DNA of 53,093 bases from a virus (IMGVR_UViG_3300043220_000093:1-53093), one strand, 5' to 3'; counted from the stretch's first letter, positions 1-53,093 are shown. Notes: generated by a model from the letters alone, not told the origin. Numbers and translations are program-made.

Positions 1-452
1 TTCATTGACTTCATGCGGTCCGCTTCCCGGTCCTCAATATCACGGATTGGAACAACATTAAAATCAAGTGCTGATATTCTATTCATCCTGGATGATACAA
101 TTCCAAACACAGGGGAACTAGTTTTGAATATCTCATTTCTTTGATAAACTGATAACTTAAAGAAAGGATATTCTGTTCTGCTTGATATATATTTCCCATC
201 TTTTGACCGGCCGGCAATACCCTGTGTCTGTGTAGGGAGGTATATTTGAACACCCCTGGGTTGCTGCTTACCTGGGTCCATAGGATTTATAAAGTGTTCA
301 TCTGAATATGCTGTGTTGATTTCAACTTCTCTCCTGTAGGCATCAACACTTTTCTTGGCTTCGCTGGTTACTGCTGTTCGGAATTCGGTAGACTTGGTAT
401 CTACTGCTGGAGGTAATTTCTTTTTCGACTTGAGTAAATCAAATATTCCCAT
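1..452 (-). CDS. Portal protein, N-terminal part (continues across the window junction into 53093)
   Basis: Not in the ORF track. Manual translation from ATG at 452 gives MGIFDLLKSKK...PVFGIVSSRMNRISALDFNVVPIRDIEDREADRMKSM with no stop; the portal-like N-terminal helix motif is present and the frame joins the 51932..53093 ORF. Confidence 0.85.
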   Translation of the reverse strand, partial: MGIFDLLKSKKKLPPAVDTKSTEFRTAVTSEAKKSVDAYRREVEINTAYSDEHFINPMDPGKQQPRGVQIYLPTQTQGIAGRSKDGKYISSRTEYPFFKLSVYQRNEIFKTSSPVFGIVSSRMNRISALDFNVVPIRDIEDREADRMKSM

Positions 453-514
453 ATCATCACCTTGATTTTATTTACACATAATATATTAAACTATTTAATT
501 ATTACAAGTATTTT

Positions 515-703
515 TTATCTTTGGTGTTTCCACTTTAATTTTCTTCGCCTTGCTTCCCTGCATAAAGATATAAAGTTAATGTCCTTCTCCTTAACATCCA
601 ACTTACGCAATGCATTTCCTAAGTGAACATCTGTCATATCCTCCAGCGGGATCTCTTCACCGCTGGCTGTAACCCAAACCTCTATATAATTAACTTTTCT
701 CAC
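515..703 (-). CDS. Hypothetical phage protein (62 aa)
   Basis: Abuts the DnaJ gene; WVTASGEEIPLEDMTDVHLGNAL motif resembles small phage proteins. Confidence 0.6.
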   Translation of the reverse strand: MRKVNYIEVWVTASGEEIPLEDMTDVHLGNALRKLDVKEKDINFISLCREARRRKLKWKHQR

Positions 704-1342
704 TTAAAGACCTCCGGTAGGTTCGGTCCCGAGACCAAACCTACCACCAAACATATTATTGATATTTACCTGAACAGGAACCTCGTTGATTCTATATTTA
801 TATTCTTTCAAAATATTTAATGCTTCCTTAATCACTTTTATATCTTCGTCTATCCTGGAAACCTCATTACTATTATCCCTGATATTTGATTCTATCATTT
901 CATCAAACAACAAACCATCACCAATTATATTCCTTTTTACATCATTCATTTTACAAATGAATGATTCAATTTTATTTATTTTATCATTAGCTTTCTCAAG
1001 CTCTTTGCTAATAGAATTTTCCATGATAAGAAAAACATTATGTGTATCAGGATTGAAAGCAGGGTCACCAATAACTCCAAAGAACATACTTGCCAAATTA
1101 CTCATTGCCATTGTATGGATATCAAATTCTATCTCAGAGTATTCCCCAGTATCATCATACTTCTTTCTTTTTTCTTCATCACTTAAAATTGTATGTGCCA
1201 GGTTGATATCAATAAACTCCGGAGAGTGTTTACCATTATTCTTATCAGGATGATAGACCGTTGCAAGAATATAATAAGCTTTCTTAATCTGCTCTGATGT
1301 TGCGTTTCTTTCTACTTCCAATATTTTATATAAATCTTTCAT
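704..1342 (-). CDS. J-domain (DnaJ-like) co-chaperone
   Basis: DLYKILEV..A...IKKAY...YHPDKN...INLAHTILSDEEKRKKYD with intact HPD motif; C-terminal coiled coil. Confidence 0.92.
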   Translation of the reverse strand: MKDLYKILEVERNATSEQIKKAYYILATVYHPDKNNGKHSPEFIDINLAHTILSDEEKRKKYDDTGEYSEIEFDIHTMAMSNLASMFFGVIGDPAFNPDTHNVFLIMENSISKELEKANDKINKIESFICKMNDVKRNIIGDGLLFDEMIESNIRDNSNEVSRIDEDIKVIKEALNILKEYKYRINEVPVQVNINNMFGGRFGLGTEPTGGL

Positions 1343-1352
1343 TGATTATCCT

Positions 1353-1574
1353 TTATTTAGTTGTCAGCAAAACTTTATCTTTTTTAATTAAAACAATTTG
1401 TATTTCATCAAGCCACACCCATTCTTTTGGGTTTCCATTACTGTCTAATTCTAAGTTTTGCACCATGTAGTTTTTACACCCTGTTAAGTGTTCAGTTCTT
1501 GTCCTGATTATACCTGTGAATCCTGTAATTTTATCTTGTACCGTTGAACCCAAACTAAATTTAAAACCTTCCAT
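1353..1574 (-). CDS. Small SH3-like/KOW-like hypothetical protein
   Basis: FKFSLGSTVQDKITGFTG...WLDE pattern; SD GAGGG upstream. Confidence 0.6.
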   Translation of the reverse strand: MEGFKFSLGSTVQDKITGFTGIIRTRTEHLTGCKNYMVQNLELDSNGNPKEWVWLDEIQIVLIKKDKVLLTTK

Positions 1575-1595
1575 ATTGTTACCCTCGTTTAATAA

Positions 1596-1982
1596 TTATT
1601 TCCTCCACCTGGTAAACCCAAACAACCTGACAGCTGTATACATCATCCGGGCCTTCCACCAGTGACATCTCCTATGCTTCATGATTGCATAAAATATCTT
1701 ATCAGCCTTCCCCCGGTCGATACTCTTTAAATTTTCAACACCTTCTGACTTGTCGGAATATAAATAATCATGAACAATTGCAGCCTCACTATGGCCGGCA
1801 CCCCATGCTGGAAGCTCACCACGATACACCAAGGGGATGCTGGCACCGTCTGACACAAAACCCTTGGGAACCGTTATTACCATTCCGTCTGCACATACAG
1901 TAAATGGTTTCAAAAGTATGAAATGCTCATCTTTTGTATCGTGCGGTTCAAGTGCTGGTTTTATTGGTATTACTATTTTCAT
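1596..1982 (-). CDS. DUF1353 family protein
   Basis: VPKGFVSDGASIP...AAIVHDYLY...ADKIF...MYTAVRLFG signature. Confidence 0.88.
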   Translation of the reverse strand: MKIVIPIKPALEPHDTKDEHFILLKPFTVCADGMVITVPKGFVSDGASIPLVYRGELPAWGAGHSEAAIVHDYLYSDKSEGVENLKSIDRGKADKIFYAIMKHRRCHWWKARMMYTAVRLFGFTRWRK

Positions 1983-2344
1983 CTTATTCTCCGAACCTTT
2001 TTATAATTATAATGAAAGCTGATATAAGGAACCTTAATAACATCACCAGACTCATCAACAAAAATATAAGTAATATCATATCGAATATCATTAACCTGGT
2101 GGGAGTCATATATTATATTTGTGACTGTTACAACACCACCGGTCTTAAGGTTCTTAAACTTCTGGTTTAAATCTTCCTGTCGTCTCATATTGATGTACTG
2201 ATTCTTGACATCCTTAACAGATACAGAAGAACAGTTCGTCAACGCAAGCATAGTCATAAACATAAGAAGAAAACAAAAAAGGGAAATTAGTAAGGCTAAC
2301 CCTAAAATTAAAACAAACGACTCATTTTTCATATCTTTATCCAT
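1979..2344 (-). CDS. Putative membrane protein or lipoprotein
   Basis: Long hydrophobic N-terminus ending in LALTNC (lipobox-like). Confidence 0.55.
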   Translation of the reverse strand: MDKDMKNESFVLILGLALLISLFCFLLMFMTMLALTNCSSVSVKDVKNQYINMRRQEDLNQKFKNLKTGGVVTVTNIIYDSHQVNDIRYDITYIFVDESGDVIKVPYISFHYNYKKVRRIR

Positions 2345-2356
2345 ACTATCCTCCAG

Positions 2357-2587
2357 TTAAAATTTTACACCGTAATGAATAGAAACACCACCCGGCTTAA
2401 CATCTTCGATTACTCTCATAGTGTTTTGTATTCTCTGCCGTATAATAGTTTGATGATACTGGGGCCTATCAAATATTATACAGACTTGGGACGTTTGAGT
2501 TATGGCACACATAACATACCCCCAACCTCTTAAATTCTCTTCGATGATAACTTTTAATTCCTGCTCTGTCATATCTTGTTTTTTCAC
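2357..2587 (-). CDS. Hypothetical protein
   Basis: ORF packed in operon. Confidence 0.5.
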   Translation of the reverse strand: MKKQDMTEQELKVIIEENLRGWGYVMCAITQTSQVCIIFDRPQYHQTIIRQRIQNTMRVIEDVKPGGVSIHYGVKF

Positions 2588-2591
2588 CTTA

Positions 2592-2957
2592 TTACACCGC
2601 CTTTTTTAATCCTTTCTTGTATCCACAATCAGAAGAATATAATCCGATAAAATAACCCTTCTCGTAAAATGGAAACCTACTACATAAACCTGGTCTTATA
2701 CTATGAACAATACACCTGTTTGTTATATCATCATGCATTTTACACATATAATAAAATCTACTCTTCTGGTCTTCCCACGTTTTCAGATAAGGATTAATAC
2801 TTAAAGCATACTCTTCGGATATTGGGATAAAGTTTCTACTTGCAAAACACATATCACAGCCACATTTATAATCATGCTTTCCGGCTTTAATATATTCGAT
2901 ATCCACTGGCAATATTAAAGCCTTACAGCACGCTCCGCATTTATTACAATTCAACAA
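2592..2957 (-). CDS. YkgJ/CxxCxxCC zinc- or iron-chelating protein
   Basis: CNKCGACC...C...CIVHSIRPGLCSRFPF signature. Confidence 0.85.
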   Translation of the reverse strand: MLNCNKCGACCKALILPVDIEYIKAGKHDYKCGCDMCFASRNFIPISEEYALSINPYLKTWEDQKSRFYYMCKMHDDITNRCIVHSIRPGLCSRFPFYEKGYFIGLYSSDCGYKKGLKKAV

Positions 2958-4529
2958 TCATCCTCCAGTCATTGAAATAAATCTCTTAGCCAATATCATG
3001 AAAGCCATTGAGAACATATAGTGATCCGCTTTGCTTCCCTCATCCCACTCATAAATATCTTTCTTCTCATTGTACAGCCTGGTGGCCGCAGTCATTTGTT
3101 TATAGAAGTCCGGTATTGCTTTTGCATTTTGAGGCAATATGATTGAATGAGTCAATATATTTTCTTTAACAGCGTCGAGCATCCCTGTCCTAAATGCAGA
3201 TATAATTTTCTCTTCAACATTTATCTTGTCGGTCTTCTCACCATGCCGGAACCACCGGAAACCACCCTTGAATGAACGACAGAATTTCTTTGACAATCGT
3301 GTCTCCGGAAGACCATCAATTACACCAGCAACCACACGATATCTTTTTCTGAGTTCCGTCAAATCTTCAAGCTCAAATACCGTACCGATATATACAATCT
3401 TAATAATACCAGTATCCTGTATCTCTCCAATAATAACATTTAATACTTTACCAACATCAACACCCATAATGCATCTATTGGTTTTCAAATAATCTGGCAT
3501 GATATAATCACTGCAACAATCATCAAGCATATAATCATATATCTTGGCGCCTTTTGCTTGATAAGGTAAACCAAGATCTCCATTATGAAACCGCTGCATT
3601 ACAACATCGTCAGTCATTCCCCGGGCATGCCTATTAACAAGCTCCTTAACAGTTGTATATGTAGAAAACATCTTGCTTACTCTATACCCAGATATATCTG
3701 ATTTCTTTTTATTAACCCATCGCCCGGAAGAATACCGATCATACTTCTTCCCGCACTTTGGGTTTGGGCATAATGGATAAATATCTCTCTTTGAATTTTC
3801 AGTATAATCTTTATCTTTTATAACATACAGCTGATCATCAATCTCTCTAACTACATCCTCAAAATAATCAGGGATAAACCAATGACCGCAAGCATCATGC
3901 TTAAGATGCCAGTGCTTGTCATCTGACTCATCAATCCTTAAATCTATCCCCCGGCCGGTAATTGATGGATTAGCAACATACACTGTTGTCTTATCTTTGG
4001 AGGCTGATTGACGTTCTTCAGCCATTTCGATATTCTCTTGATTACAATTATCATATTCATCAATAATGATATCATCAGCAGGAAAAGATATGAAAGCGTT
4101 GGCAGTATTGGAGCCGACAAAGGCAATGGTCCCGGACCCGTATTGCTTCAATGACATCGACTCTGCAAACTTATTCTCAGCTGCCCCCATTATTGACCGA
4201 TAATAAAGAGAATAAGAAGTTGTCCTGTCTATACGCTCCTTAACGAACTGATTCTTTATTTCATAGGTTGGTAGTACATACAGGATAGATTTGCCGTTCT
4301 CGGCTCTTACAAACGTTCTGATAACAAGGTATTCACTTATCCCGGTCTGGGTGGATTTCATGATATAAAGGTGTCTTGCTTTATCTTTGTAGATATCTTC
4401 GAGGAACGAGCCAGGTGGTATTTCAATTCTTTGGTTCTTGTGTGTCTTATGGATGGTGATTGCTTTGAAGAAGTAAGGATATAAAAAGCCCATCTTTGAT
4501 AGTTCTAATATAGAGGATTTCTGAATCAT
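2958..4529 (-). CDS. terL: Terminase large subunit (GpA-type)
   Basis: KSTQTGISE Walker A-like, IIIDEYD Walker B, Zn-ribbon, nuclease MGVDVG and terminal DH; follows the small subunit. Confidence 0.92.
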   Translation of the reverse strand: MIQKSSILELSKMGFLYPYFFKAITIHKTHKNQRIEIPPGSFLEDIYKDKARHLYIMKSTQTGISEYLVIRTFVRAENGKSILYVLPTYEIKNQFVKERIDRTTSYSLYYRSIMGAAENKFAESMSLKQYGSGTIAFVGSNTANAFISFPADDIIIDEYDNCNQENIEMAEERQSASKDKTTVYVANPSITGRGIDLRIDESDDKHWHLKHDACGHWFIPDYFEDVVREIDDQLYVIKDKDYTENSKRDIYPLCPNPKCGKKYDRYSSGRWVNKKKSDISGYRVSKMFSTYTTVKELVNRHARGMTDDVVMQRFHNGDLGLPYQAKGAKIYDYMLDDCCSDYIMPDYLKTNRCIMGVDVGKVLNVIIGEIQDTGIIKIVYIGTVFELEDLTELRKRYRVVAGVIDGLPETRLSKKFCRSFKGGFRWFRHGEKTDKINVEEKIISAFRTGMLDAVKENILTHSIILPQNAKAIPDFYKQMTAATRLYNEKKDIYEWDEGSKADHYMFSMAFMILAKRFISMTGG

Positions 4530-4870
4530 AGAACCCTGTTTTCTGCATGTGTAACATATTCTAAATTACTTAGTTCTGGATTTTGTCTATCATGATCTTT
4601 ATGATGTGCAACATATCCTTTTTGTCTTTTTCCCAGAAACGCGTCAGCTACTAAAGTGTGGACCCTCTTGTTTTTTCTTTTTCCATTTTTATATAAATTT
4701 ATAAATGGGTACAATCCACCACGCTTCGATTTTTGATGTTTTAATATTATTCCTGTTCCCAAGCTCCTTACACGTCCTTTTGTACTTACGATATAATTAT
4801 CGTACCCATCTATACTCTTCCATTTTTCTTTTGTAATTTCTCTCCGCAATTTGAACATTTTTCCCATCAA
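4526..4870 (-). CDS. NUMOD4-HNH homing endonuclease
   Basis: EKWKSIDGYDNYIVSTKGRVRS (NUMOD4) plus VHTLVADAF...HHKDHDRQNPELSNLEY..HAEN (HNH). Confidence 0.9.
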   Translation of the reverse strand: MMGKMFKLRREITKEKWKSIDGYDNYIVSTKGRVRSLGTGIILKHQKSKRGGLYPFINLYKNGKRKNKRVHTLVADAFLGKRQKGYVAHHKDHDRQNPELSNLEYVTHAENRVL

Positions 4871-5406
4871 TGAACTCCATCAAGTCCGGCTTGCTTCAAC
4901 GCATGGTCCAGGTCCTCATCAGATATAACCTCGAAAGCTTTGGTTATCTGCTCTCTTAATACCGGGGAACTAACTGCATGATGTATTTTAAAATCAAGCG
5001 GTATTCCATAGCTCCTGTATTTGATTTCCTGTATTCTCTTTAACGCTACTGATAGAGCAGCCAAGCCCTGGGGAGAGAGAGTAGGATTTATAATAGTCTC
5101 CTCATTTCCTGTGTCTGCATTCTTCCTGGTAATCAATATCTTTTTTACAACAGCCGTCTCAAGAAGGTCAGTATTCTTTCTCTCTTTATCCTTCATCTTC
5201 TGTATTGCAATTGCATCACTGTTAGCACTTTTCTGAACTATTCTTTTATCTGCTTCCTGTTTTATTTCTTTTCGCCGCTTATTCCAATCTTTTTTAGATA
5301 TCCTACCGTATAGAGTATTAAAATTGACTTTATATTTCTCGGCAAGCTCTCTTGGCTCTGCTCCTGCAAAATAGTCTTTTCTTATATCATCCCAGGGTAT
5401 TTCCAT
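4867..5406 (-). CDS. terS: Terminase small subunit
   Basis: N-terminal HTH (WDDIRKDY...ELAEKYKV..NTL...W) and position upstream of terL. Confidence 0.75.
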   Translation of the reverse strand: MEIPWDDIRKDYFAGAEPRELAEKYKVNFNTLYGRISKKDWNKRRKEIKQEADKRIVQKSANSDAIAIQKMKDKERKNTDLLETAVVKKILITRKNADTGNEETIINPTLSPQGLAALSVALKRIQEIKYRSYGIPLDFKIHHAVSSPVLREQITKAFEVISDEDLDHALKQAGLDGVH

Positions 5407-6740
5407 TATTTACTCCATATATCTTTTAAAGGTGTTTTTTTATTGTTTCTAATACGGAAGCAGTTGTCTGTTGTTCCTGTGTAATCTATGTATCTTTGTA
5501 CTATGACATCGCAGCAATATTCATCAAGTTCAAGACCATAACAAATACGGTTTGTTTTTTCACAGGCTATAAGAGTTGAACCGGAACCGAGGAAAAAGTC
5601 GGTTACTAAACATTCTTTTTTACAGCTATTTAGCAAAGCCTTTGTAATCAATTCAACAGGTTTTTGGGTTGGGTGTAATGTTAATCCTTCAGAACCACCC
5701 TCAAACCATTTATTACCGTTATCATCTTCACTTCCAGCAGATTGAATAGACCTAACCTTCCAGACATTGGTTTGTGTTTTATCTCCAAACCACTCAGGAC
5801 TTCCTTTCGTAACAAACAATATAGGTTCATATTGCCATTTGTATTTTGCCATTGAATACGTTGGTATGTCTTTAACCCAGATAATTTTATTATTTATACT
5901 CCAATTCTTATAATTTTCCAACACGACATCAAATTCCATTACTAATAAAGCATGACATATATATATGTATGATTCTGTTTTTGTATATAAATCTATATTA
6001 TCATATATTTTTTTCAAGAAATTAATGAAGTCATTGATGTTATCATTTTTTACTTTTGTTTTAAAGCTTCTGCTTTCATAATTAACATTGTATGGCGGGT
6101 CAGTAAAAACCATATCCGCCTTTTTCCCATCCATCAGATTTCCAACCTGCTCCCCGTCAGTACTATCACCGCACATTACCCGATGCCCGTTCAACAAATA
6201 AACATCACCCGATTCAGTCTGTGGCTCCTCTGGTATCTCTGGAACTTCATTATCTTTATCGTCAGGCTCAATACCAGCATCAAGAACCTCACTTATATAA
6301 TCGACATCAAGCCCAGTACTATCTGATATTTCATCGAGATCATAATCTATTTCCTGAAATTCATAAATTATATCCCGGAGCAACTCTTCATCAAAATCAC
6401 CCTTCAAGTCTTCAGAATTTAACTTAACACTTAAGCCCCTTTCTTCAAGCTCATCCTCTACGAAAATAAACCGGACATCATCTGAATGAATCCAGTCTTG
6501 ATTTAAATCCAACAGAGCGCTGGTTCTTTGGTGCCCGGCAATCAATCTATTATTTAATTTATTTATAATGATAGGCTCAACCAAACGGAGACCGTCTGAC
6601 TCTTCCCAGTCTATCATATTTTTAGTATGATTTTTTATAGAATCTTTCAATCTTTGGAAGTTTTCAGGAGTTATTATTCTTGGATTGTAGTGTGCTTTTT
6701 CGAAATTTTCAAGAGGAACTTTATAGTTATTTTCTGTCAT
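5406..6740 (-). CDS. ParB-like N-terminal domain fused to an N6-adenine/N4-cytosine DNA methyltransferase (beta class)
   Basis: YNPR...IAGHQR (ParB/Srx), TDPPYN, HPTQKPVEL, DFFLGSGST. Confidence 0.93.
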   Translation of the reverse strand: MTENNYKVPLENFEKAHYNPRIITPENFQRLKDSIKNHTKNMIDWEESDGLRLVEPIIINKLNNRLIAGHQRTSALLDLNQDWIHSDDVRFIFVEDELEERGLSVKLNSEDLKGDFDEELLRDIIYEFQEIDYDLDEISDSTGLDVDYISEVLDAGIEPDDKDNEVPEIPEEPQTESGDVYLLNGHRVMCGDSTDGEQVGNLMDGKKADMVFTDPPYNVNYESRSFKTKVKNDNINDFINFLKKIYDNIDLYTKTESYIYICHALLVMEFDVVLENYKNWSINNKIIWVKDIPTYSMAKYKWQYEPILFVTKGSPEWFGDKTQTNVWKVRSIQSAGSEDDNGNKWFEGGSEGLTLHPTQKPVELITKALLNSCKKECLVTDFFLGSGSTLIACEKTNRICYGLELDEYCCDVIVQRYIDYTGTTDNCFRIRNNKKTPLKDIWSK

Positions 6741-6741
6741 A

Positions 6742-6900
6742 TCACCGGACCACCTTTACATAAAGGTTTGATGCATGTTTAGGATAACAAGGGACAGGTC
6801 GTGGGTATCTATTATTACAGCGAAGTGAACAAAAAGGGATTTCTTTTCCACCGATGAATACTTTCTTTACTATTGGAGACCCACAAGCTATACAATTCAT
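6742..6900 (-). CDS. Small zinc-finger protein (52 aa, TRASH/YacG-like)
   Basis: Below the ORF-track cutoff; manual translation MNCIACGSPIVKKVFIGGKEIPFCSLRCNNRYPRPVPC...; stop lies 1 nt before the MTase ATG. Confidence 0.7.
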   Translation of the reverse strand: MNCIACGSPIVKKVFIGGKEIPFCSLRCNNRYPRPVPCYPKHASNLYVKVVR

Positions 6901-6906
6901 GATTAG

Positions 6907-6935
6907 AAATTACCTGTATTTTTAGAAGTTGTCAA
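6907..6935 (-). promoter_or_regulatory. Sigma70-like promoter for the MTase-terminase operon
   Basis: TTGACA-17 nt-TAATTT on the minus strand. Confidence 0.55.
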
Positions 6936-6994
6936 GAATAAATTATTTATATATAACATCTTTTATTAGTCTGTGTTAACTTTTAGATATAAAA

Positions 6995-7531
6995 TTATTT
7001 TGTCTGTAACTCTCCCTTATGTTTTTCATCATTTTTTACTGTTTTCTTAAACATGCTATTTGCAGCCGTATGAAAAATGACAATGCCTTCGGGATTCATA
7101 AACCCAGGAGAAGCCTTACTCCCAAAATTTTTAAGTGTTTCTATTGAATATTCAGCTTCAATAGTTGAAAAAATACCTTCATAAATAATAGGTACAACAT
7201 GACAACATGCCGGACGTTCTATCCCCCACCTGGAAGTATTAAAAAGAGAGAATCTTTTTTCCGTTAAGTCATAACGCCTTTGAATACCTTGACCCCACCA
7301 TTCACCAAAATGTTGTCCCGGTCCAAGCTTTAACAACTCTTCTTTATTTTCATAAGCCCATCTTGCAAATCCAAAGTTATCATCTTTAGGAGTAATCCAT
7401 CTTTTTCTACTACCAATAAAAAACTCTCCATCTTCTCCAATAAGAATTTGAGAGTTTGTACCGTCAATCTTTTCAGTAATAACACAATCTCTTGAAAGTC
7501 TTGATATTTTTGGGAATCCTTGAAAGTCCAT
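6995..7531 (-). CDS. Rnl2-like RNA ligase (adenylation domain only)
   Basis: ITEKIDGTN (motif I), FGEW.G, FSLFN, EGIVI, FKK; likely start MDFQGFPK after SD AAGGAG. Confidence 0.85.
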   Translation of the reverse strand: MDFQGFPKISRLSRDCVITEKIDGTNSQILIGEDGEFFIGSRKRWITPKDDNFGFARWAYENKEELLKLGPGQHFGEWWGQGIQRRYDLTEKRFSLFNTSRWGIERPACCHVVPIIYEGIFSTIEAEYSIETLKNFGSKASPGFMNPEGIVIFHTAANSMFKKTVKNDEKHKGELQTK

Positions 7532-7560
7532 ATTTATCTCCTTCTCTTCATTTTTTAACA

Positions 7561-7815
7561 TCAAACATTCTCCTTATACCTGGACACATTAAATAAAAAT
7601 CGTAGAGCCGTTGCAGCAACATGAGTTCCTTCAGTAATTACATCAAGAAAATCACCGCCGTTATCAGTATAATCAAGTGATGCTTGTGATAACTCTCCAA
7701 GCTCCTCCATAATAACTGCAATCGCTTTAAAAATGTTTTCTGCAAATACAGGATGTAATAATTCAGCGCGATTGATCTCAGAGTAAACCATTTCTATAAT
7801 TCTTGATTTCTCCAT
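7561..7815 (-). CDS. MazG-like NTP pyrophosphohydrolase domain protein
   Basis: IMEELGELSQA...EGTHVAATALR all-alpha EExxE pattern. Confidence 0.6.
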   Translation of the reverse strand: MEKSRIIEMVYSEINRAELLHPVFAENIFKAIAVIMEELGELSQASLDYTDNGGDFLDVITEGTHVAATALRFLFNVSRYKENV

Positions 7816-8015
7816 TATAGAGACTCAACTGCTTTTTCTATTATGGTTGATTTTTGACAGAAATGAATATGATCGCAGGGATGACCAGCGCCAAAATACT
7901 CTCGACACTTATTTGATTCATATTCAGTATTACATGTTTTTTTATCACTCCAGTATGTTAAACAAGTCAGATGAAGCAGATTCTTTAAAGCATCTTTTAA
8001 AAATCTATCGTTCAT
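7815..8015 (-). CDS. Cys-rich hypothetical protein
   Basis: Translationally coupled ORF with several Cys/His. Confidence 0.5.
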   Translation of the reverse strand: MNDRFLKDALKNLLHLTCLTYWSDKKTCNTEYESNKCREYFGAGHPCDHIHFCQKSTIIEKAVESL

Positions 8016-8054
8016 TCCACACCTTCCATTATTTATATTTTTTTACTCATTACT

Positions 8055-8252
8055 TCAAACATGATTATCCTCAATATCTTTTACCAACATATCAAGACAC
8101 CCACTGGTCGTAAATTTATTTCTAACTAACTCTTTAAACTCATCCCACATTGCAGAAACTTTTTCAAGCTCCCGGATGTAATCTTCATGACAATCAACGC
8201 CATGTTCTTCATAACTTAATTTTGCTTCTTGAAGTTTTGTTAATTTTTCCAT
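8055..8252 (-). CDS. Hypothetical protein
   Basis: ORF in operon. Confidence 0.5.
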   Translation of the reverse strand: MEKLTKLQEAKLSYEEHGVDCHEDYIRELEKVSAMWDEFKELVRNKFTTSGCLDMLVKDIEDNHV

Positions 8253-8287
8253 TATTTATAATTCCATTTCCCCGCCATATTATAAAT

Positions 8288-8701
8288 CTAAATATATCCA
8301 TCTTCCTTGAAAGAAATAAAATCACCATCTTGTGTTATAATTATATGATCCATCAACCCAATCCCTATAATCTTACCGGCTTCAACTAACCTATTTGTCG
8401 TTTTAATATCATCTTTGCTTGGTGTGATTTCTCCCGAAGGATGGTTATGTATAATCATAACAGAACTAACACCACCAATAATTGCACGTCTGAATGTTTC
8501 CCTTGGATGTACTATTGATTCTGTGGCTGTACCGAGTGATATTAAATCAATATATTTTATAACATTCTTAGTGTTTAACCCGATTGTCCAGAAGTGCTCT
8601 TTATCCCGTTCAATTTCATCTTCGCAATTCAGGATTGCAACCATTATATTTTTTACATCCTCAGGTGAAGAAATTTTCTTTTTCTTTTTTGATACTACCA
8701 T
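8288..8701 (-). CDS. radC: RadC-like JAB-domain protein
   Basis: KEHFW.IGLN...VHPRETFRRAI...IIHNHPSG...PSKDD...LMDHIII; likely start MVVSKK at 8701 because the TTG at 8743 lies inside the promoter. Confidence 0.92.
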   Translation of the reverse strand: MVVSKKKKKISSPEDVKNIMVAILNCEDEIERDKEHFWTIGLNTKNVIKYIDLISLGTATESIVHPRETFRRAIIGGVSSVMIIHNHPSGEITPSKDDIKTTNRLVEAGKIIGIGLMDHIIITQDGDFISFKEDGYI

Positions 8702-8734
8702 ACGAACCCCCGTTTTGAATTCTAATCTATATAC

Positions 8735-8771
8735 ACTATACAAAAGGAAAACTATTTGTCAACAATTATTC
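8735..8771 (-). promoter_or_regulatory. Strong sigma70-like promoter (copy 2 of a repeated element)
   Basis: GAATAATTG-TTGACA-AATAGTTTTCCTTTTG-TATAGT, near-identical to 24328-24365. Confidence 0.8.
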
Positions 8772-9095
8772 GATATTTTTATATATTTTTTTCAGTAATT
8801 TTCTTCTCTCTTCAGGATTAAAAGTTATATCGACACTGCTATTATGAACAGAACACATTGACACAAGATTCAAATCATTATGGAGTATTTCATTAGCATC
8901 TTTTTTAGATATGAATCTCTTAAATTCTTTTTTCCAGTGGACCATAATTGAGTTCTCTTGGCCCTGCCTGATTTTATGTGCTAACTGAAGGTTCATATAT
9001 CCCGCAACATCACAGCCGGGGTATTGGCATTTATGTCCGTCCCGGTGATATACCCGTTCCCTGGTTTCGTCTATTTCAAGTTGTTTTCTGCTCAT
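8766..9095 (-). CDS. HNH-like nuclease or zinc-binding protein
   Basis: RERVYHRDGHKCQYPGC...LQLAH...NLVSMCSVHN. Confidence 0.65.
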   Translation of the reverse strand: MSRKQLEIDETRERVYHRDGHKCQYPGCDVAGYMNLQLAHKIRQGQENSIMVHWKKEFKRFISKKDANEILHNDLNLVSMCSVHNSSVDITFNPEERRKLLKKIYKNIE

Positions 9096-9099
9096 AATA

Positions 9100-10542
9100 T
9101 TATAAATATACCTTTATCTGATTAAAAAGTATTTCCGCTATTTGAGGGACAATTGCATTTCCGAGTCCTTTAAGTCTGTCCACCCTACCGGATAGCCCAT
9201 AAGCCAATCGACCCACTGCGGGTTCAGCTGGCCACTTATTACATTGACCCCGTGACTCTGTAATCCACTGCGCCTGTTCGCCGTCGGTGTTGGGAATGCG
9301 TCCCGATATTTCGGACGTTTCGGATCGTTCCCCGCAAATCTCGCTTGCTCCATATCCTGAATTGTCATCATGCTGGCTGATGGTGTTGGGAAGTTCTCCA
9401 TTGCTTTTCCTTTTGCGTGGGGCCCCTTCCCGTCCAATTCCAGCACTTTCCCCGTTAATGTTCTCCCTGAGTTCGGGCCCGTTCTCCCCTTGTCTGGCTT
9501 CCCGCAAAATCCCGCTGCGTCCATTACTGTCGGTGTTGGGAATTTCATAACATCGGAGTCCACATTCTGGACATTTAAGATATGGCTTGTCTCTATCAAA
9601 CTTTGCGTCTCTTCTTTGGTTACAAATGTTGCAAGCCCGTCCCCGCTCTTCTTGCTGCATCCCTTCCGGTTGTAATTCCCGTTTATTGTCGGCGTTGGGA
9701 ATTTCACAGCCGTCTGTAAATTCTCCCCGCCTTCGCCCCTCTTCCCGGCGCCCGTGTGACAATTCGCGTGAGGAGTCGGAAAGGTATCCATCTCTTTTAC
9801 TCTTGTTTGTAAAGAGCTCCCGCCTTGCTTGTATTTCACATTTCTCTGGTCGGTTGTTGGGGTTGGGTATTTCTGTATCTGATTTCTCAACCTCGCATTC
9901 GTTGTTATCCCGTTCTTTTCGTATTTGTCCCACGCTTCTGCGCTTCCCTTCCGTCCCGCATCTTCCACGCTCGGGGTAAGCCACAATCCAGATCCTTTCC
10001 CTTTTGTGCGGTGCACCCAGGTCCTCTGCTCGTATATCCTGTTGTTCACAAGAATAACCGATTTCGGCAAGACTACTAATGACTGCCGCACTACCTTGGT
10101 ACTGCTCACTTTCCACTTCCCATCTGTCGCCGTCATTTGGATTTTCAGGCGGCGATGGTCGTCTCTCGCAGTCGAACCAACCAGCAAGGGCGCCGACGTT
10201 TTCAATGATTGCGTATCGTGGCAATAAGTCCCTAATAAGTCTCCAATACTCAAACCAAAGACCTGACCTTTCTCCATGTAATCCCTCTCCTTTTCCTGCT
10301 ATCGAAATATCCTGGCAAGGGAATCCTCCCGTTATTATACAATTACCTACGGATTCCTTTAAATCTCCTGTATCTATTTTCGTAATGTCTCCCAGGGGTA
10401 TTGCACTTGGAAACCTTTTTTGATATAATTCTACTGCGTAAGGTTCGACCTCAGAAAAATAATGATTCTCAAATTTCATGCCGGCCCAATATGCACCCAG
10501 GGCAAAGCCGCCGATACCGGAAAACAGGTCTATGTAATTCAT
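9100..10542 (-). CDS. C5-cytosine DNA methyltransferase, alpha subunit (motifs I-VIII and X)
   Basis: DLFSGIGG (I), GGFPCQDIS (IV), IENV (VI), HKRERIWIVAY (VIII), RLKGLGNAIVP (X); likely start MNYIDL at 10542. Confidence 0.93.
   Translation of the reverse strand: MNYIDLFSGIGGFALGAYWAGMKFENHYFSEVEPYAVELYQKRFPSAIPLGDITKIDTGDLKESVGNCIITGGFPCQDISIAGKGEGLHGERSGLWFEYWRLIRDLLPRYAIIENVGALAGWFDCERRPSPPENPNDGDRWEVESEQYQGSAAVISSLAEIGYSCEQQDIRAEDLGAPHKRERIWIVAYPERGRCGTEGKRRSVGQIRKERDNNECEVEKSDTEIPNPNNRPEKCEIQARRELFTNKSKRDGYLSDSSRELSHGRREEGRRRGEFTDGCEIPNADNKRELQPEGMQQEERGRACNICNQRRDAKFDRDKPYLKCPECGLRCYEIPNTDSNGRSGILREARQGENGPELRENINGESAGIGREGAPRKRKSNGELPNTISQHDDNSGYGASEICGERSETSEISGRIPNTDGEQAQWITESRGQCNKWPAEPAVGRLAYGLSGRVDRLKGLGNAIVPQIAEILFNQIKVYL
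9138..10277 (-). CDS. C5 MTase beta subunit (TRD repeats plus motif IX), nested in an alternative frame
   Basis: 379-aa stop-free overlapping ORF with 7 (F/Y/L)(P)TP modules, ending GQLNPQWVDWLMGYPVGWT; motif IX is missing from the alpha frame. Confidence 0.85.
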   Translation of the reverse strand: MEKGQVFGLSIGDLLGTYCHDTQSLKTSAPLLVGSTARDDHRRLKIQMTATDGKWKVSSTKVVRQSLVVLPKSVILVNNRIYEQRTWVHRTKGKGSGLWLTPSVEDAGRKGSAEAWDKYEKNGITTNARLRNQIQKYPTPTTDQRNVKYKQGGSSLQTRVKEMDTFPTPHANCHTGAGKRGEGGENLQTAVKFPTPTINGNYNRKGCSKKSGDGLATFVTKEETQSLIETSHILNVQNVDSDVMKFPTPTVMDAAGFCGKPDKGRTGPNSGRTLTGKVLELDGKGPHAKGKAMENFPTPSASMMTIQDMEQARFAGNDPKRPKYRDAFPTPTANRRSGLQSHGVNVISGQLNPQWVDWLMGYPVGWTDLKDSEMQLSLK

Positions 10543-10644
10543 ATTATGCTCATAGTATAATTCCAGGGGAAAGCAGGATAGGAGTTGCAAACCCGCCCGG
10601 CTCAATAGCCACTTGCCTTTATTCTCCCCAGTGCTAAGAAGTTA

Positions 10645-10755
10645 TCAACCGATAAGTAAATACCCGGCAATGAAACCAAACACAAGACCTATTGCAGAAC
10701 AAACAGCGATTTCATACATAACACTTTCTTTAAAATCTGACATTGATTTATCCAT
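10645..10755 (-). CDS. Small single-TM peptide (36 aa)
   Basis: Manual translation MDKSMSDFKESVMYEIAVCSAIGLVFGFIAGYLLIG. Confidence 0.5.
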   Translation of the reverse strand: MDKSMSDFKESVMYEIAVCSAIGLVFGFIAGYLLIG

Positions 10756-10759
10756 TTTT

Positions 10760-10939
10760 TTAATTATCATCTTCTTTCATTAACTCATTTTTCTTAAGCG
10801 GGTGTCTTCTCATATGAGATATTACAGCAAACTTTGATAAGATAGATGCGGTTCCATGTCCTTTAATTTTGGCATAATGATCTATTTCTTTTTTGATTTT
10901 TTCATCTACTGAATAACTTATTGGTTTGCTTTTTGTCAT
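10760..10939 (-). CDS. Ribbon-helix-helix-like DNA-binding protein
   Basis: KPISYSVDEKIKKEIDHYAK; ATGA overlap with the upstream gene. Confidence 0.55.
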   Translation of the reverse strand: MTKSKPISYSVDEKIKKEIDHYAKIKGHGTASILSKFAVISHMRRHPLKKNELMKEDDN

Positions 10940-11652
10940 TTTGGGAACTCCTGCCTGAATTTTCCGTTCCAATATGGTTTTAGATTATCTTTCATGAATA
11001 ATGGAATATCGATACCAACCAATTCTTGAATCCATTCCGGTTTCGGAATTATTTTATCTTTACGGTTGCCGGTTTCGGCTCCTATAATTAGCCAATCTGT
11101 TTTACCGATATATATTTTATTTATTTTTTCTTGAATAGGTTCAATAGATACAAAGGTGATGTTGTCGATAAGCGCCAATTCGTCCAATGATATGCATGTT
11201 TGATATTCATTGTTTACAGTTACGCCTAGCCAACAGTTTTCACGGAAAATGTGATTACGATATATTTCATGTTGTTTTGTTAAAAATATAAATGTATGCT
11301 GCGGGTACTGGATTATTTTTTCTAATACTTTTTCCATCCATTCGGGTTTCCAGTAGGCAATGTCAGACATACTGTTTATAAATATCCTTTTCGATTTTTT
11401 CGGGAACTTCTTTTGAAAGTTTGATTCTAACCATGCGGGATTAAAATTGACTAAATTATGACTTAACTCACTATACCCGTCATACCCATTAACTTTACCG
11501 ATTATATTTAAATAGTCATATTCTTTTTCTACAATTCCAAATGCGAACCGTTTCGCCATTTTCCGAGCGTAACAATAAGGACAATTATTTTCGCATCCCC
11601 ATACGGGATTCCATGTTAAATCACACCATTCAATTTTACTCATACCGGCCAA
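10936..11652 (-). CDS. DUF5131 / phage Gp37-Gp68 family (radical-SAM-like)
   Basis: SKIEWCDLTWNPVWGC.NNCPYCYA...IFINSMSD...LTK...FVSIEP...DWLIIGAETG. Confidence 0.92.
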   Translation of the reverse strand: MAGMSKIEWCDLTWNPVWGCENNCPYCYARKMAKRFAFGIVEKEYDYLNIIGKVNGYDGYSELSHNLVNFNPAWLESNFQKKFPKKSKRIFINSMSDIAYWKPEWMEKVLEKIIQYPQHTFIFLTKQHEIYRNHIFRENCWLGVTVNNEYQTCISLDELALIDNITFVSIEPIQEKINKIYIGKTDWLIIGAETGNRKDKIIPKPEWIQELVGIDIPLFMKDNLKPYWNGKFRQEFPK

Positions 11653-11693
11653 TCATCCTATCATAATTATTTTTCTTCAACTCCTCATCCGGA

Positions 11694-12272
11694 TTAAAAT
11701 GAAACAGTTCCATTATTTTCTTGATTATTCTTATCATACTTTCCCCCAGTTAAGATTTGAATAAATTTTTCAAGACTGTACAAACCCTTTCGACCTTCAA
11801 TATAGTCAAACTCCACAAGGTCCACTTTTTTAATACTTCCCTGCTGCCAGTATTCTAATAAATCTTTCCACTCGAATATTAAAAGCCTGTTCAATCTATT
11901 CCCGGGATTGGTCACTCTGATATTGAGAAATACAAAAGACCTCCCAAAGTCTTGAAACTTATTTAAGTTCTTCACCTGGTTCCACTCACTAAAATCAAGT
12001 TCTTTTCGTTCCTTCTGAGAACCGAAATAATTTTTTGAAAATGCTTTATATTCTTTCATCTGCTTACATTCAATAGCGAACGGATAACCTTGATTGTCAT
12101 GATTGAAAAATCCAATTACATCAAACGGCTTTGAAGGGATGAAACGGAATGCGTTATTATCACAAGTATTACATGCAGCTGGTGACCTGGGAACGTCCGG
12201 TATTTTATAGGCCCAGAATGATTGATGATTAAGGCTCTTAATTAATTCTTTATTAAAATGTCTTTCATTCAT
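11694..12272 (-). CDS. PD-(D/E)xK nuclease, RecU-like Holliday junction resolvase
   Basis: E..F...KIPD...KPFDVI...FAIECK...Q. Confidence 0.7.
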   Translation of the reverse strand: MNERHFNKELIKSLNHQSFWAYKIPDVPRSPAACNTCDNNAFRFIPSKPFDVIGFFNHDNQGYPFAIECKQMKEYKAFSKNYFGSQKERKELDFSEWNQVKNLNKFQDFGRSFVFLNIRVTNPGNRLNRLLIFEWKDLLEYWQQGSIKKVDLVEFDYIEGRKGLYSLEKFIQILTGGKYDKNNQENNGTVSF

Positions 12273-12355
12273 ATGACAACCTCCCCATTAAAAAACTTTT
12301 TGAATTCATGCACATCCAGCAAATCTTCGCGATCAACTCCTTGTGTGTAAGTTAT

Positions 12356-12937
12356 TCATATTTTTTCTATTATATATTGTGCCAGTTTTACAATGCGTTG
12401 AAAAAATTCTTCTCGATCTATTAATGCATCTTTCAAAATTTCACCACCCTGATGTTTAGCGTATTCTGATATATCGAAGTCAAGAGTTGGGCTACTTACT
12501 AAAATCCCACTAATTAAAAATCCCTCATCTTTTATGAATTTTTCATTCCACTTGTTATCCTCAAGAAAATCTAACTCCTTTTCGCACCATGTTAGAAACT
12601 CGTTTAATGGTGTCCCACATTGGCAACATCTCTCAATGCTTTCATGATCGCCATCATTTGGATACAAAACATCCTCAACATGGGTGCCTTTACCGTATAC
12701 ATTCCTAATATCTAATTTTGTTTCCTTGATACATTTTTCGTTATCGCAACAATCAAATCCACCCTCCGCCTCTTCACCTTTAACTATAAAATAAACTGTA
12801 TAGCTTGATACTGATTCTTTAGAAAACGGAGAGATTTTCTCCCTTGCTAACTCTATAATTTTTTCAAATCCATCAGTGAATCTTGGCAGATAGTTTATAC
12901 CATATGTTTCTAATACTGGATCTTTTATAATTTCCAC
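12356..12937 (-). CDS. Hypothetical protein with Cys clusters
   Basis: CCDNEKC and CCQCGTPL; SD GGGGAG. Confidence 0.6.
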   Translation of the reverse strand: MEIIKDPVLETYGINYLPRFTDGFEKIIELAREKISPFSKESVSSYTVYFIVKGEEAEGGFDCCDNEKCIKETKLDIRNVYGKGTHVEDVLYPNDGDHESIERCCQCGTPLNEFLTWCEKELDFLEDNKWNEKFIKDEGFLISGILVSSPTLDFDISEYAKHQGGEILKDALIDREEFFQRIVKLAQYIIEKI

Positions 12938-12999
12938 TTTCTCCCCCTATATTCATTTAATCGACAACCCACGCGCCTTATCCGCAACGCTCTGGCTCC

Positions 13000-13332
13000 T
13001 CACCCTTTTAACCATTTCCAGTCGTCACCATCATACTCATCATCACACGCCAGCACTTCATCAAAATGCTGACGGAGGTCTTCCCATATTTCGCCGTAGT
13101 ACCACCCACAACTAAACAAATCATTTCTCATATTCAAACACGTTATGCAGGTTTTGTGAGTCTCGATATTTCCATCATACACAATTGATGCCGATTCATA
13201 TTTGTCGCCTACATTTATTTGACAATGGCATTCCCCGCAAACATGGTCTATCCGCGCTATGACGACACTTTCTTCCAGTACGTAACCGCCGTCATTATCT
13301 ACATCGATACACAAACAAGCGTCTCCCATCAT
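13000..13332 (-). CDS. Zinc-binding hypothetical phage protein
   Basis: AR.DHVCGEC...I..GDKY...KTCITC. Confidence 0.7.
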   Translation of the reverse strand: MMGDACLCIDVDNDGGYVLEESVVIARIDHVCGECHCQINVGDKYESASIVYDGNIETHKTCITCLNMRNDLFSCGWYYGEIWEDLRQHFDEVLACDDEYDGDDWKWLKG

Positions 13333-13347
13333 AACTGTTCTCCTTGA

Positions 13348-13935
13348 TTATTTATTCTTTGATTCTTCAAATGCTTTCCTCCGATGATATACTCCAACCT
13401 TAGAATGCTTTTCTTGAATATGCCCTGACAAATCGATAAACAATCTATTCTCACATTTCAGAATATATTCTTTCATGTCTTCGTATGATAGGTCTGATGT
13501 GCTTGGTATATATCCTTCAACTCCACCTTCTTCGTTATATGAGATTATAATCCCTTTAATCATTGAGTAAGGATAATCGGTGCTATTCAAATTTAATAAA
13601 TTATAATCTGATACCGGGTATAGTCCTTTCTTACAATACTTTTTCGGTATCTCTTCCACACCGCAACAGTCAGTATATAGAAAATCTCTCTTCAGCATCA
13701 TGTGTACATAATGAACATTCCCCTCACCCATTGACAGGGCTATGTCTGGCATTAGATACCCGCGATACCATTTGTGTGAGTGCCACCCGGGGCCGTCTAT
13801 GATTTCCAGGGAGACTCTTGCTTTCTTTCCCTCGTGGTTTAACTTGAACTCATCAAGCTTGTCTTTCCAGTCTTGCTCTGAATAGGTAAATACTCCGGAC
13901 TTGATATACACATCGTATGATAATTTATTTTTCAT
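13348..13935 (-). CDS. NinB/DUF1367-like recombination-accessory protein
   Basis: HKWYRG...IA...VH..LK..FL...STSDLS..M..YI pattern. Confidence 0.55.
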   Translation of the reverse strand: MKNKLSYDVYIKSGVFTYSEQDWKDKLDEFKLNHEGKKARVSLEIIDGPGWHSHKWYRGYLMPDIALSMGEGNVHYVHMMLKRDFLYTDCCGVEEIPKKYCKKGLYPVSDYNLLNLNSTDYPYSMIKGIIISYNEEGGVEGYIPSTSDLSYEDMKEYILKCENRLFIDLSGHIQEKHSKVGVYHRRKAFEESKNK

Positions 13936-15173
13936 AGATTCACCTGTCTTGGCATCTCTTCATCATAATCCTGAAATTCAAAATATTTAAAATTTCGTTC
14001 AACACGAACTTTACCAACATCACCCTGACGATTCTTTGGTACAATCAACCAGACCCTGCCGGCTTTATCTTTCCAAATAAATACAGCAACATCAGTGTCA
14101 CACTCAATTGCTCCTGACTCCTTAAGGTGCCCAAGTGTCGGCTCTTCTTCATCTTTCAGTCTTGTAAATTGAGACAACAAAATAATAGGGGAATCAACCT
14201 TTCCAGCTAAATCTTTTATTCGGCCTGTTATATTATCTATTTGAAGTCTCCTTTCTGATATACCATCAACTTTAGCCAGCTGAAGATAATCAATACCTAT
14301 GAGACCTAATTTACCATGTTTAAGTTTTTGCTTTTTACACTCTATTTCAATACCTTTAATATTTTTAATATTATCATAAATTATTAAATTTTTATACTTT
14401 TCTTTAAGCTCATTATTAGTCTGTATTAAAATAGCTTTATCTGTTTTTGACAATTCGTCACTTACAATATCAGTACGTGATATCATTGATTCATTAGATA
14501 ATATCCTCTGTTTGATTTGTCGATACTTCATTTCAAGAGAAAAGAATAAATTTATCTGATCAAGATTATTCTTAAATATATTTTGTAATAGTGTAGTTTT
14601 TCCCTGAGATGGTTTTGCAGCGATAACGATCATATCTCCACGTTCAACACCGATGATAATATTATCAAGTCCTTGCAACCCGGTTGGGATAAAATCACCT
14701 TTATTACCGAATATATCATTACATCCATCGTAAACTTTTCCCTTAGAATCCGTTCTATTTTGGATCTCATTTATCATGTTTTCTGTATCAATACAGGAGT
14801 CTTCTGGTGTGACAATGGGGTTCTCCAAATATTCTGCTTGCTGCAGGAAGTGCATTCTCAATTTTCTTTTTTGAGATAACTCAATTATTTTTTTATAATT
14901 GAAATCAGCTTCAGAACTATTCGAAGGAGCACTGGCAACATCGACAAATAAATCTAAGTTTGCACCTTTATGATTTTTTAGAAGTTCTTCCCGGACTGTT
15001 AACAATCCCAAACTTACTCCACTTTCATGGACCCTCTTGATCGCTGAAAGATATTTAACATTATCGTCATTGTAAAAATCATCTTCATTCAGACCGTCTA
15101 TCAGATAACTGTATCTATCTGTATTTAAAAATGTTGAGATTAAAGATCGTTCTTTTAGGTAATCGACAAACAT
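13932..15173 (-). CDS. dnaB: Replicative DNA helicase
   Basis: IAAKPSQGKTT, FFSLEM, IDYLQL, LSQF.R, LKESGAIECD.D, KNRQG. Confidence 0.95.
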   Translation of the reverse strand: MFVDYLKERSLISTFLNTDRYSYLIDGLNEDDFYNDDNVKYLSAIKRVHESGVSLGLLTVREELLKNHKGANLDLFVDVASAPSNSSEADFNYKKIIELSQKRKLRMHFLQQAEYLENPIVTPEDSCIDTENMINEIQNRTDSKGKVYDGCNDIFGNKGDFIPTGLQGLDNIIIGVERGDMIVIAAKPSQGKTTLLQNIFKNNLDQINLFFSLEMKYRQIKQRILSNESMISRTDIVSDELSKTDKAILIQTNNELKEKYKNLIIYDNIKNIKGIEIECKKQKLKHGKLGLIGIDYLQLAKVDGISERRLQIDNITGRIKDLAGKVDSPIILLSQFTRLKDEEEPTLGHLKESGAIECDTDVAVFIWKDKAGRVWLIVPKNRQGDVGKVRVERNFKYFEFQDYDEEMPRQVNL

Positions 15174-15215
15174 TTACTATCCCCTGTTTTTTATTATATC
15201 ATAAAACCATATTTA

Positions 15216-15674
15216 TTATATTGGTGTACCGTCTAAATATTCCCAGTTTTTAATCAACTCTTCAAAATTTCCGACATCTACAACACAAGGTTCTCCATTT
15301 GGGGTGACATAAAAACTAGAAAGTCTCTTTTCTCTTTTACTACCATATTTGCTTCTCACCCACTTATCACGTAGCTTGTCTCTGTCTTCCCATGTGAGGG
15401 AGGGGGAGAGCCGGCGGTAATAAAACCATTCCTTAAGAGGAAGGATGTCTTTGCCATCTCGTTTTGTATAACACCAAAAAGAACCACCTTCGGTTTTAGC
15501 GAATGTTCTTTTCACCCATTCAAAAACGTCACGGTCCGTAACTTCTATTTCATCACCGTATTTTAAAAGTGGCTCCGTTAATATTTTAGGACATTCATTT
15601 TCCAAACGTTCTCTATTGCAATTATCACACATTGCCTCATCGAAACAAATACACGGTTCATTATAACATTTCAT
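15216..15674 (-). CDS. Hypothetical protein
   Basis: Cys-rich N-terminus; ORF in operon. Confidence 0.55.
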   Translation of the reverse strand: MKCYNEPCICFDEAMCDNCNRERLENECPKILTEPLLKYGDEIEVTDRDVFEWVKRTFAKTEGGSFWCYTKRDGKDILPLKEWFYYRRLSPSLTWEDRDKLRDKWVRSKYGSKREKRLSSFYVTPNGEPCVVDVGNFEELIKNWEYLDGTPI

Positions 15675-15678
15675 ATTA

Positions 15679-16062
15679 TTAGTCCTTTAACAATTCTTTG
15701 TCTTGATGGATATTTCCGATGACAGTTTTAAATTTTTTACATTCTGTATTTGTACCACCACCAGTATCCCACTCACCTCGGCACTCATCCCATGTCACAG
15801 CAAATATATTATCATCACCGCCCCATTCATCTTTATCAAACTTCAAGATGTCACCTTCAAAAATTTCTTTCCCGTTCTTGTCGGTTAGTCCGGTAAATTG
15901 CATTAAAATCACACATTCGTCTATGTCACAGATATCACCGTCACAGATATCACCGTCTATATAAAATTCCTTCCCTAACATCGGGTAAACATTGTATGTC
16001 ATCCATCCAGTTTTCTTATCTTCACCATCGAAAATATAAGCGCGGAATTTAATTTCTCTCAT
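15679..16062 (-). CDS. YopX family protein
   Basis: MREIKFRA...LMQFTGLTDKNGKEIFEGDI...VIGNIHQ. Confidence 0.92.
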   Translation of the reverse strand: MREIKFRAYIFDGEDKKTGWMTYNVYPMLGKEFYIDGDICDGDICDIDECVILMQFTGLTDKNGKEIFEGDILKFDKDEWGGDDNIFAVTWDECRGEWDTGGGTNTECKKFKTVIGNIHQDKELLKD

Positions 16063-16315
16063 TTCAACTCCTATATAGATTTATTATTTTAATAATATAT
16101 GATATCGACAGGGCAGTTTATAATTTCCCTCATCAACTTATTATCTTCACCGTATACCTCATAAACAGGATCGTAACAGTCGTCCCCTTCTCTTGTATTA
16201 TCACGTATTTCTACTACTCCACCATGACCGACACTTATAGCAACACCCCAATCATTAGAAACTATCGTTAAATGTTTTATTTTATTCATTTCAACTCCTA
16301 TACAGATTTATTATT
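16059..16315. repeat. 30-bp direct repeat pair containing RBS and start codon
   Basis: tcatttcaactcctata(t/c)agatttattatt at 16059-16088 and 16286-16315. Confidence 0.9.
16089..16289 (-). CDS. Hypothetical protein
   Basis: SD AGGAG; bounded by the direct repeats. Confidence 0.65.
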   Translation of the reverse strand: MNKIKHLTIVSNDWGVAISVGHGGVVEIRDNTREGDDCYDPVYEVYGEDNKLMREIINCPVDIIYY

Positions 16316-16319
16316 ATGA

Positions 16320-16892
16320 TTAAATATTTACTACTAATTGTAATTCTTTAATCTTTTCATGTTTTATTTTGACTTCTTTGATTAAATTTTTTTTATCTCT
16401 TCTAAGTTTACTTTCTCTTCCCCAGGAATCCTTTCTCATATCATCGTATTTAATTATTTTTTCATACTCCCAGTACTTATATACCTGGCCTGTATATTCA
16501 TCTCTCATTTTAATAAGAGCCTCTTTTTCCATCCACGACCCATAGTAAACATAACACCGTTTTAGCTCTTCTATTGTTCCTAATGTTACAGGGCACATCT
16601 TTGTTCCCATTGCATCCATAAGGGTGCTTTGTCCACCGTCCCACCATTGACCGTAGCACTTTTCCACGCCGCCATCAATCAAAGGCAAATTAAACTTGCG
16701 ACCGGCAAAAGCAATAGAACTTCCCATCGGTTTTTCATATTTATAACAATGGACAAACCCACCATCTACAGCATGAAGTAGAAGTTCCCCTTTTATATTT
16801 TCTTTTTGATATATGTATTTAGGCTTCCTGTTGATAACATATGCTTCATGATCATTAAATTCAACCACAGAAATAATTTTTATATTATTCAA
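16320..16892 (-). CDS. Hypothetical phage protein
   Basis: AFAGRKFNLPL.DG..C.GQWWD motif; likely TTG start at 16892 after GAGGTG. Confidence 0.65.
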   Translation of the reverse strand: MNNIKIISVVEFNDHEAYVINRKPKYIYQKENIKGELLLHAVDGGFVHCYKYEKPMGSSIAFAGRKFNLPLIDGGVEKCYGQWWDGGQSTLMDAMGTKMCPVTLGTIEELKRCYVYYGSWMEKEALIKMRDEYTGQVYKYWEYEKIIKYDDMRKDSWGRESKLRRDKKNLIKEVKIKHEKIKELQLVVNI

Positions 16893-16893
16893 T

Positions 16894-17769
16894 TCACACC
16901 TCCTGTTTATTTTTGTATTTTGTAAGATCTTCGTACTGTGACGAAGGATCAAAACTATCATTATTAACTAACTTCAATTTTGATTCTGATTTTAAATAAT
17001 TTGATAAAGGATCACTCTCATCAAGGAAATTCTCCAACCCTCTGCCTATAAAATCCCAAAATGTATATTTATGATTCCAGTAATATTTATCTTGTTGTAA
17101 TACTATTGCGTAATTCTTGACAGCTTTTATAACTTCATCTTTTCCGTAATCTTTGATCTGTTTGTAATGCTTAGTTTTTATTTTATTACTTAATACTTTA
17201 GAAGAATGTTTAGTAAGGTTGGATCTTATCCAGATTATATATATATCTTTCATTTCTGAATTGATTTCTTTGTCTCGAGGAGAAGGCTTTTCTTTCTCTG
17301 GCTCTTTCTCTATTTCTATCTCTTTCTCTAACTCTATCTCTGGTGGATATTTGTCGGACATTTGTCCATCACCTAAGATATTACCACTTTCTAACATACT
17401 TCTGTATTGACGTTTCCTGTCAGCTTCACTGCTTGACTTACCGATATAGTTCTGGATATCACTCATAAACATCTCACCAGAATCGAATATTGTAATAATA
17501 TCAAGCTCAACACCTATTTTAATTGCTTGTTTTACGTTATCGCTATTATGATTTATTACTTTTGATAAGATGCTTACTTTTTCCGGACTATAGGGGATTC
17601 TTTCTGTCATCATAAGTTTACCTTCAAACTTTAATGACTTCAGGAATAATTTCATTATGATATTTGAATATATATAACCGTTTTCCATGCTCTCAAGTAT
17701 TTTAATATTGTCCTGCTCAAAGAAGTTTTCCTTTAGTTTTAGATAATAATACTTCTTGCTGTCTGACAT
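16894..17769 (-). CDS. Phage replisome organiser / replication initiator
   Basis: KKYYYLKLKENFF...IGKSSSEADRKR..R; the EIELEKEIEIEKE low-complexity stretch (~17290-17340) is a candidate iteron region. Confidence 0.9.
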   Translation of the reverse strand: MSDSKKYYYLKLKENFFEQDNIKILESMENGYIYSNIIMKLFLKSLKFEGKLMMTERIPYSPEKVSILSKVINHNSDNVKQAIKIGVELDIITIFDSGEMFMSDIQNYIGKSSSEADRKRQYRSMLESGNILGDGQMSDKYPPEIELEKEIEIEKEPEKEKPSPRDKEINSEMKDIYIIWIRSNLTKHSSKVLSNKIKTKHYKQIKDYGKDEVIKAVKNYAIVLQQDKYYWNHKYTFWDFIGRGLENFLDESDPLSNYLKSESKLKLVNNDSFDPSSQYEDLTKYKNKQEV

Positions 17770-17781
17770 ATAAACCTTCCG

Positions 17782-18012
17782 TTATCTAATTATTTTATTT
17801 TTTAATATATCTTTCTCAAATTCGTTTATATCTTTATCTGTGACACCAATTTCATGCATACTTTCGCAATCAATTTTAATTTTATTTTCAAGCCATGCTT
17901 CGCATGAATTATATATAGTGAGATTTTTACATGTATCGAATTTATCACAGCATATACAATCTTCTATTATGACATAATGATTTTCTTTACTTAAGCTCAT
18001 ATTAACTTCCAT
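17782..18012 (-). CDS. Cys-rich hypothetical protein
   Basis: CICCDKFDTC; first gene after the structured leader. Confidence 0.55.
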   Translation of the reverse strand: MEVNMSLSKENHYVIIEDCICCDKFDTCKNLTIYNSCEAWLENKIKIDCESMHEIGVTDKDINEFEKDILKNKIIR

Positions 18013-18030
18013 TTATTTTTATATTTGGAC

Positions 18031-18158
18031 AAAAAAAGGCGACCTAAATTGTTATCTCCCATCCGAAAATGGAAGCTCCACCTAACAATTAGATCGCCTT
18101 TTTTAGGCTTCAAAAACAGGTGATGTCGGTGGAGGAGAGAGACTTCATCTGTTCTGAA
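18031..18158 (-). ncRNA. Structured leader RNA: two hairpins with complementary loops, ending in a terminator
   Basis: Hairpin 18109-18158 (loop CUCCACC); long stem 18031-18104 with unpaired GGUGGAG, an inner UUCG hairpin and a U7 tail. Confidence 0.7.
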
Positions 18159-18165
18159 TTCATAT

Positions 18166-18195
18166 AACATATCACATAGTTTACTTATTTGTCAA
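18166..18195 (-). promoter_or_regulatory. Sigma70-like promoter
   Basis: TTGACA-18 nt-TATGTT with extended -10 TG; predicted start coincides with the 5' base of hairpin 1. Confidence 0.65.
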
Positions 18196-18562
18196 CAACA
18201 ATATTAGAAAAATACTTAATAACATCCTTGCATTGTTCGATATTCATTTTAGCAATATGAGCCTCTTTCTTTTTCATACCCATTGCTATTTGTAGTTTTG
18301 TATAAGCTGCTTTCCTTGTGATACGTCCAGACCTCCAAAGAGAATCAAAAACACTATGGGCCTTTTTCCTCCAGGATCTCAATTCGTTATCAGCCAGAGT
18401 TCCAAGAGGGACATCGGTGTCTTTATGGGTACCGACATAAGCCTCACAATCTGGATATCTTGTACAAATATAAACCATACCATAGCTTTTACCATTATAG
18501 ATAATACTACTGTCTTTTAATTCTATAGGTGAGCCGCAATATGAACATGTTTCTATCTTCAT
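18185..18562 (-). CDS. DUF3268 family zinc-finger protein
   Basis: CSYCG...YIC..YPDCEAYVGTH...PLGTLA...R..AH..FD.LW...HIA. Confidence 0.88.
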   Translation of the reverse strand: MKIETCSYCGSPIELKDSSIIYNGKSYGMVYICTRYPDCEAYVGTHKDTDVPLGTLADNELRSWRKKAHSVFDSLWRSGRITRKAAYTKLQIAMGMKKKEAHIAKMNIEQCKDVIKYFSNIVVDK

Positions 18563-18888
18563 TATTTGCCCTTTGCTTCTAGTATCGAATCTGCTATCAT
18601 GTAGGAATCTTCAGACGTTCCGTATGAACCATATTCGCCGGTGACATCTTCGCTTGCATCGTTTCCTATTATTATTGCCGCCATAGCCTGGCCCGCTAAC
18701 TCATCTCTTTTAGATTCCAGGATGATTTCATTGAGCCAGGCCTTGTCTGTCTTTGGGACTTTTAGTTTTATGCAAGCGTAGTCTCGTCGTGTTAGTCCAG
18801 GTATATAATTCATGATCTCTACACCATGGTCATTGAACGATTTATATTCTTCAGGGTAAGCCGGTTCGGTTCCATCTTTATATTTCAT
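18562..18888 (-). CDS. Hypothetical phage protein
   Basis: PAYP...GLTRRDYA / KRDELAGQAM...SYMIAD motif family. Confidence 0.7.
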   Translation of the reverse strand: MKYKDGTEPAYPEEYKSFNDHGVEIMNYIPGLTRRDYACIKLKVPKTDKAWLNEIILESKRDELAGQAMAAIIIGNDASEDVTGEYGSYGTSEDSYMIADSILEAKGK

Positions 18889-18906
18889 AGTTATTCTCCA
18901 GTTTTA

Positions 18907-19176
18907 TTATTTAACTTCAAACAAATGCCATACCAATCTACCACCAGCCTCTTGAAACGTACCGATATAAACACTATTTTTAGAAAGCATAAAACTATGT
19001 CCAGTTCCTAAAACTATAAAATTTCTTTCTTCTATAGGGCTATTCTCATCTACAAGCGCCCAGATATAAGGCTTGTCGTTTTGTATTTGAACAGTTAATA
19101 TTTCAGCTCCTTTCGGCATTTCTAACCCGTAACCATCTGGATCTCCTATTTCATATTTCCATATTATTTTTCTCAT
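18907..19176 (-). CDS. Conserved hypothetical phage protein
   Basis: IWKY...MPKGAEILTVQIQ...IWALVD...GTGH...YIGTFQ...LVWHLFE. Confidence 0.75.
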   Translation of the reverse strand: MRKIIWKYEIGDPDGYGLEMPKGAEILTVQIQNDKPYIWALVDENSPIEERNFIVLGTGHSFMLSKNSVYIGTFQEAGGRLVWHLFEVK

Positions 19177-19198
19177 TGCTTTCTCCTGTTTTATTTTA

Positions 19199-19237
19199 AC
19201 TCCCGGCGTTAGATACGATACGTAACAATACCGGGAG
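19199..19237 (-). other. Intergenic stem-loop
   Basis: ctcccgg...gtta / taac...ccgggag inverted repeat. Confidence 0.5.
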
Positions 19238-19241
19238 AGTG

Positions 19242-19799
19242 CTACTCATTTCTTGCTAGAGTCATAATCCATTTTTTATTATCTTCCCAGAACGATAAAG
19301 CACTTGGATCCATTTTTGATATTCTGTCATTATCAAAACCATCCCAATCATCAACACTATAGAACTCACACCCTATTTTGATATGAGTATCTATTATCCA
19401 TATAGTCCATCTGAGAGCGTTAATTATTTTTATATTTTGCGTTTTTACTCCGAAAAATACAATCCATTTACCGGCCTCAATCCCTTTACCGGCCTCAATC
19501 CCTTTACCGGCCTCAATCCCTTCACCGGCCATAATCCATTCACCGGCCTTAATCCATTCACCGGCCTTAATCCATTCACCGGCCTTAATCCCTTTACCGG
19601 CCTCAATCCATTTACCGGCCTTAATCCCTTCACAGGCCTCAATCCATTTACCGGCCTTAATCCATTTACCGGCCTTAATCCCCCCTTTTACATATAGTGG
19701 AATATTTATTATTATATTACCATCGCATACGATGTCTCCGATGAACTCATAATATCCAACTTTATCAATTAACCCTGGAAAATCTTTATCTACTATCAC
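19242..19799 (-). CDS. Hexapeptide-repeat (beta-helix-like) protein
   Basis: 12 x (G/W)I(K/E)AG(K/E); C-terminal IKIGCE...W...W domain. Confidence 0.8.
19461..19676. repeat. Tandem array of 12 x 18 bp
   Basis: Unit aatcc(a/c)tt(t/c)accggcct(t/c). Confidence 0.97.
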
Positions 19800-20842
19800 T
19801 GTTTACCTCTAATTGATTTTAATTTATCATTCTTCATCTTGTTTGCAATTGCTTTCTCTTCAGGAGACAACTCGAGTGCTTCAATTTCCTTTGATGCCTG
19901 AATCATATCAACCGGACTAAACACTGTATCCAGAAATATTTTTACTTTTACCATATTTCCACCCTGGGTGGTTTTTCCCGGCTCCGGCTCAACAGGGACA
20001 TCCTCAACAATCTCTGCATCAGTACAATTAGATCCGGGGTCTATGTTATTTTTCGCAAAATCATCTTTTGATTTTTCATCTGGTATTACATAAAGAATAC
20101 TGTTTCCGGTTGGGTCCAGCTGTATGTTATCTATCTTTTCCGGTTCCAGCATCAAAGGAAGTTTAACATTCTGTTCAATACAATTTCGAACAAGATCCAA
20201 ATGTTCTGTACTGGCATGAGGAATTAACTCAATAATAGGGTAACTTCTTTTTGTATTGTATTTGTCAGACACAACCTTCTTTACCCTCAAATCAAACGTA
20301 AAACCCTTTACCCTGCCCCCTGCGTTTTTCTTTACAAGATCATACGCATTGACAACACCATTGACAGAAGTTTTTTCACCCCCGGTATTGAGTTCCCACA
20401 CTCCCAGGATATCACGAATTTTCATTATTGCAAAACGTATAGTCAACTTTGCTTCGAACTTCTCCCCGGTTAGTTTCTCAATTTCACTCATGAATATTTG
20501 GCCCTGCTCTTTGGTCTCCTTAATTATTTTGTCAAAGTTTCCAGTCTTCTCATTATAGACCTCAAATTTTTTACCGTCTCCTTTAGCATACCAATTTTTA
20601 CCCTTCCGGAGTTCAAATCTTTGATTGCAAGAATACGCTTCGTAATCATCAAGGAAAACGATTTCAATACAATTTGTCTTTTCGGGGAAAGCCGTTTTAA
20701 ATTTGTTCGCATAATCCCCGGTTGCAATAAAATGGTCCAGGCTGGAAGGGTATTCTTTCCCGTTCCTCTTTATTTTTATACCGCACTTGACATGACCGAT
20801 AACGGATAAATAATCCTGATTATCTTGTATTATTCTACTCAT
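19796..20842 (-). CDS. Gp3-like / recombination-directionality-factor-like protein (putative strand-annealing partner)
   Basis: IGHVKCG.K....EYPSSLDHF...KGDG...LGVWEL.T; near the exonuclease. Confidence 0.6.
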   Translation of the reverse strand: MSRIIQDNQDYLSVIGHVKCGIKIKRNGKEYPSSLDHFIATGDYANKFKTAFPEKTNCIEIVFLDDYEAYSCNQRFELRKGKNWYAKGDGKKFEVYNEKTGNFDKIIKETKEQGQIFMSEIEKLTGEKFEAKLTIRFAIMKIRDILGVWELNTGGEKTSVNGVVNAYDLVKKNAGGRVKGFTFDLRVKKVVSDKYNTKRSYPIIELIPHASTEHLDLVRNCIEQNVKLPLMLEPEKIDNIQLDPTGNSILYVIPDEKSKDDFAKNNIDPGSNCTDAEIVEDVPVEPEPGKTTQGGNMVKVKIFLDTVFSPVDMIQASKEIEALELSPEEKAIANKMKNDKLKSIRGKQ

Positions 20843-21017
20843 GGATTACCTCCAATTGTTCACACGCCCACACCCGCAGACGGCCTAAAGAAACAAATTC
20901 TGAAAGCATTTCATCCGGAGCATTGTCATACTCCAGAATCTCATCTTTCAACTCGTCCTGTTCTAAGGACATTCTTCCAGCAAGTAATTGTAAATCTTTT
21001 TTGTTTAGTTGTATCAC
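20835..21017 (-). CDS. Hypothetical protein
   Basis: Coupled ORF; SD AGGAGG. Confidence 0.5.
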   Translation of the reverse strand: MIQLNKKDLQLLAGRMSLEQDELKDEILEYDNAPDEMLSEFVSLGRLRVWACEQLEVIHE

Positions 21018-21420
21018 GGATTCCTCCTATTTGTTTTTTCTTCATAAAGCACATGAGAAACTTTTATTATTTCTAAGCTATTACCATTTTCTGTGACGGC
21101 ACTCCATACACCATTTAACTCAATGACATGTACTGGAACATCCAACCCTCTAACACCGGACTTGGTTTTTAATTCAAATATCTTGCCACCGCTTTCAACT
21201 CTGATTCTGTATCCTGACCATGAACCCTTCATGTTTACCCCCCTATTTTGTTTTTTTACTTCTATGATCTTCTTACCTATAGGATCTTCGTCATACATCG
21301 CAATATATCTATTACAATCAATACAAGCAGAATCTCTAATCATGCCCATCGGTGCACGGCTCTCACACTCTATCCAACCATTGTGCCCCCATAATGCAGA
21401 CAACTAATTTTTGCATCCAT
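21014..21420 (-). CDS. Hypothetical protein(s): frameshifted N-terminal Zn-binding part plus internal start at 21232
   Basis: SD-linked ATG at 21420 is out of frame with the 21403 ORF; a second SD (AGGGGGG) precedes MKGSW at 21232. Confidence 0.45.
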
Positions 21421-21436
21421 AATACCCACCTTTTAT

Positions 21437-22513
21437 TTAAAAGTCACCGGTCTGTGATATCTCTTCAAAGACATCGATTGACTCAATGATATCATCCAGT
21501 TCATCTTCCAAACCTATTGATACAAATTTGAAATCATGCTTCTCTTGCATACCGTTAAAATAATCTTTCCGGGTATGGAATTGCATTAAATATGATTCCC
21601 ATAAATCCGGAATACTAACCTGGCTATTTTCTTTGACGGTCTGGTCCTTGAAATCGTAGTACTTAGGATCTTTTGAACTTAGCCTGAAATCGTTTGGACT
21701 CCAGTTGTATTGTCTATCAATCTCAATGTCCGGGTGTAACCACTTCCAGGCTTCGTGCTGTGCATGCAGTTGAACTTTTTCCCCTTCATAAAATGCATGC
21801 GAATGTCTGAACTTCCAATCAACGATCGCCTTGATTGTTTCCTCTTCTCTTTTGTTCTTTCCGGACTTAATGGCCGGGAGAGTAAGTTCACAAACAAAAT
21901 CAAGTATTGCAGAATATTTCCCTACATAAAAACTTCCCCGCTGTTCCGGTTCTTCGAATTCAACAAAGATAGGATATTCACAAACAATCGGTTTAACTTT
22001 GAAATCCTGATACCATTTGATAAAACAATATAAGTCCTTCAGCATGTTTCTTTTTTCCTGCTTCACGTACTCCATGCAACGGTCAAAATCTTTCCCGGTT
22101 TTATTCATATACTTTTCCATCTTTGATTCAATCCATAAGGAGTCAAAAATCAATTTCTCTCCCTTGATTAATTCGCTAATCATGTAGTGACCGAAAGAAC
22201 CATAGTCAGCAGCCCCCCCGGAAAAAACTTTTGCTTTGTCACCAAGTCTGATTTTCCATTCCATAAGCTCATGCGGGGTTGGTGAACAATTTTGAATTAC
22301 GGTTGTATGTCCAGCAGCCAAACTAATTTTAGTTGTAATCTCTTTCTCTTCTTCTATCGTTTCAACCTTTGCATAAAACCGGCCTTTGTTGTTTATTCGA
22401 TAAAGGTAGAAAGGGGATACTAGTATTGCACCTTCATCAAAGAATTCAGCTTTTACCTCTTCGATATCATCAATTTTAATCTTTGCCTTTTCTGCCATTT
22501 CTTTTTTATTCAT
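21437..22513 (-). CDS. PD-(D/E)xK exonuclease (Cas4-like/YqaJ-like)
   Basis: GS.GH...PIVCEY...YSAILD...IVDWKF...VQLHAQ. Confidence 0.7.
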   Translation of the reverse strand: MNKKEMAEKAKIKIDDIEEVKAEFFDEGAILVSPFYLYRINNKGRFYAKVETIEEEKEITTKISLAAGHTTVIQNCSPTPHELMEWKIRLGDKAKVFSGGAADYGSFGHYMISELIKGEKLIFDSLWIESKMEKYMNKTGKDFDRCMEYVKQEKRNMLKDLYCFIKWYQDFKVKPIVCEYPIFVEFEEPEQRGSFYVGKYSAILDFVCELTLPAIKSGKNKREEETIKAIVDWKFRHSHAFYEGEKVQLHAQHEAWKWLHPDIEIDRQYNWSPNDFRLSSKDPKYYDFKDQTVKENSQVSIPDLWESYLMQFHTRKDYFNGMQEKHDFKFVSIGLEDELDDIIESIDVFEEISQTGDF

Positions 22514-22520
22514 AATTCCC

Positions 22521-22679
22521 TCAAAACATTTTATTTAATATTGGTTCTATTTCTTCCGCAAATTCAACAGCGCATTCATCACATACAAATATTTTCTTGC
22601 GGGATAATTTGCCGTTTTTATATTCAGGGATTACTAATACGATTGTAAAATCTCTCAGATCGCAGCTTTGACATTTCAT
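22521..22679 (-). CDS. Small zinc-ribbon protein (52 aa)
   Basis: Manual translation MKCQSCDLRDFTIVLVIPEYKNGKLSRKKIFVCDECAVEF...; ATGA overlap with the upstream gene. Confidence 0.7.
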   Translation of the reverse strand: MKCQSCDLRDFTIVLVIPEYKNGKLSRKKIFVCDECAVEFAEEIEPILNKMF

Positions 22680-22975
22680 ATTAGCTCCTCTATTTTTTGG
22701 CCGGTTGCTTTTTCGATAATGGTTTTTGTTAACGGAAATTCTTTATCCGAACTAGAAGATTCATTTGATAGGTATAGATCCATTGCAATCCATAGTTCAA
22801 TCAAAGCCTCAATCATTTCAGGAGCCGCGGCTATTAGGCGGGCGTCGGTTACATCTCTATCGGTTTTCTTTAGATTACAAACAGTTGCATGGGTAGACTC
22901 AGAATAAACATTTACTTTGAATCTACTACTATACATAAAATCCCACGGACCCGGCGTATGTTTTAATTTACTCAT
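22676..22975 (-). CDS. Conserved hypothetical phage protein
   Basis: KHTPGPW...DARLIAAAPEM motif. Confidence 0.8.
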   Translation of the reverse strand: MSKLKHTPGPWDFMYSSRFKVNVYSESTHATVCNLKKTDRDVTDARLIAAAPEMIEALIELWIAMDLYLSNESSSSDKEFPLTKTIIEKATGQKIEELI

Positions 22976-23292
22976 ATTATCAATTCCCCCTGCTTCTCCC
23001 CTAACTCCTCAAGTTTTTTGTATTCCCCGCAGGTATGCACATCACACGAAGGCCAGAAGACATTATCACACCTCTCTGTATCAATGCAGATACAAAACAT
23101 GCATCGTTCAAGTCCTGCTTCATTAAGCATTTCATAAATGATTGGACAATATCCTTTCTCTCCTGGGATCGGCACCATACTGCGGGGGCAGATTAACTCA
23201 TCTTCTCCGTCAACCCCAACTTCGCAACTTAGACAGAGAGTATGCTGATTTAATTCTAACATCACTTTTATTATTTCCTGCTTTGAAACCAT
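22972..23292 (-). CDS. Cys-rich hypothetical protein
   Basis: Multiple CxxC; SD GGAGG. Confidence 0.55.
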   Translation of the reverse strand: MVSKQEIIKVMLELNQHTLCLSCEVGVDGEDELICPRSMVPIPGEKGYCPIIYEMLNEAGLERCMFCICIDTERCDNVFWPSCDVHTCGEYKKLEELGEKQGELII

Positions 23293-23302
23293 TCCGACCT
23301 CC

Positions 23303-23497
23303 TTATTTCATGTATTTTTTTATATCTGGATTCTTGATAAACAGATCACATACTTCTTCAAGGACGTACGGAATAACAGCATTCACATATACCTTGTCTT
23401 TGATTAGACTCTTCACCTTAGCCCATTTATCGTAAACCTCAGGTGGAACATTTTTAATTGTAATACTTCTTAACTTTACCGTTTTACTTTTTGACAT
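23303..23497 (-). CDS. Ribbon-helix-helix (Arc-like) regulator
   Basis: RSITIKNVPPEVYDKW; SD AGGAG. Confidence 0.55.
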   Translation of the reverse strand: MSKSKTVKLRSITIKNVPPEVYDKWAKVKSLIKDKVYVNAVIPYVLEEVCDLFIKNPDIKKYMK

Positions 23498-23554
23498 ATT
23501 GTTTCTTCTCCTTAATTATTATTTAATTATTTTGATTGCTTTGAATATATTGTT

Positions 23555-23842
23555 TTATCTGCTCAAAAAATCATCAATGTAATAAGGCCGAAATCCTTTT
23601 CCGCTACCGGGAGTTGTTAAATGCTTAGATGTTTCAGCATCTAATACACTTGATTTTAAAGAAAAATTTCGATATTCTTCTTTTCTTAAATTTATTATAT
23701 ATTTTGCGTTTCTCGATTTATTAACATAAATATATAATGTTGAGTTGTTGTCAAAGTCGCCGGGCTTTGAATTTCTCAGATCTTTACTACTCATCCTGTA
23801 GAGATTCCTATCTATTTTTTTTATCAAATGATGACACTCCAT
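23555..23842 (-). CDS. Hypothetical early protein
   Basis: ORF downstream of the early promoter. Confidence 0.45.
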   Translation of the reverse strand: MECHHLIKKIDRNLYRMSSKDLRNSKPGDFDNNSTLYIYVNKSRNAKYIINLRKEEYRNFSLKSSVLDAETSKHLTTPGSGKGFRPYYIDDFLSR

Positions 23843-23852
23843 TATTGTTTTT

Positions 23853-23879
23853 AAAAATACCCGTCGTGCGGACCGGGCA
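23853..23879 (-). terminator. Putative intrinsic terminator
   Basis: ugcccg/cgggua stem followed by a U-run on the minus strand. Confidence 0.45.
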
Positions 23880-23903
23880 GAATGTTAAATTTAAAAAGGC
23901 TTA

Positions 23904-24284
23904 TTATGCGCTACAGTATTCAGACCATAATTCTCTCATTATTTTGTTTGCTTCAATGTCGGCATTGGTCCACATTTTGTTGATATAGTTGCCGGTAGAT
24001 GTTCCGATTTTGGCAGTGTGTCCCTGAGCGTTTAGATAATCACAAAATGCTGGACCTTCGTCTGTATCAACCGCTATTTCAATTTCATATTTCTCATTTT
24101 CAGAATCAACCACACAATCGGTATCATCCATTACAATGTGAGTTGCAATCGCTTCAAGAGCGTCGCCAATTGCAATGTTATTTTCTTGCATATACTGATT
24201 TACAAAATCCATGTGATTCTCTTCAATTTCTTTTGCGGCTCCGTCAATGGTGGTTGCTTCGATGTCGTTTGTTTTTAGTCTCAT
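23904..24284 (-). CDS. Acidic hypothetical protein, first early gene
   Basis: SD AAGGGAG; directly after the strong promoter; D/E-rich. Confidence 0.7.
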   Translation of the reverse strand: MRLKTNDIEATTIDGAAKEIEENHMDFVNQYMQENNIAIGDALEAIATHIVMDDTDCVVDSENEKYEIEIAVDTDEGPAFCDYLNAQGHTAKIGTSTGNYINKMWTNADIEANKIMRELWSEYCSA

Positions 24285-24327
24285 GGTGTTCTCCCTTTTT
24301 AAATTTTATTTAACTTCTTATAATAAC

Positions 24328-24365
24328 AATATATAAAAAGGGAAACTATTTGTCAACAATTATTC
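24328..24365 (-). promoter_or_regulatory. Major early sigma70-like promoter (copy 1)
   Basis: GAATAATTG-TTGACA-17 nt-TATATT with AT-rich upstream sequence. Confidence 0.8.
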
Positions 24366-24379
24366 TTTTATTTGTTAGG

Positions 24380-24415
24380 AAATAAAGAAAACCTGCCAGG
24401 GAGAGCAGGTTTCTT
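24380..24415 (-). terminator. Intrinsic terminator ending the late/lysis operon
   Basis: aaaccugc-ucucccug-gcagguuu followed by ucuuuauuu. Confidence 0.75.
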
Positions 24416-24577
24416 GTAGGTTGTACTTCGTGGTATTATTAGAATGGCTTACAGCACCATCAGGCTGACGTGCGGTACTGGTTTATATTGATTATCGTGT
24501 ATGTGACCTTTACTTGCTAAAGTGCCGTGTGGGCCACCACGTGTAGCCTATGAGTGGATGAGAATAGTGATTAAATC

Positions 24578-24796
24578 TCATTTTTTGATATCCACACTTA
24601 ATTTTGATTTTGAATCACATGTCATATTCTTCATATCGCAGGAATTATCTGAAAGGAGAACGAACGCTATCAAACCGACAAGTGCCAGTGTCATCATTAT
24701 CCGGCTCCAAACTACTTTTGATGTGAAGAATGATTTTACTTTATCAAGTTTTGTTTTCTCTGGTTTCTTTGTCATGTCTTCCAAAATCCTCCCCAT
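24578..24796 (-). CDS. Small membrane protein of the lysis cassette (holin/spanin-like)
   Basis: One TM helix; overlaps the endolysin end. Confidence 0.5.
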   Translation of the reverse strand: MGRILEDMTKKPEKTKLDKVKSFFTSKVVWSRIMMTLALVGLIAFVLLSDNSCDMKNMTCDSKSKLSVDIKK

Positions 24797-25182
24797 TTTC
24801 TTTTACGTCCACAATCATTATGAGCGCCCCATCTATATAAACCGGTACCGCCTTTGGTAATACCTAATTTATGAGCTTTCTTTTCATAGCGTCTGAATTT
24901 CCAATTACTCATTCCGTGTGCGTGCTTATCAGAAGCGCCTTGTTTTATTTCATATTGATATGGCAAGTGATGAGAGCCATCAACACCGCCAACAGCTTTG
25001 TTATGCATATTACAACGTATTCCGGAATGGATTATTAACCTAACATCCCGGCCCTCTTGCTCTGAGATATAATTCCGAAGATGTTGATCTTCATTCGCTA
25101 CATGTTGCGCGTCTATATATGTATTACAACCACACTTACAAGTATATTCTATTTTAGAAAAGTTATTTGTCAAATCACCCAT
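24772..25182 (-). CDS. Endolysin, peptidase M15 family
   Basis: NFS..E..CKCGC...SGIRC..HN.AVGG...SHH...ASD...H.D. Confidence 0.85.
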   Translation of the reverse strand: MGDLTNNFSKIEYTCKCGCNTYIDAQHVANEDQHLRNYISEQEGRDVRLIIHSGIRCNMHNKAVGGVDGSHHLPYQYEIKQGASDKHAHGMSNWKFRRYEKKAHKLGITKGGTGLYRWGAHNDCGRKRKWGGFWKT

Positions 25183-25183
25183 A

Positions 25184-25396
25184 TCAAGTTACCTCCCTCT
25201 TGTAGAGATTATCTATTCTTTTATGTATTCTAATATGATCGGAGCGGTTTTCTTTTTGGCAACGATCATTTTCTGTGACATGTCTTTTGAATATATAACT
25301 AATAAGGATCCCGCACAAAGTAATAATAACCCCGACAACACCAACAATCCACCCGGCAATTTGTATATAAATCTGTCCCATTTCATTTATTTTCAC
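25184..25396 (-). CDS. Putative holin
   Basis: N-terminal TM helix, charged C-terminus, immediately upstream of the endolysin. Confidence 0.55.
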   Translation of the reverse strand: MKINEMGQIYIQIAGWIVGVVGVIITLCGILISYIFKRHVTENDRCQKENRSDHIRIHKRIDNLYKREVT

Positions 25397-25422
25397 TCCT
25401 TATATAATATTTAATATCAATC

Positions 25423-25599
25423 TTATCTTCTGCCGTCCATGGTCACAGCTGGTGAATACATAAAACCGTTTTTCTTTATTACTTCACCATCAAATATTTT
25501 TAACAACTCCGAACCAGATAACCATTTTCTTATCAACCTTGGATCGCTAGTTCTAATCCAATTATCATCTTCAAATTTCTTTTTATAAAGTTCTATCAT
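25423..25599 (-). CDS. Hypothetical protein (58 aa)
   Basis: ATGA-coupled start MIELYKKK. Confidence 0.5.
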   Translation of the reverse strand: MIELYKKKFEDDNWIRTSDPRLIRKWLSGSELLKIFDGEVIKKNGFMYSPAVTMDGRR

Positions 25600-27176
25600 G
25601 TTAATAAACTTGTAACCATATAAGCATCTGATCCATCTACTGCTCCAATTGCACAAAAAAGACTTAATTTTGGAGACCAACAAGCTCCAAATAAATCAAA
25701 CGCTTTAGGGTTCACTCTTTCAGTCCAGTGTATTCCATCAGGAGAAGTCAAAATATATGCGTATGTGCCATTAGTTTCTCCCACAGCGCAAAATACCTTT
25801 AAATCAGGAGACCAAAAGACACTATTTAAATCTAGATTTCTAGAATTATTTCTTTCTGTCCAAGTTGTTCCATCAGGGGAAGTCAATAGATAGCCATCAG
25901 TTCCATCTGCCCCTCCAACAGCGCAGAATAAAGCCAGGTCAGGAGACCAACAAACTCCGAATAAAGGAAAGCTCTTGGGATTAGCTCTATCTGTCCAAGT
26001 TGTCCCATCCGGAGATGTAACTATGTAAGCATCTACACCATCAAAAAGACCTACCGCACAAAATAAGGTTAAATCAGGGGACCAGCATATTCCTCTTAAA
26101 GCTTTATTTTGTGCATTAGCTCTATCTGTCCAAGTTGTCCCATCCGGAGATGTAACTATGTAAGCATCTACACCATCGTTTATCCCTACTGCACAAAATA
26201 AAGTTAATTCTTCAGACCAAGTAATAGCATATAAAGTTCTATTTTGTGGATTATTTCTTTCTGTCCAAGTTGTTCCATCAGGGGAAGTCAATAGATAGCC
26301 ATCTACCCCGTCTGCAACTCCTACAGCACAAAACAAATTCAGGTCAGGAGACCAACAAACTCCTCTTAAGGCTATGTTTTTTGCTACTGCAGGTGCTCTT
26401 TCTGTCCAGACTATCCCATCCGGAGATGTAACTATGTAAGCATCTACACCATCGTTTATCCCTACTGCACAAAATAAACCCAAAGAAGGAGACCAAATAA
26501 TACTATATAAAGTTACATTCTTTGTATTAGCTCTTTCTGTCCAATTAGATACCAATAAATTTCTAACCGGCATCAAATTCCCTGCTTGATGAGTAGCTTT
26601 TAGAAAAGGGAGATACTCTGAAAACGTAAACGTTCCTGCAGCTTCAGTGAACGTCTTAATACAAAGTTCATAATCAGTCGGTGGAGTTGTGTCAACAGTA
26701 AACGCATAAGAAGGGGATTGTTCATAAGCATAACTACCAGCCTTTTTGGCTCTTGCTCTTGTTGTACCATCAAGCTCTGTATACGCAACCTTAACATAGT
26801 TTATAGCACCACCGGCGGTATAAGAAGGAAGCGCCATATCAGTTTGTGCAGTCCAAGCAACTCTTATGGCTTCTATATCTTCATCCTGAGTTGATGGAGG
26901 AGTGGCACCATAACTGAGAACTGTTTGTACAGAAAACTTAGCATAACCAAAACCCAAAGTGATATTAAGAGTTGCCCCTGTACCCTGAGAAACTGCCCCA
27001 CCCTCTGCTCTAAAGGGTATGTGTTTTATTATATCTTTGAAAGACAAACCAAGTCTGTCCATTAAATAACAAAAATCTCTAAACAAATCCTGTCCAAAAT
27101 ATCTGTCACCTGCAGCATTCGGTACACCATTAGGTGATACCGCATCAAATTCATTATTGTGGTGTTTGCTTATCAT
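25596..27176 (-). CDS. Tail fibre/receptor-binding protein with 7-bladed Asp-box beta-propeller
   Basis: Seven ~45-aa repeats WTER...W(S)PDL.LFCAVG..DG.D.Y..TSPDG; follows the baseplate genes. Confidence 0.8.
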   Translation of the reverse strand: MISKHHNNEFDAVSPNGVPNAAGDRYFGQDLFRDFCYLMDRLGLSFKDIIKHIPFRAEGGAVSQGTGATLNITLGFGYAKFSVQTVLSYGATPPSTQDEDIEAIRVAWTAQTDMALPSYTAGGAINYVKVAYTELDGTTRARAKKAGSYAYEQSPSYAFTVDTTPPTDYELCIKTFTEAAGTFTFSEYLPFLKATHQAGNLMPVRNLLVSNWTERANTKNVTLYSIIWSPSLGLFCAVGINDGVDAYIVTSPDGIVWTERAPAVAKNIALRGVCWSPDLNLFCAVGVADGVDGYLLTSPDGTTWTERNNPQNRTLYAITWSEELTLFCAVGINDGVDAYIVTSPDGTTWTDRANAQNKALRGICWSPDLTLFCAVGLFDGVDAYIVTSPDGTTWTDRANPKSFPLFGVCWSPDLALFCAVGGADGTDGYLLTSPDGTTWTERNNSRNLDLNSVFWSPDLKVFCAVGETNGTYAYILTSPDGIHWTERVNPKAFDLFGACWSPKLSLFCAIGAVDGSDAYMVTSLLT

Positions 27177-27185
27177 TATATTCTC

Positions 27186-27851
27186 CTATCCCATTGTTCC
27201 GTTAGCATACGGTGTAAAAAATCCTGTCACTCCATGAATGTACCCGAGAACAACTATAAAATACGCGGGGGCAACATCATCTTCCATGCTTACAACTATT
27301 CTATTAACTTCGTCTGCGGTCAATGAATCATTATCAACATCAATCCAGACAATTCCAGGAATATTATTTTCATCAAAAGTTCCGATTAAATCAATACCAA
27401 GCTCATCATCAACATTATCATCACCAAACGTTGTTGTATAGTCCGCGGGATCACCAACCTGCTGCCCCCACAAGATCCACTCAGCTTCAAAATATGCAGG
27501 GACAATAGAAGAGTCACCACCCGCGACACCATCAACTATAATCTTGGCGTCCTTCTTCCAGGTACTTCTCGTTTTATGCCTTTGGACAGCGCTTTGAATT
27601 TTAATCCTTTTTTCACTATCCGTATCAAAAGAATTAAGTCCGGCTGAAATAAAATCACCAAGCTCATTTAGAAACTTAGTCGGACATCTTTCTGCAAGCT
27701 TAAAGAAAAACATTTCGAGTATATCAGATTTCCACTCAAGAATATGCGTATCTGCTTTTGTTACAAGAGCAGTCCCAGAAGCAGTACTATCTATCTGATC
27801 TTGTAATAATTTCGGAACATAATCTCTAAACGGTATTGGCAATAAACCCAT
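27186..27851 (-). CDS. Baseplate wedge protein (gpI-like)
   Basis: Position after baseplate J; CP.KFL.ELG...KR.KI..AV..HK. Confidence 0.7.
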   Translation of the reverse strand: MGLLPIPFRDYVPKLLQDQIDSTASGTALVTKADTHILEWKSDILEMFFFKLAERCPTKFLNELGDFISAGLNSFDTDSEKRIKIQSAVQRHKTRSTWKKDAKIIVDGVAGGDSSIVPAYFEAEWILWGQQVGDPADYTTTFGDDNVDDELGIDLIGTFDENNIPGIVWIDVDNDSLTADEVNRIVVSMEDDVAPAYFIVVLGYIHGVTGFFTPYANGTMG

Positions 27852-27861
27852 CTGTAAACCC

Positions 27862-29640
27862 CTAAGCTATTTCAGTTAAAGTCGTTGTTCCATCTGTGCT
27901 AATCTCATCATCATCAAGAGCTATCGGGAAAACAGGAAGCGCCCAGGTCAAATAATCACAGCCCTCAACAAACATATTGATAAAACCAAGTGTCTCAGTG
28001 TCCTGATATGTTTGGCCAAATTCCGGAATGAGATTTCTTTCATCCATCTCAGTTAAAAATGTTTGTATCTGTGCATAATCATTTGATGTGAATGTATCAC
28101 TCCACTTTGTATTGATAGCAACAACGGCCGCTTCAATTCCACTTGAATTATATAACCCAACTAATTCTTTTGTGTATTCAGAGAATAACAACCGAACACA
28201 TAACCGATAGAACGGAAGGACATCTGCAAAATCATATCCGGATAACATCTTCATTGCGCTGGTAACATTTGCAGTGACATATGTGGGATCATCGACTACA
28301 ACATTTATTGCGGAATCTCCGTCCGGATCTGATAACAAAGTTCTTTCAGTAAGATAAGTATCAAGAGAACTTTTCAAAGATGCGGATGGTGCCCCCCCAC
28401 CACTGGGTACAATTACAATCTGGACAGACAATAAACCGTAAACATTTTTATTTGCCTTTGCCTGTGAAACTCCACTAAACGACTCCGACAATGCTTCAAA
28501 ATCTTCAGTCGTAACAGCCCGGTCTCTTGCCTTTAAAAGCAATGGTCCCAACTTCTTTGCGCTCTCAATATTTTCCTCATCATCACCACCAGTAAAAGTT
28601 GTTGCATTGCTTACGCCTTCAACATTTGAATCACTTCCAGCATAAATATTTATTTTATCTAAAGTAGAAATATTACTATTAAGTCCACCGCCATAACTAT
28701 AATCTGCAAAGATATCAAACGCCCCGGGAATCGCGCCATAAACTCCATTTCCAAATCCTATTTTTGCTTTCCCATTTTCCAGGTAAATAAGCTTGAAATG
28801 TTTATCAGTTGATGACGAATTAACAAAAGTAGTTACCAAGGTCCATGAATCACTATTTATTGTTAACTCAATTGTATCTGACAATATCTTTAAATCTGGA
28901 AGTTCGAACTCTTGCCATGTTGTAACACCATCAGACTCACCAATTATTATAGAATTGGATAAAGACTCTTGTTGATATGCTGTAACCTGGGAAGAATAAA
29001 GATGGATAGTATGAACACCAACACCTGTAGTTGTGATATTGATATAAGTTCCTGCATATGCATCTGACAAACTTGTTGCCAACCTGATATGCGTGTCATC
29101 TACATAGATAACATAGTAGTCTGTGTTAATTGCAAGAGGAGCCGGGAGTGTATTTGTTGTAGTGAATCTAACCTTTTCTCCTGTCAGGTAAACTCTCGCG
29201 ACAATCAGCCAGTCATCTCCAGCGCTTACCGTGAACGTTTCATTTACTGCCGTTATGGATGCGCTTGCTCTTCCTTCAAATCTTCTTTGTGCAACAGTGA
29301 CACTTCCCTCATTCTGTGCTGCAAGATCTGCTTTTGCAACAACCAGTGGGAACGCTGTTGAACCATCCAAATAAAAAATCAATGTTCCGGAAGAAGTTGA
29401 AACAGAACTTAAATCATAATCAATTAATTCGCACAAATCAATTACAGCTTGCCTGGTAAATGAAGTTCTCAGAAAACTTTGATTTGCAACAGCGTTTATA
29501 ATCATTGAAAGGACATCACCAACACCGGCCCATATTCTTTTCCACCAGTTAGGAGTATCAATGAGATCACTATCTGAATTTATGTCATTCATTATTGTCG
29601 TGAAAGTTCGGCTTATATATTTAATCGGGTTAGTTGCCAT
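27862..29640 (-). CDS. Baseplate J-like wedge protein
   Basis: YISRTF...FGNG.YG.IP...GGDDEENIE...RAVT.EDFE.L..GV..A. Confidence 0.88.
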   Translation of the reverse strand: MATNPIKYISRTFTTIMNDINSDSDLIDTPNWWKRIWAGVGDVLSMIINAVANQSFLRTSFTRQAVIDLCELIDYDLSSVSTSSGTLIFYLDGSTAFPLVVAKADLAAQNEGSVTVAQRRFEGRASASITAVNETFTVSAGDDWLIVARVYLTGEKVRFTTTNTLPAPLAINTDYYVIYVDDTHIRLATSLSDAYAGTYINITTTGVGVHTIHLYSSQVTAYQQESLSNSIIIGESDGVTTWQEFELPDLKILSDTIELTINSDSWTLVTTFVNSSSTDKHFKLIYLENGKAKIGFGNGVYGAIPGAFDIFADYSYGGGLNSNISTLDKINIYAGSDSNVEGVSNATTFTGGDDEENIESAKKLGPLLLKARDRAVTTEDFEALSESFSGVSQAKANKNVYGLLSVQIVIVPSGGGAPSASLKSSLDTYLTERTLLSDPDGDSAINVVVDDPTYVTANVTSAMKMLSGYDFADVLPFYRLCVRLLFSEYTKELVGLYNSSGIEAAVVAINTKWSDTFTSNDYAQIQTFLTEMDERNLIPEFGQTYQDTETLGFINMFVEGCDYLTWALPVFPIALDDDEISTDGTTTLTEIA

Positions 29641-30050
29641 TACACTACTCCTGGTACTGACGGATTTATTGTTTTATATGCATCATAATTAAAATACGGG
29701 ATATACAAAACAGCAACATCTAATTCACCATTTCTGTTAGAAATAAAATTTATGGAATTCTGACTAACTGCCAATCTTCTATCTTTATTTCCATTGCTAC
29801 CATCGACAACCATTCTATTTCTAAATGCAAATGCACTTGCTATACCATACCTCAATGAGACCTGGAGACTGACTACATTTGGATGATTTTCAGATCCAGA
29901 GACTCCACCTGATTCCAGATTATTATAAAACAATGTCCGGTTGCCCTGGACCAGTATCATCATTGCATCAGATTCATTTTCAAGATCCAATGAATTTTTG
30001 CCATAGTTAAAAAATAAATCCCAACTTCCTAATTGTGATGGAGTGCTCAT
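29640..30050 (-). CDS. Baseplate gp25/W-like protein
   Basis: Size and position between spike and baseplate J. Confidence 0.6.
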   Translation of the reverse strand: MSTPSQLGSWDLFFNYGKNSLDLENESDAMMILVQGNRTLFYNNLESGGVSGSENHPNVVSLQVSLRYGIASAFAFRNRMVVDGSNGNKDRRLAVSQNSINFISNRNGELDVAVLYIPYFNYDAYKTINPSVPGVV

Positions 30051-30652
30051 TTTCCAAATATCTCCTTTGACACCTCACTCCCTGATGGTGCTGTTGCATT
30101 AACTGGCACATAAGGAGTTGGTGCAGGTATAGAATTTATAGACGTTTGTATTGCTATATAATTAATATTGATATTCGTTACTAAGTTATTCAAGAATGTC
30201 AAAAGTAAATTTCCTAAAACAAAAGGTTCTGTTCCTTTATTAAAAATAAGTTGTGCTAATAAATCATTATAGATAATACTATATCCTGTTTTTTTACTTT
30301 GGAAAACGACCTTTGTACCCGGAAGACCATCATAAGCAACCGGGACCATATCAGCCATTTCTGTTGCAGGGTATATAAAAACAGGTCGGTTCGGATCCCC
30401 TGCCATAAAATATATTTCTACATAATCATTTACTTCTGGAACAATCATTGAACTGCTTTGTCTCGGGAAACTCCACATTCCAGCGTCAGGAGTATCAAAA
30501 CCAAGCTCCGGGATAAGAACCAACACCCGGCCCTTTTTTATGGGGTCAACATTATTAACAACCAAGGCAAGATAGTGTCTCAGAAACGTTGTTTCTTCTT
30601 TAATAATTTCTGCAATCAGATTATATACATCCCTATCGAGTGGACCATCCAT
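30047..30652 (-). CDS. Baseplate central spike (gpV/Gp5 OB-fold)
   Basis: VVNNVDPIKKGRV.V.IP...VPEV.D.V.I.F..GDP..P. Confidence 0.85.
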   Translation of the reverse strand: MDGPLDRDVYNLIAEIIKEETTFLRHYLALVVNNVDPIKKGRVLVLIPELGFDTPDAGMWSFPRQSSSMIVPEVNDYVEIYFMAGDPNRPVFIYPATEMADMVPVAYDGLPGTKVVFQSKKTGYSIIYNDLLAQLIFNKGTEPFVLGNLLLTFLNNLVTNININYIAIQTSINSIPAPTPYVPVNATAPSGSEVSKEIFGK

Positions 30653-31899
30653 TATATAAAACTTCCCCCTGTATAAGTTAGAGTATCCATAGCGTCAGCC
30701 TGTATTGCATACCCGTTTCTATCGATACTATGTGTAACTTTTCTCAAGAACATTTTGAATTGCTTTGAATTAAAATTATCAGGGAACCCTCTTCCAAATT
30801 TTACTTCCATCGGGGATGTAATCATTGGATTCCCCAAAAGATTTAATGAAACCGAATAGCCAAGCCCCTGTGGAGCGGTGCTTTCTGTATATGGAACAAA
30901 ATAATTATCTGGCCCAACCAAACTTTGAAAATCTGTGACATTAAGTGCCCATTTTGCATAATCATTCATACTTTTTAATCCGCCTGCTTGATTTGTTCTT
31001 CTTAATTCAGAAGTAATCTTTTCAGGCCTAAATATATAAGCTCTTACGGTTTCCCTCTCTGCTATATATCTGATAAATGTAGTTTTCCCATTAATCATTA
31101 CCAACTTTACATGGTCTCCCGATCCACCCTCCCCGGCGTGATTCTTCCAGGTATATGATTTTACATTAGCAACTCCAAATTTGTAATTAAGATGTATACT
31201 ATTTCCGAAAGCTGAGCCGGAAACAATTTTTTGGAATTGAGACAAAACAAATTTATCATGGTCCACAAACATTCCATATAACAATCCAGCTGAGTTCTGA
31301 CCTATCCGGAATATACACCTCCATTCTCTTGCATATTTCTGTAAAAATTTAAAGTTTGTTCCGTATTGTGTAATCTGAGTATCACGGTTGATTGTTTCAT
31401 TCCCTCTTCTAAAATTTATTTCGAACAATCTAACACCCATCTGGCCGAACACCTCGGAGACAATAGAAGCCTTTGTTCCTACAGAATAAACTTTCCTGAT
31501 TTTTGTTCCTGAATACTCGGTGCCGTAAAAACTACAATTATAATACGTATATCCTTTATCGTCTCCTCCACCTGAAGGACTCATTATATATGCAAATACA
31601 TTTGTTCTTGCAAGGACACCAGAGACCTCCAGCGGGTTTTCGTTAAATGCCAATAATGTTCTTAGATTATCATCAACATCTTTATAGCCCCAACTAATCC
31701 ACAACCTTATACCAGTTCTTAACAACCTGGAATAAACCGAGTTCGGATCATAAAGTGTTAAATTACCAGACATAGTTTTTCCAATCTCTTCGGTAATTGA
31801 AAAATTAACTATATCGTCACTAAGTACATTATAATCCAAAGGTACATCAGGACTGAAAATATTAAAAAAACTGCTGTCTGCATTATTAAGTCCGATCAT
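30652..31899 (-). CDS. Baseplate hub (gpD/gp27-like)
   Basis: Q...NFKFLQK.A...GNP.I...KVTHSIDRNGY. Confidence 0.75.
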   Translation of the reverse strand: MIGLNNADSSFFNIFSPDVPLDYNVLSDDIVNFSITEEIGKTMSGNLTLYDPNSVYSRLLRTGIRLWISWGYKDVDDNLRTLLAFNENPLEVSGVLARTNVFAYIMSPSGGGDDKGYTYYNCSFYGTEYSGTKIRKVYSVGTKASIVSEVFGQMGVRLFEINFRRGNETINRDTQITQYGTNFKFLQKYAREWRCIFRIGQNSAGLLYGMFVDHDKFVLSQFQKIVSGSAFGNSIHLNYKFGVANVKSYTWKNHAGEGGSGDHVKLVMINGKTTFIRYIAERETVRAYIFRPEKITSELRRTNQAGGLKSMNDYAKWALNVTDFQSLVGPDNYFVPYTESTAPQGLGYSVSLNLLGNPMITSPMEVKFGRGFPDNFNSKQFKMFLRKVTHSIDRNGYAIQADAMDTLTYTGGSFI

Positions 31900-32171
31900 C
31901 TTATTGGAATCCTCAACTGCTTTAACTTAGAGAGGTCAAAACAGGCATCAAATAAATCTGCAATATTATGATCAATTATTTTATATGTATCACCTTCAGC
32001 GTCATCACCAAAGACATCATTTCTTGTTGCTATTTCATCAGGCCTGTCATCTGCACGAATCTTAATTTTTTTTGCTGTTGTATATTCCGGATATTCTCTC
32101 ATATCTTTGATAGCAACTTTATCACCAACATCAGTTTCAAAAGAGATTGTATCAACGTCAAAGTATCTCAT
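31896..32171 (-). CDS. gpX/LysM-like baseplate protein
   Basis: DRPDEIA...FGD....KI.D.N...L.IP. Confidence 0.7.
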   Translation of the reverse strand: MRYFDVDTISFETDVGDKVAIKDMREYPEYTTAKKIKIRADDRPDEIATRNDVFGDDAEGDTYKIIDHNIADLFDACFDLSKLKQLRIPIR

Positions 32172-32296
32172 CTTTTTACTATTACCCCATTCTTAAGTTT
32201 TATCTTTTTCTCATCAATAATAGGCATTTCATATTTTCCAATTATAATTAATAATTGTCTTATCGTTAAAGAAGAATCTAATCTTTGTGATCTCAT
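32168..32296 (-). CDS. Small hypothetical protein (42 aa)
   Basis: Manual ORF MRSQRLDSS..., coupled to genes at both ends. Confidence 0.4.
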   Translation of the reverse strand: MRSQRLDSSLTIRQLLIIIGKYEMPIIDEKKIKLKNGVIVKR

Positions 32297-32895
32297 TAAT
32301 ATACCCTTTTGCCCTCTGTTGATTTTACAATCCCATATGCCCCGTAAACCATGCCAGCAAGACTTGCAAGCTTCCTAAAAACTTCTTCAGCTTTGTATAA
32401 TAGATTAGTTTCATCAAGCCATAATTCAATATCTAATTCTGAATACTGGGGAAACCCCATCTCATTTGTCCACCCCTGCTTGTGAGTGGCGTCACACTTT
32501 TTAACCCAAAACACCAAAGGAACAGAACCAATCCCCCAGGAATAAAGAACTCTTGGTGTAGTATCAAATTGCTCAGAAAATAAACCAGTAAGACCAACAG
32601 CGTTGTTTCTTAGGTTCTCGAATTGCTTTAATATCAAAACATTTCCGACAGTATTATTTCTTTTTATTAACGGGATAGTGAAAGATATCTTTCTGTTCCC
32701 TGCCCCACCCGGAAGGATAGGAGAAAAATTCAATCCGGGAATAGGAACCTCTGTTAAAACGATTTCTTTTGTATCTTTTATATCGCTCGGAATTATGTCA
32801 GAGCCGGTTGTAATCAATTGAACATTATCAATATCAAACATAAACCAAGGAAGATGATAAGCGAATTTCGGAATTGATAGATCTTTTAAACCCAT
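32296..32895 (-). CDS. Tail tube initiator (CIS tube-like)
   Basis: IPGLNFSP...G.RKISF...PRVLYSWG...FPQYS; follows the tape measure. Confidence 0.7.
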   Translation of the reverse strand: MGLKDLSIPKFAYHLPWFMFDIDNVQLITTGSDIIPSDIKDTKEIVLTEVPIPGLNFSPILPGGAGNRKISFTIPLIKRNNTVGNVLILKQFENLRNNAVGLTGLFSEQFDTTPRVLYSWGIGSVPLVFWVKKCDATHKQGWTNEMGFPQYSELDIELWLDETNLLYKAEEVFRKLASLAGMVYGAYGIVKSTEGKRVY

Positions 32896-34139
32896 TATTT
32901 TGTCGCCACTCCAAGATTAGAATCATTTATTGATTGATTCATTTTTTTATACAACGTGTCATTTACACCATCTGCAAAACTCTCACCAGCTTTCTTTGCA
33001 TTTCCCTCTGTAACATTAACATTGATATTGCTTTTAATCTCAACCTTAGGGGATGTATCTTTTGGTGGAGCAGACGGACTAATTGCTTCTGAAATAACAT
33101 CTCTACGCTCCAATGTCCTGTTAGCGAACCCCTCCCATATATCACGGAATTTGTCACTTTGTTTTTTCAGCTGTTTAGGTGTCAGACCAGCATACACGCC
33201 CTGCAACATAACGACAGCCTGAACAAGACCTTCTATTGTTGTCACGATAGTGTCTATTCCCTGGGCAAATAATTTAAATGTGACGCTTAATGTAGTACCC
33301 ACAAAATAACCTATCTGTTTTAGTGTTGAAAGTAAAGATTTTGCTGATTTATCAGATGTAATAAATACATCCAGGAATCTCTCCAACGTCTCCATCATAT
33401 CTGCCAAATCAGGACCGACATCACCAATCCCCTCAATCATTCCATCAAAAAAACTTTTTGCGTTAGCCAAGGCAGTAGCAAATAGTGATCCCAACTTTTC
33501 AAAAACAGGTCCAAACAACTGAAGAAGGAATTCGGTAACGACAGTTATTTTAAACATCATTATATTTACGATATCACCCATTCTCTTTGTGACTTTTCCA
33601 AATATAGCTTCAAACCGATTTATAAAACTTTGGACAAATCTCCGGACAAGACTAATCATACCCTTTACGATATTCACAACTATACGGAAAGCGTTTGCTA
33701 TATGGACACCCCACCGGACAAACATAGCTCTGTGGTCCCGGACCCAATCAAGCATCTTCTGTAACATTGGCATCAATAATTTTCGAAGGGGCCACAACAA
33801 ATTTCTCATTATTATATCACCAGCAATCTTGAACGATCTTCCAATCTCCGGGATAGCACTCATAACCTTCCGGAGAGCGAAGAACCCCCCGGCCAACATA
33901 CCAAGGCGCTTAGTAAGCGCTCCCACTATATTGTTAGCATTATCACCAAATCCCTTTTGGACTGCCTTCTGTGTCTCCTCAGCGCCTTTTTTTGTTTTTT
34001 GGAAAAACGTATTCCACCCCTTTTTTGCTCCCTCAAAAAACCCGGAAGCAGCAGACTTTAAAAGACTGAAACCTTTTGCTATTTTATCGATACCAGTCAA
34101 GAAAGGAACTGCGTTGAATGTAAAGACTAGATCGTCCAT
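32895..34139 (-). CDS. Tape measure protein (short, 414 aa)
   Basis: Helical, aromatic-periodic sequence after the tail chaperones. Confidence 0.75.
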   Translation of the reverse strand: MDDLVFTFNAVPFLTGIDKIAKGFSLLKSAASGFFEGAKKGWNTFFQKTKKGAEETQKAVQKGFGDNANNIVGALTKRLGMLAGGFFALRKVMSAIPEIGRSFKIAGDIIMRNLLWPLRKLLMPMLQKMLDWVRDHRAMFVRWGVHIANAFRIVVNIVKGMISLVRRFVQSFINRFEAIFGKVTKRMGDIVNIMMFKITVVTEFLLQLFGPVFEKLGSLFATALANAKSFFDGMIEGIGDVGPDLADMMETLERFLDVFITSDKSAKSLLSTLKQIGYFVGTTLSVTFKLFAQGIDTIVTTIEGLVQAVVMLQGVYAGLTPKQLKKQSDKFRDIWEGFANRTLERRDVISEAISPSAPPKDTSPKVEIKSNINVNVTEGNAKKAGESFADGVNDTLYKKMNQSINDSNLGVATK

Positions 34140-34222
34140 ATTGCCCCCTGGGTACTGCTTGTATCGCCTTCAGCTTGTCAGGCTTTGGTGCCACGGCTCT
34201 CGTTCACTAGAAACTATATATC

Positions 34223-34501
34223 CTACTCAGGATTGTCCTCTGTTGCTCTCTCCTGAAGCTTTGCACAAATCTTATTAAGCTCAAGGTATTCATCGAAAGG
34301 GAGTGTATCAATATACTCTTTATTGAATCCTCCGCTTGTTTCTCGACAAATAAGAACACACCCTGAAATATACATCCTGTTATTGAAGTCCTCAATATAA
34401 ACATCATTAATGACTTCATCCTTTACAGCAAAACCATCAGCTAGCCACAACCAATCTTGTCTCGGCTTAACGCCTATAAGTCGAGACCCGACACGAAAAA
34501 A
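34223..34501 (-). CDS. Tail assembly chaperone, -1 frameshift extension (gpT-like)
   Basis: Open in the -1 frame from the slippery T TTT TTC (34495-34501) to the stop at 34223. Confidence 0.8.
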   Translation of the reverse strand, partial: FFRVGSRLIGVKPRQDWLWLADGFAVKDEVINDVYIEDFNNRMYISGCVLICRETSGGFNKEYIDTLPFDEYLELNKICAKLQERATEDNPE

Positions 34502-35307
34502 CTTGACATATTAATGTGAGCTTTAAATTCCTTATCACACTTGTTACATATTTTTTTAATGGCAGGGTTGATTCCAAACTTTGATGCTTCTCTATTAAGC
34601 TGCCCAATATCATTGAGAACATCTTTGATATTTTCAAATATAATCATCCCAAATGCGAACCTATATTTCTTATCAACATCATTTCCGTTCACAGCAGATA
34701 ATGATTCAACATATGTTGCGAACTGAAGACGAACTTGATCCCGCTGGCTGTACTGTCTTGATGCTACAATGCAATCCTGAATAGTTGAATAACCAATCTT
34801 TACACTTTCTACTTCTTCAAGGACTTCCTTGGTGGCCTTATTTATAATTGACACCGGTTCATTAAGCGTGATTGCAAAATGCTCCTGGATATCATCCATA
34901 AAATTACACTCAAGACTTGAAATTAAATCCCTGGTGTCAATCTCGTCTTCCTCACTGCCAGATAATTCAGAGATTATACGGTTACCACACCGGGGGCATT
35001 TATAAATACCCTCAACATAATCATTTTCCGGATCGAGAAGAATCATTATCTGAATCATAACATATTCAGCAGACCGATATGGCAACAACCCAGCGAGACC
35101 CTTCACACCAACCTTGTCTTCAACCAGATCTTCATCATTATATACTGACGTTATACAACCAGACAGAAATACTTTCATAGCTGTGAAGACATCATCAGTA
35201 TCAATAATCTTCCTGGTATCAGCTATAACCGATCCCTTCGGTTTAATTATATCAACATCAGTATAAACCTTTCCAGACTTTGCGAATATAGGAATTGGTA
35301 ATCTCAT
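34474..35307 (-). CDS. Tail assembly chaperone with Zn-ribbons
   Basis: CPRCG and CNKC, ending ...SSFF; lies between tube and tape measure. Confidence 0.75.
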   Translation of the reverse strand: MRLPIPIFAKSGKVYTDVDIIKPKGSVIADTRKIIDTDDVFTAMKVFLSGCITSVYNDEDLVEDKVGVKGLAGLLPYRSAEYVMIQIMILLDPENDYVEGIYKCPRCGNRIISELSGSEEDEIDTRDLISSLECNFMDDIQEHFAITLNEPVSIINKATKEVLEEVESVKIGYSTIQDCIVASRQYSQRDQVRLQFATYVESLSAVNGNDVDKKYRFAFGMIIFENIKDVLNDIGQLNREASKFGINPAIKKICNKCDKEFKAHINMSSFFVSGLDL

Positions 35308-35310
35308 AAA

Positions 35311-35730
35311 CTATTCACCATCCAACGGGATAATATCCCAGGGAAGTAAGGTGACTGCTATTTGTGCAAAGGTCGGAGTAGCCAAATCAACCTCCGGTTT
35401 TCCAAGCTTAATACATTCACACTGTGGCATCATATCCCGCGCAAACTCATCACCATGAGCATCAGTATAAACAACAACGACATCCTTAATTTCATCATTT
35501 TGTTTCCAGTCACGAAAAAACTTATCTGTACTTGTTCCCCTCGCAATCTTATATCTCATTTCTTGCATGGGAATTTTTGTTATTCCGTTCTGAATAATTC
35601 TTGTTCGTCTGAACTCAGGAACCTCAATAGTTCCAGACTCGAGTACTCGTTCACCCTTCCAGACTAAACCAAGAATTTCTTCACCGTCGATGTATATCTT
35701 TACCTTTTCGGCCATATCATTTGGTTGGAT
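35311..35730 (-). CDS. Tail tube protein
   Basis: Follows sheath; first ATG at 35715, but SD GAGGAG points to an in-frame ATC at 35730. Confidence 0.8.
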   Translation of the reverse strand: MQPNDMAEKVKIYIDGEEILGLVWKGERVLESGTIEVPEFRRTRIIQNGITKIPMQEMRYKIARGTSTDKFFRDWKQNDEIKDVVVVYTDAHGDEFARDMMPQCECIKLGKPEVDLATPTFAQIAVTLLPWDIIPLDGE

Positions 35731-35846
35731 AATAGTCTCCTCATCCTGCTAAAGTATTTTGCAAGATTTTAAATTCTTTATTAGATTTGTGATTTACTTT
35801 TCATATTTCTTTTTTACATTAGCAAAACAAATACTTCAACGCTTTT

Positions 35847-37673
35847 TTAACTACGCAATAGAAGACCGACACCAATACGGATCGAACCAGTTGGCGCCGG
35901 GTAGGAGAACCAGGAATCAACATTCCTTTCTCCTGCGTTAATACCCGACTGAGGATTATTAATTAAGTCAGCTTGTACCTCAATGTGATCCTCCCATGTT
36001 GTTTTTGAACCATCGGTATTAATTGATTGTCCAAATGTTTCTCCCTCGGTAACAGTTCCAGTACTTCCTCTTTGCCAAAGATTTAAATAGAAATTAAGTA
36101 CTGCCATTTTGTCTTCTTTAATCCTGGTAAAACTATTTGGTGTATTCTCTGAAGTCTGGAGGGATCCCACAGAACTAACCTTGATAAAATCCCTCATCAA
36201 TATACCATTAGCAAACTGGAATTCCTGCGTTGTTGATGGAGTAAAGAAGTTTCTTATCAGCAACCCGGCGCCATTTATAAAATCAATTATATTGATTCCT
36301 GACTCTGCAAGGTCTGTTCTATCTACATCAGACCAGACAGTAGTTCTAACAATATCATTAACACCAAATATTGGCATCTCTCTGACTGCAGGGATGAAAT
36401 GAATTCCAAGCTTTTCAATAGACCTTATCCAGGCACCCATGATATGACCAACATTTGGAATATGACGGTCCGGGGCAATAGTTGAAGTTGAGAAGGGATC
36501 CGTTATCTTCAGCCAGTCTGCATTGATTACGCCGGCAACATCATCAGACCTTTGATAATTATTACCAATCGTTATATACTGTGACTTAGTTTGATTCTCA
36601 GCAACATTATAAATAACCTTTGGATAATCCCCGCTGGTCCTGCTCCTTGAATAAGTTTCAATTGCCTTCTGGACATCAACAGTTGTTGTCTCAGGATTCG
36701 CAAGAAACCTTATTGGCATATCATTAAAAGCAAGTAGAGATTGAGACCAATGTGCAACACTCGTTGGAGCTGTACCGTTTGCACCGGTCGCAAGATAAGC
36801 TACCGTTGTAACATCAGCCGGAAACTGGCTACCCAATGCGCTTACAACATCGAGGTCTGTAGCCAAAAGAAACTTTGAAGATGAAAATACATTCTCAACA
36901 AAGAAATCTGAAACAGAATCTTGCATCGTACACCAGACCTTTCCAAGTTGTTCATCAACTTCAGTCTCAACACCATTGATTGACTTTCTATATGTTCGGA
37001 GTCTGAAACCGGGGATAGTAACAACATCATCAACCTCCGGATTTGCAGCCCCATCAAAAGCTGCCAAGAAACTAACCTTTCCGGCAGATTCATCAATTGC
37101 TGTTATTTCTTTATAAACAGTTGCACCACCACCACCTACTGCAACAACCTTAACCATATCACCAACAACCATTCCTGCGACACTATCAACATAAATAAAA
37201 AGATCATCTTTTGTAGTTGCTGTCAGTACTGCAGTTGCAAAACGAACTCCATTGGTTATCGTATATCCAGTTCTGTTTCCCCAGGCTGAATAATCAAGCT
37301 CCTCTTCATATGCGGAATCAATCTTTAATGTATCTGCTCCAAGAGCATCAATAAGTGTAGCAGTTGCAGCAACACCATCAAATGCAGCGCCGTCATACCC
37401 GACATGACCGACCACATAGAGTTCTGCGGAAACATCAGCAACATTATCAAAGAAACCCTTAACTCCGTCCCATCCGTACCAGGATGATATTTCATGAGAG
37501 CCAAACTTCTCCTGGAACTGAGATATGTTCTGACACACCAAGGGAGCTTTATATCTTCTTCCGAACAGACCAACAATTCCACCGATATTAAAATCAGCAG
37601 CCCTGACGGTTTTTGATTTCTTTGTAGGTAGGCTCTGCCCGTATACACCTAATTGTCTTAAATTGGTTGGCAT
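35847..37673 (-). CDS. Contractile tail sheath protein
   Basis: GVY N-terminus, W..ITDP...PNVGH..G, GINII...G...RN, ENTPN, AD..NNP. Confidence 0.9.
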   Translation of the reverse strand: MPTNLRQLGVYGQSLPTKKSKTVRAADFNIGGIVGLFGRRYKAPLVCQNISQFQEKFGSHEISSWYGWDGVKGFFDNVADVSAELYVVGHVGYDGAAFDGVAATATLIDALGADTLKIDSAYEEELDYSAWGNRTGYTITNGVRFATAVLTATTKDDLFIYVDSVAGMVVGDMVKVVAVGGGGATVYKEITAIDESAGKVSFLAAFDGAANPEVDDVVTIPGFRLRTYRKSINGVETEVDEQLGKVWCTMQDSVSDFFVENVFSSSKFLLATDLDVVSALGSQFPADVTTVAYLATGANGTAPTSVAHWSQSLLAFNDMPIRFLANPETTTVDVQKAIETYSRSRTSGDYPKVIYNVAENQTKSQYITIGNNYQRSDDVAGVINADWLKITDPFSTSTIAPDRHIPNVGHIMGAWIRSIEKLGIHFIPAVREMPIFGVNDIVRTTVWSDVDRTDLAESGINIIDFINGAGLLIRNFFTPSTTQEFQFANGILMRDFIKVSSVGSLQTSENTPNSFTRIKEDKMAVLNFYLNLWQRGSTGTVTEGETFGQSINTDGSKTTWEDHIEVQADLINNPQSGINAGERNVDSWFSYPAPTGSIRIGVGLLLRS

Positions 37674-37674
37674 A

Positions 37675-37974
37675 TTACTTGACCTCCTTCACTAAAAATT
37701 CTCTTCTATGATTTTTAAAATCAGAATGCTCAACAACACTCCGGGGAACCGTCAAACTTGATGCACCCCAGAAAGTATAAACGTCTCTTCCAATATGCAA
37801 TTCTTTTTTTCTGTTCTGCTTGAACACAAGAATCACAGTATCTTTTTTCCCCGGAACATCCGGATCATTATTTTCACCAGGTACATCCGGTCCATCACTT
37901 GATTGCTCAAAATTTACTGGATTGTTACCGACGTGTTGATTGTCGTTGTCTTTACCAAACTTGCCCTTTGCCAT
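37675..37974 (-). CDS. Small hypothetical tail protein
   Basis: ORF upstream of sheath; SD AGGAGG. Confidence 0.6.
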   Translation of the reverse strand: MAKGKFGKDNDNQHVGNNPVNFEQSSDGPDVPGENNDPDVPGKKDTVILVFKQNRKKELHIGRDVYTFWGASSLTVPRSVVEHSDFKNHRREFLVKEVK

Positions 37975-39083
37975 ACGTCCTCCTTTAATTCCAGCACCGC
38001 TGGATATTGTATCTTTGGTATTATATCAAAAGCCTCCGTTGGTTCCTGAAGAACCGGAGCACCGCTAAATTCAAGATGAAACTTTCTTCCGTTTATATAT
38101 ACAACTTTTCTACCAATGAACTGCCGGACTATCTTTGTTAAATGAGCCATTATTTCATACTGCCGGGCCTCACAATCTAAAAGGATCGGGTGTCTAAAAT
38201 ATATTCCTTCCTGACGTTCCGAGGCTCCGAGGTCTGTGAATGTATCATATATACTTTGAAGCTCTGATTCTCTTTTTAAGTTTTCCGGTTCAAAACCCCA
38301 GATTGTTATGCCAGGTATAATTGCTTCAAGCGTATCCCGGCCACCATTTTCTATTGGGAAGAAAAGATATACGCTTGCATTTGTATAAGAATTAATCAAA
38401 GCGCTACCATCATACAGGTCAGTCATAAAATAAACGCCTTCCTTGTTCCTGCGTACCTGGTGTGTCTCATCATTATTTCCATCATCAATAAGCACAACTG
38501 CATAGTCATCTATGAAATTAAAATTTGTCAGAGTAAGTGTTTCATCATTTGCAGAACCGGACATTGTACCGAGTAAAAAAGTATCAAGAGTATCACGGAA
38601 AGTTTCCATTCCTGATTTTATTCCATCAAATAAATCCAAAGGAACCTCATCCTTTGCGACCACCATGTAAGACATTACCAAATAATCTGAATCATCATGA
38701 AGCGCTGTAATTTTTATCATATCAAGTGTTGAAATAGAACTGACATCAATAACAATATGGTGGAATGTTCTCCATACAGGGAGGTAATAAATATTACCGG
38801 TACCTATTTCAATCTTATATGAGAAATCACTCACTTGCTTAAAGTCTGTTCCTTTTTTCTGTTGAGACCAAACGCTTACAACAAGCTCTTCATAATTTGA
38901 AATATCAACATCATCATAAGTCTTTTCAACATAACTATCAAGACCACTGAAATTAAATATAAGAGATTTTGACAGACCTCCAGCAATATACTGTCCGTGG
39001 TCATTCAACCCATATACAGAAGTTGAACCACCACTTTCTGACCATCCTGTAGTTGAATCAAGATTATCTATTACAAGATTCAT
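37914..39083 (-). CDS. Tail terminator/neck protein with extra N-terminal beta domain
   Basis: Position in the neck cluster; PGITIWGFEP in the C-terminal half. Confidence 0.55.
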   Translation of the reverse strand: MNLVIDNLDSTTGWSESGGSTSVYGLNDHGQYIAGGLSKSLIFNFSGLDSYVEKTYDDVDISNYEELVVSVWSQQKKGTDFKQVSDFSYKIEIGTGNIYYLPVWRTFHHIVIDVSSISTLDMIKITALHDDSDYLVMSYMVVAKDEVPLDLFDGIKSGMETFRDTLDTFLLGTMSGSANDETLTLTNFNFIDDYAVVLIDDGNNDETHQVRRNKEGVYFMTDLYDGSALINSYTNASVYLFFPIENGGRDTLEAIIPGITIWGFEPENLKRESELQSIYDTFTDLGASERQEGIYFRHPILLDCEARQYEIMAHLTKIVRQFIGRKVVYINGRKFHLEFSGAPVLQEPTEAFDIIPKIQYPAVLELKEDVWQRASLVKTTTINTSVTIQ

Positions 39084-39682
39084 TGTGACATAAACTCCTT
39101 TCCAATAATCTTTTCATTCGCAAATATCTTTTTTAACAATTCATCCGTTCCGGTCTGGATATACTGATTGATTGCTCTTTTTACTTTTTGAGAACGGTCA
39201 CTCTTTTTTGTTTTATTCAATATATTTCTATATGTCAAGAAAGCCACCGGCCTCGGTGGTATTCTAATCATCACTCCATCTTTCCTTACAATCGTTGCTC
39301 CGTGCTCATGTATATCCAGCAGCTTCCTTAACTCCAATTCTGCAGTATGATGTTTTGCCCACCGGGGCTGGGCCTTCCATCCATTCTTCAGCTTTTGTAT
39401 AAAGAACATATTAACATAACTATTTTTTTCTGTTTTCCCGGCACCATAAAGGGGAGTAGATGCTTTCGTATATCCTTTACTTTCTTTCTGCATTATAGTC
39501 ATCATACTTAATGCCATAATATCAAGATTGTTACCTTCGATGTTTCTTTGAAAATCTTTTATAAAATCAACAACCTGTTGTTTTGTAATAGCATGAAAAA
39601 GATTATCAGTGAAAGCGGGGATCCGATCAATCCTCTTTTCGATATCCCTAAACCGCTTTGACATTTTAATCTTCATTGTCAT
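39080..39682 (-). CDS. Tail completion/virion morphogenesis protein
   Basis: ALS..TI..K...PL...IHEHGA...IPPRP. Confidence 0.7.
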   Translation of the reverse strand: MTMKIKMSKRFRDIEKRIDRIPAFTDNLFHAITKQQVVDFIKDFQRNIEGNNLDIMALSMMTIMQKESKGYTKASTPLYGAGKTEKNSYVNMFFIQKLKNGWKAQPRWAKHHTAELELRKLLDIHEHGATIVRKDGVMIRIPPRPVAFLTYRNILNKTKKSDRSQKVKRAINQYIQTGTDELLKKIFANEKIIGKEFMSQ

Positions 39683-40116
39683 CTTCTCACCAACCCAAAT
39701 GTTGCATACAAGAATGTATCCTGAAACTGACTAATCAATCCATATTCTTTTATTGTAAAAGTTCTTTCTCTTATTTTAAAACTGGCTCTCGCTGCATTAA
39801 TATCAACCTCTGGATTTATATTGTTATTATTCCAATCCCTCATTGCTGTATAAATCAATACATCAACCTTTTCTCTAAGCCCAGCTTTTTTTAAATCTTT
39901 ATCAATTGGATTATAAGTTACCGGATAAGCATACATATTTATTCCATCTACAACAGTTCTCCTTTTGAGAGAATCATATTTATCTCTTTGAACGCTTGAT
40001 TCTCCACGGGAATAATAAACAATTGGCATTCCAATTTCATCAATCACACACTTTGCATCATCGAGCGCGTGATTAGTTTGGAAACTATAATGCTCTCTTG
40101 AGCAAGGCATAGTCAT
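39679..40116 (-). CDS. Head closure (stopper) protein
   Basis: Size and position in the neck cluster. Confidence 0.55.
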   Translation of the reverse strand: MTMPCSREHYSFQTNHALDDAKCVIDEIGMPIVYYSRGESSVQRDKYDSLKRRTVVDGINMYAYPVTYNPIDKDLKKAGLREKVDVLIYTAMRDWNNNNINPEVDINAARASFKIRERTFTIKEYGLISQFQDTFLYATFGLVRR

Positions 40117-40736
40117 GATGCCACCACCGATGTTTTCTTGCGGTTCAAGATTGCCATTGCCTGTTTTGATAATCTTTTTCTGATATTAGTATACTTTCCC
40201 ATATCTCCGTATTGCTTGGAATAAGCCTGTACTGCTAGATTCCCTCCACCGGTCTGACCCTCAATCATATCAAGCATTGTCACACAGGTTAATTTTTTTA
40301 TTGCCATTGCCACATCAGCGTCAAGAGTACCACCGGCTTTATACGTAATTTTTATATTCTTCTGGCCCCGCGGGAATTTTCGCGTAAAATAATATTCACT
40401 GAGGCCGGCAATAGCTTTTATTTCTCCCAGGTCACCAATTAACTCAATAGAGCTTAAGCTTAAGGTTCCGTCAATATCTCCACCGCTTACCAACTTAACC
40501 TCAGTTATCTCACTGACATTCCTTCTGCTTAAAAACAATACATCTTTCCCGGTCCCGTTTAAGTATTCAACAAATGTTTCTTCAGTAGAAATACTTGCAC
40601 CAACCATATGCTCTACGAACGGGATCACATTTGTGTCACGTTCATCATCAATCCAATCTCTCGAAAGGACTTCTGTATTTATACCGTAACCTGCCAAATA
40701 TTCACGGCACTTTGTTGCTGTCGGTATATTAGCCAT
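40113..40736 (-). CDS. Head-tail adaptor (gp6/gp15-like)
   Basis: E..NG.G...L...FPRGQKNIKITYKAG...DV..A. Confidence 0.75.
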   Translation of the reverse strand: MANIPTATKCREYLAGYGINTEVLSRDWIDDERDTNVIPFVEHMVGASISTEETFVEYLNGTGKDVLFLSRRNVSEITEVKLVSGGDIDGTLSLSSIELIGDLGEIKAIAGLSEYYFTRKFPRGQKNIKITYKAGGTLDADVAMAIKKLTCVTMLDMIEGQTGGGNLAVQAYSKQYGDMGKYTNIRKRLSKQAMAILNRKKTSVVAS

Positions 40737-40746
40737 TACATACCAC

Positions 40747-42360
40747 CTATTGTATTATGTCCTGGTCTATCGAAAAAGACTCGATAGTTACAGTGTCTTC
40801 CTTGATATATACTTCTTGGTTATTATTCGCCCATGTTACCTCAACAGCAACGAAAAGCTCAGAGTCCGCGGTCAAGGTGTCAGTCTCTGATGCAGGCGCT
40901 TCAACCCGGATGCTTCCAACCAAAACATTATTAAGCTTATCCCGATCAACAATGATACCATCACTTAAATCTTTTTCGATAAGAGCAGCACCTGTCTTTG
41001 TTTCTTTCAGCTGGAAAACAATAGTTTGTGCTGATGACAGAGTAGTAATGACAGTTCCATCACCATCTGTTAAAGCAAAATCCAGAATCATTGTGTTTCC
41101 TTTTTTTATTTCCATGTTACCACCTTCAGACATAACCATGTATTTTGAAACAGTACCTATTATTTTATATTTTTCCATTACAGCATTAATAAAATATTTT
41201 GTAATCGTTCCAATAACACGCGGTATTTTTAAACCAATAGTTTTAATAGTGCTGAGTACATCTGTAACTCCAACCGTATCATAAATAGTAACCAGAATTA
41301 TTTTGAAAGCGTTAATAGAATCAGTAATTCCAACATTATCCGATATACTTTTGATATAGCTGATTGACCTGCTTATAACACCTGTGACTCCAACCGTGCT
41401 TGAGAGAGAGACAATATACCCAACTGATTTTGATATTAAATCTGTAATGCCAACATTGTCAAAAATACTTTTTACATACGAAACTGATTTCAATATTAAA
41501 TCAGTGACACTAACAGATTCCATAATAGACTTCTTGTAACCAACTGCCTTTAATAAAGCGTCTGTGATTCCTGCGGTATCAGAAATTGATTTTGCATATC
41601 CGGCTGATGTTGTCAGTGTGTCGGTAATTCCGACAGATTCAGATAATGATTTTTGATAAGCTATACCACCAGCTGTCACAAAAAAATTATTATGCGGAGT
41701 ATATGGATTTAATATTGCCGGATGCGGTGACACTGTCGGGCCGTTTGTCGGTGTCAGACTCAATCCACCAACTAAATCATTATCATTATCCCGAACAAGT
41801 GGAACATAGAAAACTAAATTTTGTGGTCTAATTAGCAATGGAGAGTAACCTAGACTCAACATTAAAACTTCTGTATCAGTTAATGCGACATTCCATATGC
41901 CAACTTCGGCAACCATCCCCGAAAATGGGTCGTCATCATCAGTCCCATTATTATATTTTAGTGAACCTACAGTCGTATTATCTAACCCAGATGGAACCGA
42001 CCTATTAGCTGAATCTGTACCTTTAGATCCTCCATCCAGATAAATTCTCCGGTCATTAGTAGCAGCAAAAACCGCGCATCCGTGATGCCAAGTATTTACC
42101 GAAACGCCCGAGGTTGTTTCGGCGTTTGCTGATGAACCGTTAAATTCCTGCGCCCATAACGGATCACCTCCAACGGCTCCACGGAGCACTAACCAGAATC
42201 CATCAAAACCGGTACTATTTCTCGACATCCCCATAATAGTCTGGGTAACTGTCACATCATTGGTATTGAAAAAACATGCTAATGTAATCCCTTGAATTGT
42301 AACGACAGGGGTTTCTGTAATTAAATACTGAGGTATACTTCTATCAAACAATCTTGACAT
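40747..42360 (-). CDS. LamG/ConA-domain fibre protein with 20-aa repeats and BppU-like C-terminal domain
   Basis: WHHGCAV...IYLDG...FSG.VAEVGIWN.ALT..E; 7 x YxKSI.D.VGITD; C-terminal IKKG.T..L.F.LTD.DG. Confidence 0.75.
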   Translation of the reverse strand: MSRLFDRSIPQYLITETPVVTIQGITLACFFNTNDVTVTQTIMGMSRNSTGFDGFWLVLRGAVGGDPLWAQEFNGSSANAETTSGVSVNTWHHGCAVFAATNDRRIYLDGGSKGTDSANRSVPSGLDNTTVGSLKYNNGTDDDDPFSGMVAEVGIWNVALTDTEVLMLSLGYSPLLIRPQNLVFYVPLVRDNDNDLVGGLSLTPTNGPTVSPHPAILNPYTPHNNFFVTAGGIAYQKSLSESVGITDTLTTSAGYAKSISDTAGITDALLKAVGYKKSIMESVSVTDLILKSVSYVKSIFDNVGITDLISKSVGYIVSLSSTVGVTGVISRSISYIKSISDNVGITDSINAFKIILVTIYDTVGVTDVLSTIKTIGLKIPRVIGTITKYFINAVMEKYKIIGTVSKYMVMSEGGNMEIKKGNTMILDFALTDGDGTVITTLSSAQTIVFQLKETKTGAALIEKDLSDGIIVDRDKLNNVLVGSIRVEAPASETDTLTADSELFVAVEVTWANNNQEVYIKEDTVTIESFSIDQDIIQ

Positions 42361-42361
42361 T

Positions 42362-42853
42362 CTACGTTTCCTTTATCTCAACAAAAAGTAATTCCGCGTC
42401 TCCGACAGCCCCATCATTAACCGCGTCCCTTGTAACCTTAATTCTGAATCCTTCACCAACTGCAATACTGTCCATCTGTGCACCATTAGTAAATGCGATA
42501 GAAACAATATCAACAAGCCCGCTTATACCGGGAACAGTTATATTATCAACACTTTGAACCGCTGCGAATCCGTCTGAGTCAATATCTTGTTGCTGGTCTC
42601 CAATTCTCTCAAAAGAAACATCCCAATCAATCTCTCCGGCAACGGCACTCGACATTGCAAAATGAAGATATACAGTTAATCCGCCACCTGAATAATTCCG
42701 GGGCATGACCGCTGAAAATATAGCACTCCAATTTGTCGTGTCATCGAAATCCAAAACAGGGTGTTGGTTCCGTATATCAAATGTTGCGAATACTGACGCC
42801 GGAGGCTCGTTCATTAAGGGTGTAAATATTAGTAGTGTATTCCCTGATGCCAT
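42362..42853 (-). CDS. Hypothetical structural protein
   Basis: Beta-rich acidic ORF in the fibre cluster. Confidence 0.6.
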   Translation of the reverse strand: MASGNTLLIFTPLMNEPPASVFATFDIRNQHPVLDFDDTTNWSAIFSAVMPRNYSGGGLTVYLHFAMSSAVAGEIDWDVSFERIGDQQQDIDSDGFAAVQSVDNITVPGISGLVDIVSIAFTNGAQMDSIAVGEGFRIKVTRDAVNDGAVGDAELLFVEIKET

Positions 42854-42855
42854 TG

Positions 42856-43104
42856 TTAAACCTCCATTCGCTTATCAACTAAATATTTCAAAATCATAGC
42901 TTTCTCGTTCACGTTCAATTTTGCCCTTGCTGATTCTGGGATTGCCTGATTTATTGCGGCTGCATTATCATCAAGATACGAGTCAAGCCCTTCCAGCGCA
43001 TCATCAAAATCCTGCTTTGTCGCCTCTGTTTCAATGCGGTTGTTAGATAGATATTTTGATATCTTCTGACGCGCTTCGGTTATCTGTTCATTTTTTATTG
43101 CCAT
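42856..43104 (-). CDS. Hypothetical protein
   Basis: Likely start MAIKNEQ. Confidence 0.55.
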   Translation of the reverse strand: MAIKNEQITEARQKISKYLSNNRIETEATKQDFDDALEGLDSYLDDNAAAINQAIPESARAKLNVNEKAMILKYLVDKRMEV

Positions 43105-43106
43105 AA

Positions 43107-43658
43107 TTATGATCCTATATAAGTGACTTCCCAATCAATTTGAAGTGTATCAGATACTGCTATAGGTAAAGCTGGACTTATTTCTGCATATGCCAAACAA
43201 TCACCAGATGCTGCAACTGCATTATTCATTAATGCTGCTTCATCGACAGTTGCATTAAGAAGTCCTGCTGTAAACAAAGCTCTATATTGAGTAACATTAT
43301 CATCTGCTGCACCAAATGCACCTTTTTGTTTCGGGTATGTTGCTTCCATTCCTTTTGGAGAACCAGTTGGTGTAGTACATGAAGTTCTAGATTTAATCTC
43401 TGATGTAAATCCTGTTCCAACTTCAATATATCCATTGGTATTATCTACTTTAGTTCTTGCCGGAGTTTCAGACATTTGATCGGCTATAAGAGCATCACCT
43501 TCATCAGTGATGATATTATTTGTCTCAACTATCATCAAAGACCCACGAAGATTAAGAACATTCTGCCACCATTTAGGCTCGAATCTTTTTATCTTACCAT
43601 CTTTAGTACGGACAGTAAATTTAACTTTACCTTTTATTTTCATTTTATCTCTTAACAT
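43107..43658 (-). CDS. Fibre/collar base domain structural protein
   Basis: NIITDEG...YIEVGTG...F..G...VDEAAL...DTLQIDWEV. Confidence 0.6.
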   Translation of the reverse strand: MLRDKMKIKGKVKFTVRTKDGKIKRFEPKWWQNVLNLRGSLMIVETNNIITDEGDALIADQMSETPARTKVDNTNGYIEVGTGFTSEIKSRTSCTTPTGSPKGMEATYPKQKGAFGAADDNVTQYRALFTAGLLNATVDEAALMNNAVAASGDCLAYAEISPALPIAVSDTLQIDWEVTYIGS

Positions 43659-43668
43659 CTTTTTCTCC

Positions 43669-44259
43669 TTAGTATGTATGTCCTTCTGCTTTAACAATCA
43701 GTGTATTTAATGCAGCATTTTGACTTGATATCGCTGCACTAATTCTTTCATTTGGTCCAACAAGTTTTGACAATATAGGACGGGTTCCTTCTTGACTTTG
43801 TACGGCTGACCTTGAAGCTGAAAAAACTCCTATTCTAATTTCTGCACCTGGAGCACCCTTATAAACTGAAATTGCATATTCTCCATTTGCACTTATATCT
43901 GAAACATTTAAAAAATGTAAATCAAAATCATCTGTTATCGTATTCACTGGAATTATTTCTGTCGGTGTTGGATATGCTGCCCATACTCCGGATGCTTTTG
44001 TTAATACAATTCCATCTGCTAATTCAGGATATAGAAATACAGTGTTGTGTAAATGGTCATCTATTTTGTGACCTCTACCTATTAGCGTAATTGTATTGTG
44101 GTCATCATCTCTATTGCCAATAATATCACGCATAACAGTATTATCAGATCCGTCCTGTGCAGGAACATCATGATATCCATCTATGATACCAACCTCAGTA
44201 AGAATTGTATCAGTTGTATTTTTAACTAACCAAATGAGACCTCTTTTCCAAACACTCAT
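43669..44259 (-). CDS. Hypothetical structural protein
   Basis: ORF in the late operon. Confidence 0.55.
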   Translation of the reverse strand: MSVWKRGLIWLVKNTTDTILTEVGIIDGYHDVPAQDGSDNTVMRDIIGNRDDDHNTITLIGRGHKIDDHLHNTVFLYPELADGIVLTKASGVWAAYPTPTEIIPVNTITDDFDLHFLNVSDISANGEYAISVYKGAPGAEIRIGVFSASRSAVQSQEGTRPILSKLVGPNERISAAISSQNAALNTLIVKAEGHTY

Positions 44260-44606
44260 TATTGTGCCCTCATTGTCATAATCGAAGAACCTGCACCAAT
44301 CTGTACAAGTCTCATAGCTGTAACAGGGTCCGCGGTATCATTAGTATCGACTGCAACAGCACCCAAATCCCAATCAACCCAGGTCTCTGTACCGGCTTTA
44401 ACTTCTGCTACACTATTTGTAGTTGTTTGGACTTTTGCTGTTGCTCCGGTTGGCTCTACTGTTACGGATATTGTTTTAACATCATCAGGAATAAGGATTG
44501 ATTCACCATTACCGGGTGCAGCTAATTCATCTTTTGCTTCAAAGGCTTTAAGTCCAACATCTCCACCCTCTTTAGTGGGCGCTACGTTCATTTCTTTAAC
44601 AGCCAT
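44259..44606 (-). CDS. Hypothetical structural protein (jelly-roll-like)
   Basis: V.V.P...A.VQ.T...W..W...A.RL pattern. Confidence 0.55.
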   Translation of the reverse strand: MAVKEMNVAPTKEGGDVGLKAFEAKDELAAPGNGESILIPDDVKTISVTVEPTGATAKVQTTTNSVAEVKAGTETWVDWDLGAVAVDTNDTADPVTAMRLVQIGAGSSIMTMRAQ

Positions 44607-44640
44607 TTTGGTAACCTCTTGTGTATAATATTTATAATAG

Positions 44641-44681
44641 CAAAAACTCCCGCCCAGAGGAGGTAAAAACTGGACAGGAGT
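44641..44681 (-). terminator. Intrinsic terminator after the capsid/decoration genes
   Basis: 12-bp stem acuccuguccag/cugggcgggagu (GU pairs only on the minus strand) followed by UUUUG. Confidence 0.8.
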
Positions 44682-44701
44682 AAGGATTTAATGAAAAATA
44701 T

Positions 44702-45592
44702 TTACGGTGCTGCACGAAATACTGCATAAGAAATAATACAATCTCCCTGGGGTTCGGCATCAAAACCAAAAGTAATACCACCTGCTGCCGCGACCGCTGA
44801 AGCTCCAACAACTGTTCCTGTACCACTATCAAGTATACTCCATACTATAACATCACCTGAAAGTACATCTGCTTCTACTACAAGAATCGTTATACCATAA
44901 GCGACATCTGCTGCCGACTCCTGTGCAGTGGTTCCTGCAAAATGAGAACTTGCATCCGCATCATGAGTATTGTATTTTGCTTTTAGATCATTAAGTCTGG
45001 TTAATGCTTCATTAAGATCAGTTGGTGTTACCGCACTTGTCGGCGAAGCGTCTCCACCTTCCTGCCCTTCATGATAGGCCCATGCTGCACCTAATTCAGA
45101 ATCATCCTCATGTACATCATAAGCTGTGAGAAGTAGTCCAGTCAAAGCTAACATTGAAGCTAAATCATCACAATCATCTTCAGTTACCGGAAAATTTACC
45201 GTATCTGCAGCAGTCGTATGCTCTGTTGCATTTGCTGCATGAGTATTCATTGTTGCTTTTAATGCATTAGCTAATACAATCGCACTTGCTAATCCATCAA
45301 TATTTTCATCTCTGTCTGTGGTTTTTGCTTCATCCGATGCAATACCAATCAACAAACCAGCAGCAATCTTTGAGAGTGTAACAGCATTAACAGCAATATC
45401 ATCACTACCCACTTCACCATCAAGAATTTTTTCACTGGTTACAGCATCATTTGCAAGTTCTTCAGTAGAAACTGATCCTGCTGGTAATTCACCCGCTAAA
45501 GCCTGTTGTAATCTTGTACCTATCTTATGGACCTGGTGTCCGGGGGACAGGTTATTTATGGCTTGTGCTAAAACATCATCTATTATAGCCAT
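44702..45592 (-). CDS. Capsid decoration/head fibre protein
   Basis: AVTSEKI.DG.V / AVT.SKIA repeats; follows MCP. Confidence 0.55.
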   Translation of the reverse strand: MAIIDDVLAQAINNLSPGHQVHKIGTRLQQALAGELPAGSVSTEELANDAVTSEKILDGEVGSDDIAVNAVTLSKIAAGLLIGIASDEAKTTDRDENIDGLASAIVLANALKATMNTHAANATEHTTAADTVNFPVTEDDCDDLASMLALTGLLLTAYDVHEDDSELGAAWAYHEGQEGGDASPTSAVTPTDLNEALTRLNDLKAKYNTHDADASSHFAGTTAQESAADVAYGITILVVEADVLSGDVIVWSILDSGTGTVVGASAVAAAGGITFGFDAEPQGDCIISYAVFRAAP

Positions 45593-45594
45593 AT

Positions 45595-45894
45595 TTATTC
45601 CTCCAATTTCCTGATTAAAATATACTCTTTACTTAATAAAAAATCTGCCAGAATCTTTTCTTTTGTTGTAACAACATTCCTAACACACTTCATCAAATAT
45701 TCCTCTTCACCAATCATCACCTTGTGTTCAAAGCTCTTCGGTGCATCAATCTCAACTTCAGGATGAAGTAAAAAATATTCTACAGATTTTTTAACTTCGG
45801 GATGTGCTTCCTCTATTGTTTCAATAACAACTTCAACAGGGGGAGACACATCCCGTTTACTTTCTTCATACTCCTTTTGGGTTATAACACCCAT
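45595..45894 (-). CDS. Hypothetical protein
   Basis: Likely start MGVITQ, overlapping the MCP stop. Confidence 0.55.
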   Translation of the reverse strand: MGVITQKEYEESKRDVSPPVEVVIETIEEAHPEVKKSVEYFLLHPEVEIDAPKSFEHKVMIGEEEYLMKCVRNVVTTKEKILADFLLSKEYILIRKLEE

Positions 45895-47342
45895 CAACCA
45901 ACTCTCAGGCCCCGATGCCAACAGCTGGTGGCTTCGAAACTATCTGCAATAGCCGGATAACTCTTAACCAAGAACTGAATCCAATCATCAGTTTCTGCAA
46001 GTTGTTTTGTGGTAACAAGACCATTGTATTGGTCACCCGCTGTATTGGTATAAGGAAATTTACCAAGTCCCTGAATAGGATCGAGATCCCAAAGGTAAAC
46101 AACCTCTGGCCAGTAATCACCAGTCTTCTGAAAAGGAACATCATTTCGCATGTGTACCGGAACATCGTTCCCGGGAGTGGTGCTTGTAAGATAACCATAA
46201 GTAGTTGTCACAAGATTTCCATCCGTAGGGGCACCAAGCGAATCATAAGTAAACGCCGAGAATATCTTGTTCAGTGTAAGTGAACCTGACACTGTTCCAA
46301 GATAAACCTTGTATCCAAGAGCAGAACTAACACCCCCGGTTGTATGGGCAGCATCAAGACTAATTCTGATTCTCTGAGTAGCACCACCAGCATTAAGGAC
46401 AACCGATTGCTCATCATCAGCTTCCTGTTCTCCCTCATAAGTGATAGGTGCAACTCTTACATAATAAGTATCATCAGATAATCCTCCGGCACCAGTTGAC
46501 TCCTGCGCAAGAGTAACAGTAGAAGTCAACTGCTCAATCGGTGATGTTGCAGTTGTCTCAATTATCGGAATATCTCGATAAGCATTGAGTCTCCAGCCTC
46601 CACCAATTTCAACCTGCGACATACCACCGGCACTTAAGCCCTGGTTTAATCGAACGTTGGTGAGCAGATTAGAAACCTTTGAAAGCATCTCCGGAGACAT
46701 TCCAAAAGCTCTACGATGACGCGCCCCGCCTTTCCTGTTTGATTTATCAATCATATTGTCCAGGAATGTTAAATCAGTCGGTACCACACCACCGAGAACC
46801 TCGTTTGTCCGGTTGGTAGAAATAAAGAAATCCAACCCGGAAAACTCAATATCCGGCTGTGCAACAGTCGAGTTCTGAAGAGTCCAGGTATTTTTATTAC
46901 CATACAGAATATAGTAAATTAAATCCAGGACATGAGCCTGTAGATGGTTTTCCATTTCATAGGCAGCCGCATCAATGTATTCCTCAGAAGTATCAGAAAG
47001 AAAGTTTGTAACCTGGCCCTTTCTTCGAACAATCTTAAGGTCCACACTTGCCCTGGTTGTTGCTGACTGGCTAACAGGAGTTGTTGCTGCTTCTCCCATA
47101 CCACCACCGCGTGCCGGCCGTGCTGTGATGCGATTAAACTTATGCACATCACCGGCAATCTTTTTTGGTTCAACAAGTGCGAGCTCAGGAGACATCCTGA
47201 TTATAGTATCAGTTATCTGCTCCTCTAAATTCTCAGGTATCAAAGCACCACCGACACCGGCTGCAGAGGTTAACGCCTTTGCAATGAGATCTTTATTTTT
47301 ACTCGCATGTCTGTTAAACATTGGAATTAAATTTGTCTTCAT
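45894..47342 (-). CDS. Major capsid protein (HK97 fold) with FN3/Ig-like insertion
   Basis: KALT...GALIPENLEEQI...GE...EFSGL; insertion TYYVRV...GEQ...GYKVY; strong SD AAGGAG. Confidence 0.88.
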   Translation of the reverse strand: MKTNLIPMFNRHASKNKDLIAKALTSAAGVGGALIPENLEEQITDTIIRMSPELALVEPKKIAGDVHKFNRITARPARGGGMGEAATTPVSQSATTRASVDLKIVRRKGQVTNFLSDTSEEYIDAAAYEMENHLQAHVLDLIYYILYGNKNTWTLQNSTVAQPDIEFSGLDFFISTNRTNEVLGGVVPTDLTFLDNMIDKSNRKGGARHRRAFGMSPEMLSKVSNLLTNVRLNQGLSAGGMSQVEIGGGWRLNAYRDIPIIETTATSPIEQLTSTVTLAQESTGAGGLSDDTYYVRVAPITYEGEQEADDEQSVVLNAGGATQRIRISLDAAHTTGGVSSALGYKVYLGTVSGSLTLNKIFSAFTYDSLGAPTDGNLVTTTYGYLTSTTPGNDVPVHMRNDVPFQKTGDYWPEVVYLWDLDPIQGLGKFPYTNTAGDQYNGLVTTKQLAETDDWIQFLVKSYPAIADSFEATSCWHRGLRVG

Positions 47343-47376
47343 CTATTATACTCCTTTAGTCTTTTTACTTTACAAC

Positions 47377-48183
47377 TTAAGTTTTGTTTGCAATTGCAGC
47401 GTGAAGAAAACCCGGACTTCTCAGAGTTTTTCTTATAATACTTGAATTTGAATTCATGGAATTATCAACAGGCGCTTGAGTTTTATTACCGATAGCACTC
47501 CCGAGAACATCAGCTATTGCTTTAGCAACAACTTCGTTATTATGAGTGACAACTGGCTTCTTCTCTTCTACTGATTTAGTAATACCCATTTGCTCAGCAA
47601 TACCAGAACCCTCGATGATATGAGAAAGTGCTGTTTCAATTCCCAATACCTTTTCACTTTGTCCTTTCTGAACCTGGACCATGCCATTGATAGCATCAAC
47701 CAATTGACCAAGCTCTGTTTTAGCAACAGGCTTATCTGATTTTCCGAAATGTTCAAAAACCTTCATGAGAGTTTTGGCCACTTCATTAACACTTTCTTCA
47801 GTAAGCTCAGTCTGAGTTTCTTCAATCCTGGCTTCATTTGGATCTGATGCAGTGGCAGAATCTGATGCAGTGTTTTCAAGACCCTTATCAACTGCTGCTA
47901 CGTCTTCATCATCTTCAGCTTTCTCGATCTCATCCATTGGATAATCATCGGTTTCTTCTTTTTCCTGCTTCGCTGCTTGCATCATTGCAGCATCATCACC
48001 ACCGGCAACCGGAACGAGTAATTCACCAATTAATGATTGAATATTACCCAATATGGTTTGCTCTTCAGGTGACATCATTTTTTTAACTTCACTTGCCTTC
48101 GTTACTGCTGCAGCCTTTTCAGCTTTTTCAGCAGCCTCTTTGACCTTTAATGCTTTGAGTACTTTCTTTTCCTTGTCGTTCAT
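47377..48183 (-). CDS. Scaffolding protein
   Basis: Acidic, coiled-coil ORF between protease and MCP with repeated (V/I)xK(A/S/G/T). Confidence 0.7.
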   Translation of the reverse strand: MNDKEKKVLKALKVKEAAEKAEKAAAVTKASEVKKMMSPEEQTILGNIQSLIGELLVPVAGGDDAAMMQAAKQEKEETDDYPMDEIEKAEDDEDVAAVDKGLENTASDSATASDPNEARIEETQTELTEESVNEVAKTLMKVFEHFGKSDKPVAKTELGQLVDAINGMVQVQKGQSEKVLGIETALSHIIEGSGIAEQMGITKSVEEKKPVVTHNNEVVAKAIADVLGSAIGNKTQAPVDNSMNSNSSIIRKTLRSPGFLHAAIANKT

Positions 48184-49178
48184 CGAATCTCTCCTTTTAA
48201 GAGTGTAGAATATTTTTTTAGCTCTACAACCAGTGACTTATAAACGTCCAATCTTGAACCCTTACCAATCACTGGAGCAGTAGAACCATACGGACTTAAA
48301 ACATCCTGACCCTCATCTTCTTCCGGTAGAAAAAGAGATTCAGAATTCATTATAAGTTCAATCATAAGACTACCATGTTCACTGAATAATATTTCCAGTT
48401 TTTCTCGTTTGTTGGGATCTGTATTTTTCATCAATCTTTCAACTTCAGATTCCATTGCGTCCTGGATGTCCCATTTTTTCCGATAATATGAATCACGGAT
48501 TTCATCCTGACGGACTCTATCTCTTAAAGCTGTTTGCATGCTCTTTCGTATATTATCAACTCTCTCAGGCATCAATTCACCGAGAGCTTTATATACTGCA
48601 GTTGCAATACTATCTGCGTATGCGGGCCTATTTACCAACAGAACACCGTCGAGCTGGACATCATTGATAACACGTTTTCCGATATTACCAGCTGCATCAG
48701 CTTCAAACGAAAGCAACTCATCATCAGGAATATACCCTTCAATCGAAAATCCCTTTTGTCTTGGTTTTTGGTAAGGAGGAAGGCCGTTTATTTGCTTCCA
48801 AAGAGTATTGATTGTTTCAGCTTTATTTGTTCCGATACCATCACTTTCATCATAAAGCCTGTACTCAGTGAACCAATCATGAGTTGGTGTTAATTCTGCT
48901 TTTTCGAGAATACCTATATCTTCACTTGGTTTGATTCCATGGAGGTCCGGATATAAAAGAACGTCTCCACTATTGGCCTGTTCCATAAATGACTTGATAC
49001 ATTTATCTGTCATTCTTTCCTGGTGTTGATCAAGCTTCAGCCCGGATGATATACCGGTAACATAACGCCGCTGTTTTCCGGAGCTATCTGCTTTCTCGAC
49101 TGTATGATTTTTTTGATCGAATTGATAAGGATGGAAGTGGAAAGATATTTTAGTTTTGTTGACCTGATCAGTTCTCAT
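48180..49178 (-). CDS. Prohead protease
   Basis: GISS...DQHQE...H...IG...GFSIEG...LV.RPA. Confidence 0.85.
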   Translation of the reverse strand: MRTDQVNKTKISFHFHPYQFDQKNHTVEKADSSGKQRRYVTGISSGLKLDQHQERMTDKCIKSFMEQANSGDVLLYPDLHGIKPSEDIGILEKAELTPTHDWFTEYRLYDESDGIGTNKAETINTLWKQINGLPPYQKPRQKGFSIEGYIPDDELLSFEADAAGNIGKRVINDVQLDGVLLVNRPAYADSIATAVYKALGELMPERVDNIRKSMQTALRDRVRQDEIRDSYYRKKWDIQDAMESEVERLMKNTDPNKREKLEILFSEHGSLMIELIMNSESLFLPEEDEGQDVLSPYGSTAPVIGKGSRLDVYKSLVVELKKYSTLLKGEIR

Positions 49179-49236
49179 ATAATTTCCTTTAGAGAACCAG
49201 GCCATTTCAGTTTGTGTAGGTAATCTGGTTTTTATG

Positions 49237-49428
49237 TTAGATGTTTACTTCTGTAATGCTAATCTTTACTTGATTGATATCATTCTTAACATTTATTTGA
49301 ATCTGTATTGGGCCGGTATAAGACCTTGATAAATTAACGGCTGATTTTTTAATATCATCAATATAGTCATGCTTTTCAGAATTGTCAATTGTTTTTTTAG
49401 CGCGCCCATCGATATTAGTATTTCTCAT
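49237..49428 (-). CDS. Hypothetical protein
   Basis: ATGA-coupled start MRNTN. Confidence 0.5.
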   Translation of the reverse strand: MRNTNIDGRAKKTIDNSEKHDYIDDIKKSAVNLSRSYTGPIQIQINVKNDINQVKISITEVNI

Positions 49429-50264
49429 TTCTTTTTCCTTGTTTTTTTCCATCTTACAACATACTCCTCTTCACACGAACAGCTTACTGTTTGGTCTGCA
49501 GGGGCATCAGGATCATGAGGATGAAGCATATTATCGGAACCAGCCCTAACCCAACGTCCACCAACCTTTTTATAAGATGGGACATTATAAAAACTATTAA
49601 GAGGTATAGGTTTTCTCTTTGCTACAATACCGTGCCCTATCCTGGGAACCTTTGACAAATGCCTATTCTGTATCCAGTTTTTATGGACTATCAAATCAGG
49701 ATTGTCATCAAGCATCTTTGCCATATACTGGCTTTTAATAGTATTGATTGATGATCTCATTTCCGTAACAGCAATTGAATGTATATTTGTTGGCATACCA
49801 TACTTTGGATCTTTCTTCGTATATGATTTGAATGTACTGGAAATACTTTTCTCAAACTGACCTATCAGCTTTTCGTTTGTTGTCCCGGCCTTTGTTCCCC
49901 TTCTTCTTATAAACTTTGCTTCACCGGTCTTTGGAGTAAATTGATTAAGAGTTTTTCTTAAATCTTTTTTTAACCTGGTCCGGAGTTCATCAGTTAAAAT
50001 CTTTCCCTGCTGGGCACCCTTTCGAATAAACACTGATTGTTTAGGAAGAACATCCTTTATATCAGGAATGATAAATCTCTTTTCTTTTTTAGTTATCTTT
50101 TTTAATGCGGAGTTCCATCCGGAACGATTTATCTTGGCAACCTTGTTCGTGATAGACTGAGTATTTTCAGCAATAATAATCTTCATCAATGCCTGGTAGT
50201 TTTTACCCTCCCAGCCTTCGGTCCCATATCTCTTTGATATTCTATCAAGATGTACTTTAGCCAT
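49425..50264 (-). CDS. Head morphogenesis protein (Mu gpF/SPP1 gp7-like)
   Basis: IAVTEM...K.W...R.GH...HP.DP..P....SCSC. Confidence 0.75.
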   Translation of the reverse strand: MAKVHLDRISKRYGTEGWEGKNYQALMKIIIAENTQSITNKVAKINRSGWNSALKKITKKEKRFIIPDIKDVLPKQSVFIRKGAQQGKILTDELRTRLKKDLRKTLNQFTPKTGEAKFIRRRGTKAGTTNEKLIGQFEKSISSTFKSYTKKDPKYGMPTNIHSIAVTEMRSSINTIKSQYMAKMLDDNPDLIVHKNWIQNRHLSKVPRIGHGIVAKRKPIPLNSFYNVPSYKKVGGRWVRAGSDNMLHPHDPDAPADQTVSCSCEEEYVVRWKKTRKKK

Positions 50265-50786
50265 TTACTTATCCTGGGGAACCAGTTGTTTTGTAACTGA
50301 CCCATCACTCCACTCTATACTCTTTTTAACATCAAAAGAATCCTCATCATCAGCCCCGCCCGGAACAACCTCACTATCATCAGTCTCATCCGGTTCTCCA
50401 AGTGAGCCCTCTTCGTCAGCCCCATCACCAATTAGCTCTCCCTTCTTAAGTGACATGATATCTTTCAATATACTTTCAACAGTTTTCAATACCTCTATCT
50501 TGCTTGAGTCCCAGGACTTAATTGTTAAGCTCTTTGCAACGTCAAAACTCTTTGCAATATCATTCCCATCATTCATGCATTTAGAAAAGACATAAGAGAA
50601 AACACTGATACCAGTATCATCAATGTTTTTACAAACACTCTTCACAACCGGAATTACTTCTGACAACTCATACTCATAAGCCTTAATCATATTATCGTTT
50701 TCGGCTTTACGGATTACCAGGTTTAGATTGTTAATTACCTTATCAACATTCTCGGCTTTTTTTAAAATATATTCTTGTTTATCCAT
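50265..50786 (-). CDS. Putative prohead core/internal protein
   Basis: Start MDKQEY after GAGG; about 10 hydrophobic-x-K-(A/S/T/G) sites; acidic tail. Confidence 0.55.
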   Translation of the reverse strand: MDKQEYILKKAENVDKVINNLNLVIRKAENDNMIKAYEYELSEVIPVVKSVCKNIDDTGISVFSYVFSKCMNDGNDIAKSFDVAKSLTIKSWDSSKIEVLKTVESILKDIMSLKKGELIGDGADEEGSLGEPDETDDSEVVPGGADDEDSFDVKKSIEWSDGSVTKQLVPQDK

Positions 50787-50793
50787 GGTATCC

Positions 50794-50970
50794 TCACTTT
50801 TTGATTTCCAACTGATCTTCCCTAAACCAAATACCCCTACCACCGAGAATCTTTATAAATACATGTTGTTTTTTATCCTCATCTAACATTAAATTAGAAA
50901 CAACACCATGATCCCCAAGGACAGAAACAACAACATCATCTATTGAAAACTTAAATTTAACTTCTATCAT
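50794..50970 (-). CDS. Small SH3/KOW-like protein (58 aa)
   Basis: Manual ORF MIEVKFKFSIDDVV...G.V...WFREDQL, resembling the 1353-1574 product. Confidence 0.6.
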   Translation of the reverse strand: MIEVKFKFSIDDVVVSVLGDHGVVSNLMLDEDKKQHVFIKILGGRGIWFREDQLEIKK

Positions 50971-50977
50971 AACACCC

Positions 50978-51295
50978 TCACCTTAATTGATTTGATAATT
51001 TTAAATATACTAAGGTTCTGATTAAATTCTTCTTGGAGTGGCCCCGGAGTTCCTTTTTAAAACCACAAGGAATTACAGTATCAGCCTTATTTATCTTTGA
51101 AGCAGTCACAACTATATCAGCAATCAATTCATTTTTAGTCATGCTCTTACATTGCTTTTGGAATTCTTCAGGGGATGCATACTTTACTCTAAATATGTTT
51201 TTATTAATCCAAAGGAGATAATATTTATATTTAATCTTAACCCCGGAGGTAAAGACTTTCCATATTATTTTCCATCCATTCATATTATTATTCAA
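50978..51295 (-). CDS. Hypothetical protein
   Basis: ORF in operon. Confidence 0.5.
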   Translation of the reverse strand: MNNNMNGWKIIWKVFTSGVKIKYKYYLLWINKNIFRVKYASPEEFQKQCKSMTKNELIADIVVTASKINKADTVIPCGFKKELRGHSKKNLIRTLVYLKLSNQLR

Positions 51296-51506
51296 CCATC
51301 CATATATAATCTATTATTATTTGATTTTTAACAGAAAGTGGTATACCATCAAACCAATCACTAACAAGAGCTACATACCTTATTTTCACAGTTCCTGTTT
51401 TAGATGAAAAATCAGGCTGTTTACGTAATATATTTTTTCTAAACCATGATTTAATCTTATAGCCAAACTTCAACTTAATAGCAAACCCTTCCGGATATCC
51501 ATTCAT
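51288..51506 (-). CDS. Hypothetical protein
   Basis: ATGA-coupled ORF. Confidence 0.45.
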   Translation of the reverse strand: MNGYPEGFAIKLKFGYKIKSWFRKNILRKQPDFSSKTGTVKIRYVALVSDWFDGIPLSVKNQIIIDYIWMVE

Positions 51507-51691
51507 AAAATCTTTTCAACCTCTTTGATTATTTCATCCGGAGTCAACCCCTCTTCCAGACCTTTGGAAACTGTCTTTTGAACATCCTCTTCAATCATCT
51601 TGAAAACTGCAACCATATCAAGTTTAAAGGGACTGATTATTTTCCCGAACTCATCCTGGGATATTTTACCGAAGGTGGTTTCTTCTGCCAT
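51503..51691 (-). CDS. Hypothetical helical protein
   Basis: GLEEGLTPDEIIKEV, reminiscent of the Mu-F helical segment. Confidence 0.5.
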   Translation of the reverse strand: MAEETTFGKISQDEFGKIISPFKLDMVAVFKMIEEDVQKTVSKGLEEGLTPDEIIKEVEKIL

Positions 51692-51912
51692 TATTCATTT
51701 CTCGCTATAGAAGCATTTGCCCACATTATACACTCCTCAAGCTTTGTAATGGCAATAGATTTTTCTCTTGAATCCGGGCACATTACACCAATATTTAATG
51801 CTAAACTTTTCCCCATTGCTCTCAGTTCATTATATTTATCTGTTTGGTCACTATTTTTGGGCGGATGATAAGTAAATCTGTTTTCAATATCTTTTTCAGT
51901 CACATGTGCCAT
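51691..51912 (-). CDS. Acb2/Tad1-type helical-hairpin protein (candidate nucleotide-signal sponge)
   Basis: IENRFTYHPP...KY.ELR...LA..I...CP.SREKSIAITKLEE..MWANASIARN. Confidence 0.7.
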   Translation of the reverse strand: MAHVTEKDIENRFTYHPPKNSDQTDKYNELRAMGKSLALNIGVMCPDSREKSIAITKLEECIMWANASIARNE

Positions 51913-51931
51913 TTTATTACCGTCCTTTATA

Positions 51932-53093
51932 TTATTCTACCTGCTTTGTAAACATTGGATTTATCTCACCTTCTCCCATACCTTGGGCGCTTTCCGGTTT
52001 ATCATACTCCTCACCGAACGTACTTTTATTATACTTCTCTCGGATATCGTTCTTTGTCATTTCCCCGGTCTCAAGCATAATACGATCAAGCTCTTTTTCT
52101 TCTCTATCATTCTTCTGCTTCTCAACCTCAATTTTATAACCATAGCCATATCTGGAAGTGATGAGATCTCTTGTTACTGAATTCTCTAATTGTTTTACTA
52201 TTGGAGAAGTACCTTTTCCCTGTTCAATCTCTGATTGTGCATCTGATGTGGACCGCCCTGAAGTTCCATCACTGCCGGTAAGATTGACTTCCATATTTGA
52301 CATATTAAATACCAAGGCGACCTCTTCCCGGATATCTTTTTGCCGTTCGTTCTGGACTCCCATTGTATCAGATTTTGACAAATCAAGAACAGTTGCCTGG
52401 TTACCAGAGAATACAACAACACCTTCCTTTATTGGCTCATTGAACTTGTCCTCTATCCTTTTTTGCTCCTCAGGAGGCAGGGGAACATCGTTGTTATCAT
52501 CATCAAAGCTACCGAAGGGGTTATTATTATTAGTTACCACAACGGCCTTCTCCGGGGGTCTGGTGCCGTCTGCACGGGAAGCCATGTAATCATCAAAGAA
52601 TAGTGATTCAGCAATTTTATTAATTAAAGCCTCCAGGGGAATCATAGGTTGATTTTGTATTGATGTTGGAAGATATTCTGAATAGCTGATTTCATCAGAA
52701 TAAAATATCTGTGGTTCATAACCATAAACAGCTTGGATATACCCTTCCATACCAGAGAAATAAGGATTTTTCAATCGGTATACGCTACCACCTAAAAGAG
52801 TATCAAAGTTCTCAAGCAATCCATCGAATGATTGTTTATAAGTAGACGCCGCGCCATGAATCATTAAATCATATATCCACTTTTTGACATATGATTCCCA
52901 GGTAACACCCTGGTTTGGTTCAATCAACCATTCCTTTATTTGCTCCCCTTTTATTGTATCGGTATTTTTTATTGATTTTTTCCAACGGAGGAGGGCAGAA
53001 TTAAAATTACTAAGATCCGGAAGCAACGAAATAAGTTCTTTCTTGAGCTCTTGGTAAATCTTTGCTCTTACCGTTAAATGCCTCAAGTCCTCT
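51932..53093 (-). CDS. Portal protein, C-terminal part
   Basis: L..PN...TW......DL..HG, PLEAL, E.ALVFN...E.N, G.MT.ND.R. Confidence 0.9.
   Translation of the reverse strand, partial: EDLRHLTVRAKIYQELKKELISLLPDLSNFNSALLRWKKSIKNTDTIKGEQIKEWLIEPNQGVTWESYVKKWIYDLMIHGAASTYKQSFDGLLENFDTLLGGSVYRLKNPYFSGMEGYIQAVYGYEPQIFYSDEISYSEYLPTSIQNQPMIPLEALINKIAESLFFDDYMASRADGTRPPEKAVVVTNNNNPFGSFDDDNNDVPLPPEEQKRIEDKFNEPIKEGVVVFSGNQATVLDLSKSDTMGVQNERQKDIREEVALVFNMSNMEVNLTGSDGTSGRSTSDAQSEIEQGKGTSPIVKQLENSVTRDLITSRYGYGYKIEVEKQKNDREEKELDRIMLETGEMTKNDIREKYNKSTFGEEYDKPESAQGMGEGEINPMFTKQVE

What the first reader, a model, noticed from the sequence alone, without database searches (positions are those of the whole stretch)
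18031..18195. Kissing-loop attenuator or antisense-like RNA controlling the replication initiator
A promoter (18195-18166) starts exactly at hairpin 1, whose loop is UCUCUC-CUCCACC. Hairpin 2 is a ~22-bp stem with a U7 tail. It encloses an unpaired GGUGGAG (the perfect complement of CUCCACC) and an inner CUUCCAUU-UUCG-GAUGGGAG hairpin whose GGGAGA can pair with UCUCUC. Two complementary boxes plus premature termination upstream of replication genes recall the P4 CI and P1 C4 RNA immunity systems. It could provide an RNA-only lysis/latency or copy-number switch in a phage with no recognisable repressor or integrase.
Basis: partly seen in the sequence, partly recalled or inferred. Interest (0 to 1): 0.75.

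Follow-up and report, generated by a model that had tools for sequence, protein, structure and literature searches.

The report
Kissing-loop terminator leader before replication genes
Just before this phage's DNA-replication genes lies a promoter followed by a short folded RNA whose first hairpin loop base-pairs with the inside of a transcription-stop hairpin, and because unrelated-looking copies in other phages keep that pairing with different letters it is probably a real, uncatalogued gate on transcription.

Summary
On the minus strand, a sigma-70-type promoter (18195-18166) is followed by hairpin 1 (18158-18109) and a 22-pair terminator hairpin with U7 (18104-18031). The loop box CUCCACC is the exact complement of the unpaired GGUGGAG inside the terminator.

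In the window alone the 7-base match is weak (p about 0.1). The same layout, with different box letters each time, stands before replisome-organiser genes in five other phage loci, and at three more places in one related phage.

Among 17 strong long-stem terminators in 604,793 bases, 6 had an upstream complement at p<=0.01, against 1 downstream. Rfam has no match, so it is not a C4/P4 CI or guanidine-IV member.

Best reading: a cis-acting attenuator. The box pairing forms before the terminator's 3' arm is made and hinders its closure, as the guanidine-IV kissing loop does. Function, its sign and its signal are untested. Earlier unchecked notes of this scan report the same design in at least 50 other genomes.

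The parts
18166..18195 (-). Sigma-70-type promoter: -35 TTGACA (18195-18190), 18-nt spacer, TG-n-TATGTT (18174-18166). The -35 overlaps the stop codon (18187-18185) of the DUF3268 gene. The predicted start is about 18159.
   Evidence: This is a pattern match only. TTGACA-type promoters stand at the same relative place in L010, L074, L008, L005 and G001 7292.
18109..18158 (-). Hairpin 1: an imperfect stem of about 16 pairs with the 13-nt loop UCUCUCCUCCACC (18140-18128).
   Evidence: MFE and centroid structures.: -11.7 kcal/mol, z -3.1.
18128..18134 (-). Box 1, CUCCACC, in the loop of hairpin 1.
   Evidence: It is the perfect complement of box 2. Duplex energy -11.3 kcal/mol.
18032..18104 (-). 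Hairpin 2, the terminator hairpin: outer stem 18104-18083 paired with 18054-18032, enclosing box 2 and an inner hairpin.
   Evidence: -27.2 kcal/mol for 18100-18036.: -30.8 kcal/mol, z -5.5. The sense strand is 9 kcal/mol more stable than the reverse strand for the 65-nt core.
18076..18082 (-). Box 2, GGUGGAG: the unpaired 5'-side internal loop of hairpin 2.
   Evidence: All 7 positions are unpaired in the MFE structure.
18056..18075 (-). Inner hairpin CUUCCAUU-UUCG-GAUGGGAG (UUCG loop at 18067-18064).
   Evidence: Small hairpins closed by the four-base loops GCAA and GAAA follow box 2 in the same position in L010 and G001 7292.
18031..18037 (-). U7 run that ends the terminator.
17782..18012 (-). 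First gene behind the terminator: a Cys-rich ORF of 76 aa (ATG 18012), or shorter from ATG 18000 with GGAAG as its ribosome site. No family was found for it.
   Evidence: Only 18 to 30 nt lie between the U run and its possible start codons, which leaves no room for a promoter.
16894..17769 (-). Replisome organiser gene (PF09681, E 3.4e-22). It heads the replication module, which runs on to the DnaB helicase gene at 15173-13932.

Best explanation
This is a cis-acting transcription attenuator in the leader of the replication operon.

A host-type promoter at the end of the DUF3268 gene starts an RNA that folds first into hairpin 1 and then into a very stable terminator hairpin with U7. The terminator lies 18-30 nt before the next start codon, so the replication genes can only be transcribed by read-through.

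The loop of hairpin 1 (CUCCACC) pairs with GGUGGAG inside the terminator hairpin. GGUGGAG is made before the terminator's 3' arm, so the pairing can form first. It could form as a loop-loop kiss, or it could extend into a 22-pair imperfect helix between the 3' half of hairpin 1 and the terminator's 5' arm. Either form hinders closure of the terminator stem while the polymerase crosses the U run, and so gives read-through. If the pairing fails to form in time, a transcript of about 129 nt is released.

Shown: the structures, their stability, and the recurrence of the pairing with other letters in other phages.

Inferred: that hairpin 2 terminates, that the pairing opposes termination and does not help it, and whatever sets the balance. 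Candidates are polymerase speed, Mg2+, a protein, or the short RNA itself acting in trans.
For: 1. Structure. z is -4.13 for the whole leader and -5.5 for hairpin 2.

2. Recurrence before replisome-organiser genes. I examined 45 non-redundant upstream regions and 38 further ones (two of these, L091 and L092, repeat contigs of the first set). Six carry the layout hairpin, then a long terminator hairpin with a U run, with a box upstream that is the perfect complement of an unpaired box inside the terminator. The boxes are:
- window: CUCCACC/GGUGGAG
- L010: AUUGGUACA/UGUACCAAU
- L074: GAUCGGGG/CCCCGAUC
- L006: CGUUGCAG/CUGCAACG
- L008: GGGACU/AGUCCC
- L118: GUGGAACUC/GAGUUCCAC
Three more units with other boxes lie in the L010 phage.

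3. Statistics. Per-element p against 5000 shuffles runs from 0.0002 to 0.098. In the unselected test, 17 strong long-stem terminators were found in 604,793 bases. Six had an upstream complement at p<=0.01, against one downstream. With the reverse-strand copies of the window and L006 elements removed, that is 5 against 0 of 15.

4. Position. The hairpin ends 17-23 nt before the next start codon in the eight other elements, and 23 or 35 nt before it in the window.

5. Strand. The sense strand folds better than the antisense strand in 9 of 9 leaders, by 0.1-10.0 kcal/mol, with 1-8 G.U pairs each. The structure is therefore RNA of this strand.

6. Order of folding. In transcripts cut just before the terminator's 3' arm, the MFE contains the box helix in 7 of 9 elements. 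It is 2.1 to 9.6 kcal/mol better than folds that leave box 2 free. In the window it is -28.1 against -26.0, with the helix running on into the terminator's 5' arm.

7. Precedent. [quoted passage not shown]
Against: No expression data exist. The one run that holds the stretch is DNA.

Once complete, the terminator state is far more stable (-37.3 against -28.1 kcal/mol). The effect would therefore have to be kinetic.

The boxes lie in loops, so a kiss may coexist with both hairpins. In that case it could just as well stabilise the terminated RNA.

In 2 of 9 elements (L074, L008) the nascent MFE keeps hairpin 1, not the box helix. In L074, G001 4959 and G001 19589, box 1 is not confined to a hairpin loop.

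The nine elements were chosen because they show the pairing, so their combined p (5e-11) is inflated.

The window's own match has p of only about 0.1.

A good TTGACA-type promoter is seen in only 5 of the 9 elements (window, L010, L074, L008, G001 7292).

The host is unknown, so the use of intrinsic terminators is assumed. The assumption rests on the Bacillota-phage relatives of the organiser gene.
Confidence: 0.45

Rival explanations
1. P4 CI / P1 C4-like self-addressed regulator. The terminated RNA of about 129 nt builds up. Through box 2 (or box 1) it pairs in trans with the matching box on nascent leaders. That blocks the cis pairing and enforces termination, giving a negative feedback or immunity on the replication genes. 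This can be layered on the cis attenuator.
For: A strong promoter next to a strong terminator should give an abundant short RNA. Each unit has its own private box pair: four different pairs in one phage. That is what address-specific RNA-RNA control predicts. P4 prevents expression of its replication genes through a leader-derived CI RNA that pairs with seqA and seqC in the same transcript (passage of PMC4825925).
Against: There is no Rfam C4-type match. No lysogeny genes were found in the window proteins scanned. In the free RNA the two boxes can pair with each other, which would mask them. No further copy of the boxes above chance was found in the four genomes searched.
Confidence: 0.17
2. 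Promoter-proximal terminator released by a processive antitermination factor. This would resemble the lambda PR' - 6S RNA - tR' unit opened by Q, or HK022 put RNA (both recalled, not taken from a call). The box pairing would then serve RNA stability or factor recognition.
For: The architecture is promoter, short RNA, terminator, then genes. One relative carries several such units, as expected for a gene class switched on together.
Against: No antiterminator-like protein was identified in the window. This model does not need private, non-conserved boxes. No shared sequence beyond the promoter hexamers is seen among the units.
Confidence: 0.12
3. A stand-alone stable small RNA. Its target would lie elsewhere. 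In the window, the anti-Shine-Dalgarno-like loop CCUCCACC could bind GGUGGAGG ribosome-binding regions.
For: It has its own promoter and terminator, and small hairpins closed by four-base loops (UUCG, GCAA, GAAA) in three units. GGUGGAG occurs 11 times in the sense strand of the window against 2.9 expected.
Against: The boxes of the other eight elements are not Shine-Dalgarno-like. The constant 17-23 nt distance to the next start codon, with no room for another promoter, ties the element to the gene behind it.
Confidence: 0.12
4. An ordinary promoter/terminator junction, with the complementarity arising by chance or at the DNA level (an inverted repeat bound by a protein, or an origin structure).
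For: The window's own 7-nt match has p of about 0.1. Promoter-like matches are near background in this AT-rich DNA.
Against: The pairing recurs with different letters. The boxes sit in unpaired loops of RNA hairpins. G.U pairs and the sense/antisense energy asymmetry in 9 of 9 leaders point to RNA. Strong terminators without the boxes exist in the same genomes (7 of the 15 have p>0.09), so the feature is not a general property of terminators there.
Confidence: 0.05

Closest known systems
Guanidine-IV riboswitch (mepA motif)
   Same: An upstream hairpin loop forms a kissing loop with the hairpin that becomes the terminator. The kissing state hinders the complete terminator stem and gives read-through, and the decision falls within a narrow co-transcriptional window (passages of PMC11611296).
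   Different: The riboswitch needs guanidine. As I recall it also has conserved loop nucleotides; that point comes from no call. Here the loops share no sequence between elements, and the pairing is 6-9 Watson-Crick pairs (-6.3 to -14.1 kcal/mol). No Rfam model matches, and the setting is phage early and replication operons.
Phage P4 CI RNA (seqA/seqB/seqC) and P1/P7 C4 RNA
   Same: A leader of replication or antirepressor genes carries mutually complementary boxes within one transcript, with premature termination as the outcome (P4 facts from a passage of PMC4825925; P1 details recalled).
   Different: Those RNAs are processed from the leader and act in trans in lysogens. They form a curated Rfam family, which gives no match here. 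Here the second box lies inside the terminator hairpin itself, and no lysogeny module was found in the window.
Antisense-RNA transcription attenuators of plasmid rep genes (pT181, pIP501/pAMbeta1)
   Same: A leader of a replication-initiator gene with an intrinsic terminator, where use of the terminator is decided by fast RNA-RNA loop contacts and an alternative upstream pairing (recalled; reviews were listed but not read).
   Different: There the partner RNA is transcribed from the opposite strand. Here both boxes are on one strand, so selection must maintain the complementarity. A plus-strand promoter-like site (17942-17970, 9 of 12) is at background level, and the A-run that would make the terminator work in both directions is not kept in the relatives (1-4 A).
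Zipper-type attenuator cATT of plasmid pLS20
   Same: In a Gram-positive mobile element, the leader has an upstream stem-loop whose sequence is complementary to the downstream terminator, which generates an antiterminator (abstract of PMC13401043).
   Different: There the flanks extend a central long stem within a 456-nt leader. Here a hairpin loop addresses the unpaired inside of the terminator within a leader of about 130 nt. I read only the abstract and outline.

Membership tests
Rfam C4 antisense RNA family (P1 C4, P4 CI, IsrK relatives) | A match to the family covariance model at its gathering score. | tested here: not met
   No family reached gathering score in the whole window or in seven related sources. 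At E<=10 over 17800-18400 there were only noise hits: mir-556 at 21.7 bits against a cut-off of 84, and Srn266 at 21.5 against 63.
P4 CI / P1 C4 type immunity RNA (mechanism) | A stable RNA processed from the leader that acts in trans on complementary boxes. | not testable with these tools
   No RNA run holds the stretch.
Guanidine-IV riboswitch | A match to the Rfam model, with loop nucleotides conserved between members. | tested here: not met
   No Rfam hit. The loop and box sequences differ in all nine elements.
Guanidine-IV riboswitch | A kissing loop between an upstream hairpin and the terminator-forming hairpin. | tested here: met
   The boxes are unpaired in both hairpins and perfectly complementary. 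This shows that the element works like the riboswitch, not that it belongs to the family.
Intrinsic (factor-independent) terminator | A stable stem directly followed by a U run. | tested here: met
   -27.2 to -30.8 kcal/mol with U7. Actual termination was not tested.
Transcription attenuator with an alternative antiterminator fold | An alternative pairing that involves the terminator's 5' part and is favoured before the 3' arm exists. | tested here: met
   In silico only. The window's 105-nt nascent RNA has an MFE of -28.1 with the box helix extended into the 5' arm, against -26.0 with box 2 free. The box helix is in the nascent MFE in 7 of 9 elements.
'Kissing-loop terminator leader' design noted earlier by this scan (informal, unpublished as far as my searches show) | A promoter-proximal hairpin whose loop complements the unpaired loop of a terminator hairpin, with private letters in each copy, and the terminator directly before a start codon. 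| tested here: met
   for the features. The earlier notes are unchecked AI notes and are not counted as support.
Sigma-70-type promoter | -35 and -10 hexamers at 16-18 nt spacing. | tested here: inconclusive
   10 of 12 matches plus TG. However, 50 such sites were found in 10 kb against 40 expected by shuffling.

The most novel reading that the evidence does not exclude
These leaders are a ligand-free, 'privately addressed' class of RNA gate. Each operon carries its own loop code. The kiss acts as a kinetic or topological lock on the terminator. The released short RNA titrates the same code on nascent leaders in trans. Expression of phage replication genes would then be self-limited by RNA alone and would track template copy number. 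That amounts to plasmid-style copy control built from a sense RNA, without any antisense gene or protein.
Probability: 0.15. Interest if true: 0.85.

Novelty: new variant of a known kind. Interest (0 to 1): 0.65.

Why it matters
If the reading holds, the replication genes of this phage, and early operons of other phages, are gated by a short RNA that needs no ligand and no conserved sequence. It needs only a loop that matches the inside of its own terminator.

Such elements escape sequence-based catalogues: Rfam has none of them. They would add a widespread layer of timing or dosage control to phage early transcription.

The private loop codes would also be a ready source of orthogonal RNA parts for engineered terminators.

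For this window, it would mean that the replication module is not simply co-transcribed with the genes upstream.

Tried and rejected
- Rfam: nothing at gathering score. The sub-threshold hits mir-556 and Srn266 are terminator-shaped noise.

- GenBank phages: no DNA match to 10-30 kb of the window or to the element. Distant blastn hit only the organiser gene.

- Exact 27-nt pattern of the element in viral contigs: no match.

- Relatives of the flanking genes. The DUF3268 protein gave two loci without the element or the same gene order. The 76-aa protein gave none.

- Genome contigs: one spurious 15-residue hit.

L002 and L007 (one phage) have no terminator upstream.

- Sequencing runs: no RNA holder listed, only one DNA run, which may be the source sample.

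- Third copies of the boxes. Window: CUCCACC occurs 3 times and GGUGGAG 11 times on the sense strand; the latter is Shine-Dalgarno-like. L010, L118 and L074 genomes: extra copies at chance level, and the one in L118's phage lies inside an oppositely oriented repressor-like gene.

- The second box pair UCUCUC/GGGAGA: no counterpart in any relative.

- A general third pairing of the terminator interior with the next ribosome site: seen in the window (9 nt, p 0.015) and in G001 7292 (7 nt, p 0.048), but not overall.

- RNAduplex over long stretches was too permissive to be useful.

- A genome-wide control with weak hairpins was uninformative, because the 'interiors' were 60-80 nt long.

- Antisense RNA from the plus strand: the promoter-like site is at background level, and the A-run is not conserved.

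- Literature: four searches found no paper that describes this design in phages. The library is partial, so this does not prove it is unpublished.

- Tool slips: one script timed out, and three calls failed on coordinates that gave stop codons.

Full report
**What the window is**

The window is a whole IMG/VR virus record of 53,093 bases, rated 99% complete. Nearly all long ORFs lie on the minus strand.

Read on that strand, the gene order is as follows. Portal (53086-51932) and structural genes come first, then an M15 peptidase/endolysin-like gene (25182-24772). Next is a terminator and a TTGACA promoter near 24.4-24.3 kb, followed by small early genes.

The region of the finding comes next, followed by:
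- a 76-aa ORF
- a replisome organiser (PF09681, 17769-16894)
- a YopX gene
- a DnaB helicase (15173-13932)
- methylases
- the large terminase (4529-2958)
.

None of the window proteins scanned (14 proteins; 22; 27) matched an integrase or a CI/Cro-type repressor. These sets overlap, and most structural genes were not scanned.

The organiser's relatives among named phages are Streptococcus, Lactococcus, Staphylococcus, Brochothrix, Oenococcus and Clostridium phages (100 records, all under 60% identity). A Bacillota host is therefore likely but not shown.

**The observation**

In window coordinates on the minus strand:
- Promoter: TTGACA 18195-18190, an 18-nt spacer, and TG-n-TATGTT ending at 18166. 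The -35 overlaps the stop codon of the DUF3268 zinc-finger gene.
- Hairpin 1: 18158-18109, with the loop UCUCUCCUCCACC.
- Hairpin 2: 18104-18032, with a 22-position arm.
- Unpaired GGUGGAG: 18082-18076.
- Inner hairpin closed by UUCG: 18075-18056.
- U7: 18037-18031.

The 146-nt stretch folds at -44.2 kcal/mol (z -4.13; 0 of 200 shuffles as good).

The promoter match is weak evidence on its own, because such matches are near background in this DNA (50 found, 40.0 +/- 5.8 expected). The 7-base complementarity alone is also not beyond chance (p 0.098).

**Relatives**

No close relative of this phage is on hand. There was no DNA match in GenBank phages. The best organiser homologue is 66% identical (L010).

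I therefore collected the DNA upstream of organiser homologues. This gave 85 sequences falling into 45 non-redundant upstream regions. It gave 59 further loci falling into 38 regions. From I dropped 21 loci whose contigs I already held. L091 and L092 still repeat earlier contigs.

A terminator scan of these regions found six with the same anatomy as the window. Counting the window, they are L010, L074, L006, L008 and L118. The anatomy has these parts:
- usually a TTGACA-type promoter
- a first hairpin
- a long-stemmed terminator hairpin with a U run
- 17-23 nt later, the start codon of the organiser (L074, L006, L008, L118) or of a small ORF that precedes it (window, L010)

In each one, a box upstream is the perfect complement of a box that is unpaired inside the terminator hairpin. 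The upstream box lies in the loop of hairpin 1 in the window, L010, L008 and L118. The letters differ every time:
- window: CUCCACC/GGUGGAG
- L010: AUUGGUACA/UGUACCAAU
- L074: GAUCGGGG/CCCCGAUC
- L006: CGUUGCAG/CUGCAACG
- L008: GGGACU/AGUCCC
- L118: GUGGAACUC/GAGUUCCAC
.

L010 and the window even share the sub-layout: outer stem, box 2, a small hairpin closed by a four-base loop, then the outer stem again.

L005 has a smaller terminator, flanked by CCAACAG/CUGUUGG and with no box inside it. I did not count it. Most other regions have no intergenic gap at all.

**Not only before replication genes**

I scanned four whole phage records for terminators. The L010 phage (G001) has three more units with their own boxes:
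- UAUCGCC/GGCGAUA, with the window's sub-layout and a GAAA-closed inner hairpin
- ACCAUGAC/GUCAUGGU
- AAACACAA/UUGUGUUU

The first of these heads an operon with a KilAC antirepressor-type gene and a second replisome organiser. The third heads an AntA/KilAC gene just upstream of the L010 unit. The second precedes genes of unknown function.

No unit was found in the structural or lysis regions of the four genomes. The window has only this one. Fourteen other gaps of the window were folded and showed none.

**Statistics**

For the nine elements, p against 5000 dinucleotide shuffles of the 70 nt upstream runs from 0.0002 to 0.098. The combined value of 5e-11 is inflated, because I chose these nine for showing the pairing.

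The fairer test is. In all the DNA held (167 sources; 604,793 bases; both strands) there were 17 distinct strong terminator hairpins with an outer stem of at least 9 pairs and an interior of 6-45 nt. Six had an upstream complement at p<=0.01. Only one had a complement at that level in the 70 nt downstream.

Two of the 17 rows are merely the reverse strands of the window and L006 elements. Without them the count is 5 against 0 of 15.

That scan missed the L118 element. Seven of the 15 have upstream p above 0.09. These are six terminators outside the nine elements (the one after the capsid region among them) and the window's own hairpin. The feature is therefore not a general property of terminators in these genomes.

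**RNA, and of this strand**

The sense strand of the leader folds better than its reverse complement in 9 of 9 elements, by 0.1 to 10.0 kcal/mol, with 1-8 G.U pairs each. That argues against a DNA-level inverted repeat.

**How it may work**

The terminator stands between a strong-looking promoter and a start codon 18-30 nt away. The genes behind it therefore need read-through.

I folded the window's transcript at growing lengths. Up to box 2, hairpin 1 stands. At 105-115 nt the inner hairpin has emerged but the terminator's 3' arm has not. At that stage the minimum-energy fold switches to a 22-pair imperfect helix, with these features:
- CUCCACC pairs with GGUGGAG.
- The 3' half of hairpin 1 (GACA.., CCU, GUUUUU) pairs with the terminator's 5' arm (..UGUU, AGG, AAAAAA).
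- Its energy is -28.1 kcal/mol, against -26.0 with box 2 kept free.

At 122 nt the terminator wins at -37.3 kcal/mol.

The same test on all nine elements puts the box helix in the nascent fold in 7 of 9, with gains of 2.1-9.6 kcal/mol. L074 and L008 keep hairpin 1.

Box 2 is always made before the 3' arm. The pairing can therefore form first, either as a kiss onto the standing hairpin 1 or as this alternative helix. It then encloses the 5' arm in a closed loop. My inference is that the two-turn terminator stem cannot wind up inside that loop until the pairing opens.

This is the logic reported for the guanidine-IV riboswitch. [quoted passage not shown] I took that lead from earlier notes of this scan and checked it in the paper.

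My preferred reading is therefore a kinetic attenuator in which the box pairing is the antiterminator. I put about 0.85 on the element being a real, selected RNA structure. I put about 0.6 on its gating the downstream operon in cis. I put about 0.45 on the full statement, including the sign.

What tunes the element is open. Candidates are polymerase speed, Mg2+, a protein, or the released short RNA itself.

**Rivals**

1. P4 does block its replication genes with a leader-derived RNA that pairs with boxes in the same transcript (passage of PMC4825925). This is compatible with the cis model and cannot be tested here.

2. A terminator opened by a processive antiterminator, as at lambda PR' (recalled), would explain several units in one phage. 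It would not explain why each needs a private code.

3. A free-standing small RNA is possible. The window's loop 1 is anti-Shine-Dalgarno-like, and GGUGGAG occurs 11 times on the sense strand against 2.9 expected. The other eight box pairs are not of that kind.

4. Chance, or a DNA-level repeat, is unlikely given.

**Comparison with the known**

The element is not a member of any Rfam family. That excludes the C4/CI and guanidine-IV families by their models.

It most resembles guanidine-IV in mechanics and P4 CI in setting. It also shares the idea of an upstream segment complementary to the terminator with the pLS20 zipper attenuator (abstract only) and with pT181-type attenuators (recalled).

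It differs from all of these in having two boxes on one strand, no conserved sequence, no evident ligand and a private code for each unit.

Four full-text searches found no description of such phage leaders. The library is partial.

Earlier unchecked notes of this scan describe 'kissing-loop terminator leader RNAs' in at least 50 other genomes, before antirepressor, replication, endonuclease and late genes. This window is therefore another instance of a design the scan has met before. I had reached the recurrence independently before reading those notes.

**Verdict**

It is a kissing-loop attenuator. It is not a C4/CI family member, it has no second box pair, and nothing points to a latency switch.
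- Novelty: a new variant of a known kind, namely structure-switching transcription attenuators.
- Interest: 0.65.

Noticed in passing
window 18067-18075 and 18006-18014 (minus strand): CUUCCAUUU is the 5' arm of the inner hairpin, directly after box 2. It is the perfect 9-nt complement of AAAUGGAAG, which covers the first ATG (18012) and the GGAAG ribosome site of the second ATG (18000) of the 76-aa ORF. p is 0.015. G001 7292 has a similar 7-nt match at its start codon (p 0.048), but there is no general trend across the elements.
   Followed up: partly
window 18148-18110 (minus strand): A 12-codon mini-ORF (AUG ... UGA) runs through hairpin 1 and box 1. It has no Shine-Dalgarno sequence, and no consistent counterpart was seen in the other leaders on reading them, so a leader-peptide mechanism is not supported.
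   Followed up: partly
L171 (G001) 5756-7292 and L010 1-1870: The closest related phage has two replisome-organiser modules. Each lies behind a KilAC-type antirepressor gene and a leader unit of this kind.
   Followed up: partly
L005 478-560: A variant leader. A G6/C6 terminator is flanked by CCAACAG and two copies of CUGUUGG, the second overlapping the GGAGG ribosome site of the organiser gene.
   Followed up: no
L016, 330 nt upstream of position 1201: A very strongly structured GC-rich region lies before the organiser gene: -76.5 kcal/mol for 242 nt and -109.9 for 342 nt. It has a different design and was not analysed.
   Followed up: no
window about 19430-19530 (minus strand): Three to four tandem copies of an 18-nt unit (GGCCGGTAAAGGGATTGA-like) lie inside the 185-aa ORF 19242-19799. 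They were seen in the output.
   Followed up: no
window 24300-24420 (minus strand): A terminator (GAAACCUGC...GCAGGUUUUC plus U) follows the lysis gene. It is followed by TTGACA-17-TATATT, probably the first early promoter. A similar promoter lies at about 6900.
   Followed up: no
L171 (G001) about 19600-19700, minus strand: Sequence resembling the 3' part of a tRNA (GGTTCGACTCCC...CCA) stands just upstream of the G001 19589 unit. Rfam gave no tRNA hit there.
   Followed up: no
L008 912-1245: The organiser gene of this metagenome contig is interrupted by a frameshift near position 1010. This may be a sequencing error or a broken gene.
   Followed up: no
window 19796-20842 (minus strand): A 348-aa protein matches PF18897 (Gp3-like, recombination-directionality-factor-like; E 5.6e-20), although no integrase was found in the proteins scanned.
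   Followed up: no
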